Source of the DNA: Candidatus Poseidoniaceae archaeon
GTDB taxonomy: Archaea > Thermoplasmatota > Poseidoniia > Poseidoniales > Poseidoniaceae
DNA: 32,000 nt
Reading direction: 5' to 3'
Assembly: GCA_943789275.1 (NCBI GenBank)
Contig: CALSTM010000002.1
Coordinates: 420,001 to 452,000 of the forward strand
Both the position numbers and the translations under genes were made by a program. Position 1 is the first letter of the stretch, and every line of letters begins with the position of its first letter. Under the pieces are notes generated by a model that saw only the letters and a list, made by a program, of their open reading frames with translations, was not told where the DNA came from and did no database searches. Positions 1 to 32,000 of this stretch are shown one piece after another.

Positions 1-49
1 TGGGCTTTGTCTTTTGCTCTTGATATAGACTCGATTTCTCTGGCTCTTC

Positions 50-766
50 ATGTCTCAAACTGGATACAGAATGTCAGAGCCGGAACTTCGTTCCGTTGAA
101 CTGCTTCAAGGGGTTGTCAGATCGACCTCTGCCACACTTGTTCTACTCACTCAAACCGAAATCAAGGTAAGGGTTCGAGGGGAATCAAAACGTTGGTATG
201 AAATCTATGCCAAATACCACGGACATGATGATATTTTTGATCATGGTGACAACGGATGGAATTGCTCGGTGAACGCTGGAAGACGTGAGACCGACATCAT
301 TGATGCCAACGATTATTGCGCTCAATTATGCCTTCATGCTAACGAACATAACCTCCCGATTGGCGACCAGGTCGTTTCTTTGATTCTATCGCTATCCAAC
401 GACATCAAAACCGCAATGGAGATACCCTTGCTGGCTCAGTTCATTGTATGCACTCGGCAAATGTTGGCGAATATTATGATCTTCCAAGACACAATGATTG
501 TTACCGAAGAGATGGCCGAATATGGGCACGATTGGATGGAAGAACAGCAAGAAGAGGAATTGCACAACCAAAATGCAGAGTATCAGCACGAACATTTGAT
601 GGAGGAAATGTATTCGTTAGAAGATTTTCTTGATGAACAGAGAGAAACGGATGAAGAATTGGAGGCGCAAAGGGAAGCCATCGAAGAAAAGAAAAGGAAG
701 AGAGACGAACAGTTAGCTGATTTTTGGAACCATGTTGCCGACAAACTCCATGATAACGACTCATAG
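50..766 (+). CDS. hypothetical protein with acidic Glu/Gln-rich C-terminal half
   Basis: 238-aa ORF with an ATG start. I recognise no family motif. There is a mid-protein Cys/His cluster (WNCS...CAQLCLHANEH). The 3' end overlaps the convergent acyl-CoA dehydrogenase stop by 6 nt. Confidence 0.5.
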   Translation: MSQTGYRMSEPELRSVELLQGVVRSTSATLVLLTQTEIKVRVRGESKRWYEIYAKYHGHDDIFDHGDNGWNCSVNAGRRETDIIDANDYCAQLCLHANEHNLPIGDQVVSLILSLSNDIKTAMEIPLLAQFIVCTRQMLANIMIFQDTMIVTEEMAEYGHDWMEEQQEEELHNQNAEYQHEHLMEEMYSLEDFLDEQRETDEELEAQREAIEEKKRKRDEQLADFWNHVADKLHDNDS

Positions 767-1915
767 ATTCTTGGTAATTTCTCGGCCAATAATCATTTTT
801 TGAACTTGCGATGAGCCTTCATAAATCTGCATAACTTTCGCTCCACGCATCAGGCGCGCAACGGGATACTCTTCAGAATAGCCGTAACCACCGAAAACTT
901 GGACTGCATCGGTTGAAACTTCCATGGCCGTATCAGCAGCAAATCGTTTTGCATGCGCTGCAGATTCAGTGTTCTGGACTCCTGCATCAGAATCTGCTGC
1001 CGACTTCCATGTTAGCATGCGAGATGCTTCAATCTTGGTCTTCATATCGGCAAGCATGAATTGAATGGCTTGGTGCTTATACAGCGGTTTGCCAAAAGTG
1101 GAACGCTCTCCTGAATATTGTAAAGCATGCTCATAGGCAGCCCGAGCAAGACCCGTAGCATGGGCTGCGATGTTGGGTCGGCTCATGTCAAACGCTTTCA
1201 TAGCGTTCATCCAACCGCCTGATTCTGAACCTCCAACCAACTGGTCCGCAGGAATGCGAACATCATCGAACTGTATCGAACGAGTATCTGAGCAACGCTG
1301 ACCCATGTTGGTTTCTTTCTTACCAAGAGAAAATCCCTCGGCTGTGCTTTCGACAATGAAACCTGACATCCCTTTGTATCCTGCATCGACATCAGTCTTG
1401 GCTAGAACGAAAAAGAAGTCAGCATAACCTGCACCCGTGATCCACATTTTCGAACCGTTGATGACGTATTCATCACCGTCTCGAACTGCGGATGTCTTGC
1501 ACGCTGCAACATCGGAACCTGCACCAGGCTCGGTGACTGCATAGGATGCGAGCTTACCTTCTTCCGATACCATTCGCAACCACTTTTGCTTCTGTTCCTC
1601 AGTGGCACCCGTGATAATTGGTGCACATGCCAGCGAAGTTGCGTAAGCAGCAGTCGCAAATCCAGGGTCTCCCCATGCTAATTCCTCATTCACAAGGACT
1701 TCTTCCATAGAACCAAGTCCTGGTCCACCGTAATCCTCTGAAATATGTAAATTGAGCAATCCCATTTCGTGTGCTGCCTGTATGGCTTCTTTCGGATAAA
1801 CTGATTCTGCATCCCAATGTTCTGCATGTGGACGGATTTCGTCAACTGCAAACTCATGGGCCAGTTCCTTGAGCATCTCTTGCATCTCGTCCAGTTGGAA
1901 GTTCACCATGGACAA
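761..1915 (-). CDS. acyl-CoA dehydrogenase
   Basis: 384 aa. It has the ACAD hallmarks TEPGAGSDVAA and a C-terminal IYEGSSQVQ (catalytic Glu region), and is collinear with short/medium-chain ACADs over its full length. Confidence 0.9.
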   Translation of the reverse strand: MSMVNFQLDEMQEMLKELAHEFAVDEIRPHAEHWDAESVYPKEAIQAAHEMGLLNLHISEDYGGPGLGSMEEVLVNEELAWGDPGFATAAYATSLACAPIITGATEEQKQKWLRMVSEEGKLASYAVTEPGAGSDVAACKTSAVRDGDEYVINGSKMWITGAGYADFFFVLAKTDVDAGYKGMSGFIVESTAEGFSLGKKETNMGQRCSDTRSIQFDDVRIPADQLVGGSESGGWMNAMKAFDMSRPNIAAHATGLARAAYEHALQYSGERSTFGKPLYKHQAIQFMLADMKTKIEASRMLTWKSAADSDAGVQNTESAAHAKRFAADTAMEVSTDAVQVFGGYGYSEEYPVARLMRGAKVMQIYEGSSQVQKMIIGREITKNL

Positions 1916-1947
1916 CCCAAGGAGTCGCCCCTTATCTCTTCATTGAT

Positions 1948-3075
1948 TCAGAAAGTAATCCACTTCCGATTGTACGCTTCCAATGTGATAAGGAAGAGAA
2001 TGTAGATGAGAATCATTGTGTACCCTTCCCATTTCTTGAACTCATACGAAGTTCGCATCATGAGTAATGCAATACCGCATCCAAGAACTGTGAACGGCAT
2101 CAAGATGTAGACAATGAAATCAAAACCAACTGGAGATATGGCCAGTGGAGAGATGAGCCCTGCAAGTCCTATTGAAAGCAGTGGGTCGGTAATGTTCGAA
2201 CCAATCAAAGTTCCAATGGCTACACCTTGGCTTCTCTTCGAAGCCATGATGGCGATTGTTAATTCAGGCAACGAGGTCCCAATTCCTGAAACAGTGGTGC
2301 CGACAATAGCTTGCGGAACGTTGAGTTCCAAGGCAATCAAACTCGCGTATTCTACAAGGTGATGAGCAGCAAAAACCGCAAAAGCAAGACCTCCAATGAC
2401 CATGATGAGGTAGGCTGCAGTACTCCAACTTGAGCCCCTAACCTCGACGCCATCGCGGTTTTGATCTTCCTCCATTTGGATGACTTTTCTGTGCTTCAAT
2501 AGCCAACCGATGTAGACAATATACAAACTCACCAAGATACCTGCTTCCCAACGCTCAAGAACATATCCAGTCAGCAAAAAGAAAGTCAAAAGTAAAACGG
2601 CAAGCAACATGATGAGGCCGTCTCGCTTCAGCCATGATTCTCTGATTTTGAGTCCATTTTTGACAACAACAATACCCATAATGAGGGTGATTTGAACGAA
2701 CACCGAGCCGAGAATAGAACCGATTGCAAAATCAGCGACTTGAGGCGATGAAGCGACATCTAATGCTGCAGTCGTCGTGACGAGAATTTCCGGTAAAGAA
2801 GTGCCAATGGAAACTATAGTGAGTCCGATGACAACTTCAGGTAATCCACCTCGTCGAGCGAGCCCCTTTGCGCCTTCGATGAAAAAATCAGCAGAAAAAA
2901 TGAGAAGGCCAAGGGCGAGACAGGCGATAACAGCGGTGAGTATAAGACTGTCAATTCCTGCAGATTGCTCCAAGACGCGTACTGCGACGATACCTAGAAA
3001 CAAGGCTCCGGTCGTAATGAGCGTTTGGAAGTGAATAAGTTGTGGGATACCCATCACTTTCTCGTCGGACCCCAT
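1948..3075 (-). CDS. Na+/Ca2+ exchanger family (CaCA, YrbG-like) membrane protein
   Basis: Two alpha-repeat signatures, GTSLPEILVT and GTSLPELTIAI, in a polytopic membrane protein. The first ATG is at 3075; the ORF track start at 3087 is a TTG. Confidence 0.85.
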   Translation of the reverse strand: MGSDEKVMGIPQLIHFQTLITTGALFLGIVAVRVLEQSAGIDSLILTAVIACLALGLLIFSADFFIEGAKGLARRGGLPEVVIGLTIVSIGTSLPEILVTTTAALDVASSPQVADFAIGSILGSVFVQITLIMGIVVVKNGLKIRESWLKRDGLIMLLAVLLLTFFLLTGYVLERWEAGILVSLYIVYIGWLLKHRKVIQMEEDQNRDGVEVRGSSWSTAAYLIMVIGGLAFAVFAAHHLVEYASLIALELNVPQAIVGTTVSGIGTSLPELTIAIMASKRSQGVAIGTLIGSNITDPLLSIGLAGLISPLAISPVGFDFIVYILMPFTVLGCGIALLMMRTSYEFKKWEGYTMILIYILFLITLEAYNRKWITF

Positions 3076-3124
3076 AGAACCGACCAAGAATCCTTACTTC
3101 TTCACGGTTCCCTTTCATTTGAAC

Positions 3125-3137
3125 AAAAAAATATATT
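3125..3137. promoter_or_regulatory. candidate archaeal TATA element in a divergent intergenic region
   Basis: AAAAAAATATATT is the only strongly AT-rich box between the divergent CaCA and aquaporin genes. It lies about 40 nt upstream of the aquaporin ATG. Confidence 0.3.
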
Positions 3138-3173
3138 GGCAAAGCACATAACTGTCCTGCCGAACGGTTTGAC

Positions 3174-3806
3174 ATGCTACATCGTTGCATGGCCGAATTT
3201 CTCGGTACGGCACTCATGGTTGGCATAGGATGCGGAAGCATCGCTCTTGGCGCATCTGGTGCTGTCGTTTCCATTTCCTTCGGAGTCGCAGTTACCATCG
3301 CAATACTGTTGTTCCAGCCAATCAGTGGCGCACACATCAACCCAGCGGTATCTCTAGCGTTTTTCAGAAGTGGGCATTTGGAAAAAGAAGCTGTTGGCCC
3401 CTACATTGTAGCACAACTAAGTGGTGCGTCATTCGCAGCGTTCTTGCTCGATGGCGCCGGATCAACAACGGTGGCTGATGATGTATCGTTCCTGACTGCA
3501 AGTACGATTGAGGTGTTCATCACTTTCGCTTTGATGGCAAGTATCTACTGGATTGTCTTGCGATCTCAAACGCATGTTTCGATTGCCGTTTTTGTAGGGT
3601 TCGTGGTGGCCGTACTGGCGTACTTGTTTGGCCCGTTTACCGGTGCATCGATGAACCCAGCCCGAACATTTGGACCGAATGTTTTCTCTGATTTATATCT
3701 AAGCATACCGTTCTATAGTTTTATGACGGTGTGCGGTGCTTTGATTGCAGCGGAACTCTTTGTACGCCTGAAACTCGGCAAGACTGCAGCAGAAACTCAG
3801 GATTGA
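3174..3806 (+). CDS. MIP-family channel (aquaporin/aquaglyceroporin-like)
   Basis: Two NPA boxes (SGAHINPAVSLAF and GASMNPARTFGP) and an AEFLGT N-terminal helix. The start could instead be the Met at 3189. Confidence 0.9.
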   Translation: MLHRCMAEFLGTALMVGIGCGSIALGASGAVVSISFGVAVTIAILLFQPISGAHINPAVSLAFFRSGHLEKEAVGPYIVAQLSGASFAAFLLDGAGSTTVADDVSFLTASTIEVFITFALMASIYWIVLRSQTHVSIAVFVGFVVAVLAYLFGPFTGASMNPARTFGPNVFSDLYLSIPFYSFMTVCGALIAAELFVRLKLGKTAAETQD

Positions 3807-6424
3807 GTCGTCAACCTCAACACTTTTACCACATGCTCCAACGAAGGTATTGTGAAGTTTTCAAGCGGTGGAGAAAACGGAACTGGCGTATCAAGTGCTC
3901 CAATAACAAGCGGAGCAGATTCGAGTGTATAGAAGCATGATTCCAATATTCGGCTCTGGATACTGTGCCCTAAACCGCCGCACCACTGACCTTCCTGCAG
4001 AACAACCAATCGTCCTGTTCGCGATACAGACTCAATGCATGTTTGAGCATCAAAGGGCAGCAATGTTCGCAAATCAACGATTTCAACTTCAATATCTTCA
4101 CGGGCAAGTTCTTCCGCTGCTTGTTGTGCAACATGAAGCATGGAGCCCCATGTCACCAAAGTTACATCGCGGCCACCGCGGACAACTGCGGCTTTGCCAA
4201 GTTTGTACCGTTCACCTTTGGCAATCGCTTGTTGAACGGTTTCGGTATCGACGTTTTGGTTGATGTTTTGACCCCAACCGGTTAATCCACCACGCAGTCC
4301 ATACAATCCAATGTGTTCCAAGAACAACACGGGATCGTTGAGTTCGGCGCTTTCCATGAGTAAATCATATGCGTCCTGTGGAGTACCTGCTGCAACAACA
4401 ACCAATCCAGGGTCATTGGCAAACCATGATTCAATCATGTTGGCGTGGAACGGCCCTGAGCGTGTACGAGCACCAAGAGGGATTCGTATGGTCATAGGGC
4501 ATTCTGCACCCCATCGCCAACGGAGCATAGCCGCATTGTTGAGCAGAGCGTTAAACCCGAGAGCGGCAAAACCTCCAAACTGAATCTCAACCATTGGCCG
4601 CATTCCTGAGAGAGCGGCACCAACACCGGTGTGGACAATCGCTGCTTCACAAAGAGGCATGTCGATCAACTTGTCAGTGTGACCAGCGTTCTTCAAGGCC
4701 ATATTCATGCCAAAAGCACCTGCAACTTCCATGTCCTCGCCAATGAACATGCAATCTTCACCGTGGCGTGTTGCTATGTCGGCCATGGCTTGTTGAATGG
4801 AACGTGCATAGGTCCATCCTCCTTTTTCAGCATAGGTGAGTGCAGTGACGCCTACGTCCAGAGGAGAAGAAGGATATTCTGCATCGGAGACAGTGGAAAG
4901 ACGATTGAAGCGCTCTTCATGCGTTTCGGCATCGTTGAGTGACGTGACACCTTTCGTCACCGATTCAGGTTCCGGCCATGCCATGTCTTCCAATTCTTGA
5001 CGGGCTGCGTCAATATCTCGTTGCTCAACCTCCTCCATATCGGCGAGTTTCGATTCTTCAAGACCAAGATCGAGCAATAATTGGCGATGTGTTGGAAGAG
5101 GGTCTTTAGCTTCCCAATACGCAAGTAATTCTCTGTCTACATAACCTGGTGGAGTTCCGGATTCGTTACCCAGATAGAGGTCATCATGATGATGGGCATG
5201 ACCACAGCCACGCATTGTTTCGACGTGGATGAGTGTCGGGCCACCACCTTCCAGAGCAAACTCACGTGCAGAAGCAGTGCTGGCATACCATGCCGCCGGG
5301 TCGGAACCATCGATGGTCCATGCTGGGAACCCCATAGCATCTGCTTTGTCCGCCCAAATCTCAACACCTGATTGTTTGATTGGAGAGGTGTCAAGAGCGA
5401 TTTGGTTGTTTTGGAGTATGTAGGTAATCGGAAGGCCCCGCGCTCCAGCGAGGTTCATGGCTTCCCAAAATTCCCCAGATGAAGAAGCACCTTCACCGAT
5501 ACAGGCGACATGGAAGCGGTCCAATTGTTGACGCCAAGCAGCAAAGGCAAGACCGGTCATGGTTACACTTGCAATTGGGAGTGGAGCGGTTGGAGGAAGT
5601 ACCCCGACGTGCCATGCACCGACGTGCAAATCTCGACCACCAGCGCCTTCCCAGCCGCCGTTTTGGTTCGAGCCTGCTTTACCAAGGTTAGCAGCCATCA
5701 CATCAAGAGGAGTGTCCCCCATAGCAAGACCAAGCCCGATATCACGAATCATAGGTGCAATCAAATCGCCATCGTATCCCGCTCCAGGGCGAGCAGTACG
5801 AGGTGCGTCAGTCTGGCGCTCAAGTGCAGTTGCCACTGCAACTACGCCTTCCTGCCATGTTGAACGGAAACCTTTGCCTCCGAACTTGGAGCCATCTGGA
5901 GTCTCAACTCCTTCAGTGAAAATCGATTTCAATTCATCATCCAGCATTCTGGTTCGCGTCATCATGGTCTGCCATTCAAGGCGCTGTTCCATGGTAACCG
6001 ACATGTAATGGGCAAGTCTGCGGAAAACCAAGCGTAAGTCGAGGAGGAAGTGCTGTGCTCGTCGGTCGAGAAACATCTTAAGGTCCCTTCGAGGAATGAC
6101 TTCGACTTCAGAATCATCTTTCATTTTCGCATCAACTTGTGCGACAAGACCACGGTGAACTGCATCGACAAACCGCTGGCTGAAATCGTGCCACGAAGGT
6201 CCTTCAAATTGTTTGGTTTCATTCTCAATCAACACATCCCAAACATTGGCAACAAGGAACAAATGGCCATCATGACGCTGAGCCACAAACCGTAGAATCT
6301 CTCGACGTGCTGCATCTGCATGAAGTGGTTGAGAGAACACCAGCGGTTGCTTTGCAGTCCACTCAGCTCCATGGATGACCGGCAAATCTCCTTGGCTCAT
6401 GGTTCGGCCAAAGGTCACCCCCAT
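3797..6424 (-). CDS. TPP-dependent 2-oxoacid dehydrogenase E1 component, fused alpha and beta subunits
   Basis: TPP motif GEGASSSGEFWEAMNLAGARGLPITYILQNN (alpha module), followed by a transketolase-pyrimidine/beta module (MFIGEDMEVAGAFG...). The N-terminal extension of about 140 aa is unassigned. Confidence 0.85.
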   Translation of the reverse strand: MGVTFGRTMSQGDLPVIHGAEWTAKQPLVFSQPLHADAARREILRFVAQRHDGHLFLVANVWDVLIENETKQFEGPSWHDFSQRFVDAVHRGLVAQVDAKMKDDSEVEVIPRRDLKMFLDRRAQHFLLDLRLVFRRLAHYMSVTMEQRLEWQTMMTRTRMLDDELKSIFTEGVETPDGSKFGGKGFRSTWQEGVVAVATALERQTDAPRTARPGAGYDGDLIAPMIRDIGLGLAMGDTPLDVMAANLGKAGSNQNGGWEGAGGRDLHVGAWHVGVLPPTAPLPIASVTMTGLAFAAWRQQLDRFHVACIGEGASSSGEFWEAMNLAGARGLPITYILQNNQIALDTSPIKQSGVEIWADKADAMGFPAWTIDGSDPAAWYASTASAREFALEGGGPTLIHVETMRGCGHAHHHDDLYLGNESGTPPGYVDRELLAYWEAKDPLPTHRQLLLDLGLEESKLADMEEVEQRDIDAARQELEDMAWPEPESVTKGVTSLNDAETHEERFNRLSTVSDAEYPSSPLDVGVTALTYAEKGGWTYARSIQQAMADIATRHGEDCMFIGEDMEVAGAFGMNMALKNAGHTDKLIDMPLCEAAIVHTGVGAALSGMRPMVEIQFGGFAALGFNALLNNAAMLRWRWGAECPMTIRIPLGARTRSGPFHANMIESWFANDPGLVVVAAGTPQDAYDLLMESAELNDPVLFLEHIGLYGLRGGLTGWGQNINQNVDTETVQQAIAKGERYKLGKAAVVRGGRDVTLVTWGSMLHVAQQAAEELAREDIEVEIVDLRTLLPFDAQTCIESVSRTGRLVVLQEGQWCGGLGHSIQSRILESCFYTLESAPLVIGALDTPVPFSPPLENFTIPSLEHVVKVLRLTTQS

Positions 6425-6454
6425 ACAAACACGACGGATAAAGAAAAGAAACTA

Positions 6455-7045
6455 TCAACGAACAATGACCATTCCGTTTCCTCGTACTTTCGAGCATGAA
6501 CTTGGAATCAATAATAAATCAATCAGCCACCACAGCCCACACCCTTGACCAGTGATGAAAGCGAGAATAAAGATACCAATACCTCGACCCATGTATAAGT
6601 GATGAATTCCAAGAGGGCCTAAGAGGAGCCAAAGCAAGTATGAAACCAGTATACTTGGTTGGGAGCCGCCTGTTTGAACATACGTCTGTTGCATTACTGG
6701 CTGTTGCATCATCGGTTGCTGCATAACTGGCTGTTGCATGACCTGTTGCTGAGCAACATAATTTTGTGGGTTTGCAGTTGGAAATGGAGACTGAGGTGTT
6801 TGAGATACGGACATTGCGGCTTGTTGGATTTCTGCTTGTTGAAGTACTCCGTCTTGATTTTGGTCGAAATAAGGTGCTGCCTGCGCAAGTTGTTGTGGGT
6901 CGACACCTGTTTGAGTTGCAACGGTGGAAAGGATTTGTTGATCGATCGCTTCCTGAGGCAGAACTTGTGATTGAGGAGGGGTAGGAATCCATTCTGTTCC
7001 GTTCCACATCCATTGACCATCGGGGCTGAAAGTTGGGCTAGACAT
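6455..7045 (-). CDS. TM2 domain membrane protein with Q-rich N-terminal region
   Basis: C-terminal LLWLLLGPLGIHHLYMGRGIGIFILAFITGQGCGLWWLIDLLLIP is typical of a TM2 domain. The N-terminal part is Gln/Pro-rich with (V/M)MQQP repeats. Confidence 0.75.
   Translation of the reverse strand: MSSPTFSPDGQWMWNGTEWIPTPPQSQVLPQEAIDQQILSTVATQTGVDPQQLAQAAPYFDQNQDGVLQQAEIQQAAMSVSQTPQSPFPTANPQNYVAQQQVMQQPVMQQPMMQQPVMQQTYVQTGGSQPSILVSYLLWLLLGPLGIHHLYMGRGIGIFILAFITGQGCGLWWLIDLLLIPSSCSKVRGNGMVIVR
6686..6742 (-). repeat. in-frame 15-nt tandem repeat encoding (V/M)MQQP x4
   Basis: VMQQPVMQQPMMQQPVMQQ; ctgttgcat-type units are visible in the DNA. Confidence 0.6.
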
Positions 7046-7110
7046 GGCTTTACGAGCAGTATTGGCTATATTTGCGTTATGCTACTCAAAAGACAAAAGA
7101 AAGGAGGCAC

Positions 7111-7905
7111 TTAAATCAAAGAGGATGACTCCCCTTGAGGTATCGCATCTTGCAAGGCTTTCATGGACGCACGAGTGACAAAAACCGTGGCGAGAATCGA
7201 GGCGAGAATTCCTAGGACGAGCATAGCGTTGCCTATGGGAGTTGAATTCATGCCATCCATGCCCGATGAGTTGAGAGCAAAGCGTCCAAGAGCGTGCCCA
7301 TAGTATGCGTAAGCCAACGAGTAAACAATGCCCGAACAGTTCGAAACCATGTACACGCGAAGACTTACCGGAGTGGCTGACATCAAGTAATTGAGCCATT
7401 CATCCGGAATCAAGGGGGAAAGACGTACAAGCACTGAGATTTTCATTGCATCAACAGTCAGTGCTGTTTCGATATTACGAAGCCGTTGATCGTTCATAAT
7501 AGAACGTTGAATGCTTTCTCGGAACAGCCACCTTCCGAGTAAAAAGGCGATAAGTCCGCCAAGCAACGATGCAATAAAATTCGCTGCTGCGGCAATCCAA
7601 AACGGGAAAATCGCTCCTGCCGCCACTTTGATGAGCGGGGTTGGGAACAGGACCACCACGGCAAACGATAGTGAGAGGGTGAAAACAATTGGCCCAAGAG
7701 GACCCAAGTCTTCGAACCACAGCAAGATGTTTTGAGCGTCTCGGAACAAAAGAACACTGCAAACAGCGCAGAATGTAAGGACCAACAGACCGATTAAGGC
7801 CCTCCAACGGTAGACTTTCGGTTGATTCGTTTTGAGTTCATCCAAGTCGGATTTACGGTCAACCAATCGCAGTTCACTCGGACGAGGGATGGGGTACTTC
7901 ACCAT
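7111..7905 (-). CDS. TVP38/TMEM64 (DedA-related) family membrane protein
   Basis: Polytopic protein with the family-typical region FPTPLIKVAAGAIFPFWIAAAANFIASLLGGLIAFLLGRWLFR. The ATG at 7905 has GAGGAG 5 nt upstream. The track start at 7911 is a GTG overlapping the upstream stop. Confidence 0.75.
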   Translation of the reverse strand: MVKYPIPRPSELRLVDRKSDLDELKTNQPKVYRWRALIGLLVLTFCAVCSVLLFRDAQNILLWFEDLGPLGPIVFTLSLSFAVVVLFPTPLIKVAAGAIFPFWIAAAANFIASLLGGLIAFLLGRWLFRESIQRSIMNDQRLRNIETALTVDAMKISVLVRLSPLIPDEWLNYLMSATPVSLRVYMVSNCSGIVYSLAYAYYGHALGRFALNSSGMDGMNSTPIGNAMLVLGILASILATVFVTRASMKALQDAIPQGESSSLI

Positions 7906-7907
7906 TC

Positions 7908-8978
7908 TCACTCCTCTTCCTCGACATGAGGGAGAGCATCCAAAACATCTGCCATCATTTGGGCTGCATCCTCAATTTGTGTTAACAAAGTGATGTCAGA
8001 TACCACGCCACGTTGGCCTAAGTTCCACATTAAATCTGAGACGACTTCTGATGTTAATCGAGTCAATTTCAGCACTTCGGGGTCGATGGGGACCATCGTC
8101 CCGAAATCGTGCAGAGCGATCAATTCAGGCTCTTCATCAAGAATGGCGTCCATCTTCGATTCGACCTCATCTGCCAAATCTTGGGCTTGTGACTCCAAAA
8201 TGCCTTCCATTGAAGAGGAGAAACCCTGGTTCATTTGTTGGAGTTGGTTGCCTCCCAAGGACGTACCCTTTTTGGCTTGACTTGGTGAAGAAGGACCCAT
8301 CATTGGATTTTGGCCTGCTGCGTTTGGCGCATCGAGTTCTCCGTCAACACTTGCTTGTTCGACCAACTTGTTGAGGGCCATTCGAAGCATAGAGGACATT
8401 GCTGATGAATCAAGTTCAGTGCTCACTTCCATACCCTCTTCATCCATTTGGGTAAGGATTTCATCGATGAAATTGGTATTGATTTTCTCTGGCCCAACGA
8501 GCCCTTTCAGCATTGGGAGAGCCCAACTGCTGTCGCCCATGGTCATCGAGACATCAAAACTACCGCCTCCTCCGGACGCTCGTTCGACATCCGCAGGCGG
8601 TGGAACGAATTGCTTGCGCGTGTGCTTGTTCAATTGCTGAATTAAAACGTTCATGTCCACCGGTTTTCGGATGACTTCAGAAACTCCCGATTGTGCTGCA
8701 CTCATCAAGTATTCTTGTGAGACATTACGACCAAGGATTACAACTCGACATTTGAATGCAAACTCCGGGTCACTCATCAAGCGTTGGCATGCATCGATGG
8801 CGTCTCCAATCTTCCATTCCCCGTCGATAAGAACGACTTCAGGCATAATGGCCAAAGCAGTACCCTCCGCTTGACGAAGGGTGGCGGCTCTGGTAATGTC
8901 AAACCCATTCCGTTCCAGAGTATTGGCAAGAAGTGAACGGCGACCTTCATTTTCGTCTGCAACGATGACTTTGGCCAT
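7908..8978 (-). CDS. response regulator receiver (CheY-like REC) protein with an uncharacterised acidic C-terminal domain
   Basis: The N-terminal 120 aa have the REC pattern (VADENE, VVLIDGEW phospho-Asp position, IRKPVD with the conserved Lys-Pro). A strong SD (GGGAGGGAG) precedes the ATG. Confidence 0.8.
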   Translation of the reverse strand: MAKVIVADENEGRRSLLANTLERNGFDITRAATLRQAEGTALAIMPEVVLIDGEWKIGDAIDACQRLMSDPEFAFKCRVVILGRNVSQEYLMSAAQSGVSEVIRKPVDMNVLIQQLNKHTRKQFVPPPADVERASGGGGSFDVSMTMGDSSWALPMLKGLVGPEKINTNFIDEILTQMDEEGMEVSTELDSSAMSSMLRMALNKLVEQASVDGELDAPNAAGQNPMMGPSSPSQAKKGTSLGGNQLQQMNQGFSSSMEGILESQAQDLADEVESKMDAILDEEPELIALHDFGTMVPIDPEVLKLTRLTSEVVSDLMWNLGQRGVVSDITLLTQIEDAAQMMADVLDALPHVEEEE

Positions 8979-9080
8979 AATCTCCCTCCCTTCATTGACA
9001 GGGGTGACTGTGGAGTCTTGAACCTCACCCTTGACACAGGTGTTGAATGTTCAATTTGAGAGGGGAATTGAGAAGCCGAG

Positions 9081-10295
9081 TTATCCTTGAACGATTTCGT
9101 TCGGCGCAGTGGCTTGCCAAGCCATGATTCCACCTTCAAGGTTATACAGACGAGTGGCATCGTACCCCGAATGAATCAGATACATAGCCGCCATTTGAGA
9201 ACGCATTCCACTTCGGCAGAGGACGACCACATCTCGGTCTTGGGGTATTGATTCCAAAACGTTCGTAACCGACTCATGATTAATTTGAAAGTCGGTTGAT
9301 TCGACATGGGCCTGATTGTATTCGCCTTCTGAGCGTACATCAAGAACAAATGGGCTCCAACCTTCCTTCCGACGGTCGAGAAGTTGTTGTACAGTGATTG
9401 AGTTAAACATCGTGTCATTGGCAGAGGCTTCTCCTTCATCAACCTCACCTCGAGTGCTGACCCTCATGCACCATTCTTCATTATCAAACATCGATTGACT
9501 CATCGAGAGGTCAACAACTGGAGTTCGATTGGGGTTGGATGTATACTGGAGCGTGTCAAAGCTCATTGCTTGGGCATCGTACAACAGCAATCGACCGTTC
9601 AGTACATCGCCAAGACCAAGAATGAGTTTGATGACTTCGTTGGCTTGCAATGAGCCGATAACGCCAGGGAGCACACCAAGAACTCCCCCCTCGGCACATG
9701 ACGGGATGGTTTGTGGAGGTGGTGCTTCTGAAAAAAGGTCGCGATAACATGGGCCACCGTTGACATTAAACACGCTCACTTGCCCTTCGAAACGATATAT
9801 AGAACCGTAGACCCAAGGTATATTTTTGAGAAAACAGACATCGTCTATGAGGTAGCGAGTTGGTAAATTATCCGTCCCATCAACGACTGCATTCCAAGTT
9901 TCTTGAAAAATACCCTCAACATGCTCTGGAGCAAATTGAAGATCAAAAGTGCTGATGTTCAAGTCCGGATTCAAGGCGAGTAAACGCTTTTTCGCAGAAT
10001 CTACTTTCGGTTGACCGACTTCGGAAGTTGAATGAATGACCTGCCTTTGGAGGTTTGATACATCAACTCGGTCGTGATCCACTATCCCAATATGCCCAAT
10101 TCCTGCTGCCGCCAAATAGAGCAATACAGGGCTTCCTAAACCTCCAGCACCGATGACAAGAACGCTTGCATCAGCGAGTTTTTGCTGCCCTTCAATACCA
10201 ACCTGTGGCAGAGAAATATGACGAGCATAGCGCTGAGTATCGACGTTCACAATGAATCCCGAGCCGTTCCAAGCGTGGTCGAAACATAAACTCAT
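9081..10295 (-). CDS. MoeB/ThiF/UbaA-type E1-like adenylyltransferase fused to a C-terminal rhodanese domain
   Basis: RYARHISLPQVG...VLVIGAGGLGSPVLLYLAAAGIGHIGIVDHDRVDVSNLQRQ (ATP-binding E1 core), the active Cys in PSCAEGGVLG, and a rhodanese loop VVLCRSGMRS. The ATG is at 10295; the track TTG is at 10307. Confidence 0.85.
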   Translation of the reverse strand: MSLCFDHAWNGSGFIVNVDTQRYARHISLPQVGIEGQQKLADASVLVIGAGGLGSPVLLYLAAAGIGHIGIVDHDRVDVSNLQRQVIHSTSEVGQPKVDSAKKRLLALNPDLNISTFDLQFAPEHVEGIFQETWNAVVDGTDNLPTRYLIDDVCFLKNIPWVYGSIYRFEGQVSVFNVNGGPCYRDLFSEAPPPQTIPSCAEGGVLGVLPGVIGSLQANEVIKLILGLGDVLNGRLLLYDAQAMSFDTLQYTSNPNRTPVVDLSMSQSMFDNEEWCMRVSTRGEVDEGEASANDTMFNSITVQQLLDRRKEGWSPFVLDVRSEGEYNQAHVESTDFQINHESVTNVLESIPQDRDVVVLCRSGMRSQMAAMYLIHSGYDATRLYNLEGGIMAWQATAPNEIVQG

Positions 10296-10303
10296 TGAAC
10301 AGT

Positions 10304-11230
10304 TCAATGTTGGTCTTCAAGCCACTTTTCGACATCCATAGCAGCTTGACAACCCATACCGGCTGCAGTTATAGCCTGCTTGTAACGGGTGTCGACAACA
10401 TCTCCAGCAGCAAAAACGCCCTCGACAGAGGTCATGGTGTGCTTCTTGTGCAAGATGTAGCCTTCATCATCGACTTCAACTTGTCCACCCAGGAAACCTG
10501 TAATCGGTTTATGTCCAATGGCAATGAACGCTCCTGTCACGTTTATCGATTCAATTGAACCGTCACGTGGGTCTTCAAGAACTGCACCCGTTAGGCCTTT
10601 CTCGTCCGACAGCCATTCCTTGACTTGACGGAAGGTTTTGATTTCGATTTTTTCATGGTTGAGAGCACGCTCGTACATGATTGTGGATGCTTTGAAAACA
10701 TCTCTTCGATGAACAAGCGTAACTTTGGAAGCGAACCGTGTAAGGAAGGTTGCCTCCTCACAAGCGGAGTCTCCACCCCCAATCACCATGACTTCTTCAT
10801 CTCTAAAGAATGCGCCATCGCATGTTGCACATGTGGAAATTCCACGGCCTTTTTGAGCCTCTTCACCTGGAGCGTTGAGCCATATTGATTCTGCCCCGGT
10901 CGATACGATGATGGCATTGGCGAGGAATGTTTCCCCTTCGACAACGACCTTGAACGGTTGCTCGGAGACATCCACTGATTCGACATTCTGGTCACGAACC
11001 TCGAGTCCGAAGCGTTCAGCCTGTTCACGCAGTTCCATCATCATCTCTGGACCACCGATGCCCTTAGGATAGCCTGGGAAGTTCTCAATGTCCGAAGTAA
11101 GCATCAACTGACCTCCAGACATGTAGCCACCAAACATGAGCGGTTCAAGCATGGCACGAGCGGCATAGAGGCCTGCAGTATATCCTGCTGGGCCGGAGCC
11201 AATGATGATGACGTTGTGTACTTTCGACAT
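10304..11230 (-). CDS. trxB: thioredoxin-disulfide reductase
   Basis: GSGPAGYTAGLYAAR FAD motif, redox CATCDGAFF, and NADPH motif GGGDSACEEA. Confidence 0.92.
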   Translation of the reverse strand: MSKVHNVIIIGSGPAGYTAGLYAARAMLEPLMFGGYMSGGQLMLTSDIENFPGYPKGIGGPEMMMELREQAERFGLEVRDQNVESVDVSEQPFKVVVEGETFLANAIIVSTGAESIWLNAPGEEAQKGRGISTCATCDGAFFRDEEVMVIGGGDSACEEATFLTRFASKVTLVHRRDVFKASTIMYERALNHEKIEIKTFRQVKEWLSDEKGLTGAVLEDPRDGSIESINVTGAFIAIGHKPITGFLGGQVEVDDEGYILHKKHTMTSVEGVFAAGDVVDTRYKQAITAAGMGCQAAMDVEKWLEDQH

Positions 11231-11298
11231 GAAGGAAATCCCCTATATTCCCATACGGTGGGCTTCACCCTTTGAACATTGACATGGTGGCGCTTGAC

Positions 11299-11556
11299 TT
11301 AGAGATTCTCATTGGAATGGGGTGGAGAGGCTTTCATAGACTTGAGCCGTTTGAAAAGCCAACGAGAGAAAACCATAGAAAACAAGAGAAAACCAATAGA
11401 GACAGGTAAAGGTGCATCGGCAGAAGTAGAGAGAAAATACGTAACAACGAGTATTCCGGCACCGTAAAACGCACGGAAGACTGAGAACAGTATGAGTCCT
11501 CTCATCATTTGATTGTTCTTCAGTCGTTCAAACATCGAGGTTTTCAAGTTGAACAC
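11299..11556 (-). CDS. small hypothetical membrane protein (2 predicted TM helices)
   Basis: 85-aa ORF beginning 3 nt after the ribH stop on the same strand, with hydrophobic segments. No family recognised. Confidence 0.45.
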   Translation of the reverse strand: MFNLKTSMFERLKNNQMMRGLILFSVFRAFYGAGILVVTYFLSTSADAPLPVSIGFLLFSMVFSRWLFKRLKSMKASPPHSNENL

Positions 11557-11559
11557 CCT

Positions 11560-11958
11560 TCAATCCAGCATGGAAGAAATTGCCGCCACCGCAGCCCGTG
11601 CATGAGGTTCAAGACGGGGCTCGATGTGTTCTGGTTCCGCCCCAGGTCCAATAATACCAAGACCAACTGGTTTTTCGTGAACCAACTGAAGTTCGATGAT
11701 GGTCTTGATAACCGCCTGACCCATCGCTAAGCCGTGTTGAGTTTGCCCTTTTTCGATGATACCCAAACAGGCAACGCCGTCAATTTCGTCATCGGCCAAC
11801 AATCGATCGATGGCAAGTGGAACTTCCATAGCTCCAGGAACCCAAACGACGTCGATGATGTCAAGTCCGAGTGTTTTGGACTGGTCGCGAGCCCATTCAA
11901 GCATACGTTCGATTTCCGATTTGTGAAATGAACCACAGACAACAGCAATATTTGGCAT
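11560..11958 (-). CDS. ribH: 6,7-dimethyl-8-ribityllumazine synthase
   Basis: MPNIAVVCGSFHKSEI...VWVPGAMEVPLA...DGVACLGIIEKGQTQH matches the lumazine synthase pattern. AAGGAG lies 8 nt upstream of the ATG at 11958. The longer track ORF would overlap ribE. Confidence 0.85.
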   Translation of the reverse strand: MPNIAVVCGSFHKSEIERMLEWARDQSKTLGLDIIDVVWVPGAMEVPLAIDRLLADDEIDGVACLGIIEKGQTQHGLAMGQAVIKTIIELQLVHEKPVGLGIIGPGAEPEHIEPRLEPHARAAVAAISSMLD

Positions 11959-11962
11959 AGAA

Positions 11963-12568
11963 TTAACTCCTTTTTTGTTCAAGCACTCGTTCAACGGTCG
12001 AAACAATAGCCTGAGTGGTTGAATCAATCTCAAGATTGACCGCATCTCCAACCGTCTTCTCTCCAAGGGTGGTGAGTCGAAGCGTTTCAGGGATGATGTG
12101 AAGGGAAAAGGCTCCGTTGTTGACCGCACCAATAGTGAGAGAGATTCCGTCAACAGCAATGTATCCTTTCTCCATAACGTACTTTCGTAGGTCACTCGGC
12201 ATCAAAATTTGGAAATCCATTCCCTCACCGTTTTGTTGCTTCGAATGAAGGAGGCCTGTTGCCATGATGTGGCCGGAAAGCAGATGCCCTCCAATCTCGT
12301 CTCCAAATTTGAGTGAACGCTCTATGTTGACCGAAGAGCCAGCCTTGAAGTTGCCAAGCGTGGTGCGTTCCAGCGTCTCAGGAATAACATCAAAATCGAC
12401 ATTCAATCCCTCAATCCGAACAGCGGTGAGACAAGCTCCGTCAACAGCAACGCTGGCACCAATGGCAAGATGCTCTGTGTTGGGAATTTGGATGGTGAGG
12501 GTATGCACGCTTTGCTTTTCCACAACAGAAAGAATCGTCCCTGTTCCTTGTACAATGCCTGTAAACAT
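11963..12568 (-). CDS. ribE: riboflavin synthase, eubacterial/eukaryotic type (two lumazine-binding repeats)
   Basis: MFTGIVQGTG...SVAVDGACLTAV and the second repeat GDEIGGHLLSGHI...YIAVDGISLTI. Its ATG overlaps the ribL stop (TGATG). Confidence 0.88.
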   Translation of the reverse strand: MFTGIVQGTGTILSVVEKQSVHTLTIQIPNTEHLAIGASVAVDGACLTAVRIEGLNVDFDVIPETLERTTLGNFKAGSSVNIERSLKFGDEIGGHLLSGHIMATGLLHSKQQNGEGMDFQILMPSDLRKYVMEKGYIAVDGISLTIGAVNNGAFSLHIIPETLRLTTLGEKTVGDAVNLEIDSTTQAIVSTVERVLEQKRS

Positions 12569-13014
12569 CAAACATCACGCTCCGATTGAGTTGAGCGTTG
12601 AAGAATCCGAGCGATAATCTTACGAGTTCCATCCAAATCATCACTCAAACCTTCAACTCGGGTAACCTCAATGTTATGGTATCCAAGCTCGTCCAATTGA
12701 GACCTAATTCGGTCTTCAGCATGCTCTTGGTCGTACCCTAAAGCGATAACATCCGGTTTCACGATTGGTAAAATATCGAAGATTGGAACTTCAGGAGGAT
12801 TTCCGATAAGAGCCTCATCCACTGGTTTCAAGCCGTTAACCATTCTTCGGCGGAGTTCTTGTCCAGTCACGGGCTCGTGTTTCCTCATACGAACTGTGTC
12901 GTCATGAGCAACGACGACAGTGAGGTGGTCTCCAAGCGATTTCGCTTGCTCCATGTAGTGCAGATGTCCTGCGTGAAGCAGGTCAAAAACTCCGACTGCC
13001 ATGACGCGTTTCAT
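12568..13014 (-). CDS. ribL: archaeal-type FMN adenylyltransferase (FAD synthase RibL, cytidylyltransferase-like fold)
   Basis: MKRVMAVGVFDLLHAGHLHYMEQAKSLGDHLTVVVAHDDTV carries the HxGH nucleotidyltransferase motif and aligns with the MJ RibL N-terminus. AGGTGA lies 4 nt upstream of the ATG at 13014. Confidence 0.8.
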   Translation of the reverse strand: MKRVMAVGVFDLLHAGHLHYMEQAKSLGDHLTVVVAHDDTVRMRKHEPVTGQELRRRMVNGLKPVDEALIGNPPEVPIFDILPIVKPDVIALGYDQEHAEDRIRSQLDELGYHNIEVTRVEGLSDDLDGTRKIIARILQRSTQSERDV

Positions 13015-13075
13015 ATGCTCACCTGTTGCTGTGAAAGTATTGTCACACATTGTTTTACCGGAAAGAATTCCGATG

Positions 13076-13786
13076 TTATTCTGCATTCAGTGCATCTATG
13101 AGTTGTGCACCTTCGAGGAAAGGAATGTTTCTCTCGTGAGCCCATGCTCGAGCGTCTTCGACCGTCAATGCATTGTCTCCGTCTTCTTCAAGCATCTCTG
13201 CTCCAATCACAACTGGTGTCATACCAGACAGACGTGCAAGACCAACGGCAAGTTCTGTATGACCTTGGCGGCGAGAAAGCCCACCTTCGGTTTCTCGGCA
13301 CACTGGAATGTGACCTGGTGTTCGGAATTCTTTGCCGAGAGCAACTTGCGCCTCGATACCGTCCGTACCCGATTGCATGAGTTCCTGTGTGAGTTCAGCA
13401 AAGCGCCGAGTGGTGAGGGAGCGGTCGAGATCAGTGATTCCGGTGTATGTGTTTCTGTGGTTCAACGAAAGGGTGAATGCGGAGCGAGCATCGTAACGAA
13501 GGTCGTTGGTAACGAGTTGACTCAAAACGGGGAATTCTTCAGTGAGGCTGTTTTGGGTATGGAGGTCTTGTAAAAAGGGCAGCGAAAACAGTTCTCCAAC
13601 TTCATGCCCTATGGCAAGGAACAGAAGGCCCCCACAATCTTGCCTCAATTGACGCATGGTCGCAGGTTGAGCACTCTGACCGGGGAATAACAAATCGGTT
13701 TCTCCTTCACGCTTCTCAGAATCAAAAAGGCATACTGGCATTCCTTTACGGAAAGCGTCGACTGCTGCTTTGACGTGTTCGTCCAT
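13076..13786 (-). CDS. ribB: 3,4-dihydroxy-2-butanone-4-phosphate synthase, archaeal type
   Basis: FDSEKREGETDLLF, LNHRNTYTGITDLDR and GKEFRTPGHIP...RQGHTELAV are collinear with M. jannaschii DHBPS. GAGGG lies upstream of the ATG at 13786. Confidence 0.85.
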   Translation of the reverse strand: MDEHVKAAVDAFRKGMPVCLFDSEKREGETDLLFPGQSAQPATMRQLRQDCGGLLFLAIGHEVGELFSLPFLQDLHTQNSLTEEFPVLSQLVTNDLRYDARSAFTLSLNHRNTYTGITDLDRSLTTRRFAELTQELMQSGTDGIEAQVALGKEFRTPGHIPVCRETEGGLSRRQGHTELAVGLARLSGMTPVVIGAEMLEEDGDNALTVEDARAWAHERNIPFLEGAQLIDALNAE

Positions 13787-13932
13787 ATACAGCCCTCGGC
13801 AGGAGGAGTTCATGAATGGTCGTATGTATCTCCTTAACGAAGTCGGCATAAAAAAGGCATTTTTTGCGGACAGCCAACGGAAAGGGATTATCATAGGAAG
13901 ACACTTGGGTTGTACCTGCGGGGACGTGAATT

Positions 13933-15063
13933 ATGCCAATTAAACTCGGACCTGCAGGTGTTCCACTCTCGTGTAAAGGCCGCACAATTGTTGAAGGAAT
14001 GGACGATATCATATCATTGGGACTTGAAACGATGGAAGTTCAAACCGTCCGGATGGTCGCTCCACAACATTTCGAACAGTACTGGCAAGCAGGCGTTTTA
14101 GCGAACAAAACGGATTTTGAAATGAACATCCATGGCCCCTACTATTCCGAGTTGCTCGGCAACCGTGTCGAACGAGGGCGTTCAATGACCAAAATTGAGA
14201 CAACTTTGCAGGCTGCGCGAACCATTAACGCACGTCACATTACCCTTCACGCCGGCCATTACGGCGGTATGCACCCTGGTAGCGCAGCGAATGAACAGGT
14301 CGCCAATGTGTTTGCGGGAATCGTAGACAGAGTCCACGAAATCTGGCACGACGATGAAGATGAATTTCCCGTATTCCCTTGGATTAAAGACGGCACGCCA
14401 TCGAAGATTGGTGTCGAAACTTCAGGCCGTCAGGAACTTTGGGGTAGCCTTGAGGAAGTGCTTGAAGTTGTCAACCACGTTGAAGGAACGATTCCAGTAC
14501 TGAACATTGCACACATCCACGCTCGGGGCCATGGAAAGATGAGAACTTCCGAAGATTATGGCGAATTGTTTGATGAAGTTCGTGAAACAATTGGTACAAA
14601 AGAGTTCTACTGCCACTTCTCTGGCGTAGAACACCGCTCTGGAAATGCAATGCATTACACACAAATCAAGAAATCAGACCTTAACTTCGAACCCCTTGCA
14701 GAATTCATCGTCGAAGACGGGGGATGGCTTGACATTACGCTCATTTCGGATTCACCGCTCTTGGAACACGATGCAATGTACATGTTGCAGAACATCGAAA
14801 AATCACGCCACCGCCAACTTGAGCGTAAAGCACGGGAAGATCGCCGACGAGCACTGGCCGCCCAAACTGGCTCAACGCCTGTTGCATTGGCTGCTCGCGA
14901 ACAAGAGGAAGCAGAACCGGTTGAGACCCAGAGCGTTGAGGAACAACCTAAACAGCCAGAAAAGAAAAAGCCGGCGAAGAAGGCTGCTTCAAAGAAAACT
15001 GCGAAGAAAGAGGAAGAGAGTGTTTTCGACCTTGATGAAGAGGACGATGACGACCTTTTCTGA
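13933..15063 (+). CDS. endonuclease IV-like / xylose-isomerase-like TIM-barrel protein with a Lys-rich then acidic C-terminal tail
   Basis: Its metal-ligand-like pattern HAGHY, GVETSG, IAHIHARGH and LISDSPLLEHDA has the spacing of the AP-endonuclease 2 family. The 88-aa tail contains KKKPAKKAASKKTAKK and ends in DEEDDDDLF. Confidence 0.7.
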   Translation: MPIKLGPAGVPLSCKGRTIVEGMDDIISLGLETMEVQTVRMVAPQHFEQYWQAGVLANKTDFEMNIHGPYYSELLGNRVERGRSMTKIETTLQAARTINARHITLHAGHYGGMHPGSAANEQVANVFAGIVDRVHEIWHDDEDEFPVFPWIKDGTPSKIGVETSGRQELWGSLEEVLEVVNHVEGTIPVLNIAHIHARGHGKMRTSEDYGELFDEVRETIGTKEFYCHFSGVEHRSGNAMHYTQIKKSDLNFEPLAEFIVEDGGWLDITLISDSPLLEHDAMYMLQNIEKSRHRQLERKAREDRRRALAAQTGSTPVALAAREQEEAEPVETQSVEEQPKQPEKKKPAKKAASKKTAKKEEESVFDLDEEDDDDLF

Positions 15064-15066
15064 TAC

Positions 15067-15088
15067 GATGCTGAACGGTTTTAGCATC
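15067..15088 (+). terminator. weak hairpin just after the stop codon
   Basis: GATGCT-gaacggtttt-AGCATC: a 6-bp stem with a T-rich loop, 4 nt after the TGA at 15061. Confidence 0.2.
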
Positions 15089-15162
15089 CAAAACAGCGTC
15101 ATGCGACCGTTGGATAGTGGCAACTAACATAAGTGAAGTGACCGGCGTATAGACTGGTCTCT

Positions 15163-16161
15163 ATGGCACATATTGCGATTTTAGGATTAGGAAATTGGGG
15201 AACAGCCATTGCTCGAATGTGGTTGGCAGATAACCACAACGTCAAGGGTTGGACAATTGAACAAGAAGTATATGAATCCATTACGATGGATTCAGTCAAC
15301 GCTAAGTATCTCCCTGAACATTCACTGGAAGGTTTGGAGGCGACCATGCACATCGAAGAAGCACTCGAAGGCGTTGAAATTGTCGTACTGGCTGTCCCAT
15401 CTTCTGTTATATTGAAAGTGGTGGACCAAATTATACCTCACCTTCGACCGGGCCATGTCTTGCTTGATTTGGCCAAAGGGTTGGCACCTGGAAATACCCT
15501 CATTTCCGAAGCGATTCAAGACAAATTGAACAACGCCGGAAAAAACAACACGTTAGCGGTGGTTACTGGCCCGACCATAGCTCCTGAGGCAGCAAGCGGC
15601 GTCATGACCACTGCCCTTGTGGCCAGTGAAGATGTATCAGTCGCTCAACACCTTGCCACAACGCTCACGACTCAAACGTTCATCCTGCATCCTGCTGCTG
15701 ATCCTGCTGGTGCTGAATTGTGGGGTGCGTTCAAAAATGTTGTAGCGCTTGCCTGTGGGCTTGTAGACGGTCTGAAAAAAGTAGGCTCACTTGGCGGTGA
15801 CAACCTCAAAGCTGCTATTTTCATGGCTGGTTTCAAAGAAGGATGCATTCTTCTCCCACAACTTGGAGCACGAGCTGAGGTTGCGTTTGGACCTGCTGGG
15901 CTTGGCGACTTGTACGTCACTGCAACCTCGCCTCACGGGCGAAACCGAACAATGGGGGAGAAACTCGGAACGGGTCTTACCGTCGAACAAGCACTCGAAG
16001 AAATGCACATGGTTGCCGAGGGGGTTCGGGCAACCCGTATGTTTGCAGAACGGGCGGAAGATGATGGCATTGACACGCCTTTCACCAAAGCTCTCAACAC
16101 GCTGTTAGACGGCTATATTGACGCTGAAGAATGCTGTCGTAGAATGGTCGCACTTGGTTGA
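15163..16161 (+). CDS. gpsA: NAD(P)H-dependent sn-glycerol-3-phosphate dehydrogenase (bacterial type)
   Basis: ILGLGNWGTAIA Rossmann motif, VNAKYLPEHSL motif, and collinearity with GpsA to the C-terminus. Confidence 0.88.
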   Translation: MAHIAILGLGNWGTAIARMWLADNHNVKGWTIEQEVYESITMDSVNAKYLPEHSLEGLEATMHIEEALEGVEIVVLAVPSSVILKVVDQIIPHLRPGHVLLDLAKGLAPGNTLISEAIQDKLNNAGKNNTLAVVTGPTIAPEAASGVMTTALVASEDVSVAQHLATTLTTQTFILHPAADPAGAELWGAFKNVVALACGLVDGLKKVGSLGGDNLKAAIFMAGFKEGCILLPQLGARAEVAFGPAGLGDLYVTATSPHGRNRTMGEKLGTGLTVEQALEEMHMVAEGVRATRMFAERAEDDGIDTPFTKALNTLLDGYIDAEECCRRMVALG

Positions 16162-16225
16162 ATGGTTTCTTTCAAACACCGATTTGAAGCGGTGCAGTTT
16201 TGAGGGTAGTCGCTCTGCGGTATTC

Positions 16226-16441
16226 ATGGCCGAGGAATTAACTGAACTTGAAGCCCGAATCTTTGAGTGGATTCGACAATCTGATTTTGAGTCAGTTGCT
16301 TGGTCAACCTCAAAGGCTGCTAAATCGTTCAAAGTCAAAGAAGACGAAGTCTATGAAGCAGTTGCTGCTTTGACTCGTAAAGTCCCTGACAGAATTCAAG
16401 TGTTCTACAAAGAAGGCTCGTTGCATATCGCCGCTGAATAA
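16226..16441 (+). CDS. small hypothetical protein, possible winged-helix fold
   Basis: 71 aa from the ATG at 16226. It shows a helix-helix-helix-wing pattern (ELEARIFEWIRQ / STSKAAKSF / EDEVYEAVAALTRK / IQVFYKEGSLHI). The longer track ORF overlaps the gpsA 3' end. Confidence 0.45.
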   Translation: MAEELTELEARIFEWIRQSDFESVAWSTSKAAKSFKVKEDEVYEAVAALTRKVPDRIQVFYKEGSLHIAAE

Positions 16442-17329
16442 TCAAGCAATGTCGCCTGATTTACTCCGTCGCTTACGGGCTTGTATCAACATGTTCAACC
16501 ATGTTGGCTTACGGACATCGCCTTCCTCATTGACAAACGAACGAACCGCTAAGGACAGTAAATCAATCAGTACAACGACGATGAAGATAAGAATCAGTAA
16601 AGCAAAGACCTTGTCGTATTGAAGGAACTTAAGATAGGTATTGATGTAGTAACCAATTCCGCCTGCACCAACAATTCCAATGACGGTACCGTGACGAACA
16701 TTGTACTCAAACATAAACATCAGTTGACTGAGTAAATGGTTACTGTTCTCTGGAATGACAATGTTCATGACTATGCTTGGGCGACTCAAGCCCATCGCCC
16801 GACCTGCTTCTAATGGATCGTTCGGCATACCTTCAAACACTTCATATTGCAATTTACCAAGATAACCTACAGTGTAGAAAGTCATAGCCAATACGCCTGA
16901 AAGAGGGCCAAAGCCAATGACAATCACGAACAAAATAGCCCAAATTAAACTTGGAAGGCTTCGGACTGCTGAAAGGAATATACGAACTGGAAGCGAAATA
17001 TACAGTGGCATCAAGTTCCTTGCAGCCAGTGAAGAAAGTGAAATTGCTCCAATAAAACCGAGAATGGTAGAAACAAAAGCAATTTTTAGCGTTTCCATCA
17101 TTCCGAGATAGCCGACTGAACAAAAGAATTCGAGATCTTGTTCACACACTGGGTAAGAGCGGGCTTCAAGAACACTCCAATTCGGCGGCCACATACTTTC
17201 TTCGAAGAACACTGCGAGATTTGACAGGCCACCCTCAAGTCGGCCCCAATCGCCTTCAACTAGACCGTCCAGCGTTTGCCACGCCAAGAAGAAAAGGATG
17301 AACAAGATACCAAACAAACGGTACTTCAT
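16442..17329 (-). CDS. phnE: ABC transporter permease, phosphonate-type (PhnE-like)
   Basis: EAGRAMGLSRPSIVMNIVIPE...FEYNVRHGTVIGIVGAGGIGYYI matches the PhnE signature (EAA loop plus GxVGAGGIG). The start overlaps the upstream ATPase stop (ATGA). Confidence 0.85.
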   Translation of the reverse strand: MKYRLFGILFILFFLAWQTLDGLVEGDWGRLEGGLSNLAVFFEESMWPPNWSVLEARSYPVCEQDLEFFCSVGYLGMMETLKIAFVSTILGFIGAISLSSLAARNLMPLYISLPVRIFLSAVRSLPSLIWAILFVIVIGFGPLSGVLAMTFYTVGYLGKLQYEVFEGMPNDPLEAGRAMGLSRPSIVMNIVIPENSNHLLSQLMFMFEYNVRHGTVIGIVGAGGIGYYINTYLKFLQYDKVFALLILIFIVVVLIDLLSLAVRSFVNEEGDVRKPTWLNMLIQARKRRSKSGDIA

Positions 17330-18012
17330 TCCTCTTCCCCCTTTGGCTGACTAAGCGTCCATTCCTCAACCGACATATCAGCGAAGTGACCATCCTGAAT
17401 CTCCCAGATACGAGTGGCAAAATCCATGGCATTGTCTTCATGGTGCTCAACCATAATGACTGCTGTTCCATCCTCTACCAACTCATGAACCGCACCCAAT
17501 ACGATGTCCACGTTCGTTTGGTCAAGTTCGCCTAGGAATTCGTCCGCCAACATAAGCCGTGGGCGTTGTGCCAGCGTGCGAGCCGTAGCGACTCTGCGTT
17601 GTTGTCCACCGGATAAGCGACGAACTGGTTCTGAGGCTTTTTCTTCGATACCAAGCGTACGAATTGCCTCGTACGTTCTTTCTTTCCGGTCTTTGAACAT
17701 AGTTCTCGACCAACCCACACTCAAGCGCGCCCCTAGAGACACATTGTGGGCTACAGTGGCATGACGAACAAGGCCAAGACGTTGCGGAATATATCCGAGG
17801 CTTCCGCGTCGCTGGACATGGAGGGAAAAATTTCCATCTAAAGGCCGAACGAGTCCCGCAATGGTTCGAATAAGCGTCGTCTTTCCAATCCCAGATGGTC
17901 CAAGGATAGCGATGATTTCACCCGCATGAACATCGAGGGTAATTGGCTTCACAAGCGGGTGGTCGTATCCTATGACCAAGCCGTTCAAGGACAAAATGAC
18001 CTCTTCGCTCAT
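17326..18012 (-). CDS. phnC: ABC transporter ATP-binding protein (PhnC-like)
   Basis: Walker A GPSGIGKTT, signature LSGGQQRRV, and Walker B LMLADEFLGELD. Confidence 0.85.
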   Translation of the reverse strand: MSEEVILSLNGLVIGYDHPLVKPITLDVHAGEIIAILGPSGIGKTTLIRTIAGLVRPLDGNFSLHVQRRGSLGYIPQRLGLVRHATVAHNVSLGARLSVGWSRTMFKDRKERTYEAIRTLGIEEKASEPVRRLSGGQQRRVATARTLAQRPRLMLADEFLGELDQTNVDIVLGAVHELVEDGTAVIMVEHHEDNAMDFATRIWEIQDGHFADMSVEEWTLSQPKGEEE

Positions 18013-18158
18013 TGCAACCCCTCTGTTGAGCCTACCGGCTGGTCTTTTTCAAACGGTGGGCTCGGGCTGTACTGTCTTGTACAGATTAACGTGTGTATGA
18101 GTATCATTTCTAGGCCCCAAAGATGCCGACGGTTTCAGTCAAGGAAGACTGTCAGAAA

Positions 18159-20270
18159 TTACTCCGCAATCTCATACTTCGAATCAAAGTATGTTGAGAT
18201 GCCAGGTATGGCACTGATGAGACTGCTGTAGCTGCCGAGGTGTTCTTGCGAATTAACTTCGACCAAACCACCTGTGTTCAACACATTCGACAGGATTTGA
18301 TCGCCACAAGCCGATTGCGGCGAAGTCGAGTCTACTTGGTGAGTTACCATCGAGTAGCATCCGGTGTAGTTCTGTCCCTGCATAGGGTAATCTTCGACGT
18401 ACATCTCAGTGTTCAATGCCAACATTGCGTTGAGTATTGCGGTTCGAGTCTGAACATCAAGTGTGGCTGGGTTGTACATCACTGGGTGAGAAGGTGCAGA
18501 ACCGTAAGAAGGTAGCAAGATGTATTCAGATTCAGGAAGACACCACTCGGCATTCTCGCTTGCATCATCCTTACCGCAGTATGAAGCGACAGTGGAATCC
18601 TTTGCAAAGGCGACATCGCCGACTCCTTCTGTCAAGCACTTCACTGCGCCGGAGTAGGAGTAGTAAGGGGTACCTGATTCTGGAATACTTGCATTTTCGT
18701 TGAAGAACGAAGTGATGGTGTCACGTAGTGATTCAATATCATCCTGTGGACCAACGACTGGAGCATATCCTTCGGAGATAAGGTGGCCCATTGGCAGTAG
18801 CATGCCAGCAGATTTGAGCCAACCGGTGTGGCACGAGGTCTTTCCTGCCATCATGGCAAACGGATCTGTGGAATCATCGTCGTCCAAGTAGGCGTTCGCA
18901 ATATCTGAACCGTTGAGAACGACTGCATGTGCGTCGTAGTGTGTGCGGCCGTCAGATTTGAGGTCAGCTGCCATTGCAGCAAGGCCGTATTCTTTCCAAC
19001 CAACCCAAGCCGCACCGCCGTCCATGAAAGCGATGTCTGCATTACCAAAGCGAAGTGCTTCAATGATGGCCCCTTCAGAAGTGACCGGGTATAGCGTTAC
19101 TGTCACGCCAGTTTGTTCAGCGATGAAATCTGCTAGAACTTGTGGGTTCTCTGCTGGGTTTTCGTAATCGTCTTTCATTTCAAAAGCGATTCGAATATTG
19201 GAAATTGTTGGGGCCACTGAATCATTGATTTCGAACTTGGTATCGTAGTATGCCGAAATACCAGGTACGTCTTCAATCAAGTTTCCATAGGATGCAAGGT
19301 GTTCTGTGGCAGTGGTAGCTGAAATTGCAGGTGTATTGAGAACATCACTGAGAATTGATTGACCCTCGGTTGAATCCTTCATTGCCACGAGTGCGTTTTG
19401 TACGAGCGTCATTGTATCTGCATCGGTGGTAGATGGGTTGTACATCACCGGGTGCGAAGGAGCATTTCCGTACGAAGGCAACAAGAGGTAATCGGATTCT
19501 GGCAAGCACCATGCTTCATTGGTTGTTGCATCCTCATTACCACAGTAAGAAGCGATGGTCGAATCCTTTGCAAAGGCAACATCACCGACACCTTCGGAAA
19601 GGCACTTGACTGCACCGCTGTAGGAGTAGTATGGAGTTCCCGAATCTGGAATACTTGCATCTTCGCTGAAGAAGTTGGTAATGGTTGAGCGCAACGATTC
19701 GACATCGTTTGCGTCTCCAATGACGTTTGCATACCCGTTGCCAATAAGGAAGCCCATTGGCAGGAGCATACCGGCTGATTTGAGCCATCCTGTGTGACAC
19801 GAAGTCTTTCCAGCCATCAAAGAAAATGGATCTGTGGAAGGGTCATCGTCAAGGTGGGCTGCTGCAATGTCTGAGTCCTTGAGAACCACAGCATGAGCGC
19901 TGTAGTACGTTCGGCCATCGGACTTTTGATCTGCTGCAATTGCATCGAGGCCGTATTGTTGCCAACCAACCCATGCTGCACCGCCATCCATGAAAGCGAT
20001 GTCTGCATTTCCAAAGCGAAGAGCTTGGAGAGCAGCGCCTTCTGAATCAATTGGATAGAGTGATACATCCATATTGAGTTCTTCACTCATGTAATCTGCG
20101 AGACGTTGAGGATTTTCGTCGACGTTTGTGTAATCGTCTTTGATGCTGTATGCAATGACAAAGTCTTCTAAGTTGCTTTCTTCTTCTGTATCGTCACTTA
20201 AACAGCCAGCAAGGGATGCTGTAGCAATTAAGAAAACAAGTATCGAGGATTTCAGTGTTCGCGTTTTCAT
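18159..20270 (-). CDS. two-lobed substrate-binding lipoprotein, transferrin-like / PhnD-like (tandem duplicated PBP)
   Basis: MKTRTLKSSILVFLIATASLAGC gives a signal peptide plus lipobox from the ATG at 20270. It has two lobes of about 330 aa, each carrying ADIAFMDGG, T(Y/H)Y.AHAVV, GKTSCHTGWLKSAG, YYSYSGAVKCL.EGVGDVAFAKDST and APSHPV. Confidence 0.85.
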   Translation of the reverse strand: MKTRTLKSSILVFLIATASLAGCLSDDTEEESNLEDFVIAYSIKDDYTNVDENPQRLADYMSEELNMDVSLYPIDSEGAALQALRFGNADIAFMDGGAAWVGWQQYGLDAIAADQKSDGRTYYSAHAVVLKDSDIAAAHLDDDPSTDPFSLMAGKTSCHTGWLKSAGMLLPMGFLIGNGYANVIGDANDVESLRSTITNFFSEDASIPDSGTPYYSYSGAVKCLSEGVGDVAFAKDSTIASYCGNEDATTNEAWCLPESDYLLLPSYGNAPSHPVMYNPSTTDADTMTLVQNALVAMKDSTEGQSILSDVLNTPAISATTATEHLASYGNLIEDVPGISAYYDTKFEINDSVAPTISNIRIAFEMKDDYENPAENPQVLADFIAEQTGVTVTLYPVTSEGAIIEALRFGNADIAFMDGGAAWVGWKEYGLAAMAADLKSDGRTHYDAHAVVLNGSDIANAYLDDDDSTDPFAMMAGKTSCHTGWLKSAGMLLPMGHLISEGYAPVVGPQDDIESLRDTITSFFNENASIPESGTPYYSYSGAVKCLTEGVGDVAFAKDSTVASYCGKDDASENAEWCLPESEYILLPSYGSAPSHPVMYNPATLDVQTRTAILNAMLALNTEMYVEDYPMQGQNYTGCYSMVTHQVDSTSPQSACGDQILSNVLNTGGLVEVNSQEHLGSYSSLISAIPGISTYFDSKYEIAE
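18162..20162 (-). repeat. in-frame tandem duplication (register 966 nt) forming the two lobes
   Basis: Lobe 2 (18162..19196) versus lobe 1 (19218..20162). For example, 19021..19055 and 19987..20021 differ at one base, and gatttgagcca occurs at both 18811 and 19777. Confidence 0.85.
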
Positions 20271-20285
20271 GTTATGACCTACGGG

Positions 20286-20339
20286 TTTAGGCCGCCCTAA
20301 AAACCCGATGTACATAAAGATTTAGGCCACCCTAAAAAA
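20286..20339. promoter_or_regulatory. two copies of a palindromic box TTTAGG-N4-CCTAAA(AA) upstream of the binding-protein gene
   Basis: TTTAGGCCGCCCTAAAAA at 20286..20303 and TTTAGGCCACCCTAAAAAA at 20321..20339, 35 nt apart. They flank a TATA-like CTTTATGTA on the gene strand and lie 16-69 nt upstream of the ATG at 20270. Confidence 0.4.
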
Positions 20340-20380
20340 TGCGTGCGCTTGGGACTTTCCTAAGAAAAAGAGGGTGCTGC

Positions 20381-21274
20381 TCATGAAGAGAGCCATTCCA
20401 AAGCGTACGATTCAGCGTAACGGTCAGAAGTCAAACCGGGATGCCCAATGGGGCGAACGATGACCAAAATATCGAGTGTCCCCCCCCACGAACTGGTGGC
20501 GATGCAAAGGACCTCTCCAACCTTGAGACCCTCGCCTGATGCACCGATGGATAGACTACGAAGTTCGTATAACCGTACAAGCACTGATTCGTCAACCCCT
20601 GCTGAAGTCGATGAGTAATGATGGGTGTCTTCAGCAAGCATGGGTTCGAGTTTCATTTCATCCACATCTAGGCGAAAGCCAGACAATTCTTGGTCGAGAA
20701 GTTCGATTGCTTGATTGAGACGCCCCTGTTCCATGTCGAAAAGAGAGGCGAGGAGGAATGCTGAAGACTCCGCCCCAATTGGACTGTATTGGTAAGGCAG
20801 GCGAAGCGTAAGGGATTGAACAATCTCTACATCAAGCCCCCCAGATTCTGGCAACATGAGCCAAGTATACTGTTCTCCAGCAGGATAAAGCGGTGCGTTG
20901 GGATTTTCAGCCAACAAAGGATTCCCCCATTCAGAAGGTGCAACTGGCCCTGAAACGGGGGAAAAGCCGCCGACGAACAGCATCACGATAAGTCCAACAC
21001 TAACGATGATTCGCGGTTTCCGGTAGGAATCCCAAGCCATACGCCCAGCCGGACTGAGAATGGATAACAAGAGCATTACGGGGCCAGCCAGCAAAAAACC
21101 ACCTGGCAGAATCCAAAGAAGAATGAAGAAGGAAACGAGTGCATGAAAGCCGTAAGGCCCGTACAGGTCTTGCCACACAAATTCCTCATCTGCTGCCCAT
21201 TTACGGCGTTCTAGAAACACGTGAGCAGTTACAAAGACAAGAAGAAAAATCGATGGAACAAAATCCTCAATCAT
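20381..21274 (-). CDS. hypothetical membrane protein (N-terminal TM helices plus a soluble C-terminal domain)
   Basis: 297-aa ORF with 3-4 hydrophobic helices in the first 120 aa. No family recognised. Confidence 0.6.
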   Translation of the reverse strand: MIEDFVPSIFLLVFVTAHVFLERRKWAADEEFVWQDLYGPYGFHALVSFFILLWILPGGFLLAGPVMLLLSILSPAGRMAWDSYRKPRIIVSVGLIVMLFVGGFSPVSGPVAPSEWGNPLLAENPNAPLYPAGEQYTWLMLPESGGLDVEIVQSLTLRLPYQYSPIGAESSAFLLASLFDMEQGRLNQAIELLDQELSGFRLDVDEMKLEPMLAEDTHHYSSTSAGVDESVLVRLYELRSLSIGASGEGLKVGEVLCIATSSWGGTLDILVIVRPIGHPGLTSDRYAESYALEWLSS

Positions 21275-21319
21275 CTTCAGCCCGTTCGTCGAAAGGACAT
21301 TCTCGTCATGAGTCTTGGG

Positions 21320-21337
21320 GTTTGAACGACTTCAAAC
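21320..21337. promoter_or_regulatory. perfect inverted repeat in a divergent intergenic region
   Basis: GTTTGAA-cgac-TTCAAAC lies between the divergently transcribed genes starting at 21274 (-) and 21373 (+). Confidence 0.25.
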
Positions 21338-21372
21338 GGTAGATTGTCAAACCTCGACCCCCACGCCGTGTC

Positions 21373-22392
21373 ATGGAGGAAGTTGTTCTGCGGCTCAAAG
21401 CAGCAACATACCGGCATTCGGTCTATGCGCCCCTCCCACTGAAACCTTGGCGTAGAGTCAAGGGGCCTGGAATCTTTGAGGCCAATATTTCGCTGCAAAA
21501 AGGGACTGTTCTCGGCCTCGTAGGCCCTAACGGTGCTGGCAAAACCACGCTGTTGCGTGTTTTGGCTGGTATCTTACCGCTGCAAAAAGGCGGCGTATAT
21601 TCAGGGTCGGATGAACTTGTGCGAACTGAACAACAACTCCGGAAAATGGTTGGTCACATGCCTGAACAAGTCCGATGGCAAGGGCGTAAAACTGTACGCC
21701 AAGCCTTGCTTGAACTTGGAGAGATGCGACATGCAAGTGAAAAAAGAATTGACGGCATCTTGACTCTTGTCGGCCTCAGTGCTCGTAAAGATTCAGCGTT
21801 GAGTGAACTGAGCCAGGGCATGCGTCAACGACTCACGCTTGGAGTTGCTCTTCTTGGTTCGCCAAAGATACTTCTCCTCGATGAACCACTCAATGGGCTT
21901 GACCCTGTAGGAGCTGCTGCATTTGTAGCGCTGCTAAAATCACTGACTGAAAAAGGTGTTTCCATCGTTGTTTCATCCCACCAAGTCGAAGGTTTGGTTG
22001 ACATTATTGACCGGTTGGCTTTGATGCACAGAGGACATATTCTGGCCGAAGGAACACTGAGTGAAGTCGCTAAGAGTTTGAAACTTGACAATAAAACCGA
22101 GATCAAAGGAACCGGAGACCCTCCTCGCTTCCAAAATTACGAAATCAATCCGAGGCTTGTACACATTGAAGAAAAGAACGGAAATTGGACTGCGCTCTTA
22201 GAACAGGCTCAACCGCACCTGCTTGCAAAATTGGTAAACGACGGTGTTGAAATCACGGAATGGAGTATACGCCAACCCAATGTGGTCGAGATGCTGTGTG
22301 CAGCAACCGGGCAATCCATCGAAGATGTGGGCCTTGAAGTGGCGTCCAGTGCCTATGTGCCGCTACGAACATTTGGGGGTGAAGAGGAATGA
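21373..22392 (+). CDS. ABC transporter ATP-binding protein (ABC-2/exporter type) with a C-terminal extension of about 100 aa
   Basis: Walker A GPNGAGKTT, signature LSQGMRQRL, and Walker B LLLDEPLNGLD. Confidence 0.9.
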   Translation: MEEVVLRLKAATYRHSVYAPLPLKPWRRVKGPGIFEANISLQKGTVLGLVGPNGAGKTTLLRVLAGILPLQKGGVYSGSDELVRTEQQLRKMVGHMPEQVRWQGRKTVRQALLELGEMRHASEKRIDGILTLVGLSARKDSALSELSQGMRQRLTLGVALLGSPKILLLDEPLNGLDPVGAAAFVALLKSLTEKGVSIVVSSHQVEGLVDIIDRLALMHRGHILAEGTLSEVAKSLKLDNKTEIKGTGDPPRFQNYEINPRLVHIEEKNGNWTALLEQAQPHLLAKLVNDGVEITEWSIRQPNVVEMLCAATGQSIEDVGLEVASSAYVPLRTFGGEEE

Positions 22393-23219
22393 ACGACTTC
22401 AATCGAATAGTGAAGTTGGCCAAGCGCCTCACTTTGGATCGGATGTTTTCGACTCGAATGTACATCATGCTCCCCGTTCTTCTGCTGTTTATTCCTGGAA
22501 TGGCTTGGGGATTTTCTGATCCGGATATTGTACTCCCTGGTGGTCACCAACCTGAAAGTGCAATGGAGGTTCTTTTCTATGCAAGCCTTGGTGTTGTGTT
22601 CGGGGCAACAATGTGTGCCGTATTGCTTTCCTATGACGGAGTGAGCCGCGAGCGTGCGAGTGGCGTATTGGAATTGCGACTTTCTCAACCGATGTCGAGA
22701 GCTCATCAATCGATTGCAATGATTCTTGGCTCATGGAAAGCGATACTCATTCCGACATGGCTGTTGCTGTTCATGTCTGTTCTTGTGGTGCGATATCGGA
22801 TGGGAGAATGGATCTCAATCGCTGATGTACTGGTCTATTTTTCTTCAACTGCTCTCATTTTGTTGTGGTATGTTCTGTTCACACTCCTCGCATCTTCGTA
22901 CACAAGGGAACAAGGAACGGCCATATCGTTCGGTGTCGGGATGTGGTTTCTCTTCACATTCCTATGGGCTTTGATAACCACCATGGTCGCCTTTGCATCG
23001 GGTGTTTCAATCGGCCAAGAAAACGATGCCTCTTGGGTCATGCTGGAAGGTGCTTTGGACTTGCTGTCACCGAACGGCGTCTACCATCATCTCTTGGAAA
23101 CTCGATTACCTCAAATCGATCGAGGGATTGCTTCATGGCAAAGTTGGTCCATGGGATTGGTATGGACGGTCTTGCCTTCATGGATGTTTATACGCCGGAT
23201 GGAGAAGATACTTCCTTAG
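22389..23219 (+). CDS. ABC-2 type permease (NosY/GldF-like)
   Basis: Six predicted TM helices. The ATGA start overlaps the ATPase stop, and GGGGTGA lies 6 nt upstream. Confidence 0.75.
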   Translation: MNDFNRIVKLAKRLTLDRMFSTRMYIMLPVLLLFIPGMAWGFSDPDIVLPGGHQPESAMEVLFYASLGVVFGATMCAVLLSYDGVSRERASGVLELRLSQPMSRAHQSIAMILGSWKAILIPTWLLLFMSVLVVRYRMGEWISIADVLVYFSSTALILLWYVLFTLLASSYTREQGTAISFGVGMWFLFTFLWALITTMVAFASGVSIGQENDASWVMLEGALDLLSPNGVYHHLLETRLPQIDRGIASWQSWSMGLVWTVLPSWMFIRRMEKILP

Positions 23220-23287
23220 GCTAAAGAGATAGTTTGACCGGCCGCAAGAGCGAAAGCCTCTTTGAGGCATGATGACAACGTCATCCC

Positions 23288-25300
23288 ATGGCAGCACGCA
23301 CTACAGTCGGACTTTCCAACCCCCACACCCGAGTTTTCACTGCAATTCTCATGGTCTTCTTGATGTTCTTTATGGGCACATCTTCTCTCTACACGCCTGA
23401 AAAGGTGCTGGAAAACGAAGACAATGCAGCACCTACAGATGGCCGCCAAGGACTCGCAATAGAAGATGAATGTGAAGGACTGAAGTTTGAAGACCTCTTC
23501 GATTATGATTTTGCTAATTTCAAGGTCTTTATCGGTGATGATTGGGCGACCGCAGAAATGGACGCTGGAGCGTTTGTGAACGGAAGCAAATCTGCCGTTG
23601 TACGAGACAACCTTGACGGTTTATTCGAAGGGCTTTCTGGTGGAGGTAACGACTACATCAGTACCGATGAACGAGATGCAGTACGCGCCATTGGACCGAA
23701 GTGCATTGGAGCAATGGACACACGAATCGGTATGAAAGAAGGAATCCCTCACCGAGGTGCACCGGATTGGAACAATCTTACGTTTGTCGAAGACGGCATT
23801 GGACTGGAAGAAATTGACCTCGTTCCTGAAAACCACCCTCAAGAGCGTACGTGCCAAAATCTAGGGTCAGCCAACGGATGCAAAGAAGTCCCTGTGAGCA
23901 TTACAGAAGACCTACAAATCATGATGTTCCTGGCGGAGGACCAAGCAAACAATGTCCGCTTTGACAAGCTTCCAAACAGCGGAGATTCGAATTTCACATT
24001 GGCTCTAAACGTCACGAACATGTCGTATGCAAACTTAGAACTGAACTTCCCCCTCAAGCAAGGGTTACGCATGAGTAATTATTCGATTCAAGACACCGTT
24101 ACCAACAACGATGGAACAATGACCGTTACGGAAAATACACAATTAACCGGACCTGAGGCACTGTATCTACCCGATGGCCGACTCCGTGTGAACCAAGTGG
24201 TGACTTACGCTGCGGGAGAATACCCAATTCAACGTGACTTGTTTATCGATTTCACAACAATGGCACCTGAAACCAACGAAGCACCTGAATGGTCATCGAA
24301 TGCTCCTGAAGACGGAACAGTCATCCCGATGTTGGCCGGACAGAACATCGTCGTAGCGGGCGAAAAGACCGAAATGTGGGCGACCGATGACAGCGGCTGG
24401 GGAATAGATTGCACATTCACTGAAAGTGGATGGTCATCCTCACTCGATGGTGAAGGAAACTTCATGATTGAAAATCAAAACTCACAAGCCACTTCCTCCG
24501 ACGCAGAATGCTATGCGGTTGACCCGTTTGGTGAAGCTTCAATCGATTCTCGAAACTGGAGTTTTGGAGAAGTACTTACCGCATCTGCAGTTCTTTCTTC
24601 GACTGGAGACAGTATTGAATTCACGCTTTCACCAACTGGATTAGTCAATGAAATGTCAATTAACGCTCATGCGCACCAGTCAACTGCTATGGGTCAGATG
24701 CGTACAACTACGCTCTCATCTGACGATGCTGTTCTCACCCTACCCCTCGACGGCCTATCCCCTGGCCTGGTCATGGTCATGGGACAAGCACAAAGTTCTA
24801 CAATGCTCGACCTTGATTTTATGCTGAACTTCGGGCTTCAGAAAGCCAGTCTTGCACCACTCATCAGCGTCTCAAAGAACCTTGATGGAAACAACGCCAC
24901 ATGGGAAGCGAGTGGCCTTTCCTTCACCCTTAAAGGCGAGGTAGTGGACCCTGATGGTGAAGATGTTACCATTTCGCTGTTGCTGTGTGGTTATTCGACC
25001 AACGATTTCCTTCGAGACGGAAGCGGATGGGAAATCAACGTCAACATCGTTTCTTGCTCATCCCAAAACCCTCCTGTCACCGCCTACGACATCGTGTTGA
25101 CTGCTACCGATGAATCGGGAACAATTACGACATACACGGTGTTTGTCCCAGACCCATACGCTTCAACCGGCGACTCAACAAGCACGCCTGACGACGGAGA
25201 GAATTCCGAAGAGGAAGCGTTGCCTGCATTGTCGATGATGGCGACACTGAGCATCACATTGCTTGGGGCTGCCTTTGTTGGCAGACAACGAAGAGACTGA
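23288..25300 (+). CDS. large extracytoplasmic protein anchored at both ends (N-terminal signal-anchor, C-terminal TM plus basic tail)
   Basis: N-terminal VFTAILMVFLMFFMGTSSLY and C-terminal LPALSMMATLSITLLGAAFVGRQRRD. The acidic Thr/Asn-rich ectodomain has no recognised catalytic motif. Confidence 0.7.
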   Translation: MAARTTVGLSNPHTRVFTAILMVFLMFFMGTSSLYTPEKVLENEDNAAPTDGRQGLAIEDECEGLKFEDLFDYDFANFKVFIGDDWATAEMDAGAFVNGSKSAVVRDNLDGLFEGLSGGGNDYISTDERDAVRAIGPKCIGAMDTRIGMKEGIPHRGAPDWNNLTFVEDGIGLEEIDLVPENHPQERTCQNLGSANGCKEVPVSITEDLQIMMFLAEDQANNVRFDKLPNSGDSNFTLALNVTNMSYANLELNFPLKQGLRMSNYSIQDTVTNNDGTMTVTENTQLTGPEALYLPDGRLRVNQVVTYAAGEYPIQRDLFIDFTTMAPETNEAPEWSSNAPEDGTVIPMLAGQNIVVAGEKTEMWATDDSGWGIDCTFTESGWSSSLDGEGNFMIENQNSQATSSDAECYAVDPFGEASIDSRNWSFGEVLTASAVLSSTGDSIEFTLSPTGLVNEMSINAHAHQSTAMGQMRTTTLSSDDAVLTLPLDGLSPGLVMVMGQAQSSTMLDLDFMLNFGLQKASLAPLISVSKNLDGNNATWEASGLSFTLKGEVVDPDGEDVTISLLLCGYSTNDFLRDGSGWEINVNIVSCSSQNPPVTAYDIVLTATDESGTITTYTVFVPDPYASTGDSTSTPDDGENSEEEALPALSMMATLSITLLGAAFVGRQRRD

Positions 25301-25356
25301 TGGCTTGAACCGGCATCCTCAAAAGAGGAGGTTCAGCCCAATAAGCAGGTGAAGGT

Positions 25357-26784
25357 ATGTTTACAGGTGTAATTGAGTCCAAAAGCCACGAAGGTGGTTT
25401 TCTTGTTTCGTTCACCGGTTCATCACCGGCCCTTGAATCGATTATCATCAATGCTGAATCTGGTATTTACATTGGCAAAGTCGATGCAGTCCTTGGGAAC
25501 ACCAACGCTCCTCTTGCCCACGTGGCTCACATTGACCGAAAACTCGACCTTGATGCTCTCATCGGTGTCGAAGTAGGAATCCGCGCCAAAAAGCAACGAG
25601 AAGAGCGTAGCAGAGGATCTGAAAGAGACGGTCGAAGGGACGATCGTAGAGGTGGCCGAGATGACGGAGGATACCAAAGCAGAGACCGACAGGGTCGGCG
25701 CTTCGAACGGAACGACCGTGGTCGCAGTGACAACCGTGGCGGTGGTGACTGGGATTGTCCAAAATGTCAAAATTCAAACTTCGCATTCCGAACCGAATGC
25801 AACCGATGCGGTGAACCCAAAGGACACGGTGGAGGCCGTGGGCGAAGCGATGACCGCAGAGGCGGACGAGACGACCGTGGGTACCAAAGTCGAGACCGAC
25901 AAGGCGGTCGCTTTGAACGAAACGACCGAGGTCGCGGTGACAACCGTGGCGGTAGCGACTGGGATTGTCCAAAATGTCAAAATTCAAACTTCGCATTCCG
26001 AACCGAATGCAACCGATGCGGTGAACCCAAAGGACACGGTGGAGGCCGTGGACGAAGCGATGACCGTAGAGGCGGACGAGACGACCGTAGAGGCGGACGA
26101 GACGACCGGGGTAACAGAGGCGGACGCGGTGGAGAAATCTACAACGATAACGACTGGGATTGTCCAAAATGCCAGAACTCAAATTTCGCATTCCGGAACG
26201 AATGCAACCGATGCGGAGAACCTCGCGGTGGTGGCGGAGGCCGTGGTCGAAGCGATGACCGCAGAGGTGGCCGGGACGATCGAAGTCGGGGCGGTGACCG
26301 CGGTTACCAAAGCAGAGACCGACAAGGTGGACGCTTTGAGAGAGGAGGAGGCGGTGGTAACGAAGACCGTCGCGATGGCGATTGGGACTGTTCCAAATGT
26401 CAGAATTCTAATTTTGCCTTCCGAACAGAATGCAACCGATGCGGTGCATCACGTGGTGGAGGCGGAGGGCGTGGACCTCGCAGAGACACTCGAGAACGAA
26501 CGCCTCAACGCAATTCCGGTGATCGACCTCCTCGAAGAGAGTTTTCAGAACGACCCCCGCGAAGAGAGGGTGATCGACCTCCACGCAGAGATGGACGCGA
26601 CCGCCGCGTTGAACGAGGAACTCAGAATCGAGGTTCGTACAATCAAAGTCGCTCTCGAGGCGATGATCGACCAGCGGAACGCAAATCACGTGAACCTCGA
26701 ACCTTCCGAAAATCACGAGGAAATGGTCCGGGCCATGCCCACAACCGACCTCCTAAACCATTGACTCGAGAACGAGAAGATTGA
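25357..26784 (+). CDS. Gar1-like beta-barrel protein with Arg/Gly/Asp-rich repeats and four RanBP2-type zinc fingers
   Basis: AGGTGA lies 4 nt upstream of the ATG. Residues 1-78 resemble archaeal Gar1. There are four copies of DWDC(P/S)KCQNSNFAFR(T/N)ECNRCG, which fit W-x-C-x2-C-x3-N-x6-C-x2-C. RGG/RG-rich spacers and an RPPRR(E/D) x3 tail complete the protein. Confidence 0.8.
   Translation: MFTGVIESKSHEGGFLVSFTGSSPALESIIINAESGIYIGKVDAVLGNTNAPLAHVAHIDRKLDLDALIGVEVGIRAKKQREERSRGSERDGRRDDRRGGRDDGGYQSRDRQGRRFERNDRGRSDNRGGGDWDCPKCQNSNFAFRTECNRCGEPKGHGGGRGRSDDRRGGRDDRGYQSRDRQGGRFERNDRGRGDNRGGSDWDCPKCQNSNFAFRTECNRCGEPKGHGGGRGRSDDRRGGRDDRRGGRDDRGNRGGRGGEIYNDNDWDCPKCQNSNFAFRNECNRCGEPRGGGGGRGRSDDRRGGRDDRSRGGDRGYQSRDRQGGRFERGGGGGNEDRRDGDWDCSKCQNSNFAFRTECNRCGASRGGGGGRGPRRDTRERTPQRNSGDRPPRREFSERPPRREGDRPPRRDGRDRRVERGTQNRGSYNQSRSRGDDRPAERKSREPRTFRKSRGNGPGHAHNRPPKPLTRERED
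25640..26460 (+). repeat. in-frame coding tandem repeats (units of 210, 195 and 228 nt)
   Basis: The zinc-finger units start at 25747, 25957, 26152 and 26380. 25747..25841 is identical to 25957..26051 (95 nt). Confidence 0.85.
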
Positions 26785-26828
26785 GCGGTGAAGACGCATG
26801 AGTGCTGAACATCATTACCTGAACGCCG

Positions 26829-27833
26829 TTGAAGCGTACGATGAGAACGATGCTGAAAAAGCCTACGAGGAAGCTCGTAAGGCGGTCAAGCTTAGACCCT
26901 GAGCACATCGATGCCTGGCAAATTTGTGCAGAAACGATTCTCCCTCCGAAAGGAGAAAAGCCTTCCTTGATTCAAGCGGCAAAGTCGCTTGCTGCTGTTC
27001 GAAAAATCATCGAATTAGATCCGAACAGAACAGCAATGTGGATGCTTGGAGGACGTTTGTTGACAGATGAACTTGGTCTCCTCAGTGAAGGATTACAATG
27101 GTGGCAAGACCTTCGACACCATTTGCCAAAGGAAGTAACACCATTGGTTGAACAAGCATCACTTCTCGCCGATATGGGACATTATCTTGAGGCAAAGTAC
27201 CGACTTGACACCATCATTGAAGAAAACATGGATGGCGGCCCGAGCCAAATTGCAAAGATTCACCAATTGCGGAATCAAGTTATTGCTGCGGCAAATCTTC
27301 AACCAAGTGAGCATTTCAAGCCGTGGGAAAAACACCACAATGGATGGGGCGCTATCGAATCAAAGATGGGCAAAGGCCCTGTGTCGGAAAGTTTCCTGTT
27401 CATGATTACTACGGTTCCGGTTTTGTTTGCCGTAGTGATTTTTTCGAGGCAATTGGCCGGTGAAGGATGGGGTGCATTCTGTCTTACCAGTCTGATCGTA
27501 TTCGGCACCGTATTGTTCGGAATGCGATTTTCCAAAAATATGTTTCATAAAATCAACCGGCCAGCGTTTAATCTTCTTCGCGCTATGAATTTTGAAGCAA
27601 ATACGGGTTATTCAATCATCCATGAAGGCATTCGAACCTCAACGTTGTACATGTACATCATGCAAAGAAAGCCTGTTGCTTGGCAAGAGCGTTCGATGAA
27701 AATAATTGAAGATGCCACACCATTGCCGAAAAATTGGAAACCAAAATTCCCAGACTTTGATTCTCATCTTGATGAAATAGGATTCATTGATGAAGGTGAG
27801 GAAGATTCCTTTGAACCGTTTGAAGAAGAATAA
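26829..27833 (+). CDS. TPR-like N-terminal / two-TM membrane protein with an acidic C-terminus (5' end probably frameshifted, see findings)
   Basis: Long ORF containing TPR-like LDPEHIDAW and ELDPNRTAMW segments and hydrophobic helices FLFMITTVPVLFAVVIF and AFCLTSLIVFGTVLFGM. The track start is a TTG with no SD. Confidence 0.6.
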   Translation: MKRTMRTMLKKPTRKLVRRSSLDPEHIDAWQICAETILPPKGEKPSLIQAAKSLAAVRKIIELDPNRTAMWMLGGRLLTDELGLLSEGLQWWQDLRHHLPKEVTPLVEQASLLADMGHYLEAKYRLDTIIEENMDGGPSQIAKIHQLRNQVIAAANLQPSEHFKPWEKHHNGWGAIESKMGKGPVSESFLFMITTVPVLFAVVIFSRQLAGEGWGAFCLTSLIVFGTVLFGMRFSKNMFHKINRPAFNLLRAMNFEANTGYSIIHEGIRTSTLYMYIMQRKPVAWQERSMKIIEDATPLPKNWKPKFPDFDSHLDEIGFIDEGEEDSFEPFEEE

Positions 27834-27908
27834 TCAATTTGAATCCAAAGTGGCTGGACTCGCTTGAGAAACCGTTTGCATCATTAGACACGGCGGTTTG
27901 GAGTTATC

Positions 27909-28859
27909 ATGAAGCCGACAGATGAACAAGCAGGAGCATGGACAGAAGCCTTTGATTCAGGTAAATTTGTACGGAAATCCAGTGAATTTCGTGACCGTAT
28001 CGGTACAAACGAACTCTTTGGCGTCGAAAGTGGAAGATATCACCTCTACGTCTCGGATGCATGTCCTTGGGCGCACCGCACACTCATCACTCGAACCTTA
28101 CTCGGTCTTGATGCTCACATCACCGTAGATACAGTTGATTGGAGAATGAACACAGACGGGTCATGGTCGTTTAATCCGGAAGAAGAAGGGGCTACTGCAG
28201 ACACAGTCAACGGTGAAACCAGTCTTGAAGGGGTTTACAACCGTGCTTTTTCAGGATGGAACCAAAGCAATCGAATCGGGACCGTCCCCGTCCTGTGGGA
28301 TCGTAAGCACAACACTATTGTCAACAACGAAAGCCGAGAAATTGTTCGAATGTTCGATGCATTTGTCGATGCAGGAATGGGAAATGGAAGTTCACTCTGT
28401 CCACCCGAACTACGGGACGAGATTGATGCGATGATTGATTCAAACTACGAATCAGTGAACAACGGCGTGTATAAATCTGGATTTGCTCGGACTCAAGCCG
28501 CATACGATGAGGCGGTAACAGCTCTCTTCGCTCGTCTTGATGAATTGGAAGTTCACCTCAAAGGTAGAGAATGGCTTGTCGGTGGAGGTGTAGGCCAACT
28601 TACAGAAGCTGACATATGCCTCTTCACCACGCTTGCACGTTTTGATTTGGTATACGTCGTTCACTTCAAATGCAATCTTCGAAGAATCATTGATTACCCA
28701 AATCTCCAAGCTTTTGTTGAGCGTATGATTGATTTGCCTGGTGTGAAGAACACCTGCAACTGGCATCATATCAAGGCACATTACTTCTGGTCGCATCAGA
28801 ACATCAACACGTTCCGAATTATCCCGCTTGGACCGCTTGAAGGTGCTCATACACGCTGA
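27909..28859 (+). CDS. yqjG: Xi-class glutathione transferase / glutathionyl-hydroquinone reductase (YqjG/ECM4 family)
   Basis: GRYHLYVSDACPWAHRTLITR (the CPWA active site), TVPVLWDRKHNTIVNNESREIVRMF, and NNGVYKSGFARTQAAYDEAV. Collinear with E. coli YqjG. Confidence 0.9.
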   Translation: MKPTDEQAGAWTEAFDSGKFVRKSSEFRDRIGTNELFGVESGRYHLYVSDACPWAHRTLITRTLLGLDAHITVDTVDWRMNTDGSWSFNPEEEGATADTVNGETSLEGVYNRAFSGWNQSNRIGTVPVLWDRKHNTIVNNESREIVRMFDAFVDAGMGNGSSLCPPELRDEIDAMIDSNYESVNNGVYKSGFARTQAAYDEAVTALFARLDELEVHLKGREWLVGGGVGQLTEADICLFTTLARFDLVYVVHFKCNLRRIIDYPNLQAFVERMIDLPGVKNTCNWHHIKAHYFWSHQNINTFRIIPLGPLEGAHTR

Positions 28860-29000
28860 TAGAAGCAATGGCTGTGCCAGAATTCCAAACTGTTGAGATG
28901 AAGTGAATGTACTATCAAAGGTAATACAATCAGTTCCCTGAACATCAAAAGTAGACCTTGCTATCGCTCAACACTACCGCTTTAGACGGGCATCAAAAGG

Positions 29001-32000
29001 TCACTGTTGGCTTTGGGCATACTGCATAGCATATTGCTGTGCATAGGCTGCTGCAGTTTGTGCATCGTATCCTTGAGCAGTAAACTGCTGGTAATACTGC
29101 TGGTACACAGCCTGATCCATGACCGGGGCCGCTGCGGCTGGAGCTGCTGCGGCTGGAGCCGCTGCTGCTGCCTGCGTCGAATACTGTTGGGCATAGGCCC
29201 GAGCAGTTTCTTCAGGATAGCCTTGAGCAATCAACTGTTGAACGTATTGTTCAGTTTGGTCGACTACGCCGCCAAATCCGCTGTCAGACATTGAAAAGTC
29301 CTTGGCATTATCTTCACCGTCTCGGCGGAGGAAGAACATGGTTCCAACCAGAATAAGCAACAGAAGAGCGCCAATCATAATTGGAAGTCCCAGTCCATCA
29401 AGTGCACTTTCCGTCGAATCATCGTCGGTGTTTGATTGTGGCTGAGACCAGTTGCCATCGACAAGTGTCCAAGCACCAGACCATTCACATTCACCGTTGA
29501 TAAACACAAACTCGCCACCAGCAGCTTCTGCTTCTGGAGGGGCATCGACACCTTGACATGCAGCCAATTGGAATTCTTGCCATTTGACAATGACGTGGCG
29601 TTCATCAGGTGCTTGACCTTCATAGATGCGAATAAAGACACGCTGACTAACCGATTTGTTGGTGTAGAGGTCTTCGAGAGAGAGCGTGAGAGAGAACGTG
29701 TCTCCATCACCCAATCCGACCTTGGTCTTCGCCCATGTTTCGTCGTTCTCCATGTTGAATTTCTCAATAGCACTCGCAGTGAAACTGTCTTCCATGAACG
29801 CAATTTCAACATAGACATCGTTCTGAGATTCAGCACCTGACAGAACTGTTCCGGATACCGTGATCGTAGGCGTGGTGACCCGTGAATTGTTGAGATCAAA
29901 GTTAATGTCAACATCAGGTTCATCGTCACCGAAGTCGTTTGGAACGACGACGAAGTACATTCGGTGCTTCTCAGAGAACTTGTCAGCACCGTCGAAGACA
30001 ACCAGTTCAATGCGTATCTCTGTGTTTGAGGCGCCGGTAGCATCGGTTGTCAAGTTACTGAAGGTGTAGGCAAACAAACCATCACTGGCCGCAGTCTGAA
30101 TAAATTCGTGGCCTTCGATATCAAAGTCATCGTCTCCATACGGAGCGTCAAACAGAACCTTCCATTCATAGCGTTCGATACCGTTTCCATCTAGAGCGTC
30201 TTCATCAGAAGAGTTTCCTGCATCGAAATACACGGTAACTCCACCGTTGTTTTCATTCAACCGGATTTGGTGAACATCCCATTCTTTTGACTGGATGGTG
30301 TTGGTTCCCAAGAAGTCAATCTGTTCTGCGTATTCATCACGCATGTCAATTTCTGCGTCTGCAGTAGGTCTGAATGCATCTGCATAGACGTCGTTGGTTT
30401 CTACAGTCACTGAAATCACACGAGAGTGCCCTTGGGCGTCATGAAGAATAAGCGTGATGTCCCATTGCTCGCCTTGTGTGCAACCGGTAGCAGATGCAAG
30501 GTCGGTCTTACAGAACATCATCAACGGATTGTTCTCCGAGGTGTGAGCAGTTCCGCTTGCCATAGTTGCACCCGTCCATGAGGTTGGACCATCGATAATC
30601 CAATCCGTGTTCAAAGATTCAGTTGTATCTGAAACAAAGGAGAAGGTGAGTTCTGCATTGCTCTTGATGTAATGTTCCTTGTAACCACCGGTACTTGGGT
30701 CGTTGTCAGGAGTTACGCCGTTGATTTGCAAATCAAGGCCATCACCAAGCACACCGAATCCGGTTGGGTAGGGTGTTACTTGGTAACTGAGCATGTTTCC
30801 AAGAAGAGGCAAGGTTGTGCTGTCTGCTCGCTCTGAGTGCGTTGCAACGTCAATTGTCGAGACAATCAGTCCACCGGCTTGGTAACTGCAAACACCCAAG
30901 ATGGTATCTTTCTGTTGTGCTAGAGTTCCGTCTTGACGGATGATTCTTTGGAATGTACCGTCTTTCTTGGTTTCACTGTATCCACCGCAACGCTCTGGGA
31001 CATTGTTCGCACTCTGAGAGTTCGTGTCCAGGACCGCTGTAGCAACGGTTGAGGATGCATCGAATCCTTGGAATGCCGCAAGGTCAACGTTTTCCATAAG
31101 TGGGTGGTATGGATCTGCGAAGTTCGTTTCTGCGTATGTGATTGGCGTTTCTCCGAGGTTCTTACTCTGAATGTTCAATCCAAACGGAAGTCGTCCAGAC
31201 AAACCTTGTTCAAGACCGTAAACTTGGCTTCCTTGTGGTCCAAGGTGGGCTTGTACTGTTCCACCTGCATACATGAAGCCCTCAAGGGTGTTCTTGTTTG
31301 CTGTTGAGCCCAACTTCTGATAGTAACCTCGTCCACCGTTTTCGATGTCCTTAGCAGCGATATCAGTTTGCCATGGCAATACAATCTTGTCGTAGTGAGT
31401 AAACCAGCCGCTAAGGAAGTAAGTGTCCCAATCGTTAATGTCGAATTGAGTGTAGGTCATTCCGAGTAGATTCAAATCTTCCTTGATTGCAGATGTTCGC
31501 GGTGAAGTGTCCGAAAGAATGGCTACATCTACCGAATCAGCAAAGGTTGCATGGAAGTAACGAACGTTACCTGACGGGTTGCCATTCGCAAGTTCAGCAT
31601 CGAAACTGATGTTGTACTCGTGTCCGTCTTGCCATCCGTTCCACGGCGTAAAAGACACATCGATGAGTTGGTGCGAGTCAAGAGATTGAGCAGGACCAGC
31701 CGTCGTGGTATGAGCTTGTGAACCTGCAGTCATGTCGAAGATGTTCATGTTGAACACGTAGTCACCTGCAAGAACTCCGTTGGTTGCCTTGACGGTCCAA
31801 TCGTGCGTAAGTGCACTGTCAATCGGCATAACACATTCAAGCGTTTGGTCGTTCAAACAGTTGAGTGTGTTTGGCTTACCCAAGGTGATATCAACCGATT
31901 CAACGTTGAAAATCACCGTCTCACGGTTGTTCGAAAGGGACAACTCATTATCGTTGAACCAGGACTTTCCAACCGTGGTGTTGTCGAAAATGGTCTCAAC
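29001..32000 (-). CDS. very large cell-surface protein, partial (N-terminus beyond the window), with a C-terminal TM anchor and a Q/Y/A-rich cytoplasmic tail
   Basis: The reading frame stays open from 31943 to the window edge, and the track start is only a TTG. TM helix GLPIMIGALLLLILVGTMFFL at 29328..29396, followed by a 108-aa tail. The ectodomain is Thr/Asn/Asp-rich. Confidence 0.8.
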   Translation of the reverse strand, partial: VETIFDNTTVGKSWFNDNELSLSNNRETVIFNVESVDITLGKPNTLNCLNDQTLECVMPIDSALTHDWTVKATNGVLAGDYVFNMNIFDMTAGSQAHTTTAGPAQSLDSHQLIDVSFTPWNGWQDGHEYNISFDAELANGNPSGNVRYFHATFADSVDVAILSDTSPRTSAIKEDLNLLGMTYTQFDINDWDTYFLSGWFTHYDKIVLPWQTDIAAKDIENGGRGYYQKLGSTANKNTLEGFMYAGGTVQAHLGPQGSQVYGLEQGLSGRLPFGLNIQSKNLGETPITYAETNFADPYHPLMENVDLAAFQGFDASSTVATAVLDTNSQSANNVPERCGGYSETKKDGTFQRIIRQDGTLAQQKDTILGVCSYQAGGLIVSTIDVATHSERADSTTLPLLGNMLSYQVTPYPTGFGVLGDGLDLQINGVTPDNDPSTGGYKEHYIKSNAELTFSFVSDTTESLNTDWIIDGPTSWTGATMASGTAHTSENNPLMMFCKTDLASATGCTQGEQWDITLILHDAQGHSRVISVTVETNDVYADAFRPTADAEIDMRDEYAEQIDFLGTNTIQSKEWDVHQIRLNENNGGVTVYFDAGNSSDEDALDGNGIERYEWKVLFDAPYGDDDFDIEGHEFIQTAASDGLFAYTFSNLTTDATGASNTEIRIELVVFDGADKFSEKHRMYFVVVPNDFGDDEPDVDINFDLNNSRVTTPTITVSGTVLSGAESQNDVYVEIAFMEDSFTASAIEKFNMENDETWAKTKVGLGDGDTFSLTLSLEDLYTNKSVSQRVFIRIYEGQAPDERHVIVKWQEFQLAACQGVDAPPEAEAAGGEFVFINGECEWSGAWTLVDGNWSQPQSNTDDDSTESALDGLGLPIMIGALLLLILVGTMFFLRRDGEDNAKDFSMSDSGFGGVVDQTEQYVQQLIAQGYPEETARAYAQQYSTQAAAAAPAAAAPAAAAPVMDQAVYQQYYQQFTAQGYDAQTAAAYAQQYAMQYAQSQQ

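What the first reader, a model, noticed from the sequence alone, without database searches (positions are those of the whole stretch)
16442..20339. Two-lobed transferrin-like binding lipoprotein wired to a PhnC/PhnE-type ABC importer: candidate novel uptake system and PhnD-to-transferrin intermediate
The ORF at 18159..20315 (probable start 20270) consists of two tandem periplasmic-binding-protein lobes of about 330 aa. Each lobe carries, in the correct order and spacing, the sequence blocks I know from vertebrate serotransferrin (Tf) lobes:
- ADIAFMDGG, compare Tf ADAVTLDAG (Fe ligand Asp63).
- TYYSAHAVV / THYDAHAVV, compare FYYAVAVV (Tyr95).
- GKTSCHTGWLKSAGMLLPMG, compare [20 protein letters not shown] (carbonate anchors Thr120/Arg124; here Thr plus Lys).
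- YYSYSGAVKCL(S/T)EGVGDVAFAKDST, compare [25 protein letters not shown] (Tyr188).
- APSHPV, compare VPSHTV (His249).
Using the numbering of the 718-aa track translation, the candidate ligand sets are D110/Y138/Y232/H288 and D432/Y460/Y554/H610. Cys173/Cys238 and Cys258/Cys270 fall where the Tf disulfides 118-194 and 227-241 lie. The first third of each lobe (ALRFGNADIAF...) looks more like E. coli PhnD (GMRFNKVDIAW). The two downstream genes are PhnC/PhnE-type ABC components. The protein therefore looks intermediate between phosphonate-type SBPs and transferrins. As I recall, the phytotransferrin literature has proposed such an ancestry. The signal peptide and lipobox (LAGC) indicate a surface-tethered lipoprotein. 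I do not know of any archaeal description of a transferrin-type Fe(III)/synergistic-anion site feeding a prokaryotic ABC importer through an independently duplicated two-lobe receptor. The substrate, whether Fe3+ or phosphonate/phosphite, remains open.
Basis: partly seen in the sequence, partly recalled or inferred. Interest (0 to 1): 0.9.

Follow-up and report, generated by a model that had tools for sequence, protein, structure and literature searches.

The report
Archaeal transferrin-like iron uptake operon
A marine archaeon carries a surface lipoprotein made of two transferrin-like lobes that appears to feed an ABC importer now annotated as a "phosphonate transporter"; the evidence points to iron uptake and suggests that animal transferrins descend from archaeal proteins of this kind.

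Summary
ORF 18159..20270(-) (true start Met16) encodes a lipoprotein with two lobes that are 63% identical. Each lobe scores about equally on Pfam Transferrin (77-79 bits) and Phosphonate-bd (69-83 bits). Each keeps the transferrin Fe/carbonate set (Asp, Tyr, Thr, Lys-for-Arg, Tyr, His). Solved PhnD and PtxB carry G/Y/H/D and G/Y/H/Y at the four Fe-ligand positions.

The organism is a Marine Group II archaeon (Poseidoniales). The family is confined to Thermoplasmatota among named prokaryotic hits and always pairs with a PhnE-type permease and an ATPase.

New evidence favours iron. A 16-bp palindrome (TTTAGG-N4-CCTAAA) occurs twice in the window, flanking the promoter, and is conserved in 76/92 related loci. 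In MGIII and other relatives it fills the divergent region beside a DtxR-family iron-type repressor gene. In another relative it also precedes a Fea1 (algal iron-assimilation) gene. A three-lobe relative sits by a FecCD cluster. No phosphonate catabolic genes are present.

Rooted trees place all eukaryotic transferrins, unicellular holozoans closest, inside archaeal diversity (90-100% of NJ bootstraps). I found no paper describing this. Fe(III) binding is inferred, not shown.

The parts
20321..20336 (-). Operator 1: palindrome TTTAGGGTGGCCTAAA, immediately upstream of the TATA-like box (BRE position)
   Evidence: The core TTAGG-N4-CCTAA occurs only twice in the 32 kb (expected 0.01; 0/100 shuffles reach 2). 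It is conserved in 76/92 related loci. Motif and placement.
20311..20320 (-). TATA-like A/T box (TCTTTATGTA) between the two operators
   Evidence: Sequence. An A/T-rich box directly follows operator 1 in MGIIa, MGIIb and MGIII loci. Its role as a TATA box is inferred.
20286..20301 (-). Operator 2: palindrome TTTAGGGCGGCCTAAA, 35 bp from operator 1 and 16 bp upstream of the start codon (expected transcription-start region)
18159..20270 (-). Two-lobe transferrin-like substrate-binding lipoprotein (703 aa from Met16, stop codon included)
   Evidence: AF2 full-length model: pLDDT 83.8, pTM 0.79. The top 50 PDB fold hits are all bilobal transferrins.
20202..20270 (-). Signal peptide and lipobox (MKTRTLKSSILVFLIATASLAGC; lipidated Cys = Cys38 of the 718-aa track)
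   Evidence: Sequence. A lipobox is conserved in archaeal homologs. Lipidation is inferred.
19197..20180 (-). Lobe 1 (residues 46-373 of the 718-aa track): candidate Fe ligands D110, Y138, Y232, H288; anion site T175, K179
   Evidence: AF2 model: pLDDT 90.2, pTM 0.85. Foldseek matches transferrins and PtxB/AioX, both at about 1e-14.
18162..19190 (-). Lobe 2 (residues 376-718): candidate Fe ligands D432, Y460, Y554, H610; anion site T497, K501
18300..18416 (-). Lobe-2-specific insertion with a Cys/His mini-module (…YTGCYSMVTHQVDSTSPQSACG…), modelled as a small beta sheet
   Evidence: 31-residue gap in the lobe 1/lobe 2 alignment. Modelled as a beta-sheet with pLDDT 67-71. Similar module in the archaeal Fea1-domain protein and in the three-lobe P0036. 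Coordinates are approximate.
17326..18012 (-). ABC transporter ATPase (PhnC-like)
   Evidence: Pfam ABC_tran 99.4 bits. Best NCBIfam match is PhnC TIGR02315 at 129 bits, below the cut-off of 266. Conserved downstream of the SBP in all contexts.
16442..17329 (-). ABC transporter permease, PhnE type (overlaps the ATPase gene by 4 bp)
   Evidence: TIGR01097 PhnE 225.5 bits > cut-off 216.7. Partner permeases in five divergent operons also pass, at 229-249 bits.

Best explanation
This is a metal-repressed, high-affinity Fe(III) uptake system of a Marine Group II archaeon. The receptor is a surface-tethered lipoprotein with two transferrin-type lobes. Each lobe is proposed to bind one Fe3+ through Asp, Tyr, Tyr and His. 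A synergistic anion, most likely carbonate in seawater, would be held by Thr, Lys and a helix N-terminus, as in transferrin. The loaded lobe would dock on a homodimeric PhnE-type permease powered by a PhnC-like ATPase, which imports the iron. Transcription would be controlled by a DtxR-family repressor binding two TTTAGG-N4-CCTAAA operators that flank the TATA box and cover the transcription start, so the operon would switch on when iron is scarce.

Shown here: the homology, ligand conservation, operon conservation, operator conservation, and operator/regulator co-location in relatives.

Inferred: Fe3+ and carbonate binding, the direction of transport, lipidation, and repressor identity in this genome (the regulator is not in the window).

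Evolution: the protein belongs to a Thermoplasmatota SBP lineage that stands between PhnD/PtxB-type oxyanion binders and eukaryotic transferrins, and it probably represents the prokaryotic stock from which eukaryotic transferrins arose.
For: Homology: both Pfam families match each lobe. The closest solved sequences are lactoferrins/transferrins at E=3e-30. The fold matches both transferrins and PtxB/AioX, and the full-length model matches bilobal transferrins only.

Ligands: the pattern D-Y-T-K-Y-H plus four Cys is present in 267/440 lobes and in every lobe of the core clade, whether one-, two- or three-lobed. Characterised PtxB and E. coli PhnD have G/Y/H/Y and G/Y/H/D at the four Fe-ligand positions, so the tetrad is not a phosph(on)ate signature.

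Context: a DtxR-family repressor gene lies next to the SBP operon in L010/L011, L093, L094 and nine MGIII-type loci. A Fea1 iron-assimilation gene lies directly upstream in L012. A Peripla_BP_2/FecCD/ABC cluster lies beside the three-lobe relative. A ZIP transporter lies nearby in L094.

Regulation: the operator occurs twice in the window and nowhere else. There are 146 sites in 992 kb of related loci, 145 of them 1-68 bp upstream of an SBP, Fea1 or ATPase ORF, and the remaining site lies 33 bp upstream of the minus-strand one-lobe paralog in L012. The op1-TATA-op2-ATG layout is conserved. Four to five copies fill the divergent DtxR/SBP intergenic region of L094 and three copies that of L043. 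The MGIII and L094 regulators carry AEM… and ACRMEH, which match the DtxR primary Fe-site residues Met10/Cys102/Glu105/His106 (residue roles from memory).

Negative evidence for phosphonate: there are no phosphonate or phosphite catabolic genes in the 32 kb or in any sampled neighbourhood. A single-cell genome survey found no phosphonate-consuming archaea although MGII were 80% of the archaea (bioRxiv 10.1101/2020.11.04.368217). The SBP fails the NCBIfam PhnD-type cut-offs.
Against: No biochemical data exist, and I could not extract model coordinates to measure ligand geometry. The permease passes the PhnE equivalog cut-off, and no PhnE-type permease is known to move iron. The anion site (Thr, Lys, helix N-terminus) could hold phosphate, phosphite or phosphonate on its own. 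Cysteine-free archaeal PhnD-like proteins (Nitrosopumilus), which NCBI names phosphate/phosphite/phosphonate SBPs and which lie in islands interpreted as phosphorus-related, also carry D-Y-Y-H and Thr. So either the tetrad does not by itself prove iron binding, or those proteins are also misnamed. One one-lobe paralog lies next to a GDPD gene. The DtxR-family regulators reach no metal-specific NCBIfam cut-off and score slightly better on MntR models. The regulator for this genome was not found in the window or by database search. The DtxR-adjacent P0151 has Ser and Thr in place of Asp and Lys.
Confidence: 0.68

Rival explanations
1. It is what it is annotated as: a phosphonate, phosphite or other oxyanion uptake system (PhnCDE/PtxABC-like) whose binding protein merely looks like transferrin because the two families share ancestry.
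For: Phosphonate-bd scores 69-83 bits per lobe. The permease passes the PhnE equivalog cut-off and the best ATPase match is PhnC. JGI and NCBI name it in this family, and Tully 2019 lists phosphonate transport as a core MGII trait. A Thr/Lys/helix N-terminus anion site is present. The fold matches PtxB and AioX as well as it matches transferrin. A GDPD gene lies beside one paralog. D-Y-Y-H is also found in Nitrosopumilus proteins named as phosph(on)ate SBPs.
Against: It fails TIGR01098 (97.7 < 112.05) and the PhnD equivalog (70 < 261). The residues at the phosph(on)ate-contacting positions of solved PhnD/PtxB are replaced by the transferrin set: His becomes Tyr232, Tyr/Asp becomes His288, Gly becomes Asp110, and the S-T-S motif becomes K-S-A. 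No C-P lyase, phosphonatase or phosphite dehydrogenase gene lies nearby. No phosphonate-consuming archaea were found in a SAG survey. The neighbours and the operator point to metal regulation.
Confidence: 0.12
2. It imports another metal, or a metal-anion complex, rather than Fe3+. Candidates are manganese (Mn3+/Mn2+) or another hard cation that transferrin-type sites can hold.
For: The adjacent DtxR-family regulators score higher on MntR than on DtxR NCBIfam models, all below cut-off. The L010 regulator lacks the Cys/His of the Fe site, and the L093 regulator has Glu at the Met10 position. A ZIP transporter is nearby in L094. From general knowledge, transferrins bind many tri- and tetravalent metals, as the PDB entries illustrate (Ti, Al, Yb, Bi, Cr).
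Against: A two-tyrosinate site with carbonate strongly favours Fe3+ among biologically scarce ions (general knowledge). The MGIII and L094 regulators carry the Fe-type Met/Cys/Glu/His signature. The co-regulated or neighbouring genes are iron-specific families: Fea1 and FecCD/Peripla_BP_2.
Confidence: 0.1
3. On evolution only: the archaeal genes are not an ancestral intermediate but a transferrin captured from a eukaryote and re-wired to a resident PhnCE transporter.
For: The prokaryotic distribution is narrow: only Thermoplasmatota among named hits. The family is sparse, with 378 clusters out of 1.84 billion proteins. MGII share the marine plankton habitat with protists.
Against: Rooted NJ trees put eukaryotes inside archaeal diversity in 90-100% of bootstraps and archaea inside eukaryotes in 0-3%. 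The archaeal proteins keep PhnD-type features that metazoan transferrins have largely lost: the RFG motif and a high PF12974 score. The cognate PhnE-type partner is kept across lineages down to 37% identity. One-lobe forms exist in several archaeal lineages.
Confidence: 0.15

Closest known systems
Eukaryotic transferrins (Pfam PF00405: serotransferrin, lactoferrin, melanotransferrin; ichthyosporean and green-algal transferrins)
   Same: Homologous lobe fold. Asp/Tyr/Tyr/His ligand positions. Thr plus a basic residue plus a helix N-terminus at the anion site. The Cys pair equivalent to Tf 118-194. Multi-lobe forms arising by tandem duplication. Membrane-tethered versions exist on both sides: melanotransferrin and Abeoforma P0176 with a C-terminal anchor, and P0137 in archaea.
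   Different: Lys replaces Arg at the anion site. The second disulfide is placed differently. Lobe duplication is independent and the inter-lobe geometry differs (TM 0.3-0.43). The protein is lipoprotein-anchored. It is encoded in an operon with an ABC permease and ATPase, so delivery would be by docking on a transporter rather than by receptor-mediated endocytosis. It retains PhnD-like sequence features such as the RFG motif.
PhnD / PtxB / HtxB / AioX oxyanion-binding proteins (Pfam PF12974, TIGR01098) with PhnC/PhnE-type ABC partners
   Same: Same SBP subfamily by Pfam and by fold. The same type of permease (passes the PhnE equivalog) and a PhnC-like ATPase. The same operon layout. The oxyanion-binding helix N-terminus is retained.
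   Different: It fails the NCBIfam SBP cut-offs. The ligand-contacting residues of solved PhnD/PtxB are replaced by the transferrin metal set. It has two disulfide-forming Cys pairs and a tandem two-lobe architecture. Neighbours and operators point to metal rather than phosphorus regulation.
Bacterial ferric-binding protein systems (FbpABC / FutABC / SAR11_1238-type; often called 'bacterial transferrins')
   Same: The proposed function is the same: a periplasmic or surface SBP binds free Fe3+ through tyrosinates plus a synergistic anion and hands it to a type I ABC importer under iron-responsive repression.
   Different: It is a different SBP family, with no Pfam hit to the FbpA-type families, and similar only at the level of the general class II SBP fold. 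Here the binding protein is a true sequence-level member of the transferrin family.
Phytotransferrin ISIP2a / Fea1 family (PF07692)
   Same: A proposed carbonate-dependent Fe3+ capture protein at the cell surface of marine plankton. An archaeal Fea1-domain lipoprotein gene sits directly upstream of a family member and carries the same operator (L012). The two share a short Cys/His module.
   Different: There is no detectable sequence homology between the Fea1 domain and the lobes themselves (one search compared only the window's upstream gene; one search found only the mini-module). Phytotransferrin works by endocytosis in eukaryotes.

Membership tests
Transferrin family (PF00405) | Significant match to the family profile | tested here: met
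   149.5 bits for the whole protein and 79.3 and 76.9 bits per lobe, against a cut-off of 20.3. phmmer to PDB lactoferrins gives E=3e-30.
Transferrin family (PF00405) | Four Fe3+ ligands (Asp, Tyr, Tyr, His) at homologous positions in each lobe | tested here: met
   D110/Y138/Y232/H288 and D432/Y460/Y554/H610. They align to the lactoferrin ligands and are invariant in the core clade. Spatial convergence could not be measured because no coordinates are returned.
Transferrin family (PF00405) | Synergistic-anion site: Thr and Arg at the N-terminus of a helix | tested here: inconclusive
   Thr is conserved (T175/T497). Arg is replaced by Lys (K179/K501). Lys is also the commonest residue at this column in the ichthyosporean and many other eukaryotic hits.
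Transferrin family (PF00405) | Conserved intradomain disulfides | tested here: inconclusive
   C173/C238 align with the Tf 118-194 pair. C258/C270 do not correspond to Tf 227-241 as a pair but are shared with ichthyosporean transferrins. Disulfide formation was not tested.
Transferrin family (PF00405) | Bilobal architecture derived from the ancestral eukaryotic duplication, with the vertebrate-type lobe arrangement | tested here: not met
   The lobes of the window type, of P0121 and of P0036 group within archaea (bootstraps 99/97, 96, 83). The full-length model aligns both lobes to transferrins but with TM 0.3-0.43 and rmsd about 20 A.
Transferrin family (PF00405) | Reversible Fe3+ binding that depends on carbonate | not testable with these tools
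   This needs purified protein: UV-vis charge-transfer band and bicarbonate dependence.
PhnD-type phosphate/phosphite/phosphonate SBP (PF12974; TIGR01098; TIGR03431) | Match to the Pfam family profile | tested here: met
   146.4 bits for the whole protein and 83.1 and 68.7 bits per lobe, against a cut-off of 27.
PhnD-type phosphate/phosphite/phosphonate SBP (PF12974; TIGR01098; TIGR03431) | Reaches the curated NCBIfam cut-offs | tested here: not met
   TIGR01098: 97.7 < 112.05. TIGR03431 (PhnD): 70.3 < 261.1.
PhnD-type phosphate/phosphite/phosphonate SBP (PF12974; TIGR01098; TIGR03431) | Ligand-contacting residues of solved members (His at the Tyr232 position, Tyr or Asp at the His288 position, S-T-S helix cap) | tested here: not met
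   PtxB has G/Y/H/Y and E. coli PhnD has G/Y/H/D at the four positions, and S-T-S aligns with K-S-A. This was read through the alignments of P0255 to 5o2j and 3p7i and of P0255 to the window lobe. The residue roles in PhnD are from memory.
PhnD-type phosphate/phosphite/phosphonate SBP (PF12974; TIGR01098; TIGR03431) | PhnE-type permease and PhnC ATPase partners | tested here: met
   The permease passes the PhnE equivalog (225.5 > 216.7). The ATPase's best match is PhnC but below cut-off (129 < 266). The partners are conserved in divergent operons.
PhnD-type phosphate/phosphite/phosphonate SBP (PF12974; TIGR01098; TIGR03431) | Genomic link to phosphonate or phosphite catabolism | tested here: not met
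   None is present in the window or in the neighbourhoods. Whole genomes were not examined.
DtxR-family-controlled iron regulon | Palindromic operator overlapping the promoter of the regulated gene | tested here: met
   Two copies flank the TATA-like box and cover the start region. The layout is conserved.
DtxR-family-controlled iron regulon | A DtxR-family repressor that binds this operator in a metal-dependent way | tested here: inconclusive
   The regulator gene is adjacent and divergent, with operator arrays in the shared intergenic region, in L094 and in nine MGIII-type loci. No regulator gene lies in the window. Binding was not tested.
FbpA/FutA-type bacterial ferric-binding proteins | Sequence membership in the FbpA-type SBP families | tested here: not met
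   No such Pfam or NCBIfam family appears among the hits. The resemblance is functional only.

The most novel reading that the evidence does not exclude
Abundant marine archaea (MGII/MGIII) take up inorganic Fe(III) with a true transferrin, carbonate-dependent and repressed by a DtxR-type regulator, through a transporter that every genome paper counts as 'phosphonate uptake'. Eukaryotic transferrins, first seen in unicellular relatives of animals, descend from this archaeal SBP lineage by gene transfer. The PhnD-to-transferrin switch from oxyanion binding to metal-plus-oxyanion binding would then have happened in archaea, with Nitrosopumilus-type cysteine-free proteins as an even earlier step.
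Probability: 0.4. Interest if true: 0.9.

Novelty: new variant of a known kind. Interest (0 to 1): 0.82.

Why it matters
There are three reasons.

1. It would re-assign a 'core' trait of one of the most abundant archaeal groups in the surface ocean from phosphorus to iron acquisition. That changes how MGII enter models of marine iron cycling. If carbonate is the synergistic anion, as in phytotransferrin, their iron uptake would also become sensitive to seawater carbonate chemistry.

2. It supplies a concrete, living intermediate for a long-standing question: where transferrin came from. The protein still has its ABC transporter, an ancestral one-lobe form and a PhnD-like N-terminal region, and it identifies unicellular holozoans as the closest eukaryotic holders.

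3. It defines a testable archaeal metal regulon (operator, DtxR-family repressor, transferrin-like SBPs, Fea1) in a lineage with no cultured representative.

Tried and rejected
- **Literature.** No paper in the held library links MGII or Thermoplasmatota to transferrin. Several 'transferrin' hits were 'transferring'. The McQuaid 2018 phytotransferrin paper is not held, so I cannot exclude that its trees already included archaeal sequences.
- **Upstream gene.** The window's 297-aa upstream gene (20381..21274) is not a diverged Fea1. It is conserved in 40 loci, but the operators lie downstream of it.
- **L010 operator.** L010, a high-GC lineage with a DtxR neighbour, has no related palindrome.
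- **Generic scans.** The promoter/terminator scan was uninformative.
- **Regulator search.** A database search for the L094 regulator gave only four unnamed hits, so the regulator acting in MGIIa genomes is unidentified.
- **Other papers.** The metaproteomics paper and the Rinke 2019 paper gave nothing on this protein.
- **Tetrad as proof of iron.** I first took the D-Y-Y-H tetrad as decisive for iron, then found it in Nitrosopumilus proteins named as phosphonate SBPs. Its value was partly restored by its absence from solved PhnD/PtxB.
- **Tree method.** No ML tree software was available, so the trees are bootstrapped neighbour-joining only.

Full report

Yes. The ORF 18159..20315(-) is present. 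Its product splits into two lobes that are 63% identical (E=2e-160). They differ mainly by a 31-residue insertion in lobe 2.

- Pfam Transferrin scores 149.5 bits and Phosphonate-bd 146.4 bits on the whole protein.
- Per lobe the scores are 79.3 versus 83.1 (lobe 1) and 76.9 versus 68.7 (lobe 2).
- By single-sequence comparison the closest solved proteins are lactoferrins, melanotransferrin and transferrins (best E=3e-30), with no PhnD among the best 60.
- Those alignments put D110, Y138, T175, K179, Y232 and C173/C238 on the transferrin Asp, Tyr, Thr, Arg, Tyr and Cys118/Cys194 equivalents.

The downstream genes are an ABC ATPase and a permease. The ATPase's best model is PhnC, below cut-off. 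The permease passes the PhnE equivalog cut-off.

Two details need correction. The start is Met16 (20270), as shown in section 5. The second Cys pair is not the Tf 227-241 pair, although it is shared with ichthyosporean transferrins.

**2. Whose gene is it, and how widespread is the family?**

Close homologs (74-97% identity) come from Poseidoniales, that is, Marine Group II archaea. NCBI names them 'PhnD/SsuA/transferrin family substrate-binding protein' and JGI names them 'ABC-type phosphate/phosphonate transport system substrate-binding protein'.

An exhaustive profile-free search of 1.84 billion representative proteins found only 378 clusters at E<=0.001. The hits fall into three groups:
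- Lipobox-bearing forms with one, two or three lobes. Every one that carries a name is from Euryarchaeota or Thermoplasmatota.
- Multi-lobe proteins of unicellular holozoans (Creolimax, Amoebidium, Ichthyophonus, Abeoforma, Chromosphaera, Corallochytrium, Sphaeroforma) and of a green alga (Bryopsis).
- Sequences with metazoan-type transferrin N-termini, which I did not look up by name.

A scan of one genome per GTDB species found 393 relatives. The best 80 are all MGII, MGIII or other Thermoplasmatota, except one contig binned as Yoonia.

**3. Anatomy and conservation of the site**

I cut 440 lobes out of all retrieved proteins and aligned them to the window lobes. The ten-position pattern D-Y-C-T-K-Y-C-C-C-H is found in 267 of them. 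It is present in every lobe of the clade that contains the window protein, including one-lobe and three-lobe forms. The ichthyosporean proteins share the full pattern, including the second Cys pair.

Several divergent archaeal paralog clades have lost the ligands, among them P0122, P0123, P0126, P0130 and P0131. They presumably do something else.

The tetrad needs a caveat. Cysteine-free archaeal proteins that match only Phosphonate-bd also carry Asp, Tyr, Thr, Tyr and His at these columns. These include a Nitrosopumilus protein that NCBI names as a phosphate/phosphite/phosphonate SBP.

To see what characterised binders have at these positions, I aligned that protein to solved structures. P. 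stutzeri PtxB has G/Y/H/Y and E. coli PhnD has G/Y/H/D at the four Fe-ligand positions. Their S-T-S helix cap aligns with K-S-A. So the tetrad is not the signature of a phosphite or phosphonate site. It is, however, older than the cysteines and the basic residue that mark transferrins proper.

**4. Structure**

The AF2 model of lobe 1 is confident (pLDDT 90.2, pTM 0.85). Foldseek finds two groups at the same E-value, about 1e-14:
- PtxB and AioX, with 14-17% identity and about 290-310 aligned columns.
- Transferrin lobes, with 20-23% identity and about 360-380 aligned columns.

The best TM-scores are to open or apo forms.

The full-length model (pLDDT 83.8, pTM 0.79) has a disordered inter-lobe linker and a small beta-sheet formed by the lobe-2 insertion. 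Its 50 best PDB matches are all bilobal transferrins with both lobes aligned. Global TM is only 0.3-0.43, so the lobes are transferrin-like but their mutual arrangement is not.

I could not obtain coordinates, so the convergence of the ligands on one cleft rests on homology.

**5. A conserved operator and promoter**

In the 110 bp between the upstream gene and Met16 there are two copies of a palindrome with core TTAGG-N4-CCTAA. These are the only two in the 32 kb. The number expected by chance is 0.01, and none of 100 shuffles reached two.

The same core occurs in 76 of the 92 loci fetched by then. The consensus is the 16-mer TTTAGG-N4-CCTAAA. Of 146 sites in 992 kb, 145 lie 1-68 bp upstream of a long ORF, which is a transferrin-like SBP gene, the Fea1 gene or the cognate ATPase gene. 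The remaining site lies 33 bp upstream of the minus-strand one-lobe paralog in L012.

The layout is conserved in MGIIa, MGIIb and MGIII while the sequence between the elements varies:
1. Operator 1.
2. An A/T-rich TATA-like box.
3. About 20 nt of variable sequence.
4. Operator 2, sometimes doubled.
5. The start codon.

Operators at the BRE/TATA and at the transcription start are the usual way archaeal repressors work (general knowledge). In the window, the second operator lies inside the Met1-Met16 extension, which fixes Met16 as the start.

**6. Which regulator, and which signal?**

The non-syntenic neighbourhoods are the informative ones.
- **L010/L011.** A one-lobe relative with its own ATPase and PhnE-type permease lies directly downstream of a DtxR-family gene (Fe_dep_repr_C 106 bits, FeoA 58 bits).
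- **L093.** Another one-lobe relative has a DtxR-family gene about 1.4 kb upstream and a one-mismatch palindrome just before its start.
- **L094.** A one-lobe relative (57% identity, full ligand set) is transcribed divergently from a DtxR-family gene, with a ZIP transporter beyond it. The 232-bp shared intergenic region holds four exact and one single-mismatch copies of the palindrome, one of them 35 bp from the regulator's own start.
- **Nine more loci.** A local tblastn with the L094 regulator revealed the same divergent arrangement in L043, L047-L051, L056, L057 and L075, which are MGIII and related genomes. Their two-lobe SBPs are 62-75% identical to the window's, and three operator copies sit in the short intergenic region. 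These regulators have the three-domain DtxR/IdeR architecture.
- **Metal-site residues.** The MGIII and L094 regulators carry AEM… and ACRMEH. As I recall, these correspond to Met10 and Cys102/Glu105/His106 of the primary Fe site of DtxR, as opposed to Asp/Glu in MntR. NCBIfam cannot assign a metal, because every metal-specific model is far below cut-off and MntR models score slightly higher.

Two further associations point to iron. In L012 a Fea1-domain lipoprotein gene (63 bits, cut-off 25) sits directly upstream of a two-lobe family member and has the operator 44 bp before its start. The three-lobe relative P0036 lies beside a Peripla_BP_2/FecCD/ABC cluster and has two operators.

Evidence pointing the other way is thinner. 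One paralog lies next to a GDPD gene. The Nitrosopumilus-type phn clusters are interpreted as phosphorus islands.

No phosphonate or phosphite catabolic gene is in the window or in any neighbourhood sampled. A survey of single-cell genomes found no phosphonate-consuming archaea although MGII made up 80% of the archaea.

**7. Mechanism proposed**

A lipid-anchored, two-lobe receptor on the outer face of the membrane binds Fe3+ with a synergistic anion in each lobe. It docks on a PhnE-type permease dimer, and the PhnC-like ATPase drives import. When iron is sufficient, a DtxR-family repressor occupies the operators.

The SBP-ATPase-permease unit is conserved in seven distinct contexts, down to 37% identity. 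All partner permeases tested pass the PhnE cut-off. The coupling is therefore functional, not accidental.

What remains inferred is the ligand, the anion, lipidation, and the repressor in this genome. I put the iron reading at about 0.68, oxyanion-only at about 0.12, and another metal at about 0.10.

**8. Is it an intermediate?**

Three lines of evidence agree.

First, per-lobe Pfam scores form a gradient:

| Group | Transferrin (bits/lobe) | Phosphonate-bd (bits/lobe) |
|---|---|---|
| Metazoan-type transferrins | 320-350 | 15-29 |
| Bryopsis (green alga) | 158 | 15 |
| Ichthyosporeans | 84-113 | 35-56 |
| Window protein | 77-79 | 69-83 |
| Cysteine-free archaeal PhnD-like | 0-22 | 113-171 |

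Second, the fold matches both families equally. The N-terminal third keeps the PhnD/PtxB 'RFG..D.A' motif.

Third, the trees. I built neighbour-joining trees of 79 lobes rooted on the cysteine-free proteins. Eukaryotic lobes are monophyletic (87-95%). They nest within archaeal diversity in 90-100% of bootstraps across six variants of trimming, distance correction and taxon sampling. The reverse topology appears in 0-3%. The specific sister group of the eukaryotes, one-lobe Thermoplasmatota, is weakly supported (50%).

The lobe duplications in archaea are separate from the eukaryotic ones and occurred more than once.

The caveats are distance methods only, 183-254 columns, an archaeal outgroup, and no bacterial PhnD in the tree.

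**9. What is known, and what is new?**

That transferrin and phytotransferrin share ancestry with phosphonate-binding periplasmic proteins has been proposed. A review attributes this to McQuaid et al. 2018 (PMC7676907). Databases already tag these archaeal proteins with both Pfam domains.

The following are absent from everything I could search:
- Any description of an archaeal transferrin-type protein.
- Its ABC partners.
- Its DtxR-type operator.
- Its link to Fea1.
- Its position relative to holozoan transferrins.

Instead, MGII genome papers count the locus as phosphonate transport (PMC6336850). A recent survey of marine SBP transcripts excluded PF00405 from the prokaryotic SBP families (PMC11485210).

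I therefore rate it a new variant of a known kind, with high interest. The main reservation is that the substrate is still inferred.

Noticed in passing
L012:6576-7835 (+), operator at L012:6519-6532: An archaeal lipoprotein with a Fea1 domain (PF07692, 63 bits). This is the algal low-iron-inducible / ISIP2a phytotransferrin family. It lies directly upstream of a two-lobe transferrin-like gene and carries the same palindromic operator. Among the fetched loci it is found only in L012/L013.
   Followed up: partly
window ~18300-18416 (-); L012 Fea1 protein residues 305-372; L001:5075-5260: A short Cys/His module (CY[NS]MV[ST]H…C) forms the lobe-2-specific insertion of the window protein. It is repeated in the third lobe of the three-lobe P0036 and also occurs twice at the C-terminus of the archaeal Fea1-domain protein (46% identity over 68 residues). 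Its function is unknown; it could be a shared docking or metal-handling element.
   Followed up: partly
P0255 (Nitrosopumilus), P0239, P0262; alignment A2: Cysteine-free archaeal SBPs match only Pfam Phosphonate-bd and are named phosphate/phosphite/phosphonate SBPs, yet they carry the transferrin Asp/Tyr/Thr/Tyr/His at the aligned columns. Solved PhnD and PtxB do not. They may be an earlier step towards metal binding, or they may be misnamed.
   Followed up: partly
L001:2018-5488 and L002:2600-6070: A three-lobe family member (P0036, 1156 aa) has all three ligand sets intact. It has no adjacent PhnC/PhnE. It lies next to a 793-aa CarboxypepD_reg-domain protein and a Peripla_BP_2/FecCD/ABC_tran cluster, with two operators upstream.
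   Followed up: partly
P0122 (L012:8001-10136), P0123, P0126, P0130, P0131: Several two-lobe archaeal paralog clades have lost most of the Fe-ligand set in one or both lobes (e.g. A-H-T-D-P-E in lobe 2 of P0122), yet they keep the cysteines and the ABC partners. This suggests a new ligand or a non-binding lobe.
   Followed up: no
L069, L072, L074, L083-L085, L045, L012/L013 (e.g. L012:10182-10195): In MGIIb-type loci an extra copy of the operator lies between the SBP gene and the ATPase gene, 9-28 bp before the ATPase ORF. This implies a separately repressed internal promoter. The window has none in its 146-bp SBP-ATPase spacer.
   Followed up: no
L073 (CAXRJJ010000119.1, 'Yoonia sp.' MAG): A contig binned as the alphaproteobacterium Yoonia carries a one-lobe family member (67% identity), the archaeal operator, and a homolog of the window's upstream 297-aa gene. 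It is most likely a mis-binned archaeal contig rather than a bacterial occurrence.
   Followed up: partly
window 20381-21274 (-): A 297-aa predicted membrane protein with no Pfam family lies immediately upstream of the operon. It is conserved at this position in 40 related loci (23-84% identity) but lies outside the operator-controlled unit. It is unrelated to Fea1.
   Followed up: partly
P0137 (L095:350-1579) and P0176 (Abeoforma): One archaeal one-lobe member and one ichthyosporean member replace the lipobox or secretion signal arrangement with a C-terminal transmembrane anchor. This is reminiscent of membrane-bound melanotransferrin and phytotransferrin. The archaeal one lies next to a GSDH gene, a convergent ABC pair and a weak flavodoxin hit.
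   Followed up: no
window 25357-26784 (+): A 475-aa archaeal protein has four Zn_ribbon_RanBP fingers (113.8 bits), a domain better known from eukaryotes. A homolog is conserved in the syntenic MGII loci (L003-L005).
   Followed up: no
window 23288-25300 (+) and 26829-27833 (+): These are large acidic proteins with no Pfam match. The 670-aa one ends in a hydrophobic segment followed by basic residues, which looks like a C-terminal membrane anchor of a surface protein.
   Followed up: no

What the first reader, a model, noticed from the sequence alone, without database searches (positions are those of the whole stretch)
25357..26784. Gar1-like barrel fused to RGG-type spacers and four RanBP2-type zinc fingers: a eukaryote-style RNA-binding architecture in a prokaryotic gene context
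The 475-aa ORF has a strong SD (AGGTGA, 4 nt before the ATG). Residues 1-78 (GVIESKSHEGGFLVSF..SPALES..IYIGKVDAVLGNTNAPLAHV...LIGVEVGI) align by eye with the archaeal Gar1 H/ACA-RNP barrel (G..h....gflv......P.l...v.....iG.V.dvfGpv..Pyv.v......G..v). The remainder has three eukaryote-like elements:
- Arg/Gly/Asp-rich spacers with RGG/RG motifs, for example GGGRGRSDDRRGGRDDRGYQSRDRQGGRFERNDRGRGDNRGG.
- Four exact RanBP2-type fingers of the form W-x-C-x2-C-x3-N-x6-C-x2-C (DWDCPKCQNSNFAFRTECNRCG), with Trp codons at 25750, 25960, 26155 and 26383.
- Three copies of (D/E)RPPRR(E/D) near the C-terminus.
The NF-x2-R-x2-CNRC core matches the ssRNA-binding RanBP2 subclass (ZRANB2, FUS/EWS/TAF15, RBM5/10). 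Eukaryotic Gar1 is flanked by Gly/Arg-rich domains, whereas archaeal Gar1 is normally a bare barrel. The RGG plus RanBP2 combination is the hallmark of the FET family. The neighbouring genes show prokaryotic operon features (SDs, overlapping stops and starts), which argues against eukaryotic contamination.
Basis: partly seen in the sequence, partly recalled or inferred. Interest (0 to 1): 0.85.

Follow-up and report, generated by a model that had tools for sequence, protein, structure and literature searches.

The report
Archaeal Gar1 with RNA-binding zinc fingers
An abundant group of marine archaea (Marine Group II, Poseidoniales) encodes a homologue of Gar1, a subunit of the RNA pseudouridylation machinery, that has gained a long disordered arginine/glycine-rich tail with two to five zinc fingers of the kind that FUS and ZRANB2 use to bind RNA, a feature the literature describes as absent from archaea.

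Summary
ORF 25357..26784 (+) encodes 475 aa with four PF00641 RanBP2 fingers (E=1.9e-33), R/G/D-rich spacers and three RPPRR repeats.

Residues 1-80 are a Gar1 barrel. The AF2 model has pLDDT 87, and its nine best PDB matches are all Gar1 chains (TM 0.83-0.85 to P. furiosus Gar1). A diverse family profile hits P. furiosus Gar1 at E=2e-5. Single sequences stay below Pfam's cut-off.

The fingers match FUS, ZNF265/ZRANB2 and RBM10 best. The published GGU-contact positions are 94-100% conserved in 201 distinct family fingers.

The gene is not contamination. At least 206 species-level genomes carry it, almost all labelled Poseidoniales. Flanking genes are conserved in all 80 loci inspected.

One relative on a 2.5-Mb contig has only the barrel and a basic tail at the same position. 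The finger-bearing protein is therefore most likely the lineage's Gar1 orthologue with an added tail.

Inferred, not shown: it sits on Cbf5 in the H/ACA particle, and the tail tethers GGU-containing single-stranded RNA or promotes multivalent assembly.

I could not check for a second gar1, or for cbf5 and nop10, in the same genome. I found no paper on this fusion. Verdict: new variant of a known kind.

The parts
25347..25352 (+). Shine-Dalgarno-like AGGTGA, 4 nt before the start codon
   Evidence: Read directly from the sequence.
25357..26784 (+). Complete coding sequence, 475 aa plus stop: Gar1-like barrel, RG-rich spacers, four RanBP2 zinc fingers and a basic tail
   Evidence: ORF list. Full-length homologues exist across Poseidoniales.
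25357..25596 (+). Gar1-type six-stranded beta-barrel (aa 1-80)
   Evidence: AF2 pLDDT 87. The nine best Foldseek PDB matches are all Gar1, TMt 0.83-0.85 and rmsd 1.5-2.0 A to P. furiosus Gar1. Profile A4 hits 2hvy_B at E=2e-5. Gar1 is the best Pfam family for 23 of 24 family members, all below the cut-off.
25597..25743 (+). Disordered R/G/D-rich spacer 1 (aa 81-129)
   Evidence: Composition; pLDDT below 50.
25744..25821 (+). RanBP2-type zinc finger 1 (GDWDCPKCQNSNFAFRTECNRCGEPK)
   Evidence: PF00641; pLDDT about 85; best PDB matches FUS, ZNF265 and ZRANB2.
25822..25953 (+). Disordered R/G/D-rich spacer 2 (aa 156-199)
   Evidence: Part of the 210-nt tandem DNA repeat at 25633-26088.
25954..26031 (+). 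RanBP2-type zinc finger 2
26032..26148 (+). Disordered R/G/D-rich spacer 3 (aa 226-264)
26149..26226 (+). RanBP2-type zinc finger 3
26227..26376 (+). Disordered R/G/D-rich spacer 4 (aa 291-340)
26377..26454 (+). RanBP2-type zinc finger 4
26521..26592 (+). Three (D/E)RPPRR(E/D) repeats in the basic C-terminal tail
   Evidence: TRF 27-nt period at 26518-26591.
26704..26760 (+). Conserved C-terminal peptide FRKSRGNGPGHAHNRPPKP (aa 450-468), function unknown
   Evidence: A GHAHN-type motif was found near the C-terminus of 97 of 302 family proteins; many of the others are cut by contig ends or frameshifted. G459, N463 and P466 are nearly invariant. No PDB or Pfam match.
26798..27833 (+). Tightly linked downstream gene (TPR-like N-terminus plus membrane segments), start 14 nt after the stop; carries a 1-nt frameshift near 26890 in this window
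   Evidence: Comparison with L002, L003, L006, L008 and L011. The gene pair is conserved in 55 of 80 loci. Only weak TPR hits.

Best explanation
This is the Gar1 protein of a Marine Group II archaeon (Poseidoniales, family Poseidoniaceae). Gar1 is the small barrel subunit that sits on the pseudouridine synthase Cbf5 in H/ACA guide-RNA particles.

In this lineage Gar1 has been extended by about 400 residues. The extension is disordered Arg/Gly/Asp-rich sequence carrying four (in relatives one to five) RanBP2-type zinc fingers of the single-stranded-RNA-binding subclass. It ends in a conserved GHAHN peptide.

Shown: the Gar1 fold and sequence relationship of residues 1-80; four confidently folded fingers that keep every residue known to contact GGU in ZRANB2, FUS and EWS; disordered linkers; order-wide conservation at a fixed chromosomal position; and a relative at the same position that has only the barrel and a basic tail.

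Inferred: the barrel docks on Cbf5 as in Pyrococcus. The tail acts as a flexible, multivalent tether that captures GGU/GGG-containing single-stranded RNA (substrate rRNA or tRNA, or other transcripts). This would raise local substrate concentration or promote higher-order RNA-protein assemblies, functionally analogous to the GAR domains of eukaryotic Gar1.

The finger-plus-spacer modules expand and contract by in-frame recombination between 210-nt repeats.
For: Gar1 domain:
- The AF2 model has pLDDT 87.
- Foldseek ranks 1-9 are all Gar1. P. furiosus Gar1 gives TMt 0.83-0.85 and rmsd 1.5-2.0 A. Naf1 and F1/V1-ATPase barrels score clearly worse.
- The family profile A4 hits P. furiosus Gar1 at E=2e-5 over residues 12-80 against 19-85, and yeast Gar1 at E=0.025.
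- Gar1 is the best Pfam family for 23 of 24 members, best E=5.6e-5, and matched all ten distant members, as the only family for eight and beside the RanBP finger for two.
- Two distant members carry a precomputed PF04410 hit.
- JGI names four members 'rRNA processing protein Gar1'.

Fingers:
- PF00641 matches four times at E=1.9e-33.
- The best PDB matches are FUS at 4.7e-7, ZNF265 at 8.6e-7, ZRANB2 finger 2 at 2.3e-6 and RBM10 at 3e-4. Nup153, RanBP2, TAB2 and HOIP score lower.
- Positions D4, N14, F17, F19, R20 and N24 (numbering and roles from PMC6384913) are conserved at 100, 94, 98, 79 (+3% W), 100 and 94% in 201 distinct family fingers.

Architecture: the barrel and fingers have pLDDT 84-93; the spacers and tail are below 50.

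Genuine archaeal gene:
- 206 GTDB species genomes carry it.
- The gene order ABC ATPase, ABC-2 permease, 670-aa protein, this gene, TPR-like gene, 980-aa protein is conserved in 80 of 80 loci.

Orthology with a plain Gar1-type architecture: L081 has barrel plus basic tail at the same position.

Module turnover: a 210-nt repeat at 90% identity; one to four fingers among 50 complete genome copies.
Against: - The window protein scores only 11-15 bits against Pfam Gar1 (cut-off 29.3) and 13 bits against NCBIfam Gar1 (cut-off 107). A shallow profile did not find Gar1 in the PDB.
- I could not check whether the same genomes also hold a canonical bare gar1, or whether they hold cbf5, nop10 and H/ACA guide RNAs.
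- No H/ACA-related gene lies in the window, and no Rfam family matches.
- Cbf5 binding, RNA binding and zinc binding are all untested.
- The acidic content of the spacers differs from eukaryotic GAR domains.
- Finger copy number may be distorted by short-read assembly.
Confidence: 0.6

Rival explanations
1. It is a Gar1-fold paralogue or derivative that no longer belongs to the H/ACA particle. It would be a stand-alone multivalent single-stranded-RNA-binding protein, for example an RNA chaperone, a regulator of mRNA or rRNA, or a condensate scaffold. The barrel would serve a different partner, possibly the conserved TPR-like membrane protein encoded 14 nt downstream.
For: The barrel is highly divergent from canonical Gar1 (below threshold in Pfam and NCBIfam). 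The genomic context has no RNA-modification genes. The gene pair with the downstream TPR-like membrane protein is conserved. The invariant C-terminal GHAHN peptide has no counterpart in known Gar1 proteins.
Against: The family's most conserved positions (P24, L26, G40, V45, G47) align with matching residues of P. furiosus Gar1 (PsL and vG..kdvfG). A syntenic relative has the ordinary barrel-plus-basic-tail architecture of archaeal Gar1. No second Gar1-like family turned up in any search seeded from this family, although such a search would probably miss a canonical Gar1. gar1 need not be linked to cbf5 (my recollection, not checked here).
Confidence: 0.25
2. The fingers bind protein rather than RNA, as the Npl4/TAB2/HOIP (NZF) fingers bind ubiquitin and the Nup153/RanBP2 fingers bind Ran. 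The tail would then be a protein-recruitment platform.
For: RanBP2-type fingers as a class bind either protein or RNA (PMC6509490; PMC8034646 abstract). The window also encodes a ThiF/rhodanese E1-like enzyme at 9081-10307.
Against: The fingers lack the Thr-Phe dipeptide that ubiquitin-binding NZF fingers carry right after the first Cys pair (from my own knowledge). They read QNSN there instead. They retain all GGU-contact positions. They score 3-6 orders of magnitude better against FUS, ZNF265 and ZRANB2 than against TAB2, HOIP and RanBP2 fingers.
Confidence: 0.07
3. The eukaryote-like part is an artefact: eukaryotic contamination, a chimeric contig, or a wrong-frame translation of a low-complexity repeat.
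For: GC rises to 0.55-0.60 across the tail against 0.49 for the window. Long alternative-frame ORFs exist across the repeats, and some database entries are wrong-frame calls. Many contigs break inside the gene.
Against: The same architecture occurs in the same flanking context in 80 of 80 independent genome assemblies. One uninterrupted frame links the barrel, four fingers and a conserved C-terminal peptide. The GC rise follows from Arg, Gly and Asp codons. No relative was found in viral contigs.
Confidence: 0.02

Closest known systems
Archaeal Gar1 (e.g. Pyrococcus furiosus Gar1 in Cbf5-Nop10-Gar1 and full H/ACA RNP structures, PDB 2EY4, 2HVY, 3HAY)
   Same: It shares the six-stranded barrel (TMt 0.83-0.85, rmsd 1.5-2.0 A). 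The sequence relationship is detectable by profile (E=2e-5). The conserved P-x-L and G-x-V-x-x-V-x-G positions align with matching residues of P. furiosus Gar1.
   Different: Archaeal Gar1 is described as a bare core lacking GAR domains (PMC1865073; PMC11528048). Here about 400 extra residues follow the barrel, with four zinc fingers. Sequence identity in the structural alignment is only 14-15%. Single sequences fall below the Pfam and NCBIfam cut-offs.
Eukaryotic Gar1/GAR1 with flanking glycine-arginine-rich (GAR) domains
   Same: It has the barrel core (Foldseek hits to yeast, human and insect Gar1) joined to a disordered Arg/Gly-rich region with RGG triplets. The likely role is to add non-specific RNA affinity and multivalency.
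   Different: The extension is C-terminal only. It is rich in Asp and Glu (17.5%), so it is a polyampholyte rather than a polycation. It is interrupted by folded zinc fingers, which eukaryotic Gar1 does not have.
FET proteins (FUS, EWS, TAF15) and ZRANB2: RGG regions combined with ssRNA-binding RanBP2 fingers
   Same: The fingers are most similar to FUS and ZNF265/ZRANB2. They keep D4, N14, an aromatic at 17, an aromatic at 19 (the FUS/EWS state), R20 and N24, the residues tied to GGU/GGG specificity (PMC6384913). RGG-rich sequence flanks the fingers.
   Different: There is no RRM, no prion-like domain and no RS domain. The protein has four tandem fingers with a C-x2-C first knuckle; FUS has a single finger with C-x4-C. 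It is fused to Gar1. The host has no spliceosome or nucleus, so the eukaryotic targets (5' splice sites) cannot apply.
Plant organelle zinc finger (OZ) family and other multi-RanBP2-finger RNA factors
   Same: They carry tandem RanBP2 fingers and act on organellar, prokaryote-type RNA in editing and splicing (PMC8034646, PMC7154859).
   Different: The partner domains differ, and no Gar1 barrel is present. No relationship beyond the finger itself was tested.
Sulfolobus ArnA (RanBP2-type finger plus FHA domain)
   Same: It shows that RanBP2-type fingers do occur in archaea (PMC6509490).
   Different: It has a single finger in a signalling protein, with no RGG sequence, no Gar1 barrel and no evidence for the RNA-binding subclass.

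Membership tests
Gar1 (H/ACA RNP subunit; Pfam PF04410, COG3277) | Six-stranded Gar1-type beta-barrel fold | tested here: met
   AF2 pLDDT 87. Foldseek ranks 1-9 are all Gar1, with TMt 0.83-0.85 to P. furiosus Gar1; other barrels score TMq 0.51 or less.
Gar1 (H/ACA RNP subunit; Pfam PF04410, COG3277) | Sequence match to the curated family model at its cut-off | tested here: not met
   Against PF04410 the full protein scores 11.2 bits and the barrel alone 15.5 bits (cut-off 29.3). Against NCBIfam NF009632 the barrel scores 13.2 bits (cut-off 107).
Gar1 (H/ACA RNP subunit; Pfam PF04410, COG3277) | Statistically supported sequence homology to an experimentally characterised Gar1 | tested here: met
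   A profile of 45 diverse family barrels hits P. furiosus Gar1 (2hvy_B) at E=2e-5 over nearly the whole domain. The four P. furiosus Gar1 entries rank first and yeast Gar1 fifth (E=0.025), one rank above an unrelated chain at E=0.029. Gar1 is the best Pfam family for 23 of 24 members. Two distant members carry precomputed PF04410.
Gar1 (H/ACA RNP subunit; Pfam PF04410, COG3277) | Binds the catalytic domain of Cbf5 in a Cbf5-Nop10-L7Ae-guide RNA particle | not testable with these tools
   No complex prediction or biochemistry is available. cbf5 and nop10 are not in the window.
Gar1 (H/ACA RNP subunit; Pfam PF04410, COG3277) | Is the only Gar1 homologue of the genome (orthologue rather than paralogue) | not tested
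   Whole genomes could not be scanned. Indirect support comes from one copy per genome at a fixed syntenic position and a syntenic relative with a plain barrel-plus-basic-tail architecture.
RanBP2-type zinc finger (Pfam PF00641) | W-x-C-x2-4-C-x3-N-x6-C-x2-C signature matching the family model above its cut-off | tested here: met
   Four stretches, 113.8 bits against a cut-off of 27, E=1.9e-33. The exact pattern occurs four times. Each finger is modelled with pLDDT 84-93.
ssRNA-binding subclass of RanBP2 fingers (ZRANB2, FUS/EWS/TAF15, RBM5/10) | Aromatic residue at the base-stacking position 17, plus D4, N14, R20 and N24, and R or an aromatic at 19 | tested here: met
   All four window fingers read D-W-x-C-x2-C-x-N-x-N-F-A-F-R-x-E-C-N-x-C. 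The positions are defined in PMC6384913. They are conserved at 94-100% (79% F at position 19) in 201 distinct family fingers. The closest solved fingers are FUS, ZNF265, ZRANB2 and RBM10.
ssRNA-binding subclass of RanBP2 fingers (ZRANB2, FUS/EWS/TAF15, RBM5/10) | Measured binding to GGU/GGG single-stranded RNA | not testable with these tools
   This needs recombinant protein and binding assays.
GAR/RGG domain | Intrinsically disordered Arg/Gly-rich sequence with repeated RGG or RG | tested here: met
   There are 13 RGG and 28 RG; the tail is 24% Arg and 19.5% Gly; all spacers have pLDDT below 50. The tail departs from classic GAR sequence in having 17.5% Asp+Glu.
GAR/RGG domain | Arginine methylation by a protein arginine methyltransferase | not testable with these tools
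   No methyltransferase candidate lies in the window, and no proteomic data are available.

The most novel reading that the evidence does not exclude
Poseidoniales H/ACA particles carry an archaeal counterpart of the disordered, RNA-binding, condensation-prone extensions that are regarded as a eukaryotic hallmark of snoRNPs. The tail is an RGG-rich region with FUS/ZRANB2-type GGU-binding fingers. It would concentrate nascent rRNA or other RNAs around the pseudouridylation machinery, or form nucleolus-like assemblies in a cell without a nucleus. The fingers would have arisen either by transfer from eukaryotic plankton or from an archaeal stock of RNA-binding RanBP2 fingers.
Probability: 0.3. 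Interest if true: 0.85.

Novelty: new variant of a known kind. Interest (0 to 1): 0.68.

Why it matters
Reviews and recent work state that archaeal Gar1 is a bare core and that GAR-type disordered extensions are absent from archaeal snoRNP-like particles. One recent paper speculates that the two kinds of disordered extension co-evolved with the multilayered organisation of the nucleolus (PMC1865073; PMC11528048).

[quoted passage not shown] The extension is combined with the RNA-binding zinc finger of FUS and ZRANB2.

- If the protein works in the H/ACA particle, it is a natural experiment on what these extensions do without a nucleus or spliceosome.
- It gives a compact, recombinantly tractable system (barrel plus fingers) for testing substrate tethering and condensate formation.
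- Domain-based surveys probably under-report Gar1 in Marine Group II, because the barrel falls below Pfam's threshold.
- Short-read assemblies systematically break or mis-frame this gene.

Tried and rejected
- Eukaryotic contamination or a chimeric contig: rejected by conserved synteny in 80 of 80 genome loci.
- Viral origin: a scan of IMG/VR viral contigs found no relative.
- Ubiquitin- or Ran-binding finger subclass: rejected on residue pattern and PDB ranking.
- Naf1 rather than Gar1: Naf1 chains align clearly worse, TMt 0.54-0.60 against 0.83-0.85.
- A shallow profile (11 close sequences) found no Gar1 in the PDB. Only the diversified profiles did.
- A word-indexed search seeded with the most distant members did not bridge to canonical Gar1 of other archaeal orders.
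- An Rfam scan of the window for H/ACA or other RNAs found nothing.
- Searches with the C-terminal GHAHN peptide found nothing significant in the PDB or Pfam.
- The promoter and terminator scan was uninformative: it uses a bacterial consensus, and the 'terminators' lie inside the finger repeats on the opposite strand.
- Literature searches for this fusion found no paper.
Full report
**1. The observation**

ORF 25357..26784 on the + strand encodes 475 residues from an ATG. AGGTGA lies at 25347-25352, four bases before the ATG.

Each opens an exact W-x-C-x2-C-x3-N-x6-C-x2-C finger. Three (D/E)RPPRR(E/D) copies start at 26521, 26548 and 26572.

Pfam's RanBP2 finger model PF00641 matches four stretches at E=1.9e-33, 113.8 bits against a cut-off of 27.

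Residues 81-474 are 24% Arg, 19.5% Gly, 11% Asp and 6% Glu. They hold 13 RGG triplets and carry a net positive charge, 105 basic against 69 acidic residues.

**2. The N-terminal domain is a Gar1 barrel**

Single-sequence searches are weak.
- Against Pfam Gar1 PF04410 the full protein gives E=0.33 and residues 1-82 alone give E=0.015. Both scores are far below the 29.3-bit cut-off.
- NCBIfam Gar1 gives 13 bits against a cut-off of 107.
- A profile of eleven close relatives found no Gar1 in the PDB.

Three stronger tests agree with each other.
- AlphaFold2 on the domain gives a confident six-strand barrel with mean pLDDT 87. Its nine best Foldseek matches in the PDB are all Gar1 chains. P. furiosus Gar1 gives TM 0.83-0.85 and rmsd 1.5-2.0 A over about 75 columns. 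Human, yeast and insect Gar1 follow. Naf1 (TM 0.54-0.60) and ATP-synthase barrels (TM normalised to the query 0.51 or less) come after.
- As the family alignment is diversified, the sequence signal grows. A 24-sequence profile puts P. furiosus Gar1 first at E=0.018. A 45-sequence profile reaches E=2e-5 over query 12-80 against Gar1 19-85, with yeast Gar1 at E=0.025.
- Gar1 is the best Pfam family for 23 of 24 family members, best E=5.6e-5. It matched all ten distant members, as the only family for eight and beside the RanBP finger for two. Two distant members carry a precomputed PF04410 hit. JGI names four members 'rRNA processing protein Gar1'.

The family's most conserved positions (P24, L26, G40, V45, G47) align with matching residues in P. 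furiosus Gar1, namely P-s-L and vG-i-v-k-d-v-f-G.

**3. The fingers belong to the RNA-binding subclass**

A single window finger matches these solved structures best:

| Solved finger | E-value |
|---|---|
| FUS | 4.7e-7 |
| ZNF265 (ZRANB2 finger 1) | 8.6e-7 |
| ZRANB2 finger 2 | 2.3e-6 |
| RBM10 | 3e-4 |
| Nup153 | 6e-4 to 0.5 |
| RanBP2 | 0.05 |
| TAB2 | 0.35 |
| HOIP | 0.6 |

De Franco et al. (PMC6384913) define the contact positions in ZRANB2 finger 2.
- D4 is conserved in about 80% of putative RNA-binding fingers.
- N14 and N24 read the third base.
- The aromatic at position 17 stacks between bases.
- R19 and R20 hydrogen-bond the two guanines.
- FUS and EWS have Trp at position 19 and keep GGU/GGG specificity.

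All four window fingers read D4, N14, F17, F19, R20 and N24.

I then examined 201 distinct fingers from family members. They were selected only by the Trp and Cys pattern, so those residues are fixed by construction. The other positions are conserved as follows.

| Position | Conservation |
|---|---|
| D4 | 100% |
| N14 | 94% |
| F17 | 98% |
| Position 19 | 79% F, 3% W, 10% R |
| R20 | 100% |
| N24 | 94% |

The fingers lack the Thr-Phe dipeptide of ubiquitin-binding NZF fingers (my own knowledge of that family). Binding to GGU/GGG single-stranded RNA is therefore a well-founded inference, but it is not shown.

**4. Overall architecture**

A full-length AlphaFold2 model, built on an alignment of 35 sequences, has these features:
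- The barrel (residues 1-80) has pLDDT 86-93.
- The four fingers have pLDDT 84-93.
- Every spacer (82-129, 158-199, 229-263, 293-338) is below 50.
- Nearly all of residues 369-475 are below 50.

The protein is beads on a string: a barrel, then four small folded fingers separated by linkers of 39-50 disordered residues, each linker with a net charge of +3 to +5.

At the extreme C-terminus sits the peptide FRKSRGNGPGHAHNRPPKP (aa 450-468).
- A GHAHN-type motif was found near the C-terminus of 97 of 302 family proteins. Many of the others are cut by contig ends or frameshifted.
- G459, N463 and P466 are nearly invariant.
- It matches nothing significant in the PDB or Pfam.
- Its function is unexplained.

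**5. A real, conserved archaeal gene**

- The barrel family is found only in proteins labelled Poseidoniales, Poseidoniaceae, Poseidonia, Thalassarchaeaceae, Thermoplasmatota or unclassified 'Euryarchaeota'. Two labels differ: P0107 is labelled Woesearchaeota and L075 Verrucomicrobiales. I did not examine either; both are metagenome bins, so mis-binning is possible.
- A scan of one genome per GTDB species found 206 encoded relatives.
- In the 80 best loci the flanking genes are the same as in the window. The order is ABC ATPase, ABC-2 permease, a 670-aa protein, this gene, a TPR-like membrane protein, sometimes a GST, and a 980-aa protein. The 670-aa neighbour is present in 80 of 80 loci.
- The rest of the window holds ordinary prokaryotic metabolic and transport genes.
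- The higher GC of the tail (0.57, against 0.475 for the barrel and 0.486 for the window) follows from Arg, Gly and Asp codons.
- No relative exists in viral contigs.

Contamination and chimerism are excluded.

**6. Variation and evolution**

- Finger-plus-spacer modules are 210-nt tandem DNA repeats at about 90% identity.
- Among the 50 genome copies that are complete and carry the C-terminal peptide, finger number is 1 (3 copies), 2 (22), 3 (17) or 4 (8). Lengths run from 302 to 532 aa. Database proteins reach five fingers.
- More distant members, several labelled Thalassarchaeaceae, have a barrel plus a basic tail with no finger or one variant finger. One member (P0209) has a tail of RGG/GGY repeats resembling a eukaryotic GAR domain.
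- On a 2.5-Mb contig (L081) the gene at the same position is a barrel with a basic tail of about 70 residues and no finger. It lies after the 677-aa protein and before the TPR-like gene. It is split there by a frameshift.
- The finger-bearing protein is thus the positional orthologue of a protein with a bare barrel plus basic tail, which resembles the ordinary archaeal Gar1 layout. The tail looks like a lineage-specific elaboration.
- 24 of 80 contigs end inside the gene, and several database entries are wrong-frame or frameshifted. The exact count of four fingers in the window needs long-read confirmation.

**7. Mechanism**

Shown: the fold and sequence relationship to Gar1; four intact fingers with conserved GGU-contact residues; disordered linkers; order-wide purifying conservation.

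Inferred from established knowledge of the families:
- In Pyrococcus, Gar1 contacts only Cbf5, and the surface that binds RNA in related barrels is used for Cbf5 (PMC1865073).
- Eukaryotic GAR domains are thought to account for RNA cross-links and are prone to condensation (PMC1865073; PMC11528048).

I therefore propose that the barrel docks on Cbf5. The tail would act as a flexible, multivalent tether for GGU/GGG-containing single-stranded RNA. It would raise the local concentration of substrate RNA or drive higher-order assemblies. Confidence in this full chain is about 0.6.

The main rival (about 0.25) is that the barrel has been co-opted outside the H/ACA particle and the protein is a general RNA-binding scaffold. 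I could not test for a second gar1, for cbf5 and nop10 in the same genomes, or for Cbf5 binding.

**8. Comparison with what is known, and novelty**

The closest families are:
- archaeal Gar1, which shares the fold but is described as lacking GAR domains;
- eukaryotic Gar1, which shares the core plus an RG-rich disordered region but has no fingers;
- FET proteins and ZRANB2, which share the finger subclass and the RGG context but have different partner domains and eukaryote-specific targets.

RanBP2-type fingers are not unknown in archaea; Sulfolobus ArnA has one (PMC6509490).

Five literature searches found no description of a Gar1-RanBP2 fusion or of this Marine Group II protein. Sources name it 'hypothetical protein', 'zinc finger protein' or, at JGI, 'rRNA processing protein Gar1'. 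A recent paper states that GAR domains are absent from archaeal snoRNPs (PMC11528048).

I rate it a new variant of a known kind, with interest 0.68.

Noticed in passing
window 26798-27833: The downstream TPR-like membrane-protein gene really starts at ATG 26798, 14 nt after the Gar1-finger stop, with its own GGTGA. In this window it is broken by a 1-nt frameshift near 26888-26892: AAGCTTAGACCC here against AAATTAGACCC (K-L-D-P) in five related genomes. This is either a sequencing error or a pseudogene.
   Followed up: yes
window 26704-26760 (aa 450-468): The C-terminal peptide [FY]R[KR]x[RK]GKxxGHAHN[RQN]xP is conserved across family members with an intact C-terminus. It has no match in the PDB or Pfam, and its function is unknown.
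   Followed up: partly
loci L001-L080; proteins P0001-P0021, P0045, P0156, P0162: Short-read assemblies often break inside the finger repeats: 24 of 80 genome contigs end within the gene. Gene callers sometimes translate the wrong frame of the repeat or run through frameshifts, so public protein entries for this family are often truncated or corrupt.
   Followed up: partly
proteins P0004, P0018, P0161, P0206, P0207: Several ENA/Logan protein entries end in '...LSLIHI', which is the translation of the Nextera adapter CTGTCTCTTATACACATC. Adapter sequence therefore remains at those contig ends.
   Followed up: no
L081 10001-10460: The syntenic Gar1-like gene on a 2.5-Mb polished long-read contig is split into 93-aa and 59-aa calls by a frameshift. 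Read through, it gives a protein of about 150 aa with a barrel and a basic tail. A 151-aa member of the same cluster (P0247) is consistent with this.
   Followed up: partly
window 25781-25802, 25991-26012, 26186-26207 (- strand): Three 'terminator-like' hairpins reported on the minus strand are the same sequence (TTGCATTCGGTTCGGAATGCGA). It lies inside the repeated zinc-finger coding units, so it is a by-product of the repeat rather than a terminator.
   Followed up: no
window 9081-10307 (- strand) and 15163-16161 (+ strand): The window also encodes a ThiF plus rhodanese E1-like enzyme (a MoeB/UbaA-type architecture) and an NAD-dependent glycerol-3-phosphate dehydrogenase that matches a bacterial-type C-terminal domain model (PF20618). 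I saw no link to the finding.
   Followed up: no
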